The notes under the pieces were generated by a model. That model searched no databases and had not been told where the DNA came from. It saw nothing but the letters and a program-made list of their open reading frames with translations. This document shows positions 1 to 54,943 of a DNA stretch of 54,943 bases, piece by piece (within the stretch, counting starts at the first letter, position 1; every line of letters begins with the position of its first letter). Position numbers and translations under genes: made by a program. The DNA comes from Flavobacteriaceae bacterium (GTDB lineage: Bacteria > Bacteroidota > Bacteroidia > Flavobacteriales > Weeksellaceae), in the NCBI GenBank assembly GCA_031276535.1, contig JAISMV010000143.1:1-54943 (forward strand). The letters run 5' to 3'.

Positions 1-20
1 ACTATAATATCGTAATTCAT
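1..20 (-). CDS. 5' end (partial) of a probable FAD-dependent oxidoreductase, possibly dihydrolipoamide dehydrogenase
   Basis: Reverse strand from 20 reads ATG AAT TAC GAT ATT ATA GT = MNYDII(V), a typical first beta-strand of an FAD Rossmann fold. A TACTTTTG -7 promoter box lies at 42-49 on the minus strand. Only 6 full codons are visible. Confidence 0.45.
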
Positions 21-326
21 CGTATAGATTATTTTTATTAGCAAAAGTACTATTTTTTTTACAAAGGGTAATTTAGAAATAAGGTATATACAGAGTGTAA
101 ATTCTTATTTCTCTGACAAACACAATGAAGAAATATCTACACTTGGAAAAGGCTAAAGGATGACAATTGTAGTAATTTTGTAAAAGCAAAAGTTTAAGAA
201 TAATGATTACTCTTTATAAATGCAGGATTTTAGGGTAACCAAAAATATTTAAAGTTTTTTTTGCAAAACAAATTTTAATTCCGTAATTTGTTATTTATAA
301 AAAATAAATTCCTTATATAAGTTCTA

Positions 327-1676
327 GTGTCAAAATTTACTAAGAATACACAAAGCATAATAGATGAAATAATTGACCAATACATGTTTGCAGACGAAAC
401 AAAACGTCCATGGATTATTGGTTTTAGTGGTGGAAAAGATTCTACCGTAATGCTTCAATTAGTTTGGGAAGCATTGAAGCAGGTTAAAGATTTTCACGGA
501 ATTGTAGGTAGAGATATTTATGTGGTTTGTAATGATACGATGGTTGAAAATCCCGTTATAGTAGAATATGTTTATCGAGTTTTGAATAAGATTGAGCAAG
601 CTGCAAGAGACCAAGATTTACCAATTTATGTAAGAAAAACTATTCCAAGATTGGAAGATTCTTTTTGGGTGAACTTGATTGGAAAAGGTTACCCTGCACC
701 AAACAATGCTTTTCGTTGGTGTACGGAACGATTGAAAATAAAACCAACTTCCCGCTTCATTTTAGAACAACTTGATGAATTTGGAGAAGCTGTTATTTTA
801 ATTGGAACTCGTTCGGCGGAGAGTGCTAATCGTGCCAAATCAATGAAAAAACACGCCATAAAAGGGAAAAGATTAACCAAACATCCTGTGCAACCCAATA
901 CGTATATGTATGCACCTATTAGGTATTTAATGTTAGAGGAGGTTTGGTATATTATCAATACAATGCCATCGCCTTGGGGCGCAAGTAACGAAGAATTATT
1001 CCAAATCTATGTAGATGCAAGTGCAGATGATTACGAGTGTCCTGCGGTTGTTACGGATAAAGAACATAAATCTTGTGGACAAAGCCGATTTGGTTGTTGG
1101 GTTTGTACAGTCGTAAAACAAGATAAATCAATGTCTGCATTGATTGATAATGGTTTGACTTGGCTCAAACCTCTTTTGCAATTAAGAAATGAATTAGCAG
1201 AACAACGGAATATTATCAAAAATCGTATGCCACAGCGTAGAAACGGAACTAATGCAGTAAACGGGATGGGACCTTATTATCCGTGGTATCGTGCTTCTGT
1301 ATTGAAACGTTTGTTAAAAGCTCAAAAGGAAATACAAAAGGAAAAACCGCATATTGAGTTAATAACTAATCAGGAATTGGTTGCGATTCAGACGATTTGG
1401 TATCGTGATTTTGTATTTAACCAAAAAGTTTCGGAAATTTACCGCAATGCTTATAAATCAGATTTGGATATGAGAGACCAAAACGAAAAAAAGGAAAAAG
1501 AATTGGAATTGCTTAAAAAATCTTGCAAAAAGAATCCACAAGATTTTGAGCTAATTCAGGAACTTTTGACCTTACAGAAAAACAAGTCGCTTTTGAATCG
1601 CAAACGTGGATTAAAAGAGGATATTGAAACACGAATAGAAGAATATCTAAAAAAAGAGCAAAAAGATGTTCATTAA
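327..1676 (+). CDS. dndC: DNA phosphorothioation sulfurtransferase DndC (PAPS reductase family)
   Basis: PP-loop GFSGGKDS, DTMVENP, GYPAP..FRWCTERLKI, and the Cys cluster SCGQSRFGCWVC. GTG start; overlaps dndD by 11 bp. Confidence 0.93.
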   Translation: MSKFTKNTQSIIDEIIDQYMFADETKRPWIIGFSGGKDSTVMLQLVWEALKQVKDFHGIVGRDIYVVCNDTMVENPVIVEYVYRVLNKIEQAARDQDLPIYVRKTIPRLEDSFWVNLIGKGYPAPNNAFRWCTERLKIKPTSRFILEQLDEFGEAVILIGTRSAESANRAKSMKKHAIKGKRLTKHPVQPNTYMYAPIRYLMLEEVWYIINTMPSPWGASNEELFQIYVDASADDYECPAVVTDKEHKSCGQSRFGCWVCTVVKQDKSMSALIDNGLTWLKPLLQLRNELAEQRNIIKNRMPQRRNGTNAVNGMGPYYPWYRASVLKRLLKAQKEIQKEKPHIELITNQELVAIQTIWYRDFVFNQKVSEIYRNAYKSDLDMRDQNEKKEKELELLKKSCKKNPQDFELIQELLTLQKNKSLLNRKRGLKEDIETRIEEYLKKEQKDVH

Positions 1677-3783
1677 AGATATAGAGTTAAATAACTTCCG
1701 AATATATAAAGGAAAGATTAAAATTGATCTTTTGCCTGAAAACAACAAAAATATAGTTGTTGTGAGTGGGAAAAACGGTTTTGGAAAAACTACATTCCTA
1801 ATGTCATTGGTTTGGTGTCTGTATGGTAAACAGATGGAAAAAGTCGATGAACTTTATCAGAAAGAGATTGCAGATAAGGGAGGATATGGAAAATATATTG
1901 GAAACAGCCTAAATAGACTAGCAAGAGCTAAGGGAGAAACAAGATTTTCTGTTTCCGTTACTTTTAGAGATGTGAAAATTCCTGATATAACTTGTAATGA
2001 AATCAAAATTACGAGAAGTTATGATATAAAAACAAGCACAAGCGACAAAGTAGAAGTTTTGATAGATGGTTTTCAAAACGAACTTATTCAGGATCTTACA
2101 ACAGAGGGGAAACAAGATGGAGAAGAAATCTTTATCCGTGATTTTATTTTGCCTATTGAAATTGCAAAGTTCTTTTTCTTTGACGCTGAAAAAATTGTTT
2201 CCCTTGCCGAAATCAACTCGTCTGAACAAAGAAGATTATTAAGCAAAGCATATACGGAAGTTTTAGGGATCAAAAAATATGAAGATTTAAAAGACCAACT
2301 TGAAAATATTCAAGACGAATACAGGAAGAAATCAGCGAAACCACAGGAACGTCAAGAGTTTAACGAAATAGAAACCGCAATAAAAAATAAACAGATTGCG
2401 ATTGACGACATAGAAGTTCAAGTCCAAGAGTTGAATCAGGAGAAAGTCGAGAAACAGAGTGAATCCAACGAAATTCAGATGAAGTTGATCCAAGAAGGGA
2501 ATATGATGACCTTGGAGCAACTCAATGATTTGAAAATAGAGGAAACAAAATTAAACGATAAAATCAATAATCTTCAAAATGATTTGAAAGACTTATTTGA
2601 TTTAATTCCTTTCGGATTAGCAGGAGAAACTTTAATGGATATCTCAAACCAATTAGAAAGTGAGAAGAATTATAAGGAAAGTAAATACAAACAGGAAGAT
2701 GTAGGAGAAAAAACTAAATGCATTCTTGATGATATTGAGGTAGAGAAGAAGAAGTTTAATGGGATAATTGGGATAGAAATTCGTGATTTTTATGAGACAC
2801 AAATTAAAAATCTCATCAAAAAATACTTCTTTTCTGATATTCCGGAACTTCCTGCACATTTTGAAGCATTACATGATTTTTCAGATGTTGAGACAAATGA
2901 ATTAAATACTTTAATCAATAATTTGAAACATACCTTTAGAGATGTTTTCACAAGATTGAATGATGAGTATTTAAGGTCTAAAAATGACCTTGATTCTATC
3001 AGAAGAAAAATTAGGTCTGCGGAAAAAGATGCTGAAGATGAATATATCGCAAACCTAAGAGCAGATAAAAAACGATTAGACGATAGAGTATTTAGCATTG
3101 AAAAGGACATCTATGATTTAGGAGAACGGACAGGAGCGTTTAAAAATGAGATTAAAACTCTAAAGCAAAGACAAGAGGAGTTAAGAAAGAAAATAGACGA
3201 TTCGAGACGTTATTCTGAAAAGGATAAGAAAACACAGGATTTGATTTCTAATTTAAAAGAGTTTATCAAAGATTTCAAAGTTACGACCAAGAAAAAACTT
3301 GAAGAAAATATTTTGAACGAACTCAATATACTGATGCATAAAAAAGGTTTTATCAAAAAAGTTGTCGTAGATATAAATCAGGCAGGAGACGATGTGGATA
3401 TTAACCTTTTCAACTCCCGAAATGAGAAAATTGATAAAGGTTCATTATCAATGGGAGAGCGTCAAATGTATGCTTCCGCTCTACTCAAAGCGTTGGTTGA
3501 CGAATCGGATATTGAATTTCCTGTGTTCATAGATTCACCGATGCAAAAATTTGACAAAGACCACGCAGAAAACGTAATCAAAGAATTTTATCCAAATGTT
3601 TCCAAGCAAGTGGTTTTATTTCCGCTAATCCATAAGGAATTGACTGAGAGTGAATTTGAATTACTGAAATCGAACATCAGTAAATCGTACATCATTCACA
3701 ATATTAGTACAGATGCTTCCGAATTTGTTGAATCGGTTCCAGAAAACTTAATCAAAACATACAACGAACTTTATGCAAATTAA
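1666..3783 (+). CDS. dndD: DNA sulfur modification protein DndD (SMC/ABC-type ATPase)
   Basis: Walker A GKNGFGKTT, FFFFDAEKI, long coiled coil, signature LSMGERQ, Walker B VFIDSP; lies directly after dndC. Confidence 0.92.
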   Translation: MFIKDIELNNFRIYKGKIKIDLLPENNKNIVVVSGKNGFGKTTFLMSLVWCLYGKQMEKVDELYQKEIADKGGYGKYIGNSLNRLARAKGETRFSVSVTFRDVKIPDITCNEIKITRSYDIKTSTSDKVEVLIDGFQNELIQDLTTEGKQDGEEIFIRDFILPIEIAKFFFFDAEKIVSLAEINSSEQRRLLSKAYTEVLGIKKYEDLKDQLENIQDEYRKKSAKPQERQEFNEIETAIKNKQIAIDDIEVQVQELNQEKVEKQSESNEIQMKLIQEGNMMTLEQLNDLKIEETKLNDKINNLQNDLKDLFDLIPFGLAGETLMDISNQLESEKNYKESKYKQEDVGEKTKCILDDIEVEKKKFNGIIGIEIRDFYETQIKNLIKKYFFSDIPELPAHFEALHDFSDVETNELNTLINNLKHTFRDVFTRLNDEYLRSKNDLDSIRRKIRSAEKDAEDEYIANLRADKKRLDDRVFSIEKDIYDLGERTGAFKNEIKTLKQRQEELRKKIDDSRRYSEKDKKTQDLISNLKEFIKDFKVTTKKKLEENILNELNILMHKKGFIKKVVVDINQAGDDVDINLFNSRNEKIDKGSLSMGERQMYASALLKALVDESDIEFPVFIDSPMQKFDKDHAENVIKEFYPNVSKQVVLFPLIHKELTESEFELLKSNISKSYIIHNISTDASEFVESVPENLIKTYNELYAN

Positions 3784-5350
3784 TATAAGAACATCGGAAG
3801 CCAACCAGGAAATCGTTAGAAAACTAACGGCTAAATTACCTGTTGGAACAAAAGAAAACGTAATTGCAAGAATTGCATTAGGTTATTCTTTGCAAAACAG
3901 TAAGCGTTTTGCTACTTCCGAATTTAATATTTATGATTCCAAAGGAAAGGAATATAAAGACCATATTTTGTTTGATGCGAAATACAGAGATTTTTACATT
4001 GCTTTGATTTGCCAACATTATGGTATTTATAAAACTAATGAGAATATTCCGAAATACATTAAACTACATATTGACCACGGTTTGGAGTTAATGGATAATT
4101 TGTTTTCCAACAATAATAATTATACTTTTTTAGATTTTCTGACAGAACATTTAGATAAAGGAATTTCTATGTTGGATACAGTTAAAGTAAGTTTAGATGC
4201 TGTAAAAAATAACAGTCAGAAAATTGAAAAATCTTATTTTGCAGAGCCAATTAAAATTTTGATAGGAAACAAATTAGAGGATGAAAATGAAGAAATTATA
4301 TTGAACTTCAACGATATAAAGTTATACAATAATAACCATATTGCTGTAGCAGGAAATACTGGTACAGGAAAAACACAATTTGCATTGCAACTTTTACGGG
4401 AGATTTCGGAAAAATCAAATCATCACGTAAGTTTCATCTACTTAGATTTTAAAGGATTAAAAGATGATGATTTGATAGAAATGCAACCATTCTTTGATGA
4501 AACTAAGGCACAATTTATTAATGCTCCAAATACACCTTTCCCTATAAATCCGCTTTCATTTATTGATAGTATCAATGACATCAATAAACAAATGGGAATT
4601 GATAAGTTTGTAGATATTATTTGTAAATACTCAAATATTGGGGTCAAACAACGGGGTAAATTGAGAGAAGCCACCAATGAAGCATTTATCAATAAAAAAC
4701 CAAATGAATATCCAACTTTTGAAGAAATCAATAATCAGTTGTTAGAAATCGTAGGAGACAAACGAGACACGCTAACCGAAATTATTGATGAGTTAAGTAG
4801 ATATAATGTGTTTCAGGAAGATAAGAAGATTAAGAATTTCCTAAATCAAAACATTTACTTGTCTTTGTCAGGAGATTTATCTAACTCTGTACGTTTTACA
4901 TCATTGTTTCTAATAATAAACTACATTTATAATGTATTTATGAATATGGACAATACGCCTACTGATAATGGTTGTCGCGCTATGCGTTATGTACTTTTAA
5001 TTGATGAAGCTCACGTAATCTTCAAAGAAAGAAAGTATCAAGACATCTTGGAAAAAATATTACGTGAAATCCGCTCCAAAGGAGTTTCCGTTGTATTGTT
5101 GTCTCAAGGAATTGAAGAATTTAACCAACCGACTTTTGATTTTTCAAGTATGTGTGAAATTTCATTCTTGTTAAGCATCAAGGACAAAAATAACACAAAA
5201 GCAATCAGTAAGTTTTTAGGTTTTAGTGAAAAAGATAGTACAAAGGCATACAGAAGTCTTGAAAAGATTGAAAAAGGTCAAGCAATTTCTAATATAAAAG
5301 AATTTCCAAAAGGAGAGTTGTTTGAAATTAAGCAATTTTATAATAGTTAA
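3773..5350 (+). CDS. dndE: DndE domain fused to a HerA/FtsK-like P-loop ATPase/helicase (DndEi-like)
   Basis: N-terminal ~140 aa is DndE-like (IRTSEANQEIV..NVIARIALGYSL..HIDHGLE). The C-terminal domain has Walker A GNTGTGKT, Walker B LLIDEAH and LREIRSKGVSVVLLSQ. Confidence 0.82.
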   Translation: MQINIRTSEANQEIVRKLTAKLPVGTKENVIARIALGYSLQNSKRFATSEFNIYDSKGKEYKDHILFDAKYRDFYIALICQHYGIYKTNENIPKYIKLHIDHGLELMDNLFSNNNNYTFLDFLTEHLDKGISMLDTVKVSLDAVKNNSQKIEKSYFAEPIKILIGNKLEDENEEIILNFNDIKLYNNNHIAVAGNTGTGKTQFALQLLREISEKSNHHVSFIYLDFKGLKDDDLIEMQPFFDETKAQFINAPNTPFPINPLSFIDSINDINKQMGIDKFVDIICKYSNIGVKQRGKLREATNEAFINKKPNEYPTFEEINNQLLEIVGDKRDTLTEIIDELSRYNVFQEDKKIKNFLNQNIYLSLSGDLSNSVRFTSLFLIINYIYNVFMNMDNTPTDNGCRAMRYVLLIDEAHVIFKERKYQDILEKILREIRSKGVSVVLLSQGIEEFNQPTFDFSSMCEISFLLSIKDKNNTKAISKFLGFSEKDSTKAYRSLEKIEKGQAISNIKEFPKGELFEIKQFYNS

Positions 5351-5356
5351 TTTCTT

Positions 5357-6703
5357 ATGAGTAATACAATACAGGGTAGCCCTACGAAAACATTTTTTAT
5401 TGAAATGATTACAAGAGACATTTCAATAAAAGATGCAATTTTGGATTTATTAGATAATTCCATTGATGGAGCAAACAAATTAAATCCTCACAGTTATAAT
5501 GGTTTATTCATTGATATTACTATTAATGAAAATGAGTTTATAGTTAGAGATAACTGTGGAGGGTTTTCATTAGAAACAGCACAAAAGTATGCTTTTAGGT
5601 TTGGAAGACCTGATGACACACCGCCTACAGAGGGATCAATTGGTCGCTTTGGAATAGGTATGAAGAGAGCATTATTTAAAATCGGACAAGATTTTGAGGT
5701 AAAAACTAAAAGTGCTAATGACCATTTTCAAATAAATGTCAATGTAACTGACTGGAAAGAGAGGAAGAAAACAATTACTGATAGTAAAGGAGAGCAATTT
5801 GAGGTTGAAGACTGGGATTTTGAGTATTTGGAAATAACTGATGAAACTAATAATTTAGAACAAAACGGAACTTATATAAAGGTTTGTAATTTACATAAGG
5901 AGGTATCGGAAATTTTTAAAGATGATGAATTTTTAAATGACCTGAAAGATGAAATAGAACGACTTCTAAATTTCAGCATAGAGAAAGGTATTAAAATAAC
6001 TTTAAATGGTTCAGAATTGCAAAAAAAGGATATTGTTATCTTTAATGACACCTCTAAGCCATATTTTTATGAATTAGAATACAATGGTGTAAGAATAAGA
6101 GTGGTTGCAGGATTAAGTTTTGTTGGTAACCCACGTGCCTCTGGTTGGTATATTTACTGCAATGACAGATTAGTGTTGGAAGCAGATAAGACAGAAATAA
6201 CTTTATGGGGGACTGGAAATATTCCAAGATGGCACGTAGATTATGTAATGTTCAAAGGAATAGTATTTTTTGATTCTTACGAAACTATAAAGTTGCCACT
6301 AACGACTACAAAAAAAGGAATAGATGCTACTTCGGAAACTTACAATAAAGCAAAATTCTTTATGAGGGAAGGAATGAATTTGGTTCTAGGTTTTTTAAAA
6401 GATGTAAGAAGAAAATTAGGGAGTGAGGCTAATGGGTATCGTACCATGTTAGGGGAGCAGGAAGACAAAATTTCGGTTATAAATTTAAAAACAGCCGAAA
6501 TTGAAGAAGGGAGAAAATTTATTTATCCAGAAATTAACTTAGATGTTGTCGCTTCTAAAAATGAAGAGGTTAGGATTGCTTTTACAGCATCAAAAAAACT
6601 TGCTGACAAATTACGCTCAGATACGGATTCAAAGACATATAAAGAACTAGGAGAATATCTTTTGAGATATTATTTAAAAATGGAAGAAGTAGAGTATGAA
6701 TAG
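5357..6703 (+). CDS. MORC-like GHKL ATPase (HATPase_c + S5 domain) with a possible C-terminal ribbon-helix-helix
   Basis: GHKL boxes DLLDNSIDG, DNCGG, GRFGIGMK and GTYIKV; MORC S5-type motif GWYIYCNDRLV; starts 6 bp after the dndE stop. Confidence 0.8.
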   Translation: MSNTIQGSPTKTFFIEMITRDISIKDAILDLLDNSIDGANKLNPHSYNGLFIDITINENEFIVRDNCGGFSLETAQKYAFRFGRPDDTPPTEGSIGRFGIGMKRALFKIGQDFEVKTKSANDHFQINVNVTDWKERKKTITDSKGEQFEVEDWDFEYLEITDETNNLEQNGTYIKVCNLHKEVSEIFKDDEFLNDLKDEIERLLNFSIEKGIKITLNGSELQKKDIVIFNDTSKPYFYELEYNGVRIRVVAGLSFVGNPRASGWYIYCNDRLVLEADKTEITLWGTGNIPRWHVDYVMFKGIVFFDSYETIKLPLTTTKKGIDATSETYNKAKFFMREGMNLVLGFLKDVRRKLGSEANGYRTMLGEQEDKISVINLKTAEIEEGRKFIYPEINLDVVASKNEEVRIAFTASKKLADKLRSDTDSKTYKELGEYLLRYYLKMEEVEYE

Positions 6704-7634
6704 TCCTAAGTTTTTAAATTATGAAACACGTCCCTTAAAGTTTACTGAAAGGAAAATGCTTCTTTCTGCATTTAATAGGATTATAAATCATTATCAAAAT
6801 AATTATCAGTATATTGGATTTGGAGGAATATCCTTTACTGATTTCAAATTATTTCACAAAGAATTGCATATTAACGAAATGTGTTCTATTGAAGGAGGAA
6901 ATTTTAGTATTGAGAAATTACAGTTTAATTGCCCTTATTCATTTATTAATATTTACCAGAATAATTCTACTAATATACTATCTGAATTAGAATTAGATAA
7001 AAGAACCATAGTATGGCTGGATTACGATAGTGTTCTGGATAACTATTTTTTTGATGATATAAGTGTTTTATTCAGTAAACTTCCTGTTGGTAGTATTTAC
7101 TTGATGACTTGTAATCGTGAATTAAAATTGTCTGAAACAAGAGAAGAATATACAATAGAACAATTTAAAGAAAAGTTTGGTAATAATATTCCCTACAATT
7201 TAAGAAATTCTGATTTTATAGGAGGGAATAACTATAAAACTATTAGAATACTTTTGAATCTTCAAATAAAAAAAACATTAAGCGAGAGATTGAACTCAAC
7301 CTTTGAGGATTTAGAGTTTAATCAGCTTTTTAATATTTTGTATCAAGAGAATAGAGGAGCTAAAATGTTTACCTATGGAGGGTTAATTGCAGAAAAAGGG
7401 AGTAAAGTTAAAGATGATATACTATTAGACGATTTTGAATTTATCTCTTTGGAAGAGACTCCTTATAAATTAGAAATTCCTAATTTCACAAGAAGAGAAA
7501 TTGATTTAGTTGATAATCATCTTTCAACCAAAGAGATAGAATTAATTAATAAAAACATCATTACTCAGTCTGAATTGGATAAGTATAAAAGAACATATAA
7601 ATATCTGCCGAACTTTTTTGATGTTAGGTTGTAA
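6696..7634 (+). CDS. Putative class I SAM-dependent methyltransferase-fold protein
   Basis: Gly-rich motif I-like YIGFGGISFTDF, acidic end of beta2 (MCSIE), IVWLDYD at beta4; 8-bp overlap with the GHKL gene. Confidence 0.6.
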   Translation: MNSPKFLNYETRPLKFTERKMLLSAFNRIINHYQNNYQYIGFGGISFTDFKLFHKELHINEMCSIEGGNFSIEKLQFNCPYSFINIYQNNSTNILSELELDKRTIVWLDYDSVLDNYFFDDISVLFSKLPVGSIYLMTCNRELKLSETREEYTIEQFKEKFGNNIPYNLRNSDFIGGNNYKTIRILLNLQIKKTLSERLNSTFEDLEFNQLFNILYQENRGAKMFTYGGLIAEKGSKVKDDILLDDFEFISLEETPYKLEIPNFTRREIDLVDNHLSTKEIELINKNIITQSELDKYKRTYKYLPNFFDVRL

Positions 7635-7663
7635 ACCAGCTTTATTATAAAAAATAAGTTGTA

Positions 7664-7738
7664 ATGCCTGAACAACAAAACATAGAATACAAAAGTGCTT
7701 GCCATGATGATTTCCGTAAGCACCACATGCCCCTTTAG
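7664..7738 (+). pseudogene. Truncated remnant of an AlbA_2/Schlafen-domain ATP-binding protein
   Basis: Reads MPEQQNIEYKSACHDDFRKHHMPL*. The first ~16 residues match my recollection of the Bacteroidota AlbA_2 N-terminus (MPEQQNIEYKxxWHDDYLK); similarity ends near 7712. Confidence 0.55.
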
Positions 7739-7860
7739 ATGAAGTTGTAGGTTTGATTTTTTTTTTTCAGAAAAACTCCAATTATTTTTCTTCCCGCCAT
7801 AACTTTTGTACTTGTTCCACTTGTCCCCTTTTTAGAAACAATCACAGAACTTTCAGAAAG

Positions 7861-7891
7861 AAAAAAGGAGAGACTTTAAATCTCTCCTTTT
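7861..7891 (-). terminator. Rho-independent terminator of tRNA-Leu (could act bidirectionally)
   Basis: AAAAGGAGAGA-ctttaaa-TCTCTCCTTTT inverted repeat with an A-run on the plus strand, i.e. a U-tail on the minus strand. Confidence 0.75.
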
Positions 7892-7892
7892 G

Positions 7893-7974
7893 TACGGATG
7901 AAGGGAATCGAACCCCCACGCCTCACGGCACTAGATCCTAAGTCTAGCGTGTCTACCAGTTCCACCACATCCGC
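7893..7974 (-). tRNA. tRNA-Leu(TAG)
   Basis: Reverse complement GCGGATGTGGTGGAACTGGTAGACACGCTAGACTTAGGATCTAGTGCCGTGAGGCGTGGGGGTTCGATTCCCTTCATCCGTA; anticodon arm CTAGA-CTTAGGA-TCTAG, long variable arm, TTCGA T-loop. Confidence 0.97.
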
Positions 7975-7993
7975 ATGCCCTAAACTTGGACTG

Positions 7994-8023
7994 CAAATAT
8001 ACACTTATTTTGTAAATCCCAAA
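7994..8023 (-). promoter_or_regulatory. Bacteroidota sigma70 promoter for tRNA-Leu
   Basis: TTTG (8020-8023) - 18 nt - TATATTTG (7994-8001) on the minus strand. Confidence 0.7.
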
Positions 8024-8207
8024 AATTTTTATTTTAAAATTTTCCCCAAAGAAAATTAAGATTCAAAGTTTTTATTTTCAGCATAATTTTTTTACTTTTA
8101 TCGGCGGAAAAAACATGACAAATATCAGGGTTATTTAAAATAATTCCAGATAATGGGTGAGAGAACAAAAACTCTTGTTTAAAATTTTTAACAAAGATTC
8201 AATATCG

Positions 8208-8215
8208 TATATTTG
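8208..8215 (+). promoter_or_regulatory. -7 promoter box upstream of nuoE
   Basis: TATATTTG matches TAnnTTTG, 22 nt before the ATG at 8238. Confidence 0.55.
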
Positions 8216-8237
8216 CAATCAAACATTGAAATTTAAA

Positions 8238-8768
8238 ATGACTGAAAACGGTGTGAGCCCCGATAAAGAAATAGTTTTTAGTGCTGAAACCCTGAGTAAA
8301 GTAGAGGAAATAATTACCAGGTATCCGGAAGGAAAACAAAAATCAGCCTTGATTCCTGTTCTACATCTGGCTCAAAAAGAGTTCGGAGGATGGTTGGATG
8401 TTCCTGTAATGGATTATGTCGCTTCTTTGTTGAATATTCTGCCTATAGAAGTATACGAAGTGGCCACATTCTATACCATGTTTAACATACAGCCGGTAGG
8501 AAAATATGTATTGGAAGTATGCAGAACAGGCCCCTGCATGTTAAACGGAAGTGACCAGATCATAGAACATATTAAAGAAAAATTACAAATTAAAGAAGGA
8601 GAAACCACGAAAGATGGTTTGTTTACCCTGAAGCCCGCTGAGTGTCTGGGTGCCTGCGGGTATGCTCCGATGATGCAGTTGGGGAAATTCTACCACGAAT
8701 ACCTTACTAAGGAAAAAGTAGATGAAATTATCGAACTCTGCAGAGCAGGAAATATTGCAATTGATTAA
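8238..8768 (+). CDS. nuoE: NADH-quinone oxidoreductase subunit E
   Basis: EVATFYTMF, VCRTGPC and ECLGACGYAP 2Fe-2S motifs. ATG 8238 is preferred over the upstream GTG. Confidence 0.95.
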   Translation: MTENGVSPDKEIVFSAETLSKVEEIITRYPEGKQKSALIPVLHLAQKEFGGWLDVPVMDYVASLLNILPIEVYEVATFYTMFNIQPVGKYVLEVCRTGPCMLNGSDQIIEHIKEKLQIKEGETTKDGLFTLKPAECLGACGYAPMMQLGKFYHEYLTKEKVDEIIELCRAGNIAID

Positions 8769-8795
8769 AAAAATTAGTTTAGAGAGCATATAGAA

Positions 8796-10127
8796 ATGGG
8801 GAATAAGCTATTACTTAAAAATATTGATGTAGAAGGCATAAAAACTTTTGAAGTATTTAGAAAATACGGAGGATACGAAGCAGCGGAAAAAGCGCTGAAA
8901 ATGACTCCCGACGAAATATTGGAAGAGGTAAAGACCAGCGGTTTGAGAGGAAGGGGAGGAGCAGGGTTTCCTACAGGAATGAAATGGAGTTTTCTGGCTA
9001 AGCCCGAAGGAATTCCCCGTTATCTGGTGGTGAATGCAGACGAATCAGAGCCCGGTACCTTCAAAGACCGGTTTTTAATGGAGTACATTCCCCATCAGTT
9101 GATAGAAGGAATTCTTATATCTTCTTTTTGCCTGGGAGCCAATACCTCTTACATCTACATACGAGGAGAATATTCCTGGATTCCCGATATATTGGAACAT
9201 GCGATAAAAGAAGCCAAAGCCCACGGTTTTTTAGGTAAGAACATAAAGAATACGGGCTATGACTTGGAAATTTATGTTCAGAGAGGCGCAGGCGCTTATG
9301 TTTGCGGAGAAGAAACCGCCTTGTTGGAGTCTTTGGAAGGAAAGAGAGGAAATCCGAGATTGAAACCGCCTTTTCCGGCAGTGAAAGGATTGTATCAATG
9401 CCCGACAGTAGTAAACAATGTAGAAACCATAGCAACGATTCCGGCAATTATCTCCATAACCGGAGCGGAATATGCCAAATTAGGAGTAGGAAGATCCACA
9501 GGAACCAAGTTAATATCGGCTTGTGGAAATTTAAATAAACCGGGAGTATATGAAGTGGATTTTAATTTAAGCATAGAAGAGTTTATTTACAGCGAAGACT
9601 ACTGTGGAGGAATTCCGAATGGAAAAAAACTGAAAGCCTGTATTCCGGGAGGTTCCTCGGTTCCTGTTTTGCCGGCAAAACTGATATTGAAGACCGCTAA
9701 AGGAGAACCCCGTCTGATGAATTATGAAAGCATGGCAGATGGAGGTTTTGTCACAGGTACGGCATTAGGTTCCGGAGGTTTTATCGTGTTAGATGAAGAT
9801 CAGTGCGTGGTGAGGCATACGATGACCCTTGCCCGTTTTTATAATCATGAAAGTTGCGGACAATGTACCCCGTGTCGGGAAGGTACCGGCTGGATGTACA
9901 AAATTCTGAAAAAAATAGAAGAAGGAAAAGGAACCCATGAAGATATTGACCTTCTATGGAATATTCAAAGCAGGATAGAAGGAAATACCATTTGTCCTTT
10001 GGGTGATGCCGCGGCTTGGCCTGTAGCGGCAGCTATTCGTCATTTCAGAGATGAATTCGAATGGCATATTAATAATCCGGAATGTTTAGTAAGAAATTAT
10101 GGAATAGCGGATTATGCACCAGTTTAA
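8796..10127 (+). CDS. nuoF: NADH-quinone oxidoreductase subunit F
   Basis: SGLRGRGGAGFPTGMKW, NADESEPGTFKDR, GAGAYVCGEET, ESCGQCTPCREG. Confidence 0.97.
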   Translation: MGNKLLLKNIDVEGIKTFEVFRKYGGYEAAEKALKMTPDEILEEVKTSGLRGRGGAGFPTGMKWSFLAKPEGIPRYLVVNADESEPGTFKDRFLMEYIPHQLIEGILISSFCLGANTSYIYIRGEYSWIPDILEHAIKEAKAHGFLGKNIKNTGYDLEIYVQRGAGAYVCGEETALLESLEGKRGNPRLKPPFPAVKGLYQCPTVVNNVETIATIPAIISITGAEYAKLGVGRSTGTKLISACGNLNKPGVYEVDFNLSIEEFIYSEDYCGGIPNGKKLKACIPGGSSVPVLPAKLILKTAKGEPRLMNYESMADGGFVTGTALGSGGFIVLDEDQCVVRHTMTLARFYNHESCGQCTPCREGTGWMYKILKKIEEGKGTHEDIDLLWNIQSRIEGNTICPLGDAAAWPVAAAIRHFRDEFEWHINNPECLVRNYGIADYAPV

Positions 10128-10490
10128 CAAAAATAAAAGGTTGCCGGAATGCATCGGAACAATATCACAATTTTCCGGAAACAGATTCTTTGATCTAAAT
10201 GAAATAACCGTAAACAGGGATCAGGTTTAATTTACCGCCTGAAACCGGTGTTATTATAAATGATGGATACACCTTGCTTTAACAGGATGAGTATCGAATG
10301 TAAAAGTAAGAACAGGATAATTTTTTAGAAAAGGCGGTTTTTCCGAGAATGAAAATAAAGAAAAAACAGCCTTGCCTGATTTGAACTACGTTGGCAGTAC
10401 AGGTAAAAACATCTCAGGTTGTTCTGTACGTTCAGTAGAAACGTATCTTTGAATTTAGTTGCATTTTATAATGTAAGCAGTATAAAGCAA

Positions 10491-11483
10491 ATGAGCGAAG
10501 AAATAAATAAAATAAAAGTAACCATAGACGGAATCACCATAGAAGTGAATCCCGGGATTTCTATCGTGGAGGCAGCACGTCAGATTGGAGGAGCTTCAGT
10601 ACCTCCGACGATGTGTTATTATAGCAAGTTGGAAGGAAGCGGAGGACGTTGCCGCACCTGTTTGGTGGAAGTATCCAAAGGTTCTGAAAGAGACCCTCGT
10701 CCCATGCCGAAGCTGGTTCCGGCTTGTCGTACCGGTGTAATGGACGGGATGGAAGTGAAGGTTATCACTTCGGAAAGAGTAATACAAGCCGTGCAGGGGG
10801 TTACAGAATTTTTATTAATTAATCACCCTTTGGACTGTCCCATATGCGATCAGGCAGGAGAATGTAAATTGCAGGATTTGGTTTATGAGCACGGTCTGGA
10901 TAAAACCCGTTCGGAATTTCCGAGAAAAACGTTCCGTTCGGATGATTTAGGTCCGTACATAAAGCTGAATATGAATCGTTGCATTCTTTGCGCACGATGT
11001 GTTTTAGTAGCCAATCAATTAACAGACCGCAGAAACCATGGGATTTTATTCAGAGGAGATCATGCGGAAATCAGCACCTATCTGAATAAAGCAATTACCA
11101 ATGATTTTTCCGGAAACATGATAGATGTTTGTCCGGTGGGAGCTTTAACAGACAGAACCGCCAGATTTAAAAGCCGGGTTTGGTTCACAGAACCGGTAAA
11201 TGCCACCTGTAAATGTGGAAAATGCAGCGGAAAAGCCGTTTTATGGATGAAAGGAGATGAAATTGTCAGAGTTACCGCAAGGAAAGATAAATACAATGAA
11301 GTAGAAGAATTCATCTGTAATGAGTGTAGGTTTGAAAGAAAAGATTTAAAATATTGGAATATAGAAGGACCTGCTCATATTAGCAATCATTCCGTAGTTT
11401 CAGTCAATCATTATGAATCGTCTTTACCCAAAGATGATCCGCATTATTTAACAAAAAAGAATAAAGCTAAAACAATAGAATAA
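10491..11483 (+). CDS. nuoG: NADH-quinone oxidoreductase subunit G (short Bacteroidota form)
   Basis: CRTCLVE, NHPLDCPICDQAGECKLQD, RCILCARC, CPVGAL; likely start is ATG 10491. Confidence 0.93.
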   Translation: MSEEINKIKVTIDGITIEVNPGISIVEAARQIGGASVPPTMCYYSKLEGSGGRCRTCLVEVSKGSERDPRPMPKLVPACRTGVMDGMEVKVITSERVIQAVQGVTEFLLINHPLDCPICDQAGECKLQDLVYEHGLDKTRSEFPRKTFRSDDLGPYIKLNMNRCILCARCVLVANQLTDRRNHGILFRGDHAEISTYLNKAITNDFSGNMIDVCPVGALTDRTARFKSRVWFTEPVNATCKCGKCSGKAVLWMKGDEIVRVTARKDKYNEVEEFICNECRFERKDLKYWNIEGPAHISNHSVVSVNHYESSLPKDDPHYLTKKNKAKTIE

Positions 11484-11489
11484 AATAAT

Positions 11490-12518
11490 ATGTGGTTTAC
11501 AGTAACATTAGTCATTGTTTTATTTGTGATATGTCTGGGGGCAGCTGCCTATGAAACCTGGATGGAACGTAAAGTGGCAGCCTTCATGCAAGACCGGATA
11601 GGACCTAACCGGGCAGGTAAATACGGATTGTTGCAGCCCCTGTGTGACGGAGGAAAATTATTTTTCAAAGAAGATTTTGTTCCGAGAAATGCAGAAAAAT
11701 GGCTGTTTATTATTTCACCAGGGATACTGATGTTGATAGCATTGAGTACAGGCGCCGTAATTCCTTGGGGAAAATCTTTGTTTATCGGAGGAGAATCCTA
11801 TCAGGTACAGGTAACCAGCATTGATGTAGGAGTATTATATGTCATGGGAATAGTTTCTGTCGGAGTATATGGAATTATGTTGGGAGGATGGTCGTCAAAT
11901 AATAAATATTCCTTATTGGGAGCTGTCCGTGCCTCTTCACAAATGATTTCCTATGAATTGGCAATGGGATTATCCTTGTTATCCGTCATTATGATGTCCG
12001 GAACATTGGATTTGCGTACAATAGTGGAACAACAGGCAGGAAGCCTGTACGGAATGGGATGGAATATACTTTATCAACCTCTGGCATTCATTTTATTCGT
12101 GACCTGCTCCTTCGCCGAATTAAACAGAGCGCCTTTTGATCTGGCAGAATGTGAATCGGAGTTGGTAGGAGGGTATCATACGGAATACGGTTCCATGAAA
12201 TTTGGTACATTCTTATTTGCAGAATACATTAATATGTTTATAAGCTCTGCATTGATCAGTGCCCTGTTTTTTGGAGGATACAGCTTTCCGTTTATGAATG
12301 AGCTGGCTCAGAGTGGAACTTTAGGAGAAAACGCAATAGGAATTTTAAGCATAATTGCATTTCTGATAAAAATAACATTCTGTATATTTTGTTTCATGTG
12401 GGTGCGGTGGACATTGCCAAGGTTCAGATACGATCAGTTGATGCATCTGGGGTGGAGAATCATGATTCCTCTGGCTATTTTAAATTTATTGATAACAGCC
12501 TTTTTAGTAGTATTTTAA
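11490..12518 (+). CDS. nuoH: NADH-quinone oxidoreductase subunit H
   Basis: ERKVAAFMQDRIGPNRAG, NRAPFDLAECESELVGGYHTEY, PRFRYDQLM. Confidence 0.96.
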   Translation: MWFTVTLVIVLFVICLGAAAYETWMERKVAAFMQDRIGPNRAGKYGLLQPLCDGGKLFFKEDFVPRNAEKWLFIISPGILMLIALSTGAVIPWGKSLFIGGESYQVQVTSIDVGVLYVMGIVSVGVYGIMLGGWSSNNKYSLLGAVRASSQMISYELAMGLSLLSVIMMSGTLDLRTIVEQQAGSLYGMGWNILYQPLAFILFVTCSFAELNRAPFDLAECESELVGGYHTEYGSMKFGTFLFAEYINMFISSALISALFFGGYSFPFMNELAQSGTLGENAIGILSIIAFLIKITFCIFCFMWVRWTLPRFRYDQLMHLGWRIMIPLAILNLLITAFLVVF

Positions 12519-12554
12519 TTAAATTTCGAAAAAGCATAAAAATATACAAATTTC

Positions 12555-13097
12555 ATGCAACGTCTTACAAGTAAATCAAAAGTAGTTTCTAACAAAGAAA
12601 TGACCTTGAAAGAGAAAATTTATCTTCCCGCAATTTTTGGGGGAATGAAGATCACTTTCAGTCATTTTTTCAAAAAACCGATTACAATTGCCTATCCGGA
12701 AAAGAAAAGGAAATTTAGTCCCGTATACAGAGGCAGGCATGTACTAAAAAGAGATGATGAAGGACGTGAGCGTTGCACAGCCTGCGGTTTATGCGCCTTA
12801 GCCTGTCCTGCGGAAGCTATAACCATAGTTGCGGCAGAGAGAAATCCCGGAGAAGAAAATTTATATCGGGAAGAAAAATACGCGGAAAAATATGAAATTA
12901 ATATGTTGAGGTGTATTTTTTGCGGTATGTGTGAAGAAGCCTGCCCCAAGGAAGCGGTTTTTCTTACAGACAGATTGGTATTCCCGGAACAATTACGGAA
13001 GAACTTTGTCTATGGAAAAGATAAACTCGTAGAAATTATGGAGGAAAGAATAGATGTTTCACAAAGGCAAATAAAAAAATATTCAACAGAAAAATAA
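12555..13097 (+). CDS. nuoI: NADH-quinone oxidoreductase subunit I
   Basis: Two CxxCxxCxxxCP motifs. Confidence 0.96.
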   Translation: MQRLTSKSKVVSNKEMTLKEKIYLPAIFGGMKITFSHFFKKPITIAYPEKKRKFSPVYRGRHVLKRDDEGRERCTACGLCALACPAEAITIVAAERNPGEENLYREEKYAEKYEINMLRCIFCGMCEEACPKEAVFLTDRLVFPEQLRKNFVYGKDKLVEIMEERIDVSQRQIKKYSTEK

Positions 13098-13101
13098 GAA
13101 T

Positions 13102-13596
13102 ATGGAGGAAATTTTATTTTATCTTATATCCGCAGCGGCAATCATTAGTGCGCTTTTTGTTATTTTCAGCAAAAGCCCAATGTACAGCATTATTGCTCTG
13201 ATCATTACTTTTTTTTCCATATCAGGATTATATGTTATGCTCAATGCCCAATTTTTAGGCGCTGTGCAGATCATTGTATACTCAGGAGCAATCATGGTAT
13301 TATTTCTCTATGTATTGATGATGTTAAATCTGAAAGAAAAGGACGAACCGTTGAAAGAAGGATCATTCAGAATATTGGCTACCATCTGCGGAGGATTGGT
13401 TTTTATCGGTTTTACCGGAGCATTGAAAGGGTATCAGGAAATTGATTTCCCGATAAATCCGGACAGTCAGATAGGATTAACTAAAAACTTAGGACATCTG
13501 TTATTTAATAAATATGTCTTACCGTTTGAACTGGCAGGTATCTTATTTTTAGCAGCCTTAGTAGGGGCAGTAATGATAGGAAAAAGAGATTTATAA
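13102..13596 (+). CDS. nuoJ: NADH-quinone oxidoreductase subunit J
   Basis: QIIVYSGAIMVLFLYV, YVLPFELA. Confidence 0.94.
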   Translation: MEEILFYLISAAAIISALFVIFSKSPMYSIIALIITFFSISGLYVMLNAQFLGAVQIIVYSGAIMVLFLYVLMMLNLKEKDEPLKEGSFRILATICGGLVFIGFTGALKGYQEIDFPINPDSQIGLTKNLGHLLFNKYVLPFELAGILFLAALVGAVMIGKRDL

Positions 13597-13626
13597 CAAA
13601 AAATATTTTTGAAATAAGAAAAAGAA

Positions 13627-13950
13627 ATGGTAAACAGTTTACTTCAAAGCGTACCGATAGATTATTTTATATACTTATCCGCTTTACTTTTTTGCATAGG
13701 CGTTACAGGGGTATTAGTAAGAAGAAATGCTATCATTATTTTGGGATGCATTGAGTTGATGCTAAATTCGGTTAACTTGTTGTTAGCGGCATTTTCCGCA
13801 TATAAAGGAGATGCAGACGGACAAATTCTGGTTTTCTTTATCATGGTGGTTGCGGCAGCTGAAGTAGCGGTCGGGCTGGCTATTATTACCATGCTATATA
13901 GAAATACACGTTCCGTAGATGTAAGTTTATTTAACAGATTAAAGGGATAG
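13627..13950 (+). CDS. nuoK: NADH-quinone oxidoreductase subunit K
   Basis: [22 protein letters not shown]. Confidence 0.95.
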
Positions 13951-13953
13951 CAG

Positions 13954-15846
13954 ATGGAGAATATAATTTTTTTAATACCGGTTTTACCCCTGATAGGGTT
14001 TATCATATGCGGGCTTTTTGGAAGCAAAATACCAAAATCAGCAATAGGAACCGTTGCAAATTTAGCAGTCTGGATTCCGTTCTTTTTATCGGTGTATTTG
14101 TTTTATTCCTTTACAGAACCGATAAAAGCTACTATGTTTACCTGGTTTTCAATAGACGATTTCAAAGTAAATTTTTCTTTCCAGATAGATCAATTATCCT
14201 TGGTTATGATGATGATTGTTACCGGTATCGGATCCCTGATTCATCTGTATTCCATAGGATATATGCATGACGATAAAGGATTTTATAAATTCTTCTCGTA
14301 CCTGAATCTGTTTATTTTCTCTATGCTTTTGCTGGTAATGGGAAGTAATTTCCTGATCTTATTCATCGGCTGGGAAGGAGTAGGGTTCTGTTCGTATCTT
14401 CTCATAGGATTCTGGTATAAGAATAAAGAATACGGATATGCTGCCAGAAAGGCTTTTGTAATGAACCGAATAGGAGATTTAGGATTGTTGTTGGGAATCT
14501 TTTTAGTGGCTTTTTATTTTGGAAGCATTGAATATACGGATATTTCAGCATTAGCGGTGAATTTCAATCCCAATGATCCGGTATTAATAGCGGCAACTGT
14601 TTTCTTGTTTATAGGAGCAATGGGGAAATCGGCTCAGATTCCTTTATATACCTGGTTGCCCGATGCGATGGCCGGTCCCACTCCGGTTTCGGCATTGATC
14701 CATGCCGCAACGATGGTTACGGCAGGTATCTATCTGGTTATTCGTTCCAATGCTATTTATACTCTGGCTCCGCTTACTTTGGATCTTATCATGTATATAG
14801 GATTGGCTACTTCCATTTTAGCGGCTTTCATCGGATTAAGACAAAACGACATCAAAAAAGTATTGGCTTATTCCACAGTGTCTCAGTTGGGGCTGATGTT
14901 TGTAGCCTTAGGAGTCGGAGCTTTTTCTGCGGCTTTGTTCCATGTTACAACCCATGCATTTTTTAAAGCATTGTTGTTTTTAGGAGCAGGAAGTGTAATT
15001 CATGCCATGAGTGGGGAACAGGATATGAGATACATGGGAGGATTGAGAAAGAAAATACCGGTTACTTATATTACATTTTTAATAGCTACCTTAGCCATAT
15101 GCGGAATACCTCCATTGGCAGGAATGTTTTCCAAAGATGAAATTTTGGTAGCCATTTGGGAAAAGAATAAAATAATTTGGGGACTGACTCTTTTCTCCGC
15201 GGCGTTAACCTGCATCTATATGTTTAGATTATTGTTTCTTACGTTTTTCGGAGATTTTAGAGGAACGAGAGAACAAGAAAAACACGTACACGAAAGTCCT
15301 TCGGTGATGACTGTTCCTTTGCTGATACTGGCCCTGCTGACAATAGTAGGAGGAGCATTGAATCTGCCCCATTATTTGGGAGAAGGAATTTCTCAAAAGA
15401 TGCACCATTGGCTAAGTCCTGTATATGTGAACTTACATTCACATGCAGAACCTTCATTTACGACAGAAATGATGTTGTTGGGAATAACGCTGGCAGTAGT
15501 GGCTGTCGTATCATTTGCAACCTATAATAAATATGTTGTTAGAAAAGCACAAGCCGATATTGTGGAAAATATGACCGGATGGGAAAAATATTCCGCCCAT
15601 GCAGCCTATGTTAATGAATTGTATAATGAAATTGTAGTTAACCCTACCATAAGTTTAGGAAGATTTCTGAAAAATGTAGTGGATAAATATGTTATAAATG
15701 GAGTAGTGGAAGGAACGGCGAAAGCAGTAAGAGGATGTGGAAATGTATTTCGGTTCGTACAGAACGGAAACGTTGAATTCTATGTTTTTGTCATGTCCAT
15801 AGGAATATTTGTTCTGTTGTTGGTTTCAGGATTTTTAAGTCATTAA
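13954..15846 (+). CDS. nuoL: NADH-quinone oxidoreductase subunit L
   Basis: GKSAQIPLYTWLPDAMAGPTPVSALIHAATMV, THAFFKALLFL. Confidence 0.96.
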   Translation: MENIIFLIPVLPLIGFIICGLFGSKIPKSAIGTVANLAVWIPFFLSVYLFYSFTEPIKATMFTWFSIDDFKVNFSFQIDQLSLVMMMIVTGIGSLIHLYSIGYMHDDKGFYKFFSYLNLFIFSMLLLVMGSNFLILFIGWEGVGFCSYLLIGFWYKNKEYGYAARKAFVMNRIGDLGLLLGIFLVAFYFGSIEYTDISALAVNFNPNDPVLIAATVFLFIGAMGKSAQIPLYTWLPDAMAGPTPVSALIHAATMVTAGIYLVIRSNAIYTLAPLTLDLIMYIGLATSILAAFIGLRQNDIKKVLAYSTVSQLGLMFVALGVGAFSAALFHVTTHAFFKALLFLGAGSVIHAMSGEQDMRYMGGLRKKIPVTYITFLIATLAICGIPPLAGMFSKDEILVAIWEKNKIIWGLTLFSAALTCIYMFRLLFLTFFGDFRGTREQEKHVHESPSVMTVPLLILALLTIVGGALNLPHYLGEGISQKMHHWLSPVYVNLHSHAEPSFTTEMMLLGITLAVVAVVSFATYNKYVVRKAQADIVENMTGWEKYSAHAAYVNELYNEIVVNPTISLGRFLKNVVDKYVINGVVEGTAKAVRGCGNVFRFVQNGNVEFYVFVMSIGIFVLLLVSGFLSH

Positions 15847-15874
15847 TTAAAATATAATAAAGTAAATAGATATA

Positions 15875-17347
15875 ATGTTAACCTTAACGATATTACTTTT
15901 ACCCATCATTGGATCCGGATTATTATTTGCCTTTCGGGGTTCTGAGTCAAAATATATAGCCCTTGGTATAGCTTTAATAGAGTTTATACTAACCGCTTTT
16001 CTTTGGTACGGATTTAAAGCAAATTCCGGTATTCAGTATGAAATAGGACAGGGGTTGTTCTTTTCTCCAATAAGATCAACAGCACATTTTGGAGTAGACG
16101 GATTATCTCTGCTAATGCTTCTGTTAACTAATACCCTGGTTCCTGTTATTATATATTCCGCATTTAAAGACGAGCGTCCCTCCGGTTTTTATGCCCTGAT
16201 CTTACTGATGCAATTTGGGCTGGTTGGAATTTTCACCTCTTTAGACGGATTGTTGTTTTATATCTTTTGGGAAGTAACATTGGTTCCGATTTGGTTTATT
16301 TGCGGACTGTTCGGTACAGGAGAAAACAGGTTAAGAATTAATTTAAAATTCTTTATCTATACATTTTTCGGATCACTATTCATGTTAGTGGCTTTGATCT
16401 ATGTTTACTTACAGGCAGGATCGTTTGATCTGCAGGCATTATATTCTGCGAAAATATCTTCCGAAGCTCAGGTAGTCGTATTCTGGATGTTATTCCTTGC
16501 TTTTGCCATCAAGTTGCCTGTTTTCCCGTTTCATACCTGGCAGGCAGACACCTATGCCATGGCTCCTACTCAGGGTTCCATGCTGTTAGCCGGAATTATG
16601 TTGAAAATGGGAGTTTTCGGTATGATAAAATATCTTTTACCACTCACTCCGGAAGCAATAGGAGGAGTTTCAGGATACGTAGCCTTATCGTTATCCGTTA
16701 TAGGAATTGTATATGCGTCTTTAATCGCTGTTGTTCAGAAAGATATAAAACGCTTGCTCGCTTTTTCATCCATGGCACACGTAGGATTGATTGCGGCAGG
16801 TATTTTCTCCGGAGCAATTGCTACCGTGAATTACGGATTAGACCTGACCGGAATAGAAGGAGCGTCTGTCCAGATGCTGGCACATGGCGTAAATGTAGTG
16901 GGACTTTTTTATGTGGCAGATATTCTGATTAAAAAATTTAAAACCCGGGATTTAACCCAAATGGGAGGATTAGCTTCCAAGGCTCCGGTTTTTGCCGTTC
17001 TATTCATGATCATTTCCATAGCTACTATGGCGGTTCCGTTAACTAACGCCTTTATTGGAGAATTTTTATTATTGAAAAGTATTTTTACAATAAGCACTTT
17101 GGGAACAATTTTTGCCGGATTAACCTTAATTCTGTGTGCAGTTTATGTGACTAAAATGTATGGAATGTCCATGTTTGGCAGAGGGAATGAAGAATTTTTG
17201 GAAAAACAACAGGACATTTCCATAGAAGCAAAAGTAGGATTAGGAGCTTTAGTGGTTTTGGCTTTGGTTTTCGGTGTATACCCTCAGCCATTGCTAAATT
17301 TATCTTCGGAATCGGCAACTCAGATCTTAACTTTACTGATAAAATAA
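15875..17347 (+). CDS. nuoM: NADH-quinone oxidoreductase subunit M
   Basis: FYIFWE, AIKLPVFPFHTW, LAGIMLKMG. Confidence 0.95.
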   Translation: MLTLTILLLPIIGSGLLFAFRGSESKYIALGIALIEFILTAFLWYGFKANSGIQYEIGQGLFFSPIRSTAHFGVDGLSLLMLLLTNTLVPVIIYSAFKDERPSGFYALILLMQFGLVGIFTSLDGLLFYIFWEVTLVPIWFICGLFGTGENRLRINLKFFIYTFFGSLFMLVALIYVYLQAGSFDLQALYSAKISSEAQVVVFWMLFLAFAIKLPVFPFHTWQADTYAMAPTQGSMLLAGIMLKMGVFGMIKYLLPLTPEAIGGVSGYVALSLSVIGIVYASLIAVVQKDIKRLLAFSSMAHVGLIAAGIFSGAIATVNYGLDLTGIEGASVQMLAHGVNVVGLFYVADILIKKFKTRDLTQMGGLASKAPVFAVLFMIISIATMAVPLTNAFIGEFLLLKSIFTISTLGTIFAGLTLILCAVYVTKMYGMSMFGRGNEEFLEKQQDISIEAKVGLGALVVLALVFGVYPQPLLNLSSESATQILTLLIK

Positions 17348-17690
17348 AAAGTAAGGGTATCTTTAGGGATTATTTTAAGAGAACCGTTTCCTTTTGAAGA
17401 ATAAAATTCGAGTCTCTTTCCGGAGGCAGGATAAGATGGGTATGGGGAATTTTTTTATCCGGAATTTCATGAAGTTGTAATAAATGCTTCGCACGGCATC
17501 AAAAATATTCATCTTTTTATTAGTATATTTGCATGCAGAAAATTCATCACCCATGATGTCAACGATAGTTTCACTGTTTTCTGTTTACGGTTGCTTTAAA
17601 ATGTCTTCTTTTTTAGTTAAAGTGATGATAAATTTTCTTTTCAGTTGTTCGTATCAAATTAAAAATCAATAAAAAACTCTCTATAAGATA

Positions 17691-18398
17691 ATGAAATATA
17701 AAAGAATACTTTTAAAACTCAGTGGAGAAGCTTTAATGGGAAACCAGCAATGCGGCATAGATTCCACAATACTTCAAAATTATTCCGAACAAATAAAAGA
17801 AATAGTGGAAATAGGAGTTGAAGTAGCCGTTGTAATAGGTGGAGGAAATATTTTCAGAGGGGTGTCGGGTGCTGCTACGGGAATAGACCGAGTTCAGGGA
17901 GATTACATGGGAATGCTCGCAACTGTAATTAACGGAATGGCGCTTCAAAGCTCTTTGGAATCAATCGGAGTAAAAACCCGTCTCCAGACATCCATCAGGA
18001 TGGAACAGGTTGCAGAACCTTTCATAAAAAGAAAGGCCGAACGTCATTTGGAAAAAGGAAGAGTAGTTATTTTCGGTGCAGGTACCGGAAATCCGTATTT
18101 TACCACAGATACGGCAGCCACTTTGAAAGCTATCGAAATAAATGCTGAAGTCATCTTAAAAGGAACACGTGTAGACGGAATTTATGATGTAGATCCCGAA
18201 AAAAATGAAAATGCCGTGAAATTTAATAGCATTTCTTTTGAAGAAGTTTATGAAAAAGGACTTAAAATCATGGATATGACGGCTTTTACGCTAAGTCAGG
18301 AAAACAAAATTCCTATTATTGTTTTTGATATGAACAAAGAAGGAAACTTAAAAAAGATAGTTGAAGGAAAAGAAGTAGGAACTATAGTTACCATTTAA
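17691..18398 (+). CDS. pyrH: Uridylate kinase
   Basis: [28 protein letters not shown]. Confidence 0.97.
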
Positions 18399-18441
18399 AT
18401 AATTTAAAAACTTATATTTACCAGATATTTATCTTAAAATT

Positions 18442-18996
18442 ATGGAAGAGCTAGAATTAATAATTGATACAACAAAAGAAAGTATGGATTTGTCAATCGA
18501 GCATTTAAAGAGTGCTTTTAGCAAAATCCGTGCAGGGAGAGCCAATCCGGCAGTTATTCAATCTATTTTGGTAGAATATTACGGAGCTCCTACTCCGTTA
18601 TCTCAGGTTGCTAATATTTCTGCTCCTGACGGGATGACTTTAAGTATACAGCCTTGGGACAGGTCTGTTTTAGGAGCCATAGAAAAAGCCATTTTTCAGG
18701 CTAATATGGGACTTACTCCCAATAATAATGGGGAAATTATTATCATCAACATTCCTCCATTAACGGGAGAACGAAGAAAAGAACTCGTGAAACAGGCAAA
18801 ACTTGAGTGCGAAAATTCCAAGGTAGGTATTCGGCAGGCCCGGCAGGAAGCCAAGAATAGTATCAAAAAATCAGATAGCCTGTCCGATGATCAAAAGAAA
18901 GACGGAGAAGCACAAATTCAGGATCTTACAGATAAGTATGTTAAAATAACTGAAGAGCATCTGGCAAAAAAAGAAAAAGAAATAATGTCCGTATAA
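18442..18996 (+). CDS. frr: Ribosome recycling factor
   Basis: IRAGRANP, YYGAPTPLSQVANI, PPLTGERRKEL; follows pyrH. Confidence 0.97.
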   Translation: MEELELIIDTTKESMDLSIEHLKSAFSKIRAGRANPAVIQSILVEYYGAPTPLSQVANISAPDGMTLSIQPWDRSVLGAIEKAIFQANMGLTPNNNGEIIIINIPPLTGERRKELVKQAKLECENSKVGIRQARQEAKNSIKKSDSLSDDQKKDGEAQIQDLTDKYVKITEEHLAKKEKEIMSV

Positions 18997-19105
18997 TTAA
19001 GAATTATACTTTATCTATAAGATCAATTCCTTTCTTTAATATAAGAACCGGTTTTTTTATCTAAAGTGTAAGGTATTGTTTTTTGAAGAAGATTTGTAAA
19101 TAAGA

Positions 19106-19960
19106 ATGTCAAAAAAAATAAGCATTATCGGGTTAGGATTAATCGGTGGCTCTATGGCGCTTGACCTAAAGAAAAGCGGATTTGCGTCGGAAATTATAGG
19201 AACTGATAAATCCAAACTTCATGAACAACAAGCTCTGGAATTAGGAATTGCCGATAAAATCCTGCCATTGGAGGAAGCCGTACAAAGTTCCGGTTTGGTT
19301 ATTCTGTCTACCCCTGTGGATGTAAGCCTTAGACTTCTTCCGTATATTCTGGATATTCTTCCTTCCGATTCAATAGTTATGGATGTCGGTTCCACCAAAT
19401 CTTCTTTAATGGAAAAAGTAAAAGCGCATCCTAACCGTAAATCTTACGTACCTTCACATCCGATGGCAGGAACGGAATACAGCGGACCTACAGCTGCCTT
19501 TCATGGCTTATTTAAAGATAAGGTGGCTATTATATGCAATTCGGAAGACTCTTTTCCCAAAGCGGTAAATCTCGTCTCGGAATTATATTTTCATTTAGGC
19601 TCCCGTTTAATTCTTATGGATTCCGAATCTCACGATGAACACGTGGGCTATGTTTCTCATCTTTCTCACGCCATATCCTATGCTTTGGCTGTAGCCGTTC
19701 TGGAAAAAGAAAAAGACGATTCAGCCATATTTAATCTTGCTTCCGGAGGTTTTGCCTCTACGGTTCGATTGGCAAAAAGTTCCGTAGATATGTGGCTTCC
19801 CATTTTTGAACAAAACTCCAAACATATCCTTCCAATTATCAACACCTATCTGGATAAGCTCAACCTGTTCAAGTCCTATTTGGAAAAAGGAGAAACGGAA
19901 AAATTATCGGACTTTATTAAGGAAGCAAACCGAATAAAAACCAAATTGGAAAAGAAGTAA
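19106..19960 (+). CDS. tyrA: Prephenate dehydrogenase
   Basis: GLGLIGGS, DVGSTK, HPMAGTE, HDEHVGYVSHLSH. Confidence 0.92.
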   Translation: MSKKISIIGLGLIGGSMALDLKKSGFASEIIGTDKSKLHEQQALELGIADKILPLEEAVQSSGLVILSTPVDVSLRLLPYILDILPSDSIVMDVGSTKSSLMEKVKAHPNRKSYVPSHPMAGTEYSGPTAAFHGLFKDKVAIICNSEDSFPKAVNLVSELYFHLGSRLILMDSESHDEHVGYVSHLSHAISYALAVAVLEKEKDDSAIFNLASGGFASTVRLAKSSVDMWLPIFEQNSKHILPIINTYLDKLNLFKSYLEKGETEKLSDFIKEANRIKTKLEKK

Positions 19961-19965
19961 ATTCT

Positions 19966-20481
19966 TTATTCATCAAAATCATTAGGATACCGTTTTTTTA
20001 CTCTTTCCACCGCTTGGAGAACCTTAATTTCATTTATTTTTTGAAATTCCTGCAACCTTTGGGTTATCTCTTCAGAAAATGGAGAGAGAATTCGTGCTGC
20101 CAGCAGGCCTGCATTTTTTGCAGCATTTAAAGCCACCGTTGCCACCGGTATTCCATTAGGCATTTGTAATATGGAGAGAATGGAATCCCAACCGTCAATG
20201 GAGTTGGAAGATTTGATAGGAACGCCTATGACCGGAAGGGAAGTATGAGAAGCCACCATTCCGGGCAGATGTGCGGCGCCTCCGGCGCCGGCAATGATCA
20301 CCTTTATTCCTCTTTTGTAAGCAGATTGGGCGTAATCAGCCATCCGGTTGGGTGTCCGGTGAGCAGAAACTATAGTCAGCTCATACGGTATCTTTAACTC
20401 ATTCAGTATTTCTGCTGCTTGTTCCATAACGGAAAGATCACTATCACTTCCCATAATAATTCCCACTAAAGCTGTACTCAT
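19966..20481 (-). CDS. purE: N5-CAIR mutase
   Basis: [24 protein letters not shown]. Confidence 0.97.
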
Positions 20482-21602
20482 CTTGAAATAACTTTTACGT
20501 TAGACTTTATAAATTGTATTTTTTCTTCTATTTCGGATTTGTATTTTCCCAAAACCGTAACATGCCCCATTTTTCTTCCCGGTTTGGTTATTTTTTTTCC
20601 ATATATATGTATATAAGTTTCAGGTAAAGACACCAGCTTATCCAACCCAATATATTCCGCATTCCCTTCATATCCCGGTTCTCCCACCAGATTTACCATG
20701 GCGGATAACTTACGGGTAGAAACATCACCCAAAGGTAAGTCAACTAAGATACGAAGCATTTGATCATACTGGGAAGATGCATTAGCTTCAATAGTTTGAT
20801 GTCCGCTGTTGTGAACTCTGGGGGCAATCTCATTTATCAGAATGGTTTCATCTTTCAGCAGGAACAGTTCAACACAAAATATTCCGGCTGTTTGAAAAGA
20901 GTCTACGGCTTTTAAACTTATTTCTTTTGCTTTTTCCGCAATTTCAGCTTCTATTTCGGCAGGAGAAAACAGATGATCTACCAGATTAAGACGTTTATCA
21001 AAAACCATTTCCACGACATCAAAAACTTTCATCTCACCGGTTGCATTTTTAGAAACCAATACGGATAATTCTTTTTCTATTATAACCGCTTTCTCAATTA
21101 CAGAAGGTTCATCCCATACATCATCCAGATTTGTCTCATTTTTTATCAACTGTACGCCTTTACCGTCATATCCTCCCACCCTTAATTTCTGTATAAATGG
21201 AAAACTCAAAGAACTATGATTGACTAATTCATTTTTGTTTTTCACCAGATAAAATTCCGCTGTCGGGAGATTGTGTTTGACATAGAATTCTTTCTGTAAA
21301 CCTTTATCTTTTATAATTTCCAGACATTCGGGGGAGGGAATGATTCTTTTTCCCTGTTTTCGAAGTTCCTTAAACGCCTCGACATTAACATTTTCTATCT
21401 CAATGCTGATTACATCTTTGTCTTTTGCGAAATCCATAACAGCTTGATATTCTTTAAAATCTCCTTCCGTGAAATAATCTCTGAATATAGAGCAGGGAGC
21501 TTGATTATCGGGTTCTAAAAAATAAATTTCATAAGGATAATTCATTGCGTTTTGCATAAACATTCGTCCCAATTGACCTCCTCCCAAAATTCCTATTTTC
21601 AT
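20478..21602 (-). CDS. purK: N5-CAIR synthase
   Basis: [35 protein letters not shown]. Confidence 0.96.
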
Positions 21603-21711
21603 CTGATTAATTTAATTTAGAACACAAATATAGGAATATTGATTTTTAATTTGTAGTGTTTACTTATAAATGCAATTTTTAGTATATTTGTATTTCTTAA
21701 AACTTATCAAA

Positions 21712-23331
21712 ATGAGAAACTTACTCCGTATTGTCTGCATATTTTTAGTTACTTTTTCTTTTTCTCAGGAATTAGTTTTAGTAAAGTTCAAAGATAAACC
21801 TTTGGTTTCCCATTATTTTTCCAATCCTACGGAAATGCTCACCCAAAAGGCTCTGGACAGAAGATTGAAATACAATATTCCTTTATCGGACACGGATGTT
21901 CCGGTTCATGGTAATTATATCGATGCCGTCAAAAATTTAAATATTCCCATTATTGTTGTTTCCAAATGGTTTAACGGAGTATTTGTAGAAATTGATGACT
22001 TTCAGAAATCACAGATTCAGGCTCTGGATTGCGTTTTGAAAATAGAGTCTTTGGTGAAAAATTCTGTTGCTCCTAAATTAACAAATCCAGCCCCAAAACC
22101 GGATTTTTCTCATTTAAAAACATCCCTTTCTACCGATATTCAGATTGAGCAGATAGGACTCAACCATTTACATGATTTGAATTATACCGGGAAGAATATT
22201 TCCATTGCCGTTATGGATGCGGGATTTCCCGGGGTTAACACTATCTCTGCTTTCGACCGCATTAGGGCGAATCAACAGATTAAAGGAGGATACAATTTCA
22301 CAGAAAGTAACACTAATATTTATTCAGGAAACGGACATGGAACAAACGTTCTTTCTATCATCGGAGGCTATATTCCCGGTCAGTATACCGGAACAGCCAT
22401 TGATGCGGATTTCTATTTATATGTTACGGAAAAAAACGGTGTGGAAATTCCTCAGGAAGAGGTCTGGTGGATTGCTTCCGCAGAAAAAGCAGACAGTTTG
22501 GGAGTTGACATAATCACCACCTCTCTGGGGTATCATACTTTTGATGATTCTCGTTATAATTATACGATTGACGACATGGATGGTGAAACTGCCTTTATAT
22601 CCAGAGGAGCTCAAATTGCCGCAGAAAAGGGAATTTTTGTGGTGACATCTGCCGGAAATGAAGGAAATTCTTCATGGAAAAAAGTATCTGCTCCGGCGGA
22701 TGCCAAAGACGTTTTTTCTGTCGGAGCGGTAAACAGTAGCGGCTATTCCACTTCTTTTTCATCGTATGGACCCAGTGCCGACGGGAGAATCAAGCCGGAT
22801 GTGAGCGCTTTGGGGCAGGGAACTTTTTTGGTTAATGAGTGGGGGATGGTTTCTTCAGGAAGTGGTACTTCGTACTCTTCTCCCATTATTACCGGGGCTA
22901 TTGCCTGTTTATTACAAGCTTGCCCTGAGGTTCCTCCTTCTGTTTTGAAACAAAAAATAAGAGAATCCGCACATTTATATTCCAATCCCACCAACCAACA
23001 AGGGTACGGTATTCCTGATTTTAGTTCTGTTTTAAAGTCTCTTTTTTTACAGGAGGTAGAAACTCTACAGGAAGAGGCTCCTTTTGTGTACCCTAATCCT
23101 GTAAAAGATGTTTTATTTATAAATATGTTATCTGAAGAAGAGGGAGCTGTAGAGATACAATTTTTCACCTATGACGGAAAGTTGATTTATTTCAAAAAAA
23201 CAATCCTGTCATCAGGAGAAAGTCATATTTCTGTTTTTGTTCCGCATTCTGTGCGGACGCATCATAATCTGATCATGAGATTAAAAACTCCTACCGGAAA
23301 AAGTATTGCCAGAAAGGTGCTATTTTTATAA
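21712..23331 (+). CDS. S8 (subtilisin-like) serine peptidase with T9SS C-terminal sorting domain
   Basis: Catalytic triad motifs DAGF, HGT and GTSYS; signal peptide; C-terminal VYPNPV..RKVLFL. Likely start is ATG 21712, after TATATTTG at 21683-21690. Confidence 0.88.
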   Translation: MRNLLRIVCIFLVTFSFSQELVLVKFKDKPLVSHYFSNPTEMLTQKALDRRLKYNIPLSDTDVPVHGNYIDAVKNLNIPIIVVSKWFNGVFVEIDDFQKSQIQALDCVLKIESLVKNSVAPKLTNPAPKPDFSHLKTSLSTDIQIEQIGLNHLHDLNYTGKNISIAVMDAGFPGVNTISAFDRIRANQQIKGGYNFTESNTNIYSGNGHGTNVLSIIGGYIPGQYTGTAIDADFYLYVTEKNGVEIPQEEVWWIASAEKADSLGVDIITTSLGYHTFDDSRYNYTIDDMDGETAFISRGAQIAAEKGIFVVTSAGNEGNSSWKKVSAPADAKDVFSVGAVNSSGYSTSFSSYGPSADGRIKPDVSALGQGTFLVNEWGMVSSGSGTSYSSPIITGAIACLLQACPEVPPSVLKQKIRESAHLYSNPTNQQGYGIPDFSSVLKSLFLQEVETLQEEAPFVYPNPVKDVLFINMLSEEEGAVEIQFFTYDGKLIYFKKTILSSGESHISVFVPHSVRTHHNLIMRLKTPTGKSIARKVLFL

Positions 23332-23588
23332 GCGGAGAATCGTTTTATACAATTAATCATTCATTTTCATAAACTCTGTTTTTTGTCCCGGGAGATAAAG
23401 TATTTTTACCTCACATGGATCTATTGGTTTTTTGGTGGAACTTAAATCAGTTTTATCAGGTCATAAAATGAAACAGATTATTTACCGTGAATTTAAACAT
23501 ATAGGGTAATTGATTGCTATCAATTCGGACGATAAGGAGGATTTCTTTGGAGGATAACCTTGCAGATAAAACAATTGAGCCTGCATTT

Positions 23589-23634
23589 TTAATCTAAAAG
23601 AATTCCTTGAGACTCTGCCTTGGGGGAGTTCATT
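23589..23634. repeat. Degenerate REP/IS-end-like palindromic element
   Basis: TTAATCTAAAAGAATTCCTTGAGACTCTGCCTTGGGGGAGTTCATT: a GC-rich imperfect hairpin in AT-rich intergenic DNA; single copy in the window. Confidence 0.3.
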
Positions 23635-23735
23635 ACGTAAGAGACGAATATCCGACTTTAGTCCTAACCTGAATTCAGGTGAGAATAGGGCGATTTTGAA
23701 TAGTTTTTCAGACACATATATATTCTGAAGAAAAT

Positions 23736-23770
23736 AAAAAAAACAGACTGTCATCTTTGACAGTCTGTTT
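23736..23770 (-). terminator. Rho-independent terminator of the OmpA gene
   Basis: AAACAGACTGTCA-tctt-TGACAGTCTGTTT 13-bp stem with an A-run on the left. Confidence 0.8.
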
Positions 23771-23803
23771 GTACTATTTTTTTAATTATAACTTTTTTCG
23801 AGA

Positions 23804-25000
23804 TTACTTGGAATCTACCACAGAGATGATAACCACTCGGTTCCACTCATTAACCGGATACGGTTGTACAGTGTCTCCTTTCCATGAAATAGCGATACGA
23901 TCTTTAGAAATTCCATAGTCTGTAATCAATTTATTTTCTAAAGCAATAGCTCTTTTCTTAGATAGGATTTCGTTGTAAGCAGGTGTTCCGGTTCCTTTAT
24001 CTGCAAGTCCTACAATTAGTGCAACTGTATTGCTATTTTCTTTCAACAGTTCTGCAACGTTATAAATAATTGCTTCTTGCTTAGGATCAATAGTGCTGCT
24101 GTTAATTTTAAACAGAACAGGGTATGGAGCATCTTTTATGATAACTTCACTTTTAGCATTTTCCAATTCCTTTTTCAGTAGTTGATTTTCAGCAAAAAGA
24201 CTGTCTATTTGTTTGTACAGTTTTTCTATTTGTTTGTTTAATTCATTCAAAGCATCATCATTATTCTCAACTTTCACGACAACATCCTCTGCTTTGTCGA
24301 AAGTTTGTTTGCCGCCTAAACCGAAAGTAACTCCCAAATTAGCAGAAACTACACCATCCCAGTCTTGCCTATTGAAACTTTTGGTGTAGGATTTGTTCTT
24401 TGTGTCAAAGCGGGCATCGTTCCATTTGGACTGTACTGCCTGACCGGAAACATCTATGAAAATAGCAAAACTTTCACTGATTCTGAAAGAATTCAGCAAC
24501 CCTACTACAGGAACAAAGGATTTGTTTCCTCCAGGGGTAAATCTGGCTGGTGTTCGGTCTGCACCGATACCTACTCCGACATAAGGAATCAGGTTATATA
24601 CCCGATTAGCTTTGTAGCCGGCAACCAAGTTGGAAAAATTTAACAAAGCATCTCCGTGTACGGTAAGATAGTGTCCCGTAGCCATTTTATGACCTGGGTT
24701 ACTTGCTGCTTCGCCTACACTAAAGGTGTGTTTTTGTCCTCCCTGAAAAGTCAGACGTCCACCAACAAGAGGGGTAAACCATTTCCCAACGCTTACGGTT
24801 GCTCCCCATGTTTGCCTGTCTAGAAAGTCAGCCTGATCGCGTTGCTTATCTCCCCAGTAAAAGGAAGCTCCTCCACCCAAGCTGGCAAACCAGTTAGCCC
24901 ATAATCCGTTTGTTTTATATCTCTCTTTAGGAGCATTCTCTTGAGAGGATAGGGAAAGAGACGCTAATGCTAAAGAAAAAACCAATACTATTTTTTTCAT
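23804..25000 (-). CDS. OmpA-family outer membrane protein
   Basis: Signal peptide, N-terminal beta-barrel (GKWFTP, YNLIPYVGVG), coiled linker, C-terminal peptidoglycan-binding domain (GLADKGTG..NEILSKKRA, NRVV). Confidence 0.88.
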   Translation of the reverse strand: MKKIVLVFSLALASLSLSSQENAPKERYKTNGLWANWFASLGGGASFYWGDKQRDQADFLDRQTWGATVSVGKWFTPLVGGRLTFQGGQKHTFSVGEAASNPGHKMATGHYLTVHGDALLNFSNLVAGYKANRVYNLIPYVGVGIGADRTPARFTPGGNKSFVPVVGLLNSFRISESFAIFIDVSGQAVQSKWNDARFDTKNKSYTKSFNRQDWDGVVSANLGVTFGLGGKQTFDKAEDVVVKVENNDDALNELNKQIEKLYKQIDSLFAENQLLKKELENAKSEVIIKDAPYPVLFKINSSTIDPKQEAIIYNVAELLKENSNTVALIVGLADKGTGTPAYNEILSKKRAIALENKLITDYGISKDRIAISWKGDTVQPYPVNEWNRVVIISVVDSK

Positions 25001-25025
25001 ATACGATTAAATAAAAATGTAAAGG

Positions 25026-25058
25026 CAAATATAGTAGAAATATTAAATAAAAACAAAT
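25026..25058 (-). promoter_or_regulatory. Bacteroidota promoter for the OmpA gene
   Basis: TTTG (25055-25058) - 21 nt - TATATTTG (25026-25033) on the minus strand. Confidence 0.65.
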
Positions 25059-25784
25059 TTTTATGTTAGAATTTATTGGTTGTTGATTATGGGGGTATTA
25101 ATTTAGTATAGATAGCTCCTTTTTTTAGTAATTAAGTATAGGTAATTGTATATGGTATGTCTAAATAATTTTTTTTCTATTGTAGCATTCGTGAGTTTTA
25201 TATGTTTTATTAATAAGCAACAAGTTCTCGTTTAAAAGAACTGATTTTTCCCCGAAATTTTCACATTGTTTGTCTTATTTGGTGTTTTTAATAAAAAACC
25301 GAAGAATTTTTTCTGATAATCCTTGCTTTATAGGAAGTTTTGGTGAAAGAATTTCGGAAAAGAATAAAATTTCTCCTGCTTTGTTATTTATGGTTAGTAT
25401 AGTGCTTATTTTCATATTAGAATATTTCCTTTATGTGCATGTTTATAACAATATAATTTTTAAACAAGATATATTTTTATTTCCCTTCTTTTAAATAAGA
25501 TATTTCTAAATAATTTATATTTTTTTAGTAAATATATAAAGTAAAACTATATTTAGTTACTAATAAAAAGGTTTTTGTGTATTCTTGTAATTTTCCTCAA
25601 ATGCTCATTAACTATTTGTATTAAAGTGTAATAATCATAAAAATGTTTGTATGAAACAATAATAACCTATAATTTATAGGTATAAAGCCTGTGAAATAAT
25701 AATTAGAGTTCCGAGTGACAAAAAATAATTATCAAAGCTGTTTTTTGCCGACGATTCCAACAAATATCGGAAGAAAATACAGCA

Positions 25785-27305
25785 TTATTTCTTTTTTCTT
25801 AGCCCGAAATTTTTGATTTTTTCTTTAAAAACGGCAACATCTTCATGTTCCAGTTTCAGAATAGAATAGAAGAAAATGAAGAATAGAGAGTTTCCTACAA
25901 TAGTGCGAATCAGTAAATTAGTGCTGCAATAGTATGAAATCAAACTCAGCAGAGAGCTTCCGCCTATGTAGAAAACAAGTTTTCGGTAGTTGTATGGAAT
26001 AGGATATTTTTTTTGTCCCCAAAAATAAGAAACCAGCATCATAACCAGATAAGAGAGGAGTGTGGCAAAAGCACAAGCCCAATAACCCAAATCGGTATAT
26101 TTTAAACCGATATAATTAAAAGCAATGGTTATTAATGCTCCGATCCCTGAAATAATAGCCCCATAATGAGTATTGTCCGAAAGTTTATACCAAACCGACA
26201 GATTCAGGTATATTCCCAAAAAGGTAGATCCGATCAAGAGAACAGGTACTACGGCAAATCCGCTCCAGTACTCCGGATTTCGGATATAAATGCGTCCTAT
26301 CCACTCCAGATTTGCCACTAAGAACAGCAGGATGATCGCACTGAAAATGGCATAATATTTCATGAGGACAGCATAGGTTTTTCCTGAATTTTTTTCTTCG
26401 GCGTGTGAAAAAAAGAAAGGTTCCACTCCTAACAGGTATGCAGTTTTAAACAAGGTGATAAAGGTGACGATTTTGTAGACAGCACTGTAAATTCCCATTT
26501 GAACTTCGGCTATGCCCTCAGGAAGGAGATATTTAATAAACTGCCTGTCCATCGTTTCGTTGACAATTCCCGCCAGTCCCGCAATAGTAATCGGCCAGGC
26601 ATAGGTTAACATTTTTTCCCAGATGGAGGGGTCAAAAGTGTATTTTCCTTTAAGCATGGTGGGAATGAGAGCTAGAAAGGTTAATATGCTGGCTATCAGA
26701 TTTGCGGCAAAGGCATATCCGATTCCGTAATCGAAATTATAGATTTTATGAAACAGGGAGGCTCCTATACCCTGAGTTTCAATTTGTTTAGGAATCCAAA
26801 AAATCAATGCAAGAGTAAGGGCAAACGTGACTGCCGAATTCAGGATCTTCAGAGAAGCGAAGTGAATAGCTTTGTTTTGAATCCTCAGTTTGGCAAAAGG
26901 TACGGCAGACATTGCATCTGCGGCTAAAATAAATAAGAACCAGATTAGGAAATTAACCTCATCAGGATGTTTAAAAGCAGCAGCCAGAAATTGTCTGCCC
27001 ATAATCCCGAAAAACAGGAATAATAGGGAAACAATGAAGACGGACGTCAAGGAAGTGAAGTAAACAGCATTTTGTTTGGTTTCATCGTCTTTATATTTCT
27101 GAAAAAAACGGAAAAATGTAGTTTCCATTCCATGAGTAAGTAAAACGGAAATAATTCCTGCTGCGGAGTAAAAGTCTGCGTAGGTGGAATATTTCGCAGG
27201 ACCAAATGCTTTTACCAACATGGGAGTTAATACAAAAGGAAACACCCTGACTAAAACATTACTTAGTCCGTAAATTAAGGTTTGGCTGAATAATTTTTTG
27301 TACAA
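25785..27305 (-). CDS. Polysaccharide/oligosaccharide flippase (Wzx/MOP family)
   Basis: QTLIYGLS, GMETTFFRF, many transmembrane segments. Confidence 0.82.
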   Translation of the reverse strand: MYKKLFSQTLIYGLSNVLVRVFPFVLTPMLVKAFGPAKYSTYADFYSAAGIISVLLTHGMETTFFRFFQKYKDDETKQNAVYFTSLTSVFIVSLLFLFFGIMGRQFLAAAFKHPDEVNFLIWFLFILAADAMSAVPFAKLRIQNKAIHFASLKILNSAVTFALTLALIFWIPKQIETQGIGASLFHKIYNFDYGIGYAFAANLIASILTFLALIPTMLKGKYTFDPSIWEKMLTYAWPITIAGLAGIVNETMDRQFIKYLLPEGIAEVQMGIYSAVYKIVTFITLFKTAYLLGVEPFFFSHAEEKNSGKTYAVLMKYYAIFSAIILLFLVANLEWIGRIYIRNPEYWSGFAVVPVLLIGSTFLGIYLNLSVWYKLSDNTHYGAIISGIGALITIAFNYIGLKYTDLGYWACAFATLLSYLVMMLVSYFWGQKKYPIPYNYRKLVFYIGGSSLLSLISYYCSTNLLIRTIVGNSLFFIFFYSILKLEHEDVAVFKEKIKNFGLRKKK

Positions 27306-27428
27306 TTAACTCTGTTTAAAATGATGAATTATACTTCTCGTCTCTGAAAAAAAAACAACGATAGATATTTGTTAAATTATTGACAAATTTAATAAATTTG
27401 ATTAGGTTTGTATCAAATCATCGAAAAA

Positions 27429-28430
27429 ATGGAAAATGTGAAAAAACACAAGGTAGGTGTCGTTGGGAGTGGTAGTTGGGCAACGGCAATTGTGAAAATT
27501 CTTTGTGAAAATTTGGAAAAAGTAAACTGGTGGGTAAGGAGTGAATACGTAAAAGGATACATCCAGTATGAAAAACATAATCCGAAATATCTTACGGGTA
27601 TTAAATTTCATACGGAGAAACTTAATATAACGGCCGATATAAATGAACTGATGAGAAATTCGGAGTATGTTATTTTAGCGGCTCCTTCAATATATCTTCA
27701 GGATGCTTTGTCTCATCTCACAGAGGACATTACGGATAAAATAATTTTTTCTTCCATAAAAGGGATCATACCGGAGGTAAAAGATGTAGCCAGCGTTTAC
27801 CTGAGACAGGAATTTAACGTAAAGGAAAAAAACATAGGAATAATTACAGGACCCTGCCATGCGGAGGAAATCGCTTTGGAAAGGTTGTCATACCTGACAG
27901 TAGCGACAGTTGACGAAGAAAAAGCGAAAAATATGTCGGCGTGGTTAAACTCCAGGTATATAAAAACAACCTTGTCCGATGATGTTTTCGGAACAGAATA
28001 TGCGGCAGTAGTAAAGAATATTTTTGCTGTTTCCTGCGGTATTGCTCACGGATTAAGATATGGAGATAATTTTCAGGCGGTTCTGTTATCTAATTCCATT
28101 CGTGAGATGGAAAGTTTTTTAGACGTGGTTCATCCCATACGGAGGAATATCAATAATTCGGCATATCTGGGGGATCTGCTGGTAACCGGATGTTCGTTTT
28201 TCAGCAGGAACCGTATGCTGGGAAATATGATAGGAAAAGGATATACCGTACATTCTGCCATGTTGGAGATGAATATGGTGGCAGAAGGGTATTATGCGGC
28301 AAAAAGTATCTGGGAAATAGCCAGATCAAAAAATATTAAAATGCCTATAGCCAAAGCGGTTTATGAAATATTGTACGAAGAGAAGAATCCGGAAAAAGTA
28401 TTCCGGATATTGTGTAATGAGTTAAACTAA
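27429..28430 (+). CDS. gpsA: NAD(P)H-dependent glycerol-3-phosphate dehydrogenase
   Basis: GSGSWATA, GPCHAEE, KNIFA, GDLLVTG..SRN, VAEGYY. Confidence 0.93.
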   Translation: MENVKKHKVGVVGSGSWATAIVKILCENLEKVNWWVRSEYVKGYIQYEKHNPKYLTGIKFHTEKLNITADINELMRNSEYVILAAPSIYLQDALSHLTEDITDKIIFSSIKGIIPEVKDVASVYLRQEFNVKEKNIGIITGPCHAEEIALERLSYLTVATVDEEKAKNMSAWLNSRYIKTTLSDDVFGTEYAAVVKNIFAVSCGIAHGLRYGDNFQAVLLSNSIREMESFLDVVHPIRRNINNSAYLGDLLVTGCSFFSRNRMLGNMIGKGYTVHSAMLEMNMVAEGYYAAKSIWEIARSKNIKMPIAKAVYEILYEEKNPEKVFRILCNELN

Positions 28431-28441
28431 AAAATTTCAGA

Positions 28442-28987
28442 ATGAAAAAAATATATTTCCTTCATGGATATCAATCTTCAGGGAAAAAATTTTTGTGTTT
28501 AGAGAATTTTTATAAGAACTCAGAATATCTTCCCATATACTGGAATTGGGATGAACACATGAATATTCCGGAATTTTTAGAAGAAAAGAAAAAAATATTG
28601 AGAGAAAATACCGGAGAAAAAATTTTGATGGCAGATAGCATGGGGGCAAATCTGGCGTGGGGCTTGGTAAATGAATTTCCGGATTTGCATTATGTGATGA
28701 CGAATCCTGTTTTTTCTCCCGATCAGATCAAAGACCAGAGCAGGATACTTCCGGAAATGCGGTCTAAAATATTTTCGGCAACCGCAGCAATTATTAAAAA
28801 TAAAAATATACGATTGATCATATCAAAGTATGACGAAGTTCTGAATCCTGAATATTATAAGGAAATATTCGGAGATTCCTTTCAAGTGCTGGAATTGGAA
28901 GATGAACATAAAATTATAAATATGAAAGAACACATGCCTTTGATTCATCAGTTGATAGTAGATGCTTTTGAAAAATCAAAAGGCTGA
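28442..28987 (+). CDS. YqiA/YcfP-like alpha/beta hydrolase
   Basis: FLHGYQSS, nucleophile elbow DSMGA, NP, DEVL, C-terminal His. Confidence 0.7.
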   Translation: MKKIYFLHGYQSSGKKFLCLENFYKNSEYLPIYWNWDEHMNIPEFLEEKKKILRENTGEKILMADSMGANLAWGLVNEFPDLHYVMTNPVFSPDQIKDQSRILPEMRSKIFSATAAIIKNKNIRLIISKYDEVLNPEYYKEIFGDSFQVLELEDEHKIINMKEHMPLIHQLIVDAFEKSKG

Positions 28988-28988
28988 A

Positions 28989-29972
28989 TTATAAATTAAA
29001 TTCGGCATTAATAAAGAAAAACTGCTCGGAATCGCCTCTGTCATAGTTGAAATTTCTGAAATTGGGAGCTATTTTTATTTGTTTAACAGGTTGGAATTCA
29101 ATCCCAAACATAAGCAATTGTCCATCAAGTTTGTTCCAGGGAGAGGTATAGGAAGGAGGATTGGAAGAATCTGTACGGTCATAACGGGCAAATGCTTTCC
29201 ATTTGGGAGCAATCCTTACAGATGAGTACAAAGAATAGCCATAAAAATCTTTTCCGTCTATAAAATCCCGGTTAAACTGATGATTGTATTCAGCTCCTGC
29301 TGAAATCTTTTCGGATTGATACCCAGCAAATAAAGATAAATCGGACTGATCATTTCGCTTGATGCTTAAAGTATCTATGGACTTATTATAGTAGTCTGCA
29401 TATACCCGTAAAATGGTGTTTTTAATGGGTTTAAGGCTGATGCCTGCACCGTATCTCAGATTATTGTCAGACTTTACTTCCTTATATCCCTCTCCATTGG
29501 TCAAACTGAAATCGACGGATATTATCGGGCTGATCTCATATTCTGCCGTAAATCCCAGATCTACGCTGGAAGCAAAGCTGTTTAAGTCCTGAAATGATTT
29601 TAATATATATCGGTGTGTCCAATAATCTTCCTGCAAACTAAATTGTAATAAGCCTGTAAGTCCGACATTAATGTTAAATCCTGCATCTTTCCAGTTGATG
29701 TACGCGTTTCGGATATAGGGTTCCAGCTTGCCGGAAGAACTTTTGCCCGAAGCTCCGTCAACGATTACCCGCCCTTGCAAAGTGGGAGAAAATTTATAAT
29801 TATACCCCAAAAAAGCACGGGTAATATCGAACCCGTTTTTATCAGTAAAATTAGTGTTGTAATCCAGAAATCCCCGTGCGATGATCTTCCCATTCGGAAT
29901 TTCCTGAGAATAGACAAGATTAATGGTTGAAATAAATAAAAGAAGGGAAAGAATAAATTGTTGTTTCTTCAT
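28989..29972 (-). CDS. Outer membrane porin (phosphate-selective porin-like)
   Basis: Signal peptide, FDITRAFLGY, amphipathic beta-strands, aromatic C-terminus (AEFNL). Confidence 0.65.
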   Translation of the reverse strand: MKKQQFILSLLLFISTINLVYSQEIPNGKIIARGFLDYNTNFTDKNGFDITRAFLGYNYKFSPTLQGRVIVDGASGKSSSGKLEPYIRNAYINWKDAGFNINVGLTGLLQFSLQEDYWTHRYILKSFQDLNSFASSVDLGFTAEYEISPIISVDFSLTNGEGYKEVKSDNNLRYGAGISLKPIKNTILRVYADYYNKSIDTLSIKRNDQSDLSLFAGYQSEKISAGAEYNHQFNRDFIDGKDFYGYSLYSSVRIAPKWKAFARYDRTDSSNPPSYTSPWNKLDGQLLMFGIEFQPVKQIKIAPNFRNFNYDRGDSEQFFFINAEFNL

Positions 29973-30022
29973 TGTTTCTTCATTTTTAATAGGTACTAAT
30001 TGTTTTTTTAGTTAGAACACGA

Positions 30023-30108
30023 CAAAGCTAAAAAAAAATCAGAAATGGCTTTGATTTTTAAGATTAAGTTTTGATTAAGAAACACTTATAAGGTTAATAA
30101 TCAGTTAA
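30023..30108 (-). promoter_or_regulatory. Porin promoter with 11-bp-spaced TTAA(C/T)N direct repeats
   Basis: TAGCTTTG at 30023-30030; minus-strand boxes TTAATC/TTAATC (30062, 30073) and TTAACC/TTAACT (30092, 30103). Confidence 0.45.
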
Positions 30109-30245
30109 TTGTTGAATTATTAATGAAAAATAGTAAATTTTTTATATTTTGTTGCAATAAAGAAATTATAAGTAACTTTATTCAAGATTATAAAAAGGGA
30201 ATAAATAGTTTTTTTAGGTCTTTTTTAAGTTAAAACAAAGAATTA

Positions 30246-31046
30246 ATGGAATTGGAAAAAGATAGATACAAATTAGGTATTACTTTAGGCGGCGGCGGAG
30301 CAAAAGGTTTTGCTCATTTGGGAGTAATTCAGGCATTGAATGACAGGGGGTTGTATCCTGATATTATTTCGGGGACAAGCGCCGGAGCCTTTGCCGGAGT
30401 TTTATACGCAGACGGAAATAGTCCGCGCGATATAATTTCGTTTTTCAAAGAAATGTCCTTTACCCAATTTGCGCAATTTTCCATTCCCAAAGGAGGAGTT
30501 TTCAAAAGTACACCTTTTTATTCTTTTTTAAACAAACATCTGAAAGCCAAAACCTTTGAAGAATTAAAACTTTCTATGTATGTAACGGCAACTGACATAG
30601 AAAGAGGAGAACTGGAATATTTCAATTCCGGTGATCTCATTCCGGCTGTCATTGCTTCCTGTTCCATTCCGGTAATATTTACTCCCGTCGAGATTAACAA
30701 GAGATATTATGTAGACGGAGGACTTATTAAAAAATTTCCGGTATCGATACTACGTCCGAAATGTGAAAAGATTATTGGAGTTAATGTAAGTCCTGTTGCT
30801 GTGTCCAAATATAAAAACACTATTAATTACGTTGCCGAGCGGGCTTTCCGTCATATGTCCAATGCCAATGTGTTGCAGGACAGAAAACTTTGCAACTATT
30901 TGATAGAGTCGGAAGTTCTTTGTAAATACAGTTTATTTGATTTAAAGCATATTGAGGAAATATTTCAGATGGGATATGAAATAGCTCATAAATATATGGA
31001 GAAACATGAAAAAGAATTACGAAAGGATTTTGTGGAATTTATTTGA
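30246..31046 (+). CDS. Patatin-like phospholipase
   Basis: GGGGAKG, GTSAG and DGG motifs. Confidence 0.9.
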   Translation: MELEKDRYKLGITLGGGGAKGFAHLGVIQALNDRGLYPDIISGTSAGAFAGVLYADGNSPRDIISFFKEMSFTQFAQFSIPKGGVFKSTPFYSFLNKHLKAKTFEELKLSMYVTATDIERGELEYFNSGDLIPAVIASCSIPVIFTPVEINKRYYVDGGLIKKFPVSILRPKCEKIIGVNVSPVAVSKYKNTINYVAERAFRHMSNANVLQDRKLCNYLIESEVLCKYSLFDLKHIEEIFQMGYEIAHKYMEKHEKELRKDFVEFI

Positions 31047-31050
31047 TGGA

Positions 31051-31282
31051 GGCGTCTCGTTTGTAAAAAAATGATTGCTCCGTCTTTGGTCTTATTCGGG
31101 GCAAACATCCAGTCTATAAATACCGGATTGCCGACGCTTTTCCAGAGTCAATTCAACATCTCCCCCGAATATCGCTCGCATGAGATTTCCCGAAGCGTTC
31201 GTATTCTGAAAAAACTATACCGGCAGCGAAGTATGTTAAATACTTCCCCTTCCAATTCTAATTTAGCAGTAAAGGATGACAT
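31051..31282 (-). pseudogene. Truncated, frameshifted copy of the TssD 5' region
   Basis: Aligns by eye to 32337-32567 with single-base indels (A7 vs A6 run, TTTTCCAGAG vs TTTTCAAAG, CTGAAAAAAC vs CTGGCAAAAAC); ends next to the patatin stop. Confidence 0.85.
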
Positions 31283-31378
31283 ATGTTTTTATGATGTAAT
31301 TAATAGCTCATCAAATACAATTATTATTTTATTAATATCCTTAATAATAAATTTATAAGTGTTTTCTTTACGGAGTTA

Positions 31379-31786
31379 TTATGATAAAATATTCCCCCAT
31401 AATTTATACAACATAATTTCCCAAAATATTTCTGAGAAAAAATTATCTTGGAATATCAAGGCTGCTATAGAAACAATGACAATAGAAATAATAATCATTC
31501 TAAATATTTTCACAGTCTTTTCCTTTGATTTCGTTCTCAACAGAAAAATTAATACACAAAGTAAATAAAAACAATATCCAAGGAAATAATCAATTCCAAA
31601 AATTTGACCTTGGTACCCTTTGAATGAAATTCTATTTATTTTAGATTCTGTGTAAATTATTATTAAAAATAACAATTGTAATCCTATAAAAAATAGAACT
31701 ATAAACAACAACAACTTAATTATTTGTATTAGAATACTATTAAATCGTCCATTTTTTTTTGAAATTTGTGTCATATGAAATAACAT
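31379..31786 (-). CDS. Small membrane protein, candidate immunity protein
   Basis: About 3 hydrophobic segments, very AT-rich, overlaps the 3' end of the TssD-fusion gene; start uncertain (31786 or 31774). Confidence 0.55.
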   Translation of the reverse strand: MLFHMTQISKKNGRFNSILIQIIKLLLFIVLFFIGLQLLFLIIIYTESKINRISFKGYQGQIFGIDYFLGYCFYLLCVLIFLLRTKSKEKTVKIFRMIIISIVIVSIAALIFQDNFFSEIFWEIMLYKLWGNILS

Positions 31787-32567
31787 TTTCTTCGTTTGAT
31801 AAATAAAAATAATTAATTACTTTTCCTTTATCGTAAGTGAATTTCATTGAGTCGCTGGATAATTTCATAAATCCCCCCACATCTTCTATAGTCCACAAAG
31901 CTGTCTTGCTATATAACCTTATATCACTACCCGGTATTGCCTTTATCCCCAAATATGACCAATATCCCCATGTTATTATAGCTTGTGTTTTTGATTTAAC
32001 TTTAAATTCACTTATTCTATTAGCGAAACTTTCTGGTACACCTAATTTGATGAGTTCTTTTGAATTATATGTCTTTCCTATTTCAGCTGTTTTCATTGCT
32101 TTTCTTAATCCGGAAGACCATAATTTTTCTTCGTGTTCTCCATAATTCAACTGGCTTATCGCTAATCTTTTAGCTCTATTTCTCAAAACATGAGTACAAG
32201 GTATTCCTGCAACGCTCATATTCTTCGTGGAAATAACCAGTGTAATTTTCATCGGTTCATTATTTATTGTATCAAATTCTTCTCTGAAATCAATACAGAT
32301 AGCTTTTTCAAACTTCAACTCCCGCATTTTGCTCATGGCATCCCGTTTGTAAAAAATGATTGCTCCGTCTTTGGTCTTATCCGGGGCAAACATCCAGTCT
32401 ATAAATACCGGATTGCCGGCGCTTTTCAAAGTCAATTCAACGTCTCCCCCGAATGTCGCCCCCATGGGATTTCCTGAAGCATCTGTACTCTGGCAAAAAC
32501 TATACCGGCAGTGAAGTATGTTAAATACTTCCCCTTCCAATTCTAATTTAGCAATAAAGGATGACAT
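31740..32567 (-). CDS. T6SS-iii tube protein TssD (Hcp-like) domain with a ~150-aa C-terminal extension
   Basis: N-terminus MSSFIAKLELEG..DWMF..KDGAIIFYKRDAMSKMRELKFEKAICIDFREEF..EPMKITLVIS is typical of Bacteroidota TssD; the extension is unrecognised. Confidence 0.75.
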   Translation of the reverse strand: MSSFIAKLELEGEVFNILHCRYSFCQSTDASGNPMGATFGGDVELTLKSAGNPVFIDWMFAPDKTKDGAIIFYKRDAMSKMRELKFEKAICIDFREEFDTINNEPMKITLVISTKNMSVAGIPCTHVLRNRAKRLAISQLNYGEHEEKLWSSGLRKAMKTAEIGKTYNSKELIKLGVPESFANRISEFKVKSKTQAIITWGYWSYLGIKAIPGSDIRLYSKTALWTIEDVGGFMKLSSDSMKFTYDKGKVINYFYLSNEENVISYDTNFKKKWTI

Positions 32568-32880
32568 ATGTTTTTATAATAGAATTAATAAATTATCAAA
32601 TATAATTAGTATTTTATTAATATTCATTATATTTATAATAAATTTATATAATTTGCCGCGTATTTAGAACAAATAGATCGGGTAAATTCAATATGTCATA
32701 TGTTTTAATTCCATACGGAATACGATGTTGATAATTAACTTGAATTTAGGATCAATAATCAAAGAAAAGCGCAAAAAAACTCCAAAAATTTGGGAAAAAG
32801 GAATTTTTTTCGTACCTTTATAATATAGGGCATTCCGAAAAGGAAATGATTTTGATCCGCTGTATTTTTTACATCGGTGT

Positions 32881-33825
32881 TTAAGTTATTTTAAGCAAAC
32901 AGGTCCCGGAAGAATATCCTCCGCCGAAAACCGTAAGACACAACAAATCATCCGTTTCGAACTTGTCATAATTCTGGGCAAGAACCAAAGGAGCGCTTAC
33001 ACACCCCGTGTTTCCCAATTCTTCTACGTTAGTCAACGATTTGTCTCCAGGAATTCCCAACTCGGTGCAAACATGGGTAAGTATTCTTTTATTTGCCTGA
33101 TGACCAATAAAATAAGACAGGTCGGAAACGGAATATCCGTTTTTCTTTATAATCGTATCCGTAAGCTGTGTCATGTAAAAACAGGCTTGGGTGAATACAT
33201 CTTTTCCATAGGGCATTTGCAGTCCTTTTTTAGGATTCAGCATTACGGCTTCCGGACCATAGCCCACATGTCCCAGTCCCTGACAAAAAATATCTAACAA
33301 TGTGGCTTCTTTTGCAGCATATGGTTCTGCTGAAAAGAATAAAGCAACGGCGGCATCTCCCCATAAATGCCCGGATTGCTGATCTTTGTCGTTGGAATAG
33401 GTGGAGTTCTTGTCTGCACATACAAGCAGTGCCTTGGAGGAAATTTTTGTATCAAAAAAAGATTTTATGATTTCCATGGCGTTCACGGCGGAAGAACAGG
33501 CGGAAGAAACATGCAAAGCCCGGGCGTTATTTATCCGGAATTCCCGTTGAATAACATGAGCAGTGGTTCCTATGGTATCGGAAGGGGTATAGGAAGCAAA
33601 GATAATCAGATCTACGTCTTTAATATCATACGGAAGATTACGGACGGCATCTTTTACGGCTTCAATGCTCATGAAATTAAGAGTTTCTTTATCAGAGGCA
33701 CGGGCACGTGTAGATATTCCGGTCCTTTTAAGATACCATTCTTCTGATAAATCATTTAATAGTGCAAAGTAATCATTAGGTACTCTTTCTGTAGGTATAT
33801 AATATCCTGTAGAATTTATAAACAT
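32881..33825 (-). CDS. 3-oxoacyl-ACP synthase III family protein (FabH-like)
   Basis: Cys-His-Asn triad: SACSS, GHQAN, GNTG; FGGG. Confidence 0.85.
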   Translation of the reverse strand: MFINSTGYYIPTERVPNDYFALLNDLSEEWYLKRTGISTRARASDKETLNFMSIEAVKDAVRNLPYDIKDVDLIIFASYTPSDTIGTTAHVIQREFRINNARALHVSSACSSAVNAMEIIKSFFDTKISSKALLVCADKNSTYSNDKDQQSGHLWGDAAVALFFSAEPYAAKEATLLDIFCQGLGHVGYGPEAVMLNPKKGLQMPYGKDVFTQACFYMTQLTDTIIKKNGYSVSDLSYFIGHQANKRILTHVCTELGIPGDKSLTNVEELGNTGCVSAPLVLAQNYDKFETDDLLCLTVFGGGYSSGTCLLKIT

Positions 33826-34169
33826 TTAAACTTATTTTATTCAAAAATTCATGCAGACACTTAACTTATGTTGGATTTATAAATTAAGGTTATCTGATTT
33901 TTTAACGAAAAATGGCATGAATTATTACGACGTTTCTTAATTTATTCTCAAACTTTGTACCATTATTGATTAAATGACAGTTTTGTCATACATGTACTTT
34001 GAGTTATGACAGGTGAAAAAACGGAGTGTTTATACATAAGTCATTTAACTTTTGTATTTTCGTTTTCCCGATGGGGTAAAAAATAATTTTGAAAAAAATA
34101 CTACATTTACACCGGTTAGTGATAAAATTGGAAAATGAAATTAATTAACTAGACTAACTACCAAGTAAG

Positions 34170-35351
34170 ATGATAAAAGAAGTTGTCATAGTATCAGCTG
34201 TCAGAACTCCAATAGGAAGTTTTTTAGGAAGTTTATCCACTCTTTCAGCTACCCGGTTAGGATCGGCAGCTATTGAAGGGGCGTTGAACAAAATAAATTT
34301 AGACAGATCTTTGGTTCAGGAGGTTTTTATGGGAAATGTTTTGCAGGCGGGAGTAGGGCAGGCACCGGCAAAACAGGCGTCTTTAGGAGCAGGGATTTCG
34401 GGTTTGGTTCCCTGTACGACCATAAACAAAGTATGTGCATCAGGGATGAAATCGGTAATTATCGGAGCTCAGACCATTCAGGCAGGAGATAATGAAGTAG
34501 TGGTTGCGGGAGGAATGGAATCCATGTCTAAAACTCCGTATTATATAACAACCGGAAGGACAGGGAATAAATTAGGAGACCAGAAATTAATCGATGGATT
34601 AATGAAAGACGGATTAACAGACGTATACGATCAGGTACATATGGGGATTTTTGCGGATCTGTGCGCGGAAGAATTCGGATTTTCCAGAGAAGATCAGGAC
34701 GAATTTGCGATGAATTCCTACATACGTTCAAAGAATGCCTGGGATGCGGGAAAATTCAAGGAAGAAGTGATTCCGGTAAGTGTTCCTCAAAGAAAAAAAG
34801 ATGCGATCATAGTTTCTGAAGATGAGGAATATAAGAATGTGAATTTTGAGAAAATGAAGCAACTTCCTCCGGTATTCCAGAAAACGGGAACTGTAACCGC
34901 AGCAAATGCCTCTACTTTGAACGACGGAGCTTCTGCGTTAGTTTTAATGTCCGCAGATAAGGCAAAAGAATTAGGATTAAAGCCTCTGGCAAGAATTGTC
35001 GGGTATGGAGATGCTTCGTATGAACCTGACAAATTTACCATTGCACCGTCCAAAGCGTTGCCTGTGGCTTTGAAAAAAGCCGGTTTATCAATAAAAGATA
35101 TAGATTATTTTGAGTTTAATGAAGCCTTTTCCGTAGTGGGATTGGCAAATGCTAAAATTTTAAATATTGATATTAATAAAGTTAATGTGAACGGAGGCGC
35201 AGTGTCTTTAGGGCATCCTTTAGGGAATAGCGGATCGCGCATTATTGTCACCTTGCTCAATGTGTTGAAACAAAATAACGCAAAATACGGAGCTGCGGCT
35301 ATCTGTAACGGAGGAGGAGGAGCCAGTGCCATTGTGATTGAAAATTTATAA
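34170..35351 (+). CDS. Acetyl-CoA C-acetyltransferase (thiolase)
   Basis: NKVCASG, NEAF, GHPLG, CNGGGG. Confidence 0.95.
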   Translation: MIKEVVIVSAVRTPIGSFLGSLSTLSATRLGSAAIEGALNKINLDRSLVQEVFMGNVLQAGVGQAPAKQASLGAGISGLVPCTTINKVCASGMKSVIIGAQTIQAGDNEVVVAGGMESMSKTPYYITTGRTGNKLGDQKLIDGLMKDGLTDVYDQVHMGIFADLCAEEFGFSREDQDEFAMNSYIRSKNAWDAGKFKEEVIPVSVPQRKKDAIIVSEDEEYKNVNFEKMKQLPPVFQKTGTVTAANASTLNDGASALVLMSADKAKELGLKPLARIVGYGDASYEPDKFTIAPSKALPVALKKAGLSIKDIDYFEFNEAFSVVGLANAKILNIDINKVNVNGGAVSLGHPLGNSGSRIIVTLLNVLKQNNAKYGAAAICNGGGGASAIVIENL

Positions 35352-35367
35352 CATACTAACAAAAAAG

Positions 35368-35400
35368 AAAAAAAACCGTCCAAAATAATTTTGGACGGTT
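35368..35400. terminator. Terminator between the convergent thiolase gene and tRNA-Cys
   Basis: AACCGTCCAAAA-taa-TTTTGGACGGTT stem with an A-run on the left. Confidence 0.78.
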
Positions 35401-35407
35401 CTTGTTG

Positions 35408-35478
35408 AGGCTTCGAGCGGATTCGAACCGCTGTACAAGGTTTTGCAGACCTCTGCCTAGCCACTCGGCCACGAAGCC
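35408..35478 (-). tRNA. tRNA-Cys(GCA)
   Basis: Reverse complement GGCTTCGTGGCCGAGTGGCTAGGCAGAGGTCTGCAAAACCTTGTACAGCGGTTCGAATCCGCTCGAAGCCT; U73 discriminator; TAAATTTG promoter box at 35495-35502. Confidence 0.97.
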
Positions 35479-35528
35479 TTTTTATTTAGGATTGCAAATT
35501 TACAATTTTTTTTGAATAAATTTAAATT

Positions 35529-35888
35529 CTAGTGAAAATTCTTTGTAAAAGTCACCCTTACTTCATCAACATTGGCATTTACAGGAGGATTCAGTTTGGC
35601 TACGGATACCTTAACCTTTTGAATGGTTCTATATTTGATTTCAATTTCGGTAAGTATCCGCTGGGCTACGTGTTCTAACAGATTAGAACGAATTTTTGTC
35701 TGTTCTTTGACGATTTGGGTTAGTTCAGCATAATTTATGGTATCGTCTAAATTATCTGATTTTCCCGCTTTTTGTAAATTCGACCAGATCGTAAGGTTGA
35801 TCAGGTAAAAAGAACCTACTTTTGCTTCTTCTTCCAAACAGCCATGGTAAGCGTAGACTTTTATGTTTTTAAGTTTTATTTTTTGCAT
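35529..35888 (-). CDS. folB: Dihydroneopterin aldolase
   Basis: YAYHGCLEEE, DTINY, LLEHVA, KLNPP. Confidence 0.93.
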   Translation of the reverse strand: MQKIKLKNIKVYAYHGCLEEEAKVGSFYLINLTIWSNLQKAGKSDNLDDTINYAELTQIVKEQTKIRSNLLEHVAQRILTEIEIKYRTIQKVKVSVAKLNPPVNANVDEVRVTFTKNFH

Positions 35889-36842
35889 TCAAAACAGTTC
35901 TTTGGCAATTTTTTGTATATTTTCCGAACGTCCCATCGAATAGAAATGAAGTACGGGAACTCCGTATTTTATCAGTTCTTTACATTGCCGGACAGACCAT
36001 TCGATTCCTACTTCGTATACGCTCTTGTTATCCTTGCATTTTTCCACCTCTAAAACCAGTTCCTGAGGCATATCAATGTGAAAAACATTCGGTAATATGG
36101 TGAGGTGTTTTTTTATGGCAATCGGTTTGATTCCGGGAATAATAGGCACTTTAATTCCGGCTTTTCTACACCTATCCACAAAGTTAAAATATTTTTGATT
36201 ATCATAGAATAGTTGAGTTACAATGTAATCCGCTCCGGCATTTATTTTCTTTTTTAAATAATATAAGTCCGTGTCCAGATTAGGGCTTTCAAAATGTTTT
36301 TCAGGGTATCCGGCTACCCCTATACAAAAATCGGTAGCTCCGTTTGCATAGTCTTCATGCAGATACTTTCCACCATTCATATTCGTTACCTGTTCCACCA
36401 GTTCATTGGCGTAAGAATGCCCTTGAGAATTCGGCTTGAATACGCCTTCACTTTTTATGGGATCTCCTCTTAGTACCAATACATTATCAATTCCCAAAAA
36501 ATTAAAGTCGATGAGAATATTTTCGGTTTCTTCTTTGTTAAAACCTCCGCAGATCAGGTGGGGAATGGCATCTATTTCATATCGGTGTTGCAGTGCCGCA
36601 CAGATACCAACGGTGCCCGGACGTTTTCGGGTGACGATCTTTTGGATCAGACCATTAGGAAGCTCCTTATATTCGTATTCTTCTCTATGATAAGTTACAT
36701 CAATAAAGGGAGGATTGAACTCCATTAAAGGATCAATATTGGAAAAAATAGTCTGGAGGTCATCTCCTTTTTTTGGAGGTAATATTTCAAATGAAAATAG
36801 GGTATTGCCTTTTGATCTTTCTATATGTTCTGTAACTTTCAT
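35889..36842 (-). CDS. metF: Methylenetetrahydrofolate reductase
   Basis: SFEILPP, LRGD, AGYPEKH, GADYIVTQLFYD, LHFYSM. Confidence 0.95.
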   Translation of the reverse strand: MKVTEHIERSKGNTLFSFEILPPKKGDDLQTIFSNIDPLMEFNPPFIDVTYHREEYEYKELPNGLIQKIVTRKRPGTVGICAALQHRYEIDAIPHLICGGFNKEETENILIDFNFLGIDNVLVLRGDPIKSEGVFKPNSQGHSYANELVEQVTNMNGGKYLHEDYANGATDFCIGVAGYPEKHFESPNLDTDLYYLKKKINAGADYIVTQLFYDNQKYFNFVDRCRKAGIKVPIIPGIKPIAIKKHLTILPNVFHIDMPQELVLEVEKCKDNKSVYEVGIEWSVRQCKELIKYGVPVLHFYSMGRSENIQKIAKELF

Positions 36843-36948
36843 TGTACTAATTTAAGCATGCGACCAACTGTATTTTGTGGAAAAACAAATATCGGTTAAA
36901 TATTTGTATTTACAATAAATATTTTATCCGAATGTGTTTTTAAGGTAG

Positions 36949-37425
36949 TTACAATAAGCTTCCGTCAAAAGTGAAAGGAAGCAGATCGGAACATTTGGAA
37001 AATTTAATCACCCTGCCTTTCGTTCCTGTAAAAAAGAATTCAATGGGTTTTCTCTGCCGGTTTTCATATTCCAAAAGTACCTGACGGCAGGCTCCACATG
37101 GAGAAACAGGCTCCGAGTTTTCGTCGTCTTTTCCTGCAACTATAGCCATTTTACGAATGACGGCAGAAGGATAGTTGGCAACAGCATAGAATATGGCAGT
37201 TCGTTCGGCGCATAAACCACTCGGATAAGCGGCATTTTCCTGATTGTTTCCGGTTATTATTTTTCCGTTGTCAAGCAAGATTGCAGCGCCTACTTTAAAT
37301 TCCGAATACTTGGCATATGCCAGTTCACGGGCTTTTTGTGCTTCTTTGATCAAATTTAAATCCTCTTGGGACAAATCGCTCCAATTGGGATATTCTTCAT
37401 ATGTTACGTCTAAAGTTTTAATCAT
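36949..37425 (-). CDS. cdd: Cytidine deaminase
   Basis: GNNQENAAYPSGLCAER, PCGACRQ; start may be 37425 or 37446. Confidence 0.93.
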   Translation of the reverse strand: MIKTLDVTYEEYPNWSDLSQEDLNLIKEAQKARELAYAKYSEFKVGAAILLDNGKIITGNNQENAAYPSGLCAERTAIFYAVANYPSAVIRKMAIVAGKDDENSEPVSPCGACRQVLLEYENRQRKPIEFFFTGTKGRVIKFSKCSDLLPFTFDGSLL

Positions 37426-37670
37426 TTTGTAATTTTTTGAGGGCATCTAAGTTACTAAATAAATTCTAAAAAAAAGTATAGAGTTTTTACGGTTTGATTT
37501 AAAATTTTTATAGAAATTTCTTTTTTCAGAAATTTCAGCGCAGGCTTCTTTTCTCTTAAAAAAAAGACATCGTTATTTCCGAATTCCTACGATAAAGATT
37601 TTCACCGGTTCATTGGGTTTTCAATTTTTCAGTAATCTCCGTGCAAAAATATATGGGCTTTTCTGAAATG

Positions 37671-37703
37671 AAAAACAGGCTGAAATTTCAGCCTGTTTTT
37701 TTT
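37671..37703. terminator. Perfect 30-bp palindrome, terminator of the TonB-lipoprotein operon
   Basis: AAAAACAGGCTGAAA|TTTCAGCCTGTTTTT. Confidence 0.8.
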
Positions 37704-37729
37704 GATGAATGTTAATTTGAAAATAAAAA

Positions 37730-38908
37730 TCATAAATTTTTTGCCCATCCTGAAGCCCAAGAAGGAACATTTATTCCATTTCCAGCTCCTGTAGCGTTAT
37801 CGTTGATTGTAAAGGCAGCGGTAACATCTGCGGAGGTTCCGTCGGATTTCTTTCCTTTTGAATTGGTAGATACATTGTCAAATTTCACATTGGTTACCTT
37901 CAAGCTATTATTTGATACGTTATTTAGCGTAGAATCGTGTTCTATACTGATTCCGGTTGTGAACTTTGAGATCACTATGTCATCAAAGTTTCCCCGGGTT
38001 CCGTATCTGAGTTTTAATCCGTCATTTTCTCCCGATGTTCCTCCTATAAAGGTAGCATGACGAATGATCGGGCTTGAAATAGGTGTTGCAAGTTCATTCA
38101 CCTGACTGTTATCTGCTTCCACTCCCCGATTTCCTGTTTGGTCAGGTCTTCTTGTTGTATAAATGTATTCTGCCGTTCCGTTCCAGCCTTCTGTATAATC
38201 AAAAGCATCGTCTTCATTTCCGTTGGATATTATATGGTTGACATTCACTGTTCCTCCGAAGAATTCTACTCCGTCATCATTTCCCAGATACGCCTGCACA
38301 TAACCAATGACCGTTCCTTTTCCTACGCCGAATAAAGAAAGTCCGTTAAATTCTTTTTCTGAATTGAATGCGGCTCCTGCATATTCTATCCTGCAATATT
38401 TTATCACTCCGGAATTATCGTTTTCGTCAGAACCTCCGTAGGGTAATGAAGCCACTTCGGAAGTTGCCGTACCGTTTCCGACATTGATCGGAGCTTTTCC
38501 ACATAGTACGATACCTCCCCAGTCGCCTCCCGTAGGGTTTGAACTTCCTGAAGTAAAGACAACCGGTGAGTTTACCGTTCCGTTAATGAAGATTTTCCCT
38601 CCTTGTGCAACGGCAACATAAGAAGAAGTTCCTCCGGTAGCTTCTATTCGGGTTCCTGCAGGAATGGTAAGAGCAGCTCCGTCTTTGATTGTAAGTCCAC
38701 CCGTTAATTTATACACTTTGGAAGGATCTAAAGAGGCTGTTTGCCCTGAGGTCAGCTCTCCTTTAAAGTTATTAGGGTCAAAGGTTACCACTGTAGGAGT
38801 TGAGCCGTTCGTCCCCGGATCATTGTCATCATCGTCACTACAGGAAATTAAGTTTAAACTTAAGAAGCTTAAACAGATCATTGTTTTAAAAATTGCTTTT
38901 GTATTCAT
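37730..38908 (-). CDS. Surface lipoprotein with beta-helix-like repeats, partner of a TonB-dependent receptor
   Basis: Lipobox LISC followed by acidic SDDDDND; GDWGGIVLCG, DDGVEFFGG, DDAFD motifs. Confidence 0.75.
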   Translation of the reverse strand: MNTKAIFKTMICLSFLSLNLISCSDDDDNDPGTNGSTPTVVTFDPNNFKGELTSGQTASLDPSKVYKLTGGLTIKDGAALTIPAGTRIEATGGTSSYVAVAQGGKIFINGTVNSPVVFTSGSSNPTGGDWGGIVLCGKAPINVGNGTATSEVASLPYGGSDENDNSGVIKYCRIEYAGAAFNSEKEFNGLSLFGVGKGTVIGYVQAYLGNDDGVEFFGGTVNVNHIISNGNEDDAFDYTEGWNGTAEYIYTTRRPDQTGNRGVEADNSQVNELATPISSPIIRHATFIGGTSGENDGLKLRYGTRGNFDDIVISKFTTGISIEHDSTLNNVSNNSLKVTNVKFDNVSTNSKGKKSDGTSADVTAAFTINDNATGAGNGINVPSWASGWAKNL

Positions 38909-38949
38909 ATTAATTAAAATTTGTATGTCGTTATTTATTTTTATCCTGA

Positions 38950-41676
38950 TTAAAATTTTTTGGAGAATCCTATTCCTAAGAATCTTCCTCTGTCGTAAGA
39001 TCTTTGGGTCATATCACCCACTTTGGTTTCCTGAATTCTTTTATATTCGGGATTAAACAGGTTTTTTGCCGTTATTCCTATTGTGGTTGTCGGGGTGAGA
39101 TTCAATTTTATGTTTAGATCCAAAATGTGCAAATCCTGATCTATAAGATTTCCCGTGCCATAACTCAGGGCATAAATATTTTTCCCCAAATAAGCGTAGG
39201 AAACTATCAGATCCATAGATATATCTTTAATTTTCTGATTGTATCCGAGGTTTACGTTGGCAAGAAACTTTGCTGCTCCCTGTAATTCGTCTTCTTCTTT
39301 ATCAAAGGAAGCATTGATAAAGTTTTGGGTTTCCTTTTTGATCTTATCAGAATCTAATGCCGATTTGGATTCTATAAAGGTTGCATTTAGAAATGTGTAC
39401 AGTCTGGAGTTGGTCAGTTTCAGCAAGTCTTTTCTGACTTCGAGTTCTGCACCGAAAACATATGCCCAGTCGCCTATGTTGACATACGAAGATTCATTTC
39501 CTGAAGAAGATATGGTTATTTTAGCTATCGGATTTTTTATGTATTTTCCAAAGGCGGTTATTGAGAGAACCTCTGCTGATTTAGGGAAAAATTCCCATCG
39601 TAGATCCGCATTATAATTATCGGACGGATATAAATAAGGATTTCCGAAGCTGATTTCCGTTATATCTTCATAATAGAAAGGAGCTATTTCTTTATACTGA
39701 GGCATCGTATAGGTTTTTGAAAATGCAAGCCGCAGATTATTCCGGTCGTTTAAACCATATTTTAGATTCAGAGAAGGAAGAAATTTGGTCTTATTCAGTT
39801 TCAAATCATCTTTACTTGCACTTAAATTGGTATCCCAATTTATTCTCTGATTTACATTTTCCAGTCTTATTCCTGCTTGCCCTGTCAGATTATCCGATAG
39901 TTTATATTCTATTCCCGTAAATCCCGCATGTGTAGTTTGTGTTCCCTCGAATGTGCTGGGTAAAAGAGCTGTGGGGACGTAACTGTTCCCCCTGAAAGTT
40001 CGTATGAGAAATAATCCTGATTCAAAATTATGCTGGTTGAAAAAATTATCATAGTTATCTTCATCCACTTTGGTTTCTGCCTGAGTTATTTTAAAGTTGA
40101 TCTGAGTAGCTTCAAATGCTCGTTGCTTATTTTTAGCCTGATACCCTAGAATAATTTTGTTTTCTTTTTCTTTGCCAAAGAGATAATCCAACGAAAAACC
40201 TCCTGCAAGTTCATCGTCTTTTAATTCATCAAAATAGCGGTTCTGGTCGGAATCGGAATTGTTTATGAAGATGAGATAATTTCCCAGATCCGACATTTTC
40301 GTTGTTGTCTGTTGTCTGTCCGGTGTTTTATTATCCAGATTATTGTACGCTATGCTCCAGTTGAAGTTCAGCCGTTTGTTTAAATTATGCCTACCCAGAA
40401 GCTGATTAATCCATAATCTTGATATTTCATACTCTGCCCTTCGTATGATTCCTGTGTCGTTCTCTGCCAAATCCTTAATATAGCCTTCCATTAGACGGTT
40501 TTCCTGATTGGAGGAATTGATAAACAACAGGTTATAATTAATTTTATTGTTATTATTTATTTTATAAGCAAGGGTCATCATACCTGTAGTGTTGGTGGAA
40601 TATTCATATTTCTGAGAATTCAAGTCTTTTAATGCATATCCCTGAGCGTTAATGCTTTTTTCCATTCCTTTGCTGTATACATAATCATTATCAAAGGAAA
40701 AAGTTGCAAATAATGAGATTTTCCCATGGGTTCCTGTCAGGAAATTTTTTCCAGCTTCTATAGTTAATCCCGAACTAAACGGATTTTTTCTGTTCTCCCA
40801 GTTCCATGAAGTTTTAAAATTATATGCTCCCAGGGGATTATCCGGCATTTGGGTATCTTTGAATCCGTAAAAATCAGTTCCGTCTTTTTTCCAAAATTTA
40901 TTTTTAGACGAAACCTGTGTGTTAACTCCTGCATCCAGTCCGATTTTCACATATCCTTTTCCATCGTGTTCTTTGGATATGATGTTGATGTTGGCTCCTG
41001 AAACATCTCCCGTAATTTTAGGAGAAAAGGTTTTTTCCACGCTTATGTATTCTACAACATCTGTCTTGAAGATAGACAGATCTATATTTTTATATTCAGG
41101 GGCATTTGAGGGAAGTGGCAATCCGTTTAAAGAAGTGGAATTGTACCGATCTCCCAGTCCGCGGACGAAGATAATTCCGGTTCCGTCCTGTCGGGATATT
41201 CCGGTAGCCTTGGTTACAGCAGCAGCTACATTTCCTACTCCTTGTTTTTGTAATTGTAAGGCGGAAACATTTTCTGTCATTTCCACCGACCTTTTTTGAA
41301 GTGAGATCAAACCTGCTTCGGATCTTCTCGGGGCTTGCCCCGTTATGGTAACTTCCCCGATTTCTTTTTCTTCTATCTCTCTTTCCAAAACCACATGCTG
41401 GTGGGATAACTGATCCTGCAAGACCGTAACCTGCGCGGATTTGTACCTGAAATCAGGCGCCTGATATTCTAACGTATGCTCTCCGGCGGGAACCTCTAAG
41501 GTGAAATAACCTAAAGAATCCGTTTGGGTAAAAAAATCTGTATCTTGTATGAAAACGCTACAATCGGATATGGCTGTATCCCTGTTGTCTACGACCTTTC
41601 CCGTGATGCCCTGCTGGGCGTAAATAAAACATGTATAAGTAACGAATAACAAAATACTCCATCTTTTTTTTTGCAT
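38950..41676 (-). CDS. TonB-dependent outer membrane receptor
   Basis: Signal peptide, carboxypeptidase-regulatory-like N-domain, plug motif VRGLGDRYNSTSLNG, GNPYL, C-terminal Phe. Confidence 0.9.
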   Translation of the reverse strand: MQKKRWSILLFVTYTCFIYAQQGITGKVVDNRDTAISDCSVFIQDTDFFTQTDSLGYFTLEVPAGEHTLEYQAPDFRYKSAQVTVLQDQLSHQHVVLEREIEEKEIGEVTITGQAPRRSEAGLISLQKRSVEMTENVSALQLQKQGVGNVAAAVTKATGISRQDGTGIIFVRGLGDRYNSTSLNGLPLPSNAPEYKNIDLSIFKTDVVEYISVEKTFSPKITGDVSGANINIISKEHDGKGYVKIGLDAGVNTQVSSKNKFWKKDGTDFYGFKDTQMPDNPLGAYNFKTSWNWENRKNPFSSGLTIEAGKNFLTGTHGKISLFATFSFDNDYVYSKGMEKSINAQGYALKDLNSQKYEYSTNTTGMMTLAYKINNNNKINYNLLFINSSNQENRLMEGYIKDLAENDTGIIRRAEYEISRLWINQLLGRHNLNKRLNFNWSIAYNNLDNKTPDRQQTTTKMSDLGNYLIFINNSDSDQNRYFDELKDDELAGGFSLDYLFGKEKENKIILGYQAKNKQRAFEATQINFKITQAETKVDEDNYDNFFNQHNFESGLFLIRTFRGNSYVPTALLPSTFEGTQTTHAGFTGIEYKLSDNLTGQAGIRLENVNQRINWDTNLSASKDDLKLNKTKFLPSLNLKYGLNDRNNLRLAFSKTYTMPQYKEIAPFYYEDITEISFGNPYLYPSDNYNADLRWEFFPKSAEVLSITAFGKYIKNPIAKITISSSGNESSYVNIGDWAYVFGAELEVRKDLLKLTNSRLYTFLNATFIESKSALDSDKIKKETQNFINASFDKEEDELQGAAKFLANVNLGYNQKIKDISMDLIVSYAYLGKNIYALSYGTGNLIDQDLHILDLNIKLNLTPTTTIGITAKNLFNPEYKRIQETKVGDMTQRSYDRGRFLGIGFSKKF

Positions 41677-41690
41677 TTTTAATTTTTATG

Positions 41691-41746
41691 CAAAGAAAAT
41701 GCGATACGATTACGTATTTGTTACATAAAGGTAAAGATTTGGTTAA
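41691..41746 (-). promoter_or_regulatory. Four 11-bp-periodic direct repeats (OmpR/PhoB-like box) over a weak promoter
   Basis: Minus strand TTAACC-N5-TTTACC-N5-GTAACA-N5-GTAATC (41746 to 41708), followed by a degenerate -7 box TTTCTTTG (41691-41698). Confidence 0.5.
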
Positions 41747-41751
41747 TACTA

Positions 41752-43239
41752 TTACATCAACCTGTTCAAAACAAGGGACAGTTTGGCAACAGCATCATCC
41801 AGCTCGTTCAGGTTAAAACTCCCAAAACCCAATCGCATAGCCGTGATGTTTCGGGTTTGATATAGCAAGGATTTAGGTATAAAAACACCCTGTTCGGAAC
41901 AGTTTTTTCTGAATTCCATAAGGTTGATGGAAGGATCCCATTTTGTCCAGAAAGCTAATCCGCCTGTAGGGGTCGTAAATTCAACATAATTATTTAGCTG
42001 AGTTTGCAGCAATTGAGCAAAGTGATCTCTTCTTTCTTTATAAGTTTTAGATGTTTTTTTCAGGTGTCGGTGAATTTCACCGTCTTCGATCATTTCGCCC
42101 AGCACATATTCCATAAAGACATCTCCCTGCCGGTCAATAATTCCCAAAAATTTATACATTTCGGTAATGAGATTTTGAGGAGCTATGATGAACCCCATAC
42201 GAAATCCGGGAACCAGAGATTTCCCGAAAGAACCGACGTAAACGACCATCCCCCGGCTATCGGCACTGGCTAGAGGCAATACACGGCTGTTTCCATAGTG
42301 AAAGTCGTAGTCGTAATCGTCTTCCAGAATAATAAACCCATACTTGTGCGATAGTTCGAGCAAATCCAATCTTCGTCGGGCGCTTAGAGTAACCGTAGTA
42401 GGGTAGTGGTGGTGAGGGGTCAGGTAAAGCATTCGGATCTTTTTCTTTTCACACAGTTTTTTGACGGCTTCCACATCAATTCCTTCATCATTTACAGGAA
42501 CGGTCAGTATTTTAGCTCCGGCTTTTTGGAAGATCATATTGGTAACGAAGTAACTTAGTTCACCGACAACTACGATGTCTCCGGCGGAAACTAATATTTC
42601 CGCTGCGATATAGATGCCCATTTCGATGCTTCGGGTGATGATAATATTGTTTTTTGAAATGTGTAATCCCCGGGTTAAATTCAGAAAATTAGAAAGATTT
42701 TCCTTAAAAAACTCTCTTCCTTCCTGATGAAAACTTTCCGCATCCGTTTGATTTTTTTTTCTTTTCAGGCTGGAGGAATATAGTTTGGATAATTGATTAA
42801 TCTGTAGTAATCGCATGTCGGGAAGTCCGTCATTAAATGTCAACTTACAATTGGAACGTTCAAAAGGATTATCCAGAATGTTGGATTGTTTAAAATTAAA
42901 ACCGGTATGTGGAGGGTAATCTGCTATGTATTTTTGACTATAGGGTTTGATTTTTTGATTTTTCCCGTCCAATTTGTTCAATATAAAACTCCCCTTATTT
43001 GATAAAACTTCTATCCACCCTTGAGATTCCAGTTCGTCATAAACCGTGATCACGGTATTTCGGTTTACCTGAAGTAACCGGCTCAATACCCGTGTTCCGG
43101 GTAATTTCATTCCTTTAATCAGGAACCCCCGCTGTATGGCGTTGATCATTTGATTTACGATCTGTAAATATACAGGAGTCTTAGAGGTTCTGTCTATTTT
43201 AATGAAACTGCTGAAAGGAATTATAACCGGACTAGACAT
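41752..43239 (-). CDS. MocR/GabR-family regulator (GntR HTH + PLP-binding aminotransferase-like domain)
   Basis: LPGTRVLS..VNRNTVITVYDEL HTH; TPHHHYPT, EDDYD, GSFGKSLVPGFRMG. Confidence 0.92.
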   Translation of the reverse strand: MSSPVIIPFSSFIKIDRTSKTPVYLQIVNQMINAIQRGFLIKGMKLPGTRVLSRLLQVNRNTVITVYDELESQGWIEVLSNKGSFILNKLDGKNQKIKPYSQKYIADYPPHTGFNFKQSNILDNPFERSNCKLTFNDGLPDMRLLQINQLSKLYSSSLKRKKNQTDAESFHQEGREFFKENLSNFLNLTRGLHISKNNIIITRSIEMGIYIAAEILVSAGDIVVVGELSYFVTNMIFQKAGAKILTVPVNDEGIDVEAVKKLCEKKKIRMLYLTPHHHYPTTVTLSARRRLDLLELSHKYGFIILEDDYDYDFHYGNSRVLPLASADSRGMVVYVGSFGKSLVPGFRMGFIIAPQNLITEMYKFLGIIDRQGDVFMEYVLGEMIEDGEIHRHLKKTSKTYKERRDHFAQLLQTQLNNYVEFTTPTGGLAFWTKWDPSINLMEFRKNCSEQGVFIPKSLLYQTRNITAMRLGFGSFNLNELDDAVAKLSLVLNRLM

Positions 43240-43287
43240 AATGTAAAAACTGGTATACTTTATTCATCCGGCAAGATAATACATTTG
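43224..43287. promoter_or_regulatory. Divergent control region with putative MocR boxes
   Basis: ACCGGAC (43226), ACTGGTA (43249) and an inverted ATCCGG (43266); TACATTTG -7 box at 43280-43287 for the TonB gene. Confidence 0.4.
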
Positions 43288-43318
43288 CTGAGAAGTTAAA
43301 AAATAAAGTTTTAAAAAG

Positions 43319-45166
43319 ATGAAAATAATGAGTTTAAATAAGGGAATAAGGAATACATGCACTTTGGTTTTTTTATTTTTTACATTTTTTCTTTCAGGGC
43401 AGGAAGTCTCTGAACAGGAAGATAAAGAACTGGATGATATAATCATCGAAGGTAAAACCATTTCTTTACCGTTTCTCCGAACTTCTCAGAACGTTCAAGT
43501 GATAACCAAGGAGCAGATAGCACAGGCTCCTGCCTCCAGTATAGAAGAATTGCTTTCGTATTATTCAGGTATAGATATTCGTCAGCGGGGAGTACATGGG
43601 GTTCAGGCGGACATAAGCATACGGGGAAGCTCTTTCGAACAGGTGCTTGTTTTAATAAACGGAATTCGGATGAATGACAGCCAAACCGGACATAATACGA
43701 TGAATATACCTTTTGATATGGCTTCTATTGAAAGAATAGAGATAGTTAAAGGGCCGGCAGCACGCCGATTTGGGCAGAATGCTTATGCAGGAGCCATCAA
43801 TATTGTAACCCGGCCTTCAGGAAAGAAAGATATAAATGTATCAGTTTCAGGGGGTGAGTTCGGAACCTATTCGTTGGGTGCAGGAATAAATATGTCAGAA
43901 AAAAAATTCTCGCAATTTTTACAGGCAGAAACATCTCAGTCAGAAGGATATCGGTATAATACGGATTATCTGATAAAAAATGTTTGGTATCAGAATGAAT
44001 ACAAGTTGAAAGAAGGGGAGATCCGGTTTCAGGCAGGAATCATAAACAAAAAATTTGGGGCTAACGGTTTTTACTCCTCTCCTTTGGCAAAAGATCAATA
44101 TGAAAAAACTCAGACTTCGTTGATTAGTTTAGGATGGAGTCAAAAGATCAACAAATTGAAGATCGTTGCAAATGCTTATTGGAGAAGGTCTCAGGATGAG
44201 TATCTTTATATAAGATCCAATCCTTCCTTTTACAGAAACATGCATATTGGGAATAATGCAGGATTAGAGATGAATTCAAACTACACTTCCCGGCTGGGAG
44301 TAACCGGATTGGGAGCGGATTTTCGTAAGGAATATCTGAGTTCTAGTAATTTGGGTAGGCGGGATCACTTCGTAAGTTTTGTTTTTCTGGAACATCATTT
44401 TTTATTCTTTAATGATAAATTGGATATTACCCCGGGAATTAGTTTTGCAGATTATTCCGATTTTGGAAACTTCTGGTATCCGGGAATAGATATAGGGTTT
44501 CAAATCACTCCCGCGAATAAAATATTTGTCAACCTTGGAAAAACCTATAGAATACCTTCCTATACCGATTTGTATTATTCAAGTCCGGGAAATGACGGAA
44601 ACCCGGATTTAAAGCCCGAAAGCGCATTGTCGTATGAGATAGGATATCGTTTATCACATAACAACATCCGGACTACCATAAGTGTGTTTCGAAGAGAATC
44701 CGGGAATTTGATAGATTGGAATAAAGATAAAGAAGAAGATAAATGGAGACCGGAAAATATAAAAGAAGTGAATACTAACGGGGTTGAAGTAGATCTTAAC
44801 TATCAGTTTTCCTCATCGTTATTTAAGTCGGTTAATCTGGGATACACTTATCTGGATAATGAATTGAAGTTTTCCAATAGTAAAAATTCCCTTTATTCGT
44901 TGGATAACTTACGTCATCAGTTAATAGTAAAGTTGGAACATAAGATAATTAAAAACCTGACTAATCAGATTATTTACAGATATAACGACAGAGTAACTTT
45001 AGATAATTATCACCTTATGGATGATCGTTTGGTCTATCAATTGAAAAACTTCAGCGCTTTTATACAGGTAAATAACATTTTAGATACCGAATACACGGAA
45101 ACCAGCTTAGTCTCGATGCCGGGAAGATGGCTCATGTTTGGATTTTCCTTAAAAAATATTTTTTAA
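43319..45166 (+). CDS. TonB-dependent receptor (BtuB-like size and architecture)
   Basis: ISIRGSSFEQVLVLING, IERIEIVKG..GAINIVT, GNPDLKPE, MPGR, terminal Phe. Confidence 0.9.
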   Translation: MKIMSLNKGIRNTCTLVFLFFTFFLSGQEVSEQEDKELDDIIIEGKTISLPFLRTSQNVQVITKEQIAQAPASSIEELLSYYSGIDIRQRGVHGVQADISIRGSSFEQVLVLINGIRMNDSQTGHNTMNIPFDMASIERIEIVKGPAARRFGQNAYAGAINIVTRPSGKKDINVSVSGGEFGTYSLGAGINMSEKKFSQFLQAETSQSEGYRYNTDYLIKNVWYQNEYKLKEGEIRFQAGIINKKFGANGFYSSPLAKDQYEKTQTSLISLGWSQKINKLKIVANAYWRRSQDEYLYIRSNPSFYRNMHIGNNAGLEMNSNYTSRLGVTGLGADFRKEYLSSSNLGRRDHFVSFVFLEHHFLFFNDKLDITPGISFADYSDFGNFWYPGIDIGFQITPANKIFVNLGKTYRIPSYTDLYYSSPGNDGNPDLKPESALSYEIGYRLSHNNIRTTISVFRRESGNLIDWNKDKEEDKWRPENIKEVNTNGVEVDLNYQFSSSLFKSVNLGYTYLDNELKFSNSKNSLYSLDNLRHQLIVKLEHKIIKNLTNQIIYRYNDRVTLDNYHLMDDRLVYQLKNFSAFIQVNNILDTEYTETSLVSMPGRWLMFGFSLKNIF

Positions 45167-45189
45167 TTTTAAATTATACATAGAACATC

Positions 45190-46221
45190 ATGAAGTCGGA
45201 AATAAGACACAATTGGGATTACGAAGAAGTGGAAAAAATATTCAATCAGCCGTTTAATGATTTGTTATTTCAGGCTCAAACGGTTCACAGAGCACACTTC
45301 AACCCGAATAAGATTCAAGTATCCGCCCTGTTATCCATAAAAACAGGGGCTTGTCCGGAAGACTGCAAGTATTGCCCCCAGTCGGCGCATTACCGGACAG
45401 ACATTGAAAAAGAAAAATTAATGGCAGTTCAAGAGGTTTTGAGCGCGGCAAAAAAAGCAAAAGAAACGGGCTCTACCCGTTTCTGTATGGGAGCTGCCTG
45501 GAGAAATCCGGCTAAAAAGGACATGCCCTATGTGATTGAAATGGTAAAAGGAGTAAAAGCATTAGGGCTGGAAACCTGTATGACTTTAGGAAAACTCAGC
45601 AAAGAACAGTCCGAAGAACTGGCAGAAGCAGGGTTGGATTATTATAACCACAATCTGGATGTTTCTCCTGAATTTTACGGGAAGATCATAACTACCCGAA
45701 CTTACGAGGATCGTTTGCAAACCATTTCTCTTATTCGTGAAGCAGGGATAAAAGTTTGTTGCGGAGGAATCTTAGGTTTGGGAGAAACCCAAAAGGACAG
45801 GATCAATTTGTTGGTACAATTAGCCAATTTGCCGATACATCCTGAAAGTGTACCGATAAATATGTTGATAAAAGTGAAAGGTACCCCGTTGGAACAGATA
45901 AAAGACTTAGATCCCTTGGAATTTATTCGTTCTGTTGCCGTTGCCAGGATCATAATGCCGGAATCTTACATACGCCTGTCGGCAGGAAGGGAAGAAATGA
46001 GCGATGAGATGCAGGCGTGGGCATTTTTTGCAGGAGCAAATTCTATTTTTTACGGAGAGAAGCTATTGACCACTCCGAATTCCTCACCGGAAAAAGATTG
46101 GATCTTGATGGAAAAATTAGGAATTCAACCGGAAGAAAAAGAGGATTACGAAGATGAGGTTCATCAAGCGGTGATAGCTGAAAGTTTGATCATTGCCAAT
46201 AACAAACCCGGTTGTTGTTAA
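45190..46221 (+). CDS. bioB: Biotin synthase
   Basis: CPEDCKYC radical-SAM motif, [20 protein letters not shown]. Confidence 0.97.
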
Positions 46222-46323
46222 AGTAAAGACACGGAGGGAATAAGATGAGGTATATCTGCTGCAACAATTTATCTTTTTGTTGCTCCTTTGATGACTAAGT
46301 TAAATCAGAACTTTTACAGATAA

Positions 46324-46611
46324 TTACTCATAAAATCGTAAACGATTTCGCAGAACGGATATTTCTTCCTGCAAGGTTTGAATTTTCTCCAGTAAATGAT
46401 GAATGGCATCAATTCCTGCCGGGTTAATTTCCAGATCATAGAGCATGCGATTATATTTTTCCAACTCGGGAAGTTGATCTATTTCAATATATTTTTCATC
46501 ATTTTCTTCCCAAAGGCGGATTAACCCCAATTCTTCCAGCGCTTCAATAAAAGAAAGCTCTGTTTTATAATGGAAGCAATACTCTCTAATAGTAATCAAA
46601 TCATCTTTCAT
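46324..46611 (-). CDS. cbpM: Chaperone modulator CbpM
   Basis: MerR-like HTH with DLEINPAG; downstream of cbpA. Confidence 0.85.
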   Translation of the reverse strand: MKDDLITIREYCFHYKTELSFIEALEELGLIRLWEENDEKYIEIDQLPELEKYNRMLYDLEINPAGIDAIHHLLEKIQTLQEEISVLRNRLRFYE

Positions 46612-46623
46612 AAATCCGTATTT

Positions 46624-47538
46624 TTATGATTCTGCCAATTGTTTAAACAATTCTTTCTGTTTTTCAGTTAGATGAGTAGGTATTTTTACTTTGTAAGTTA
46701 CGAATAGATCTCCGAACTGACCTTCTTTTTTATATGAAGGAAACCCTTTTCCCTTTAATCGTACCTTAGCATCGTTTTGAGTTCCGGGAGCTATTTTCAA
46801 CTTTACTTTTCCGTCTAAGGTTGCGACAGTTGTTTCTCCGCCTAAAACCGCAGTGTATAAATCAATTTCCACTATGGTTGAAAGGTCATCGTTTAATCTT
46901 TTGAAATGAGGATCATCTGCAATTACAAAAGTGATATATAGATCTCCGTCAGGACCTCCGTTTATTCCCGGGGCGCCTTGCCCTTTTAATATAATTTGTT
47001 GTCCGTCAGCGACTCCTGCGGGGATTGTTATCCGTATTTTCTTTCCGTTTACATTCAGGGTTTGTTTATGCGTAGAAGCAGCCTCTTTTAAAGAAAGATG
47101 TAATTCGGAGGTGTAATCCTGACCTTTAAATCCTGCATTTCTGCTTCCATAGCTATTTCTTGTTTTTCTTCCAAAAAGTTCACTGAAAAAATCAGAAAAA
47201 CCTTCAGTTCCAAATCCTTGAGAAGATCCCTCAAAAGGATTTCCTGAATTGTCATAATAGTAATGTCCGCCTCCTGCATTCTGTTGCTGACGTGCTTGTT
47301 TAAACTGTTCCGCATGTTTCCAATTTTCTCCGTACTGGTCATATTTTTTTCTTTTTTCCGGATCGCTTAGTACTTCATGAGCTTCATTGATCTGCTGAAA
47401 TTTCACGTTTGCTTCCTTGTCGTTAGGGTTCAGGTCAGGATGATACTTCCTCGCCAGTTTCCTGTACGCTTTTTTAATCTCATCCTGTGAAGCGTTTTTA
47501 TCTAATCCTAGTATTTTATAATAATCAATAAATGCCAT
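46624..47538 (-). CDS. cbpA: DnaJ-class J-domain protein (CbpA-like)
   Basis: HPD J-domain, G/F region, DnaJ C-domain without zinc fingers. Confidence 0.88.
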
Positions 47539-47778
47539 AGTTCGTTTTGATTCATCTTTAAATGATGGTTTAATTCAAAAAGTTATACATCAATTTTAAT
47601 GCAAAACTTTAAAAAAGAACATTTTGTCATATAAATAAATCTCCCCGTTCAATTCAGCCCCAAAAAGTCACCCTGTTGAAATATATGATATAAGTCATAC
47701 GTAAAAAAATGATTTTTTTAACTATTTTTTAACAGTTAATAAGTACCTTCGACAACACATTAAAAAAGTTCTTAGCTT

Positions 47779-50700
47779 ATGAAGAAGTTCTTTCCCCTAT
47801 TGGCACTACTATTGAGTCAGGTTCAGGCAGAATCCCAAATAACCGGGAAGAATCCCGGGGGTGTATCCGGAGCAGTATTATGGATGAAGACAAATGCTGT
47901 TACCAAGGATTTGAACGGTAATTACCGATGGCAGGATTATTCCGGTGATTCCGCACGATTAACCTACTACAATACAAACAATGAATATCAGGCATCCAAA
48001 AAAACAAACTTTAGCAGGATGTACAATTTCCAGCCGGGACTGCTGCTTACCAGTCAGTCGTTAAGCAAGGAAATAGAAATTAAGAGCGGCAATTTATCCA
48101 CTATGACCCTCATAGGCGTTACAGGAGAACACACTCTGGCAGGAGAACACTTCAGCCGGGCGGATTACCTGATGACGATCAACGGGGTAAAAGGTAAAGG
48201 TTTCGTATTAGACAAGGACAAAATAATCCATAGTACAGAGAGCAGTCGCGGCGTATTCGATTACGGAAAGGACGAAGGCTACGATCTGATGTACCATCCC
48301 GGATTGAGTCCCGAAGAAAATCTGACCGGATACAAAGAAAGAACCTTGCGCAGTTTCACCTACTACCGCAGCAACCGTCCGGTAACCGGCATATGGGGAG
48401 AACGACGCAGATCACACCTGTCGTTGGGCGAAAAATTTTATTCCACCAACCAACACAACAATTCCAGCTACGATACCGGGTTATTCAATCCGAACAATAT
48501 CTTTAACGGTTATCTTCCCGAGTTGATCATCTACGATCGGATATTAAGTCCTCTGGAGCGGATAAAAGCAGAAAGCTATCTGGCGTTGAAGTATGGTTTC
48601 ATGCTGGAAAGTTCGTATTTAGGCAGCGAAGGTCAACTGTTGTGGGATCCTTATCAGGAAAAAGTATACAACCATCGGGTAACCGCAATATACCGGGACG
48701 ACAAGAGCGGACTGTATCAAAACCGATCAGGCACTTCCTATGAAGAAGCCCCCCATTTCAGTTACAGTCCGGAAGGCGAGAGCCACGACAATCAGGACAA
48801 TTACGGCTTGTCCAACCGCAATAAGCTGCTGGTAATAGAAAGATTTCCATGCGCTCCTCTCCACGACCGGGAGTATCTGATCTGGGGAGATAATGATCAG
48901 AGTATAAAAACAGTTTTCCGGGAGGATTATCTGGGGATGAAGATAATGGAGAGAAACTGGCTGGTAAAAACCAATATGGGAGGAAAATTCCCTGTTTTCG
49001 GGCAAATGCAGTGGGAGGTATCCTCTAACCTCACAGCGGAAAAGGAAGGATATAAGCTAAATATAAAGAAATCAGCGACAACAGAGACTTTACCCGGAAT
49101 TCTATCAAGTGCAGTCCCTTTACCCGGATACGAGGGACATATATCATTTACTTTATCCAACCCTTTGGGATTGATAATTGTGAAGTTTGGAACCAAAAGC
49201 GTTCCGGAGCAAAACGGGAGCAATGACTATGGAATATTCATTAATGAAAAAGGAGAAGTATACCCTATTGTACGGGGATATCCTCAGTGGAACAACAGGT
49301 GGAATGTTATAGTAAAATCCGGAGACAGGATCAGGATCAACAAAACGAAAGATGCTATTATAGTTAGCTCCAATGGCTGGGCTTTGCCACAGACAGGACA
49401 GAGTTTACCTCAAATATTTATCGATCCGCAGGATATAGAAAAAGATTTTTATGTGAATTTAGGCATCTATCAATGGAATCAGGATACGGCGGTTAAAGAT
49501 TTTCGGACAGGAGGTTTTATTGATACGGGAAACCGGATAGAGCTATCATATATTGATACCCGGGCTACTGATTTTACAAATTATGCTTCCAACGGTCAGG
49601 CATACATGCTGGTAGACCGTTCCGGAACCGGGGAATTTAAGAAAGAAGATACCGAGATGTATGTTTCCGATGAATACGATGCCGCCCGAAAGAAAATAGT
49701 ATTTAATAATGTATTCTTTGATACGGATGCCAATGATAGGGATGTATTTACTTTCGGATACAGGGAAACCAATCTGATAGCTAACATAGAGAAGACCTCT
49801 CCCGGCTGTAACAATGGAGATCCGCAGCAGGACGGATCAATAACCGTACAGATAGTAAAAGGCGATCCCGGTTTCGAATATCAGTTGATAAATAACGCGA
49901 CTTCTCAGGTAGAAAAGGAAGGAGTATTTTTTACGAAAGAACTGAAAATAGAAAACCTCTCCTCAGGAGAATATACCTTTAAACTTAAAGAGATTGGCGG
50001 ATTTCATATAGCATCGGACGACACATCGAACGAGCACAAGTCCATAAGCCACCAGAGCATAGACTGGGACAGAGGAGGTTTATTTGAGACCACCATAAAA
50101 AGCACAAACCAGAATTTTCAGATGGGACTGGTTCCACAGTCTAATCCTTCGGATGCAGCCAACATTTTACAGTATGGATTTGAAATTAAACAAGGTCAGA
50201 TCTACATAATAACCAATCAGGAGAAAAGTACTGTTCCGCAGTCGGGCGTGTACATAAAAGAAGGAGATAAAGTACAGATATATAAAAATTATAATGAAAA
50301 ATCAGTTCCTTATAGAGTTGATTACAAGATAAACGGAGTTATCTTTTATACCCAGCAAAACCTGACGGGGTATCGGTTTTTCATGTTAAAGAACCTCATG
50401 CCGCAAGACACCATATACAACATAAGGAACACCGATGGAAGTAACTGGTTTGGTCCAAAGAACTGGAACTATCATAACAGTCATTCGGAACCTCAGGCAC
50501 AGAATTTATCAGAAACCGGCATAAGTCACACCCTGAGTCTGTTGTCGGAATGTAATAAATCCACACCGGAGATTCAGTCTTTCGCAGAGCAGAACAACGT
50601 GATCTACTATTATCAAGACTATAACGACAAATCAAAAATAACGGCAAAAGTGACCTTAAAAAGTTCCTCACCGGTGAGTCTGGCAGTATTTGATCTTTCG

Positions 50701-50841
50701 GGCGCACTGCTTCACAACCAGTATAGTCAGGAAAGTAAAAAAGAACATACGTTGGAAATAACCGGATTACCTCCGGGAGTATATCTGTCGAAAATATTTT
50801 CGGCTGAAGGAGAATATACCCAAAAAATAATCATACAGTAA
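47779..50841 (+). CDS. Large secreted protein with T9SS type A C-terminal domain
   Basis: Signal peptide; PGGVSGAVLW and ESYLALKYG motifs; two internal lectin-like beta-sandwich repeats; C-terminal VFDLSG..LPPGVYL..TQKIIIQ. Confidence 0.75.
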   Translation: MKKFFPLLALLLSQVQAESQITGKNPGGVSGAVLWMKTNAVTKDLNGNYRWQDYSGDSARLTYYNTNNEYQASKKTNFSRMYNFQPGLLLTSQSLSKEIEIKSGNLSTMTLIGVTGEHTLAGEHFSRADYLMTINGVKGKGFVLDKDKIIHSTESSRGVFDYGKDEGYDLMYHPGLSPEENLTGYKERTLRSFTYYRSNRPVTGIWGERRRSHLSLGEKFYSTNQHNNSSYDTGLFNPNNIFNGYLPELIIYDRILSPLERIKAESYLALKYGFMLESSYLGSEGQLLWDPYQEKVYNHRVTAIYRDDKSGLYQNRSGTSYEEAPHFSYSPEGESHDNQDNYGLSNRNKLLVIERFPCAPLHDREYLIWGDNDQSIKTVFREDYLGMKIMERNWLVKTNMGGKFPVFGQMQWEVSSNLTAEKEGYKLNIKKSATTETLPGILSSAVPLPGYEGHISFTLSNPLGLIIVKFGTKSVPEQNGSNDYGIFINEKGEVYPIVRGYPQWNNRWNVIVKSGDRIRINKTKDAIIVSSNGWALPQTGQSLPQIFIDPQDIEKDFYVNLGIYQWNQDTAVKDFRTGGFIDTGNRIELSYIDTRATDFTNYASNGQAYMLVDRSGTGEFKKEDTEMYVSDEYDAARKKIVFNNVFFDTDANDRDVFTFGYRETNLIANIEKTSPGCNNGDPQQDGSITVQIVKGDPGFEYQLINNATSQVEKEGVFFTKELKIENLSSGEYTFKLKEIGGFHIASDDTSNEHKSISHQSIDWDRGGLFETTIKSTNQNFQMGLVPQSNPSDAANILQYGFEIKQGQIYIITNQEKSTVPQSGVYIKEGDKVQIYKNYNEKSVPYRVDYKINGVIFYTQQNLTGYRFFMLKNLMPQDTIYNIRNTDGSNWFGPKNWNYHNSHSEPQAQNLSETGISHTLSLLSECNKSTPEIQSFAEQNNVIYYYQDYNDKSKITAKVTLKSSSPVSLAVFDLSGALLHNQYSQESKKEHTLEITGLPPGVYLSKIFSAEGEYTQKIIIQ

Positions 50842-50870
50842 ACCATTCCGTTAACAAAAATAAAGGTAAA

Positions 50871-53800
50871 ATGAAACTCAGCACCCTACAAATCCGATAC
50901 ATATCCATCTTGTTACTAATAGTGATGCTAATTCAGAGCTTTACGCCCTATGTTCCCGTGTTGGATCGGGAAGAACAAAACGGAGAAAAAAGAGAGAAAA
51001 GAGAAAGTATACTCTCAGAAATATCACCGGACAAAAATCGGAAAACACACCTCCGAAAAGTTTCCGGTAAAGAAGTTTCCCTTGCGGAAACTCAGGATAT
51101 CTCCTCTGAAGAAACAGTACAGACCGTTATTTACCGTTCTCCCCAACAAGAAGGCATAATAGGACTGACAGCAGGAAAGAATTTTGATAATCCCGAAGAC
51201 AACCACTTCACCATAGAATTGAACAAAGTTCCGACAAAAGGACAAAAAATATACCTGAGCTACGAACTGTACGGAGTATCCGACAAGAGTGGAATTTCCC
51301 GTTCGATCAACGACCGGCTCTCCCGGGGAGGCTATCAGGTGACAACCAATCACAGTTGGAGCCGTCAAAAAGAAGAGCTGGATGCCGACTGGCTGACAGC
51401 AGGAAAGAACCACATCCGGTTCAGTATACCTTCCGGCGCCGATTGGGGTTACATTATCAAGAACCTTACCTTGGAAATAGAATCCCCCGAAGCCGAAAGA
51501 TCAGAAGATGAAACAAAAGAAACCGTAGTGGTTACCTCCTGCATTCAAAGCGGAGAAGAAACCTACGTACGAGGATTCATTAAAAACCCTTCCCCCGGAA
51601 ATACCGGAAAAAGCCTGACTCTCAACGGAAAGCCGGTATCCCTGTATGAAGGAGAATTTGAAGTTGTTTTATCCGAAAAAGTATCCGAAATACAACTTAA
51701 CCTTAACGGAGAACCTCTGCAGCAGACGATCATAAGTACCCCGGTTTCCGATAGACCGGACTATCGTTATCCATTGAACTTGCAAATCACTCAAACCCGT
51801 AAAACTTTCAGACAGAATACCGCGGACAATAAGCTGGAACTCTCAGGAGCCGTTTTGGAAGTCTTAGGCAGCCGGCTGCTTTCAGACAAGGAGCTTTCCC
51901 TTCAAACTCTTCGTTCTCAGGATCTACCTGCTCTGGAGATGAGTATGGAAAACGTAACCGCACAAGCGGAAGGCTACCGTTTTTTACCCCATGGCGAACA
52001 CTTTAAAGAAGAAGGCGCTGTAGTGAAACTGACATACGACCGCACTAAAATTCCCAATGGCTATAACGAGCAGGACATCCGTACCTTTTACTTTGACCCG
52101 GACACCCGGCATTGGGTAGCACTGGAAAGAGACAGCTTAGACATACAAAATCAGGAGGTAATATCCAGAACCACTCATTTTACCGATATGATCAATGGGA
52201 TTCTCAAAACTCCCGAATCTCCCGAGACCGCAGGCTTCACGCCTACGCAGATGAGCGACATCAAAGCCGCTGACCCTACCGCGAAAGTACAGCTGATATC
52301 TCCTCCCGGAGTGAACAACCGGGGCAGCGCGAATCTGAGCTACAGCTTTGAGCTTCCTCCTGCCCGAAACGGAATGAGCCCTTCTTTGGGAATACAATAC
52401 AGCAGCGACGGAGGTTCCGGTCTGCTTGGTGAAGGCTGGGATCTGAATATTCCGGGCATTACCGTAGATACCCGCTGGGGAGTACCTCGCTACGACCTTT
52501 CGAAAGAGACGGAAGTCTACCTTTTGGACGGAACCCAGCTGATGACCCGGGATTCTCAGGGGAACAATTATTTAGCTCACCGAAAAGAAAAAATATCCCG
52601 GGAAGCCAACCGTTTATTCTTTTCCCGCAAAGAAGGAAGTTTTTCCAAGATCCAACGAAAAGGAAATTCCCCGGGGAATTACGTATGGGAGGTTACCGAC
52701 CGCAAAGGAGTGAAATATACCTACGGAGGCAATAACGGAAGTATGAAAGGCATTTATATAGATGTCAAGCAGCAGGCACGTGAGGTGATCTCTCAATGGA
52801 GGCTTTCGCGGGTGGAAGAGCTCCACGGGGATTGGATAGAGTACATATACGAACGGGTGGATGAGCCGGTCAGAGGAGGTCTGACCTCGAAGGCGTTGTA
52901 TCTGAAAGAGATACATGCGGGAAACAAAGGCGAATCGGCGCATACCGTGATAAAATTACTAAGGGAAGCTACCAAGCAAAAACAGACCAGCAATGCCGGT
53001 TACGGGTATCTTAGCTCAAGCAACCGTCTTCTGACCAAAATAGAAATAGAGTTCGAATCAGAGAAGCTGCGGGAATACGAATTTCAGTATAAGCCCGGAG
53101 CTTTCCATACCGACCTGTTGGATAAGATCGTACAAAAGGACGGCAAGGGAGAGGAATTCAACAGCCACCGGTTTGAATATTACGACGATGTGCGCTCCGG
53201 AGAATATTTCAAAGGAGGAGAAACCTGGAACACGCGCAATGACGGCGTTTCTGGAGGGCTTGTCAATCCCGTATCAAAGCTTCAATTTAATGATTTTTCC
53301 GATCAGACCACCGCTTTGGGCGGGAATAAAAGCACGAGTGTCTCCGGCTCCATGTATGTAGGAGTGGGTTCCCTCGGCAGCACATTCTTAAAGTCATTAA
53401 CCGCGGGAGCCAGCTTTAACTATTCCTATAGCGAAGGGCAGGGACTGTCGACCTTGGCGGATATAAACGGGGACGGGATTCCGGATAAAATATTTAAAAG
53501 CAATGGAAGCTTATATTATCGGGGAGGAAGCCGAAGCGGAAACTTTGGTCCTTCCATAAAGATAGAGAACCTGAATGAGTTTTCCACCACCTATTCCAAT
53601 TCCACCTCCTATGGGGGCAAATTTTTTTTCGGAGTCCAGACAGGAACTGACCAGCAAACGACCAAGACCCAAATATCCCGGTATTTTTCAGATGTGAATG
53701 CGGACGGATTGATGGATATGGTGGTAGGCGGCAGCACGGTATACTTTAACCATATCGAAAAAGATCCTCAGGGCAACTTGGTTCCGACCTTTACAACGAG

Positions 53801-54943
53801 CAGCGGTGACACTCCCAGCCCGATAAACGGCGGGGGGATCATAGACGATTCCGATACGGCGGTGGATCCTGAGGAACAGGCGGAACTGATAGAGGATCAT
53901 CCACTGCAGGATGTGGTGCGTATATGGACAGCCCCTTGTGACGGGAAGGTAAACATCACGGGCAGTGCAACGCTGCAGCAACCCCAGTCAGGCGCTAAGC
54001 CTGCGAATGACGGGGTAAGGCTGACGATCCAGCACAACACTACGAAAAACGTCTTTACACAACCGATCCTATATCCGACTATACTTAAAAGCCGGGAGAT
54101 AGGAGCCACGGATCACAGTGCGAAAGATATGAGCCATAACGGACTGGAGGTTAAAGCCGGAGACCGTTTGTATTTCCGGGTACAATCCGGAACCGAAGAG
54201 GACTCCAACGGAGAAAACGATCGGGTAAACTGGTCTCCTCAGGTAAGCTATACTACGGCGATACCTCAGGATCCCAACGGTTATTCCCAAAATTATTCCT
54301 CTAGTTCTGCAATAGTCAGCGATGAAGGGATACTATTGGTTCCCGTAAAAGACAGCTACACGATAAAAGGGAAGTTTATCAAACCGGTAACCACGGACAG
54401 CCTGACGCTGAAGATCCTTTTAGGCACAGAGGTAGTTTATGAACAGACCTATACCGACCAGCAGACCTATAACGGAGAGCTTACCCTACCTTTGACTAAC
54501 GACAAACAGGCGGATCAGATACAGTTTATCCTTGAATCTTCCAGCGCCATAGCCTGGGATAAGATCCATTGGAATCCCAAGGTATCTTATACGGACATTA
54601 TAGAAAACACCCTTGTAGAGACCGAATCGCCCGGTTCCGTAAAATACAAGGGAGTTTATCCCCGGGTGTTCCGATATGGCGAACCCCAGACCGTTAAAAA
54701 TGCAGGAACCGCCAAGCTTATCACCGGAATTGATTTTAATTCGGGCACAACCCAAAAGCAAAAAGAAGCGGTGGAAGGCAGCTATACCCTGACGGTAAAA
54801 AAACAGACCGGAATTATCTACAAGGGACTGGTAGAAATAAAAAAAGGAAAGATCACCCAGGGAGATTCTATACAAATACCTCTTCCTGCCGGAAAGTTAT
54901 GGGTGGAGCTTTTCTCGGATGATCCGAATATAAAATTAGATTC
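50871..54943 (+). CDS. Large SpvB/TcdB-N-domain, FG-GAP repeat (Rhs/YD-type) protein, 3' truncated by the window
   Basis: ATG 50871 gives MKLSTLQIRYISILLLIVMLIQSF. The same frame has GSANLSYSFELPPARNGMSPSLGIQYSSDGGSGLLGEGWDL, DTRWGVPRY, DINGDGIPD and DVNADGLMD, spot-checked in frame to the end. It is absent from the ORF track, consistent with no stop codon (>1350 aa). Confidence 0.85.
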   Translation, partial: MKLSTLQIRYISILLLIVMLIQSFTPYVPVLDREEQNGEKREKRESILSEISPDKNRKTHLRKVSGKEVSLAETQDISSEETVQTVIYRSPQQEGIIGLTAGKNFDNPEDNHFTIELNKVPTKGQKIYLSYELYGVSDKSGISRSINDRLSRGGYQVTTNHSWSRQKEELDADWLTAGKNHIRFSIPSGADWGYIIKNLTLEIESPEAERSEDETKETVVVTSCIQSGEETYVRGFIKNPSPGNTGKSLTLNGKPVSLYEGEFEVVLSEKVSEIQLNLNGEPLQQTIISTPVSDRPDYRYPLNLQITQTRKTFRQNTADNKLELSGAVLEVLGSRLLSDKELSLQTLRSQDLPALEMSMENVTAQAEGYRFLPHGEHFKEEGAVVKLTYDRTKIPNGYNEQDIRTFYFDPDTRHWVALERDSLDIQNQEVISRTTHFTDMINGILKTPESPETAGFTPTQMSDIKAADPTAKVQLISPPGVNNRGSANLSYSFELPPARNGMSPSLGIQYSSDGGSGLLGEGWDLNIPGITVDTRWGVPRYDLSKETEVYLLDGTQLMTRDSQGNNYLAHRKEKISREANRLFFSRKEGSFSKIQRKGNSPGNYVWEVTDRKGVKYTYGGNNGSMKGIYIDVKQQAREVISQWRLSRVEELHGDWIEYIYERVDEPVRGGLTSKALYLKEIHAGNKGESAHTVIKLLREATKQKQTSNAGYGYLSSSNRLLTKIEIEFESEKLREYEFQYKPGAFHTDLLDKIVQKDGKGEEFNSHRFEYYDDVRSGEYFKGGETWNTRNDGVSGGLVNPVSKLQFNDFSDQTTALGGNKSTSVSGSMYVGVGSLGSTFLKSLTAGASFNYSYSEGQGLSTLADINGDGIPDKIFKSNGSLYYRGGSRSGNFGPSIKIENLNEFSTTYSNSTSYGGKFFFGVQTGTDQQTTKTQISRYFSDVNADGLMDMVVGGSTVYFNHIEKDPQGNLVPTFTTSSGDTPSPINGGGIIDDSDTAVDPEEQAELIEDHPLQDVVRIWTAPCDGKVNITGSATLQQPQSGAKPANDGVRLTIQHNTTKNVFTQPILYPTILKSREIGATDHSAKDMSHNGLEVKAGDRLYFRVQSGTEEDSNGENDRVNWSPQVSYTTAIPQDPNGYSQNYSSSSAIVSDEGILLVPVKDSYTIKGKFIKPVTTDSLTLKILLGTEVVYEQTYTDQQTYNGELTLPLTNDKQADQIQFILESSSAIAWDKIHWNPKVSYTDIIENTLVETESPGSVKYKGVYPRVFRYGEPQTVKNAGTAKLITGIDFNSGTTQKQKEAVEGSYTLTVKKQTGIIYKGLVEIKKGKITQGDSIQIPLPAGKLWVELFSDDPNIKLD

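Follow-up and report, generated by a model that had tools for sequence, protein, structure and literature searches.

The locus analysed here raises the question of what two proteins without nuclease motifs, one a GHKL ATPase and the other with a methyltransferase fold, contribute at the end of an operon that marks DNA with sulphur. The operon lies in the window (the whole 54,943-nucleotide stretch of Flavobacteriaceae DNA), and comprises five co-oriented ORFs beside a tRNA gene, in the following order.

327..1676, + strand: dndC, phosphorothioation sulfurtransferase (PP-loop); TIGR03183, PF01507, PADLOC DndC
1666..3783, + strand: dndD, coiled-coil ABC ATPase; TIGR03185, PADLOC PbeC/DndD models
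3773..5350, + strand: dndE fused to a HerA/FtsK-type ATPase, kin to the DndH C-terminus; PF08870, HerA_C, PADLOC DndH
5357..6703, + strand: gene 4, GHKL+S5 ATPase, MORC-like; PF13589, predicted model, structural matches, conservation
6563..6691, + strand: strand-helix-helix element at the ATPase C-terminus, about residues 403-445; conservation, model
6696..7634, + strand: gene 5, PF20553 (Methyltransf_35), fold of class I SAM-dependent methyltransferases plus an additional helical part at the C-terminus; PF20553, model, fold searches
7892..7974, - strand: tRNA-Leu(TAG); ARAGORN

Rechecked coordinates confirm the gene junctions given in a preliminary description of this DNA, namely two successive 11-bp overlaps, a 6-bp gap, and an 8-bp overlap, and the identical five-gene order was found again in many other genomes, which places it beyond chance. 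The GC content of the five genes is 0.26-0.35 vs 0.384 in the remaining window. The operon sits just 3' of tRNA-Leu(TAG), in a region that is variable among congeners: the linkage of the tRNA to nuoE is retained in 5/5 of them, with other genes past the tRNA, neither dnd genes nor genes 4 and 5 (hereafter, the pair). No attachment-site repeat of the tRNA-Leu was found in the own genome, and a scan for promoters and terminators gave no excess over chance.

The first three genes constitute a complete Dnd modification-module gene set. DndC scores 437 bits on TIGR03183 (cut-off 290) and matches PADLOC DndC at E 5e-145, with a PF01507 match, a weak PF20306 match, and a C-terminus that weakly matches Sp-DndD. 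DndD reaches 273 bits on TIGR03185 (cut-off 246); it also scores on the PADLOC PbeC models, yet it passes TIGR03185 and comes after dndC. The third gene carries DndE in residues 5-111 (PF08870, E 2e-21), the remainder being a HerA/FtsK-type ATPase whose HerA domain matches PADLOC DndH over residues 145-510 (E 2e-25). In Dnd systems, DndCDE and the host IscS place phosphorothioates on DNA, and an IscS/DndA-like cysteine desulfurase gene (33% identity to a DndA, E 6e-56) is present on contig C75, unlinked to the operon. With the tblastn queries used (those for DndF/G/H from Clostridium) against the own assembly (93.5% complete, 152 contigs), we detected no DndF, DndG, DndH, PbeA, CxC ATPase, Mrr, HNH, DndB, or Dcm. 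With these queries, dndF, dndG, and dndH were found neither in the window nor in the own genome, where the sole likeness to DndH is the HerA domain of gene 3, and that genome likewise yielded neither the PLD-helicase PbeA nor the second ABC ATPase-DndE pair that make up the PbeABCD/CxC set. Avoidance of GGCC (observed/expected 0.16 in the own genome) was considered as a candidate footprint of the system and rejected: it is shared by congeners that lack the operon (pooled 0.42), and among dnd loci the presence of the pair makes no difference (medians 0.68 with it and 0.74 without).

Gene 4 matches PF13589 (E 8e-14) and was modelled (pLDDT 84) as a GHKL domain followed by an S5 domain, with conserved ATP-binding motifs. 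Its structural matches are tied, with MORC3 (VIA Z 19.5, 294 residues aligned, rmsd 4.2), GRP94 (19.0), and SMCHD1 (19.0) scoring together and Foldseek placing Hsp90s on top. GHKL enzymes usually carry a Glu at the catalytic position of motif I. This canonical glutamate is missing in gene 4, which contains Asp30 instead, four residues ahead of the motif-I Asn34, in near and distant forms alike. The strand-helix-helix element at the C-terminus, with two helices in the model, is kept across near and distant forms; by its pattern it is predicted to be ribbon-helix-helix-like, a putative dimerisation or DNA-binding element. We did not adopt a ribbon-helix-helix identity, as there was no meaningful Pfam match and no signal against DndE, and the only lead was a weak Atlas match to a VapB antitoxin (TM 0.53).

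Gene 5 matches PF20553 over its full length (299 bits; model pLDDT 84), and the model and fold searches give a seven-stranded Rossmann fold with a GxG motif I and an acidic residue after strand 2. Conserved family-wide are Gly41, Gly43, Asp49, Glu66, the W107-L-D-Y110 motif, and Lys15/Arg12/Arg19. The WLDY motif occupies the position, after strand 4, where DNA methylases hold their catalytic motif, and both the (D/N/S)PP(Y/F/W) amino-methylase motif and the PC C5-methylase motif are missing from gene 5. Methyltransferases acting on small molecules, proteins, and RNA match its fold about equally well (Z 13.9 to 11.4), and the top 50 matches include no characterised DNA methylase. Among them, Trm1 aligns over residues 8-307, i.e. 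nearly the whole length, at Z 13.1-13.2 (Atlas TM 0.57), a score tied with those of unrelated enzymes. Profile comparison with Trm1 and TcmP by hhalign gave no signal, on alignments that held only 5 and 3 sequences and, for Trm1, one mis-picked row, and an NCBIfam scan of 55 family members gave no relevant match.

As the preliminary description had held, no nuclease motif is present among the conserved residues of either protein, and we found no nuclease or known toxic domain in the pair. Screening for defence-system models, which it had proposed, gave no model for gene 5 and only a weak MzaB similarity for gene 4 (E 7e-6; 25 bits vs a cut-off of 850) in PADLOC 2.0 (2023 library), where six distant pair proteins had no match at 1e-5.

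Genes 4 and 5 are inherited as one unit. They are adjacent in 122 of the 124 loci that contain both, and the tree distances of ATPase and methyltransferase correlate at 0.97 overall and at 0.91 within the dnd-linked group, in which only 12 positions of the ATPase and 4 of the methyltransferase are specifically fixed. The tight, repeated coupling of this unit to dndCDE in this lineage was likewise borne out. Among the 110 near-clade loci (ATPase at least 40% identical), in a sample tilted to close relatives (a pattern-limited scan of 34 loci and the best 80 of 379, with many near-copies), 87 have dndC, dndD, or dndE within 10 kb, 22 end at a contig edge, and one is an orphan, so that 87 of the 88 loci with enough flank carry a dnd gene. 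In the 22 truncated loci the contig ends within 5.6 kb upstream, and 14 of these show Pbe/CxC genes, which in complete loci stand between dnd and the pair. The only orphan encodes an ATPase without residues 1-51, including motif I, in a genome without dndC.

The link to dnd occurs in six gene orders. Mapped on the pair tree, the DndE type has to change between fused and unfused 10 times (13.0 on average after shuffling), as against once on the DndD tree; the rows of this comparison are not independent, and a Fisher test was left out. Pair and DndD distances are uncorrelated (r 0.06, p 0.19). Such persistence, through six gene orders and some 10 hops from one dnd subtype to another, suggests that the link is actively kept. 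The pair is not strictly a substitute for DndFGH, as had been proposed: it shares 11 of 37 representative dnd loci with PbeA/CxC genes and comes directly after dndFGH in one Clostridium locus. Elsewhere, the slot behind dnd holds DndFGH, Mrr, a PD-Lambda-5A-like pair, an HSDR_N protein, and others.

The distant relatives widen this picture. Among 24 loci with distant forms, 18 carry Dcm, three are DISARM loci with Dcm, one has an N6/N4 methylase, and two are PT-linked; in 22 of the 24, therefore, the pair has a base methylase as its neighbour and dnd genes are missing, mostly with no nuclease seen. Dcm adjoins the pair in 12/12 distinct viral contigs, the prophage cassettes consisting of Dcm plus the pair, and the partner Dcms retain their PCQ and ENV motifs, seven of the eight tested scoring best on one PADLOC model. 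The settings are those of defence genes, namely the E. coli P2 hotspot, the Pf phage accessory region, and the inside of DISARM. Since 22/24 distant loci stand beside a base methylase without dnd, the family is not PT-specific. The preliminary interpretation is thus borne out in part, the pair being coupled to dnd in the near clade but not across the family, and methylation at PT sites becomes less likely as the core function. A single origin of the PT linkage was not rejected (AU p 0.093); two independent recruitments, suggested by starred branches that force two changes, were dropped since the same test keeps a single clade. In thin surveys outside Bacteroidota, the pair was found in 1 of 300 further genomes of the Clostridium phylum, as Dcm plus pair plus Vsr, and in 0 of 150 genomes of the Halorubrum phylum, and an E. 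coli search with one prophage pair as the query gave no match.

The two marks are mutually exclusive, as 0/110 near-clade loci carry Dcm. This alternation bears on whether the pair is simply an independent defence-island system with no functional tie to dnd, to which its rarity (7 of 400 sampled Bacteroidota genomes, just 2 of them with dndC), the position of the operon in a variable region by a tRNA, and the neighbours that its kin have in common would lend themselves. The linkage, however, outlasts the changes of gene order and dnd subtype, alternates exclusively with Dcm, and is missing in a sole orphan whose ATPase is truncated; the linkage data thus largely refute this explanation, which we regard as very improbable.

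From the gene neighbourhoods, the pair apparently depends on a DNA mark, whether sulphur or methyl, whereas the mark does not seem to need the pair, because 9 of the 11 dndCD(E) loci in the 400-genome Bacteroidota sample are without it, other genes filling the slot. A pair that needs the mark and a mark that can dispense with the pair is the pattern of a restriction arm. We consider it about an even chance (~50%) that the pair is the attacking, restricting arm, with DndCDE writing the protective self-mark. With close relatives beside dnd and distant ones mostly beside cytosine methylases, the pair probably represents a new anti-phage arm, one that would leave DNA bearing either self-mark unharmed. 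Starting from the observed gene identities, folds, linkage patterns, and tree, we envisage that (i) host DNA would be phosphorothioated by DndCDE with the host IscS; (ii) the ATPase, as a dimer and using ATP, would clamp DNA or scan along it, presumably in complex with its partner; (iii) the self-mark, if sensed, would keep this complex silent on host DNA; and (iv) where incoming DNA is unmarked, the subunit with the methyltransferase fold would attack it without cutting, most probably through a SAM-dependent modification or through tight binding, either of which would block replication or transcription, and from which any toxicity and anti-phage activity would follow. Mrr, HNH, or PbeA nucleases would be dispensable accessories. 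A cytosine-C5 methylase was probably the original partner, and the lineage found here would have exchanged it for the sulphur mark.

Several points weigh against a restriction arm. One pair would have to read a backbone sulphur and a base methyl alike, which is unexplained; neither the pair nor 18 of the 37 representative dnd loci (for the nucleases screened) supplies a nuclease, and the pair has no toxic domain; and the pair shows no co-evolution with DndD, although a sequence-specific reader would be expected to follow the specificity of its writer. A rather unlikely elaboration is a restriction machine free of nucleases: a MORC-like clamp would deliver a SAM-dependent enzyme that methylates unmarked DNA as a weapon, re-licensable by 5-methylcytosine or by backbone phosphorothioate, the methylation being either a replication-blocking lesion or a tag cut by adjacent Mrr nucleases.

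The indifference to mark chemistry and to DndD would also suit a guard, in which the pair senses loss or inhibition of marking, through unmarked host DNA, stalled modification complexes, or phage inhibitors, and then brings about arrest, either through methylation of a host molecule, for instance a tRNA or a protein, or through depletion of SAM. Insertion of the pair into complete systems that already have effectors (DISARM, dnd-Pbe) accords with such an abortive back-up, as do the tRNA and protein methyltransferases among the gene 5 fold matches, Trm1 aligning nearly full length. However, neither the prophage Dcm-plus-pair cassettes nor the own genome yielded another effector to be guarded, and profile comparison with the small Trm1 and TcmP alignments was without signal; we judge the guard possible, if on the unlikely side.

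If gene 5 instead added a second methyl mark to host DNA, leaving restriction to other genes, the ATPase might loop DNA to spread this mark or couple it to the main one, in line with the looping proposed for MORC-type ATPases in restriction-modification operons (in passages of PMC2292703). The conserved SAM-binding motifs, the constant adjacency to a writer, and the Mrr-family nucleases in 11/37 representative loci fit a helper of this kind. Its writers, however, are unrelated (Dcm, N6/N4 methylase, DndCDE), which makes a common interface unlikely; WLDY replaces a DPPY-type or PC motif, with DNA methylases missing from the top fold matches; and a prophage with two writers and no effector would presumably gain little in a defence hotspot. 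We find such a role unlikely.

Several known systems come close to this locus. Prokaryotic MORC/paraMORC proteins are GHKL+S5 ATPases encoded beside DNA methylases, mostly cytosine ones, with a minority of operons lacking helicases and a predicted role in restriction-modification (Iyer, Abhiman, and Aravind 2008, PMC2292703, in part). The present loci differ in having no obligatory SF2 helicase or restriction nuclease and a fixed PF20553 partner; phosphorothioation linkage does not feature in the relevant passages of that paper, its supplement aside. The Dnd systems with DndFGH or PbeABCD treated in the main text of PMC10853773 share the dndC, dndD, and dndE core, and effectors described there behind dndE include Mrr-type proteins with HARE-HTH, HNH, and HKD-helicase; in the present operon, this slot is filled by genes 4 and 5, with no nuclease. 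That main text does not mention GHKL, MORC, MutL, Hsp90, or O-methyltransferase, although its supplement may list such neighbourhoods. It does describe a DndE-HerA/FtsK fusion, so that, of a combination first put forward as unrecognised, this element was already published, while we found no description of the dnd-linked pair in the literature searched, the supplements of PMC10853773 and PMC2292703 aside. The Dcm version is listed, unnamed, in Table S5A of Rousset 2022 (WP_029401227, WP_029401228) at least 65-69 times; it comprises the same two genes, with an ATPase ~31% identical to gene 4, but its partner is Dcm and not dndCDE. The main text of that study contains no HATPase or methylase terms, and the two accessions occur in no other of its supplementary files. 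The pair is not a member of the DISARM or MZA gene sets as defined in PADLOC 2.0: it lies inside DISARM operons (class with DrmMII) in three loci, whereas the present window has no drm genes and, despite the weak MzaB likeness of gene 4, no mza genes.

Most dnd-bearing genomes are without DndFGH, and the pair is a concrete candidate partner for their sulphur mark. It would also provide (i) a compact two-gene test of the long-standing proposal that bacterial MORC proteins act in restriction-modification, (ii) a first function for PF20553, and (iii) in the natural swap between cytosine methylase and DndCDE, a case bearing on how a single effector might recognise self-marks of two unrelated chemistries. 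The pair recurs across Bacteroidota, gut and oral genera included.

In the window, recomputed coordinates confirmed all five reading frames put forward in the preliminary description, together with their junctions (an 11-bp overlap, a second 11-bp overlap, a 6-bp gap, and an 8-bp overlap). The features concerned are:

327..1676, + strand, dndC (gene 1)
1666..3783, + strand, dndD (gene 2)
3773..5350, + strand, dndE-HerA (gene 3)
5357..6703, + strand, ATPase gene (gene 4)
6696..7634, + strand, methyltransferase-fold gene (gene 5)
7892-7974, tRNA-Leu(TAG), with the operon located 3' of it

Genes 1 and 2 are DndC and DndD, with scores exceeding the curated cut-offs; gene 3 is DndE fused to a HerA/FtsK-type ATPase; gene 4 is a GHKL ATPase (PF13589); and gene 5 is a full-length member of PF20553 (Methyltransf_35). 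The pair formed by genes 4 and 5 is real and uncharacterised, and the picture of a mobile module of two genes, with either a base-methylation or a phosphorothioate (PT) partner, suits it better than that of a PT-specific invention.

Our census comprised 126 mapped loci, with five duplicates dropped (L033, L051, L052, L075, and L078) and with the window's own copies, the shorter version of any locus retrieved twice, and dnd loci lacking the pair also left out. The two genes were adjacent in 122 of the 124 loci carrying both, the exceptions being (i) an IS66-split copy and (ii) a start-call artefact; 2 of the 126 loci end before gene 5. On Sinorhizobium pSymA (L038:5698-10810), IS66 splits the methyltransferase-fold gene after approximately residue 45. 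The neighborhood survey of homologues called for earlier gave a divided answer: in the near clade (110 loci, with an ATPase identity of 40% or more), dndC, D, or E lay within 10 kb in 87 loci, whereas distant forms mostly lay beside Dcm, which was found in 0/110 near-clade loci. In a further 22 near-clade loci the upstream sequence runs out within 5.6 kb (Pbe/CxC genes are visible in 14 of them), and one, L023 in a complete genome, is an orphan, with an ATPase lacking residues 1-51 and no dndC in the genome. These counts come from non-independent loci (76 clusters at 90% and 42 at 70%, over all loci) and from two scans that favor close relatives (34 loci by pattern, and the best 80 of 379). 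The pair is positioned after dndE, after dndE-HerA, after Pbe genes, before dndC, or convergent with or divergent from dndCDE.

Among the 24 distant loci (16 from the main mapping and 8 new viral), 18 adjoin Dcm, 3 lie within DISARM with Dcm, and 1 adjoins an N6/N4 methylase, so the family as a whole is not PT-specific. In a Clostridium locus the pair follows dndFGH, with a dndBCDEA-like cluster on another contig, and in a Halorubrum locus it is convergent with dnd-pbe. Dcm was beside the pair in 12/12 distinct viral contigs; partner Dcms retain their catalytic motifs, and the same PADLOC model is the top-scoring one for 7 of 8. The Clostridium methyltransferase-fold gene (L032:10001-11278; 426 aa), which a KAP NTPase gene follows, has an internal partial duplication with two PF20553 stretches; representatives P0268, P0271, and P0273 are of similar length.

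Tree comparison gave the ATPase and the methyltransferase one common history. In a 24-row IQ-TREE tree, with the root assumed to lie on the DISARM/P2 group, methylase-linked forms surround a starred clade (99/97) made up of 11 PT-linked rows, and a starred Dcm group contains the row for Halorubrum. The starred branches force two changes, but the AU test does not reject one clade for PT (p 0.093). Within the dnd-linked group, pair distances do not track those of DndD (r 0.06, p 0.19) and correlate moderately with those of DndC (0.42), with 0.48 for DndC against DndD. The pair tree requires 10 changes in the fused or unfused state of DndE (shuffles average 13.0, and 32 of 500 are as low), compared with 1 on the DndD tree and 2 on the DndC tree, which indicates that the pair hops among dnd subtypes, yet it keeps landing next to dnd. 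Beside such repeated landing, a hitchhiking pair seems very improbable.

Of 400 Bacteroidota genomes drawn evenly in a single sample, 7 had PF20553 and 16 had a dndC match (at E 1e-40); both occurred together, and adjacent, in 2 (0.28 expected, p 0.028), and the other five PF20553 genomes comprise two DISARM, two Dcm, and one N6/N4 case. Eleven of the 16 dndC matches are dndCD(E) loci, 9 of them without the pair. Behind dndE in pair-less loci we found DndFGH, Mrr, DndB-like genes, a ParB pair, an HSDR_N protein, nothing, or a PD-Lambda-5A-like pair. Because the dndCDE that carries this last pair is 88-90% identical to the window's, while loci bearing the gene 4-5 pair reach at most 80%, the slot behind dnd is exchanged faster than the dnd core. 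At the end of that dndCDE-HerA operon (L064:9843-11901; G208:C4), a 367-aa protein with a PD-Lambda-5A-like N terminus overlaps a 323-aa protein without a Pfam or PADLOC match, and these are a candidate for another PT partner. Another arrangement recurs, in which the gene immediately after dndE or dndE-HerA is small (155-194 aa) and unannotated and a DndB-family gene comes next:

L058:10410-12214, small gene and DndB-family gene
L063:9917-11676, small gene and DndB-family gene
L005:6792-8608, small gene and DndB-family gene
L025:14685-16439, small gene and DndB-family gene

Dependence is one-way and mark-agnostic: intact pairs adjoin a writer of a DNA mark, and writers often occur without the pair. 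The proteins that act as adjoining writers are not related to one another and share one product, marked DNA; this pattern is the signature that would be expected of a restriction arm. We give a probability of roughly one half to the pair being a restriction arm gated by a DNA mark and acting nuclease-free. Against this reading, the pair shows no nuclease or known toxic domain, and of 37 representative dnd loci, 18 lack every nuclease screened for (across the 37, Mrr occurs in 11, a PbeA-like gene in 11, and HNH in 3, with overlap); a sequence-specific reader should track its writer, which the pair does not; and one pair would have to read two chemistries. A guard that triggers abortive infection once marking breaks down would also sit beside writers, and is an unlikely alternative to mark-gated restriction.

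Gene 4 has a predicted GHKL + S5 fold, for which 'MORC-like' is a fair label on the model, the best matches being tied (MORC3, Z 19.5, 294 aligned, rmsd 4.2; GRP94, 19.0; SMCHD1, 19.0). Its ATP-binding motifs and TTKKG loop are conserved across near and distant forms, as is an Asp four residues N-terminal of the motif-I Asn, a position usually occupied in GHKL enzymes by the catalytic Glu. A conserved C-terminal strand-helix-helix element is ribbon-helix-helix-like by pattern, with a weak structural match as a lead and no support from profile searches.

Gene 5 has the predicted fold of a class I SAM-dependent methyltransferase with an extra C-terminal helical part. Conservation of the motif I glycines, E66, WLDY following strand 4, and a basic N-terminal patch (R12, K15, and R19) makes SAM binding likely. 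Gene 5 has neither the DPPY-type nor the PC motif found in DNA methylases; that the pair provides a second mark or a helper function is quite improbable. Fold matches tie among O-, N-, and C-methyltransferases, and the database label 'O-methyltransferase' is no better supported than other substrates. Trm1 is one of few matches spanning nearly the full length, and a profile comparison with it gave no signal. PF20553 has 1851 representatives at 50% clustering; outside it, the nearest Atlas hits are methyltransferase-fold clusters that lack annotation and are for the most part encoded by phages (scores 0.90-0.91, TM 0.56-0.57), together with the PP_RS20740 family (PF28273, 38% of that cluster). 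TcmP-family (TIGR04474) genes in 3/60 relatives (L156-L158; G009, G011, and G012) served as a comparison set.

The main text of Rakesh 2024 (PMC10853773) describes nucleases behind dnd and the DndE-HerA fusion, common to that paper and the window, and, supplement aside, contains no GHKL, MORC, MutL, Hsp90, or O-methyltransferase term; nor does the available text of Jian 2021 (PMC8569181) hold a matching term. In the portions consulted, Iyer 2008 (PMC2292703) predicted a place for MORC ATPases in restriction-modification operons, of which a minority carry methylases and lack a helicase; the P2 hotspot table of Rousset 2022 (PMC9122126) lists, unnamed, a version of the pair with Dcm as partner, whereas the window has dndCDE; PMC11878078 treats the PfAC20 copy as an incomplete system whose sole component is a cytosine methylase; and the Tiamat preprint treats prokaryotic MORC defence as still proposed. 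We found no description of the dnd-linked pair in the literature, although supplements and newer named systems may contain one.

The operon is AT-rich relative to the remainder of the window, and on the overlapping contig C44, which starts in a repeat present at ~24 places in the assembly, lpdA precedes it. Gene 5 was found in none of the 60 relatives searched. By its homologues, the genome belongs in Bacteroidota. Five congeners keep the tRNA-nuoE adjacency; the genes beyond differ, with no dnd or pair gene within the 16 kb examined, which suggests that the operon was acquired specifically in this lineage, at a variable site. The region 3' of tRNA-Leu(TAG) is distinct in each congener (L165-L169), suggesting an integration hotspot; no attachment repeat of this tRNA was found in the window's own genome. 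In that genome (93.5% complete), tblastn with chosen queries found no DndF/G/H, PbeA, CxC ATPase, Mrr, HNH, DndB, or Dcm, and did find an IscS-like gene unlinked to the operon. GGCC (0.16) and CTAG (0.24) are strongly under-represented there, the GGCC deficit being common to congeners. Window positions 8157-54943 hold housekeeping genes (nuo genes, pyrH, frr, purEK, TonB receptors, and bioB) and two large unannotated ORFs, at 47779-50841 and from 50871 to the window end.
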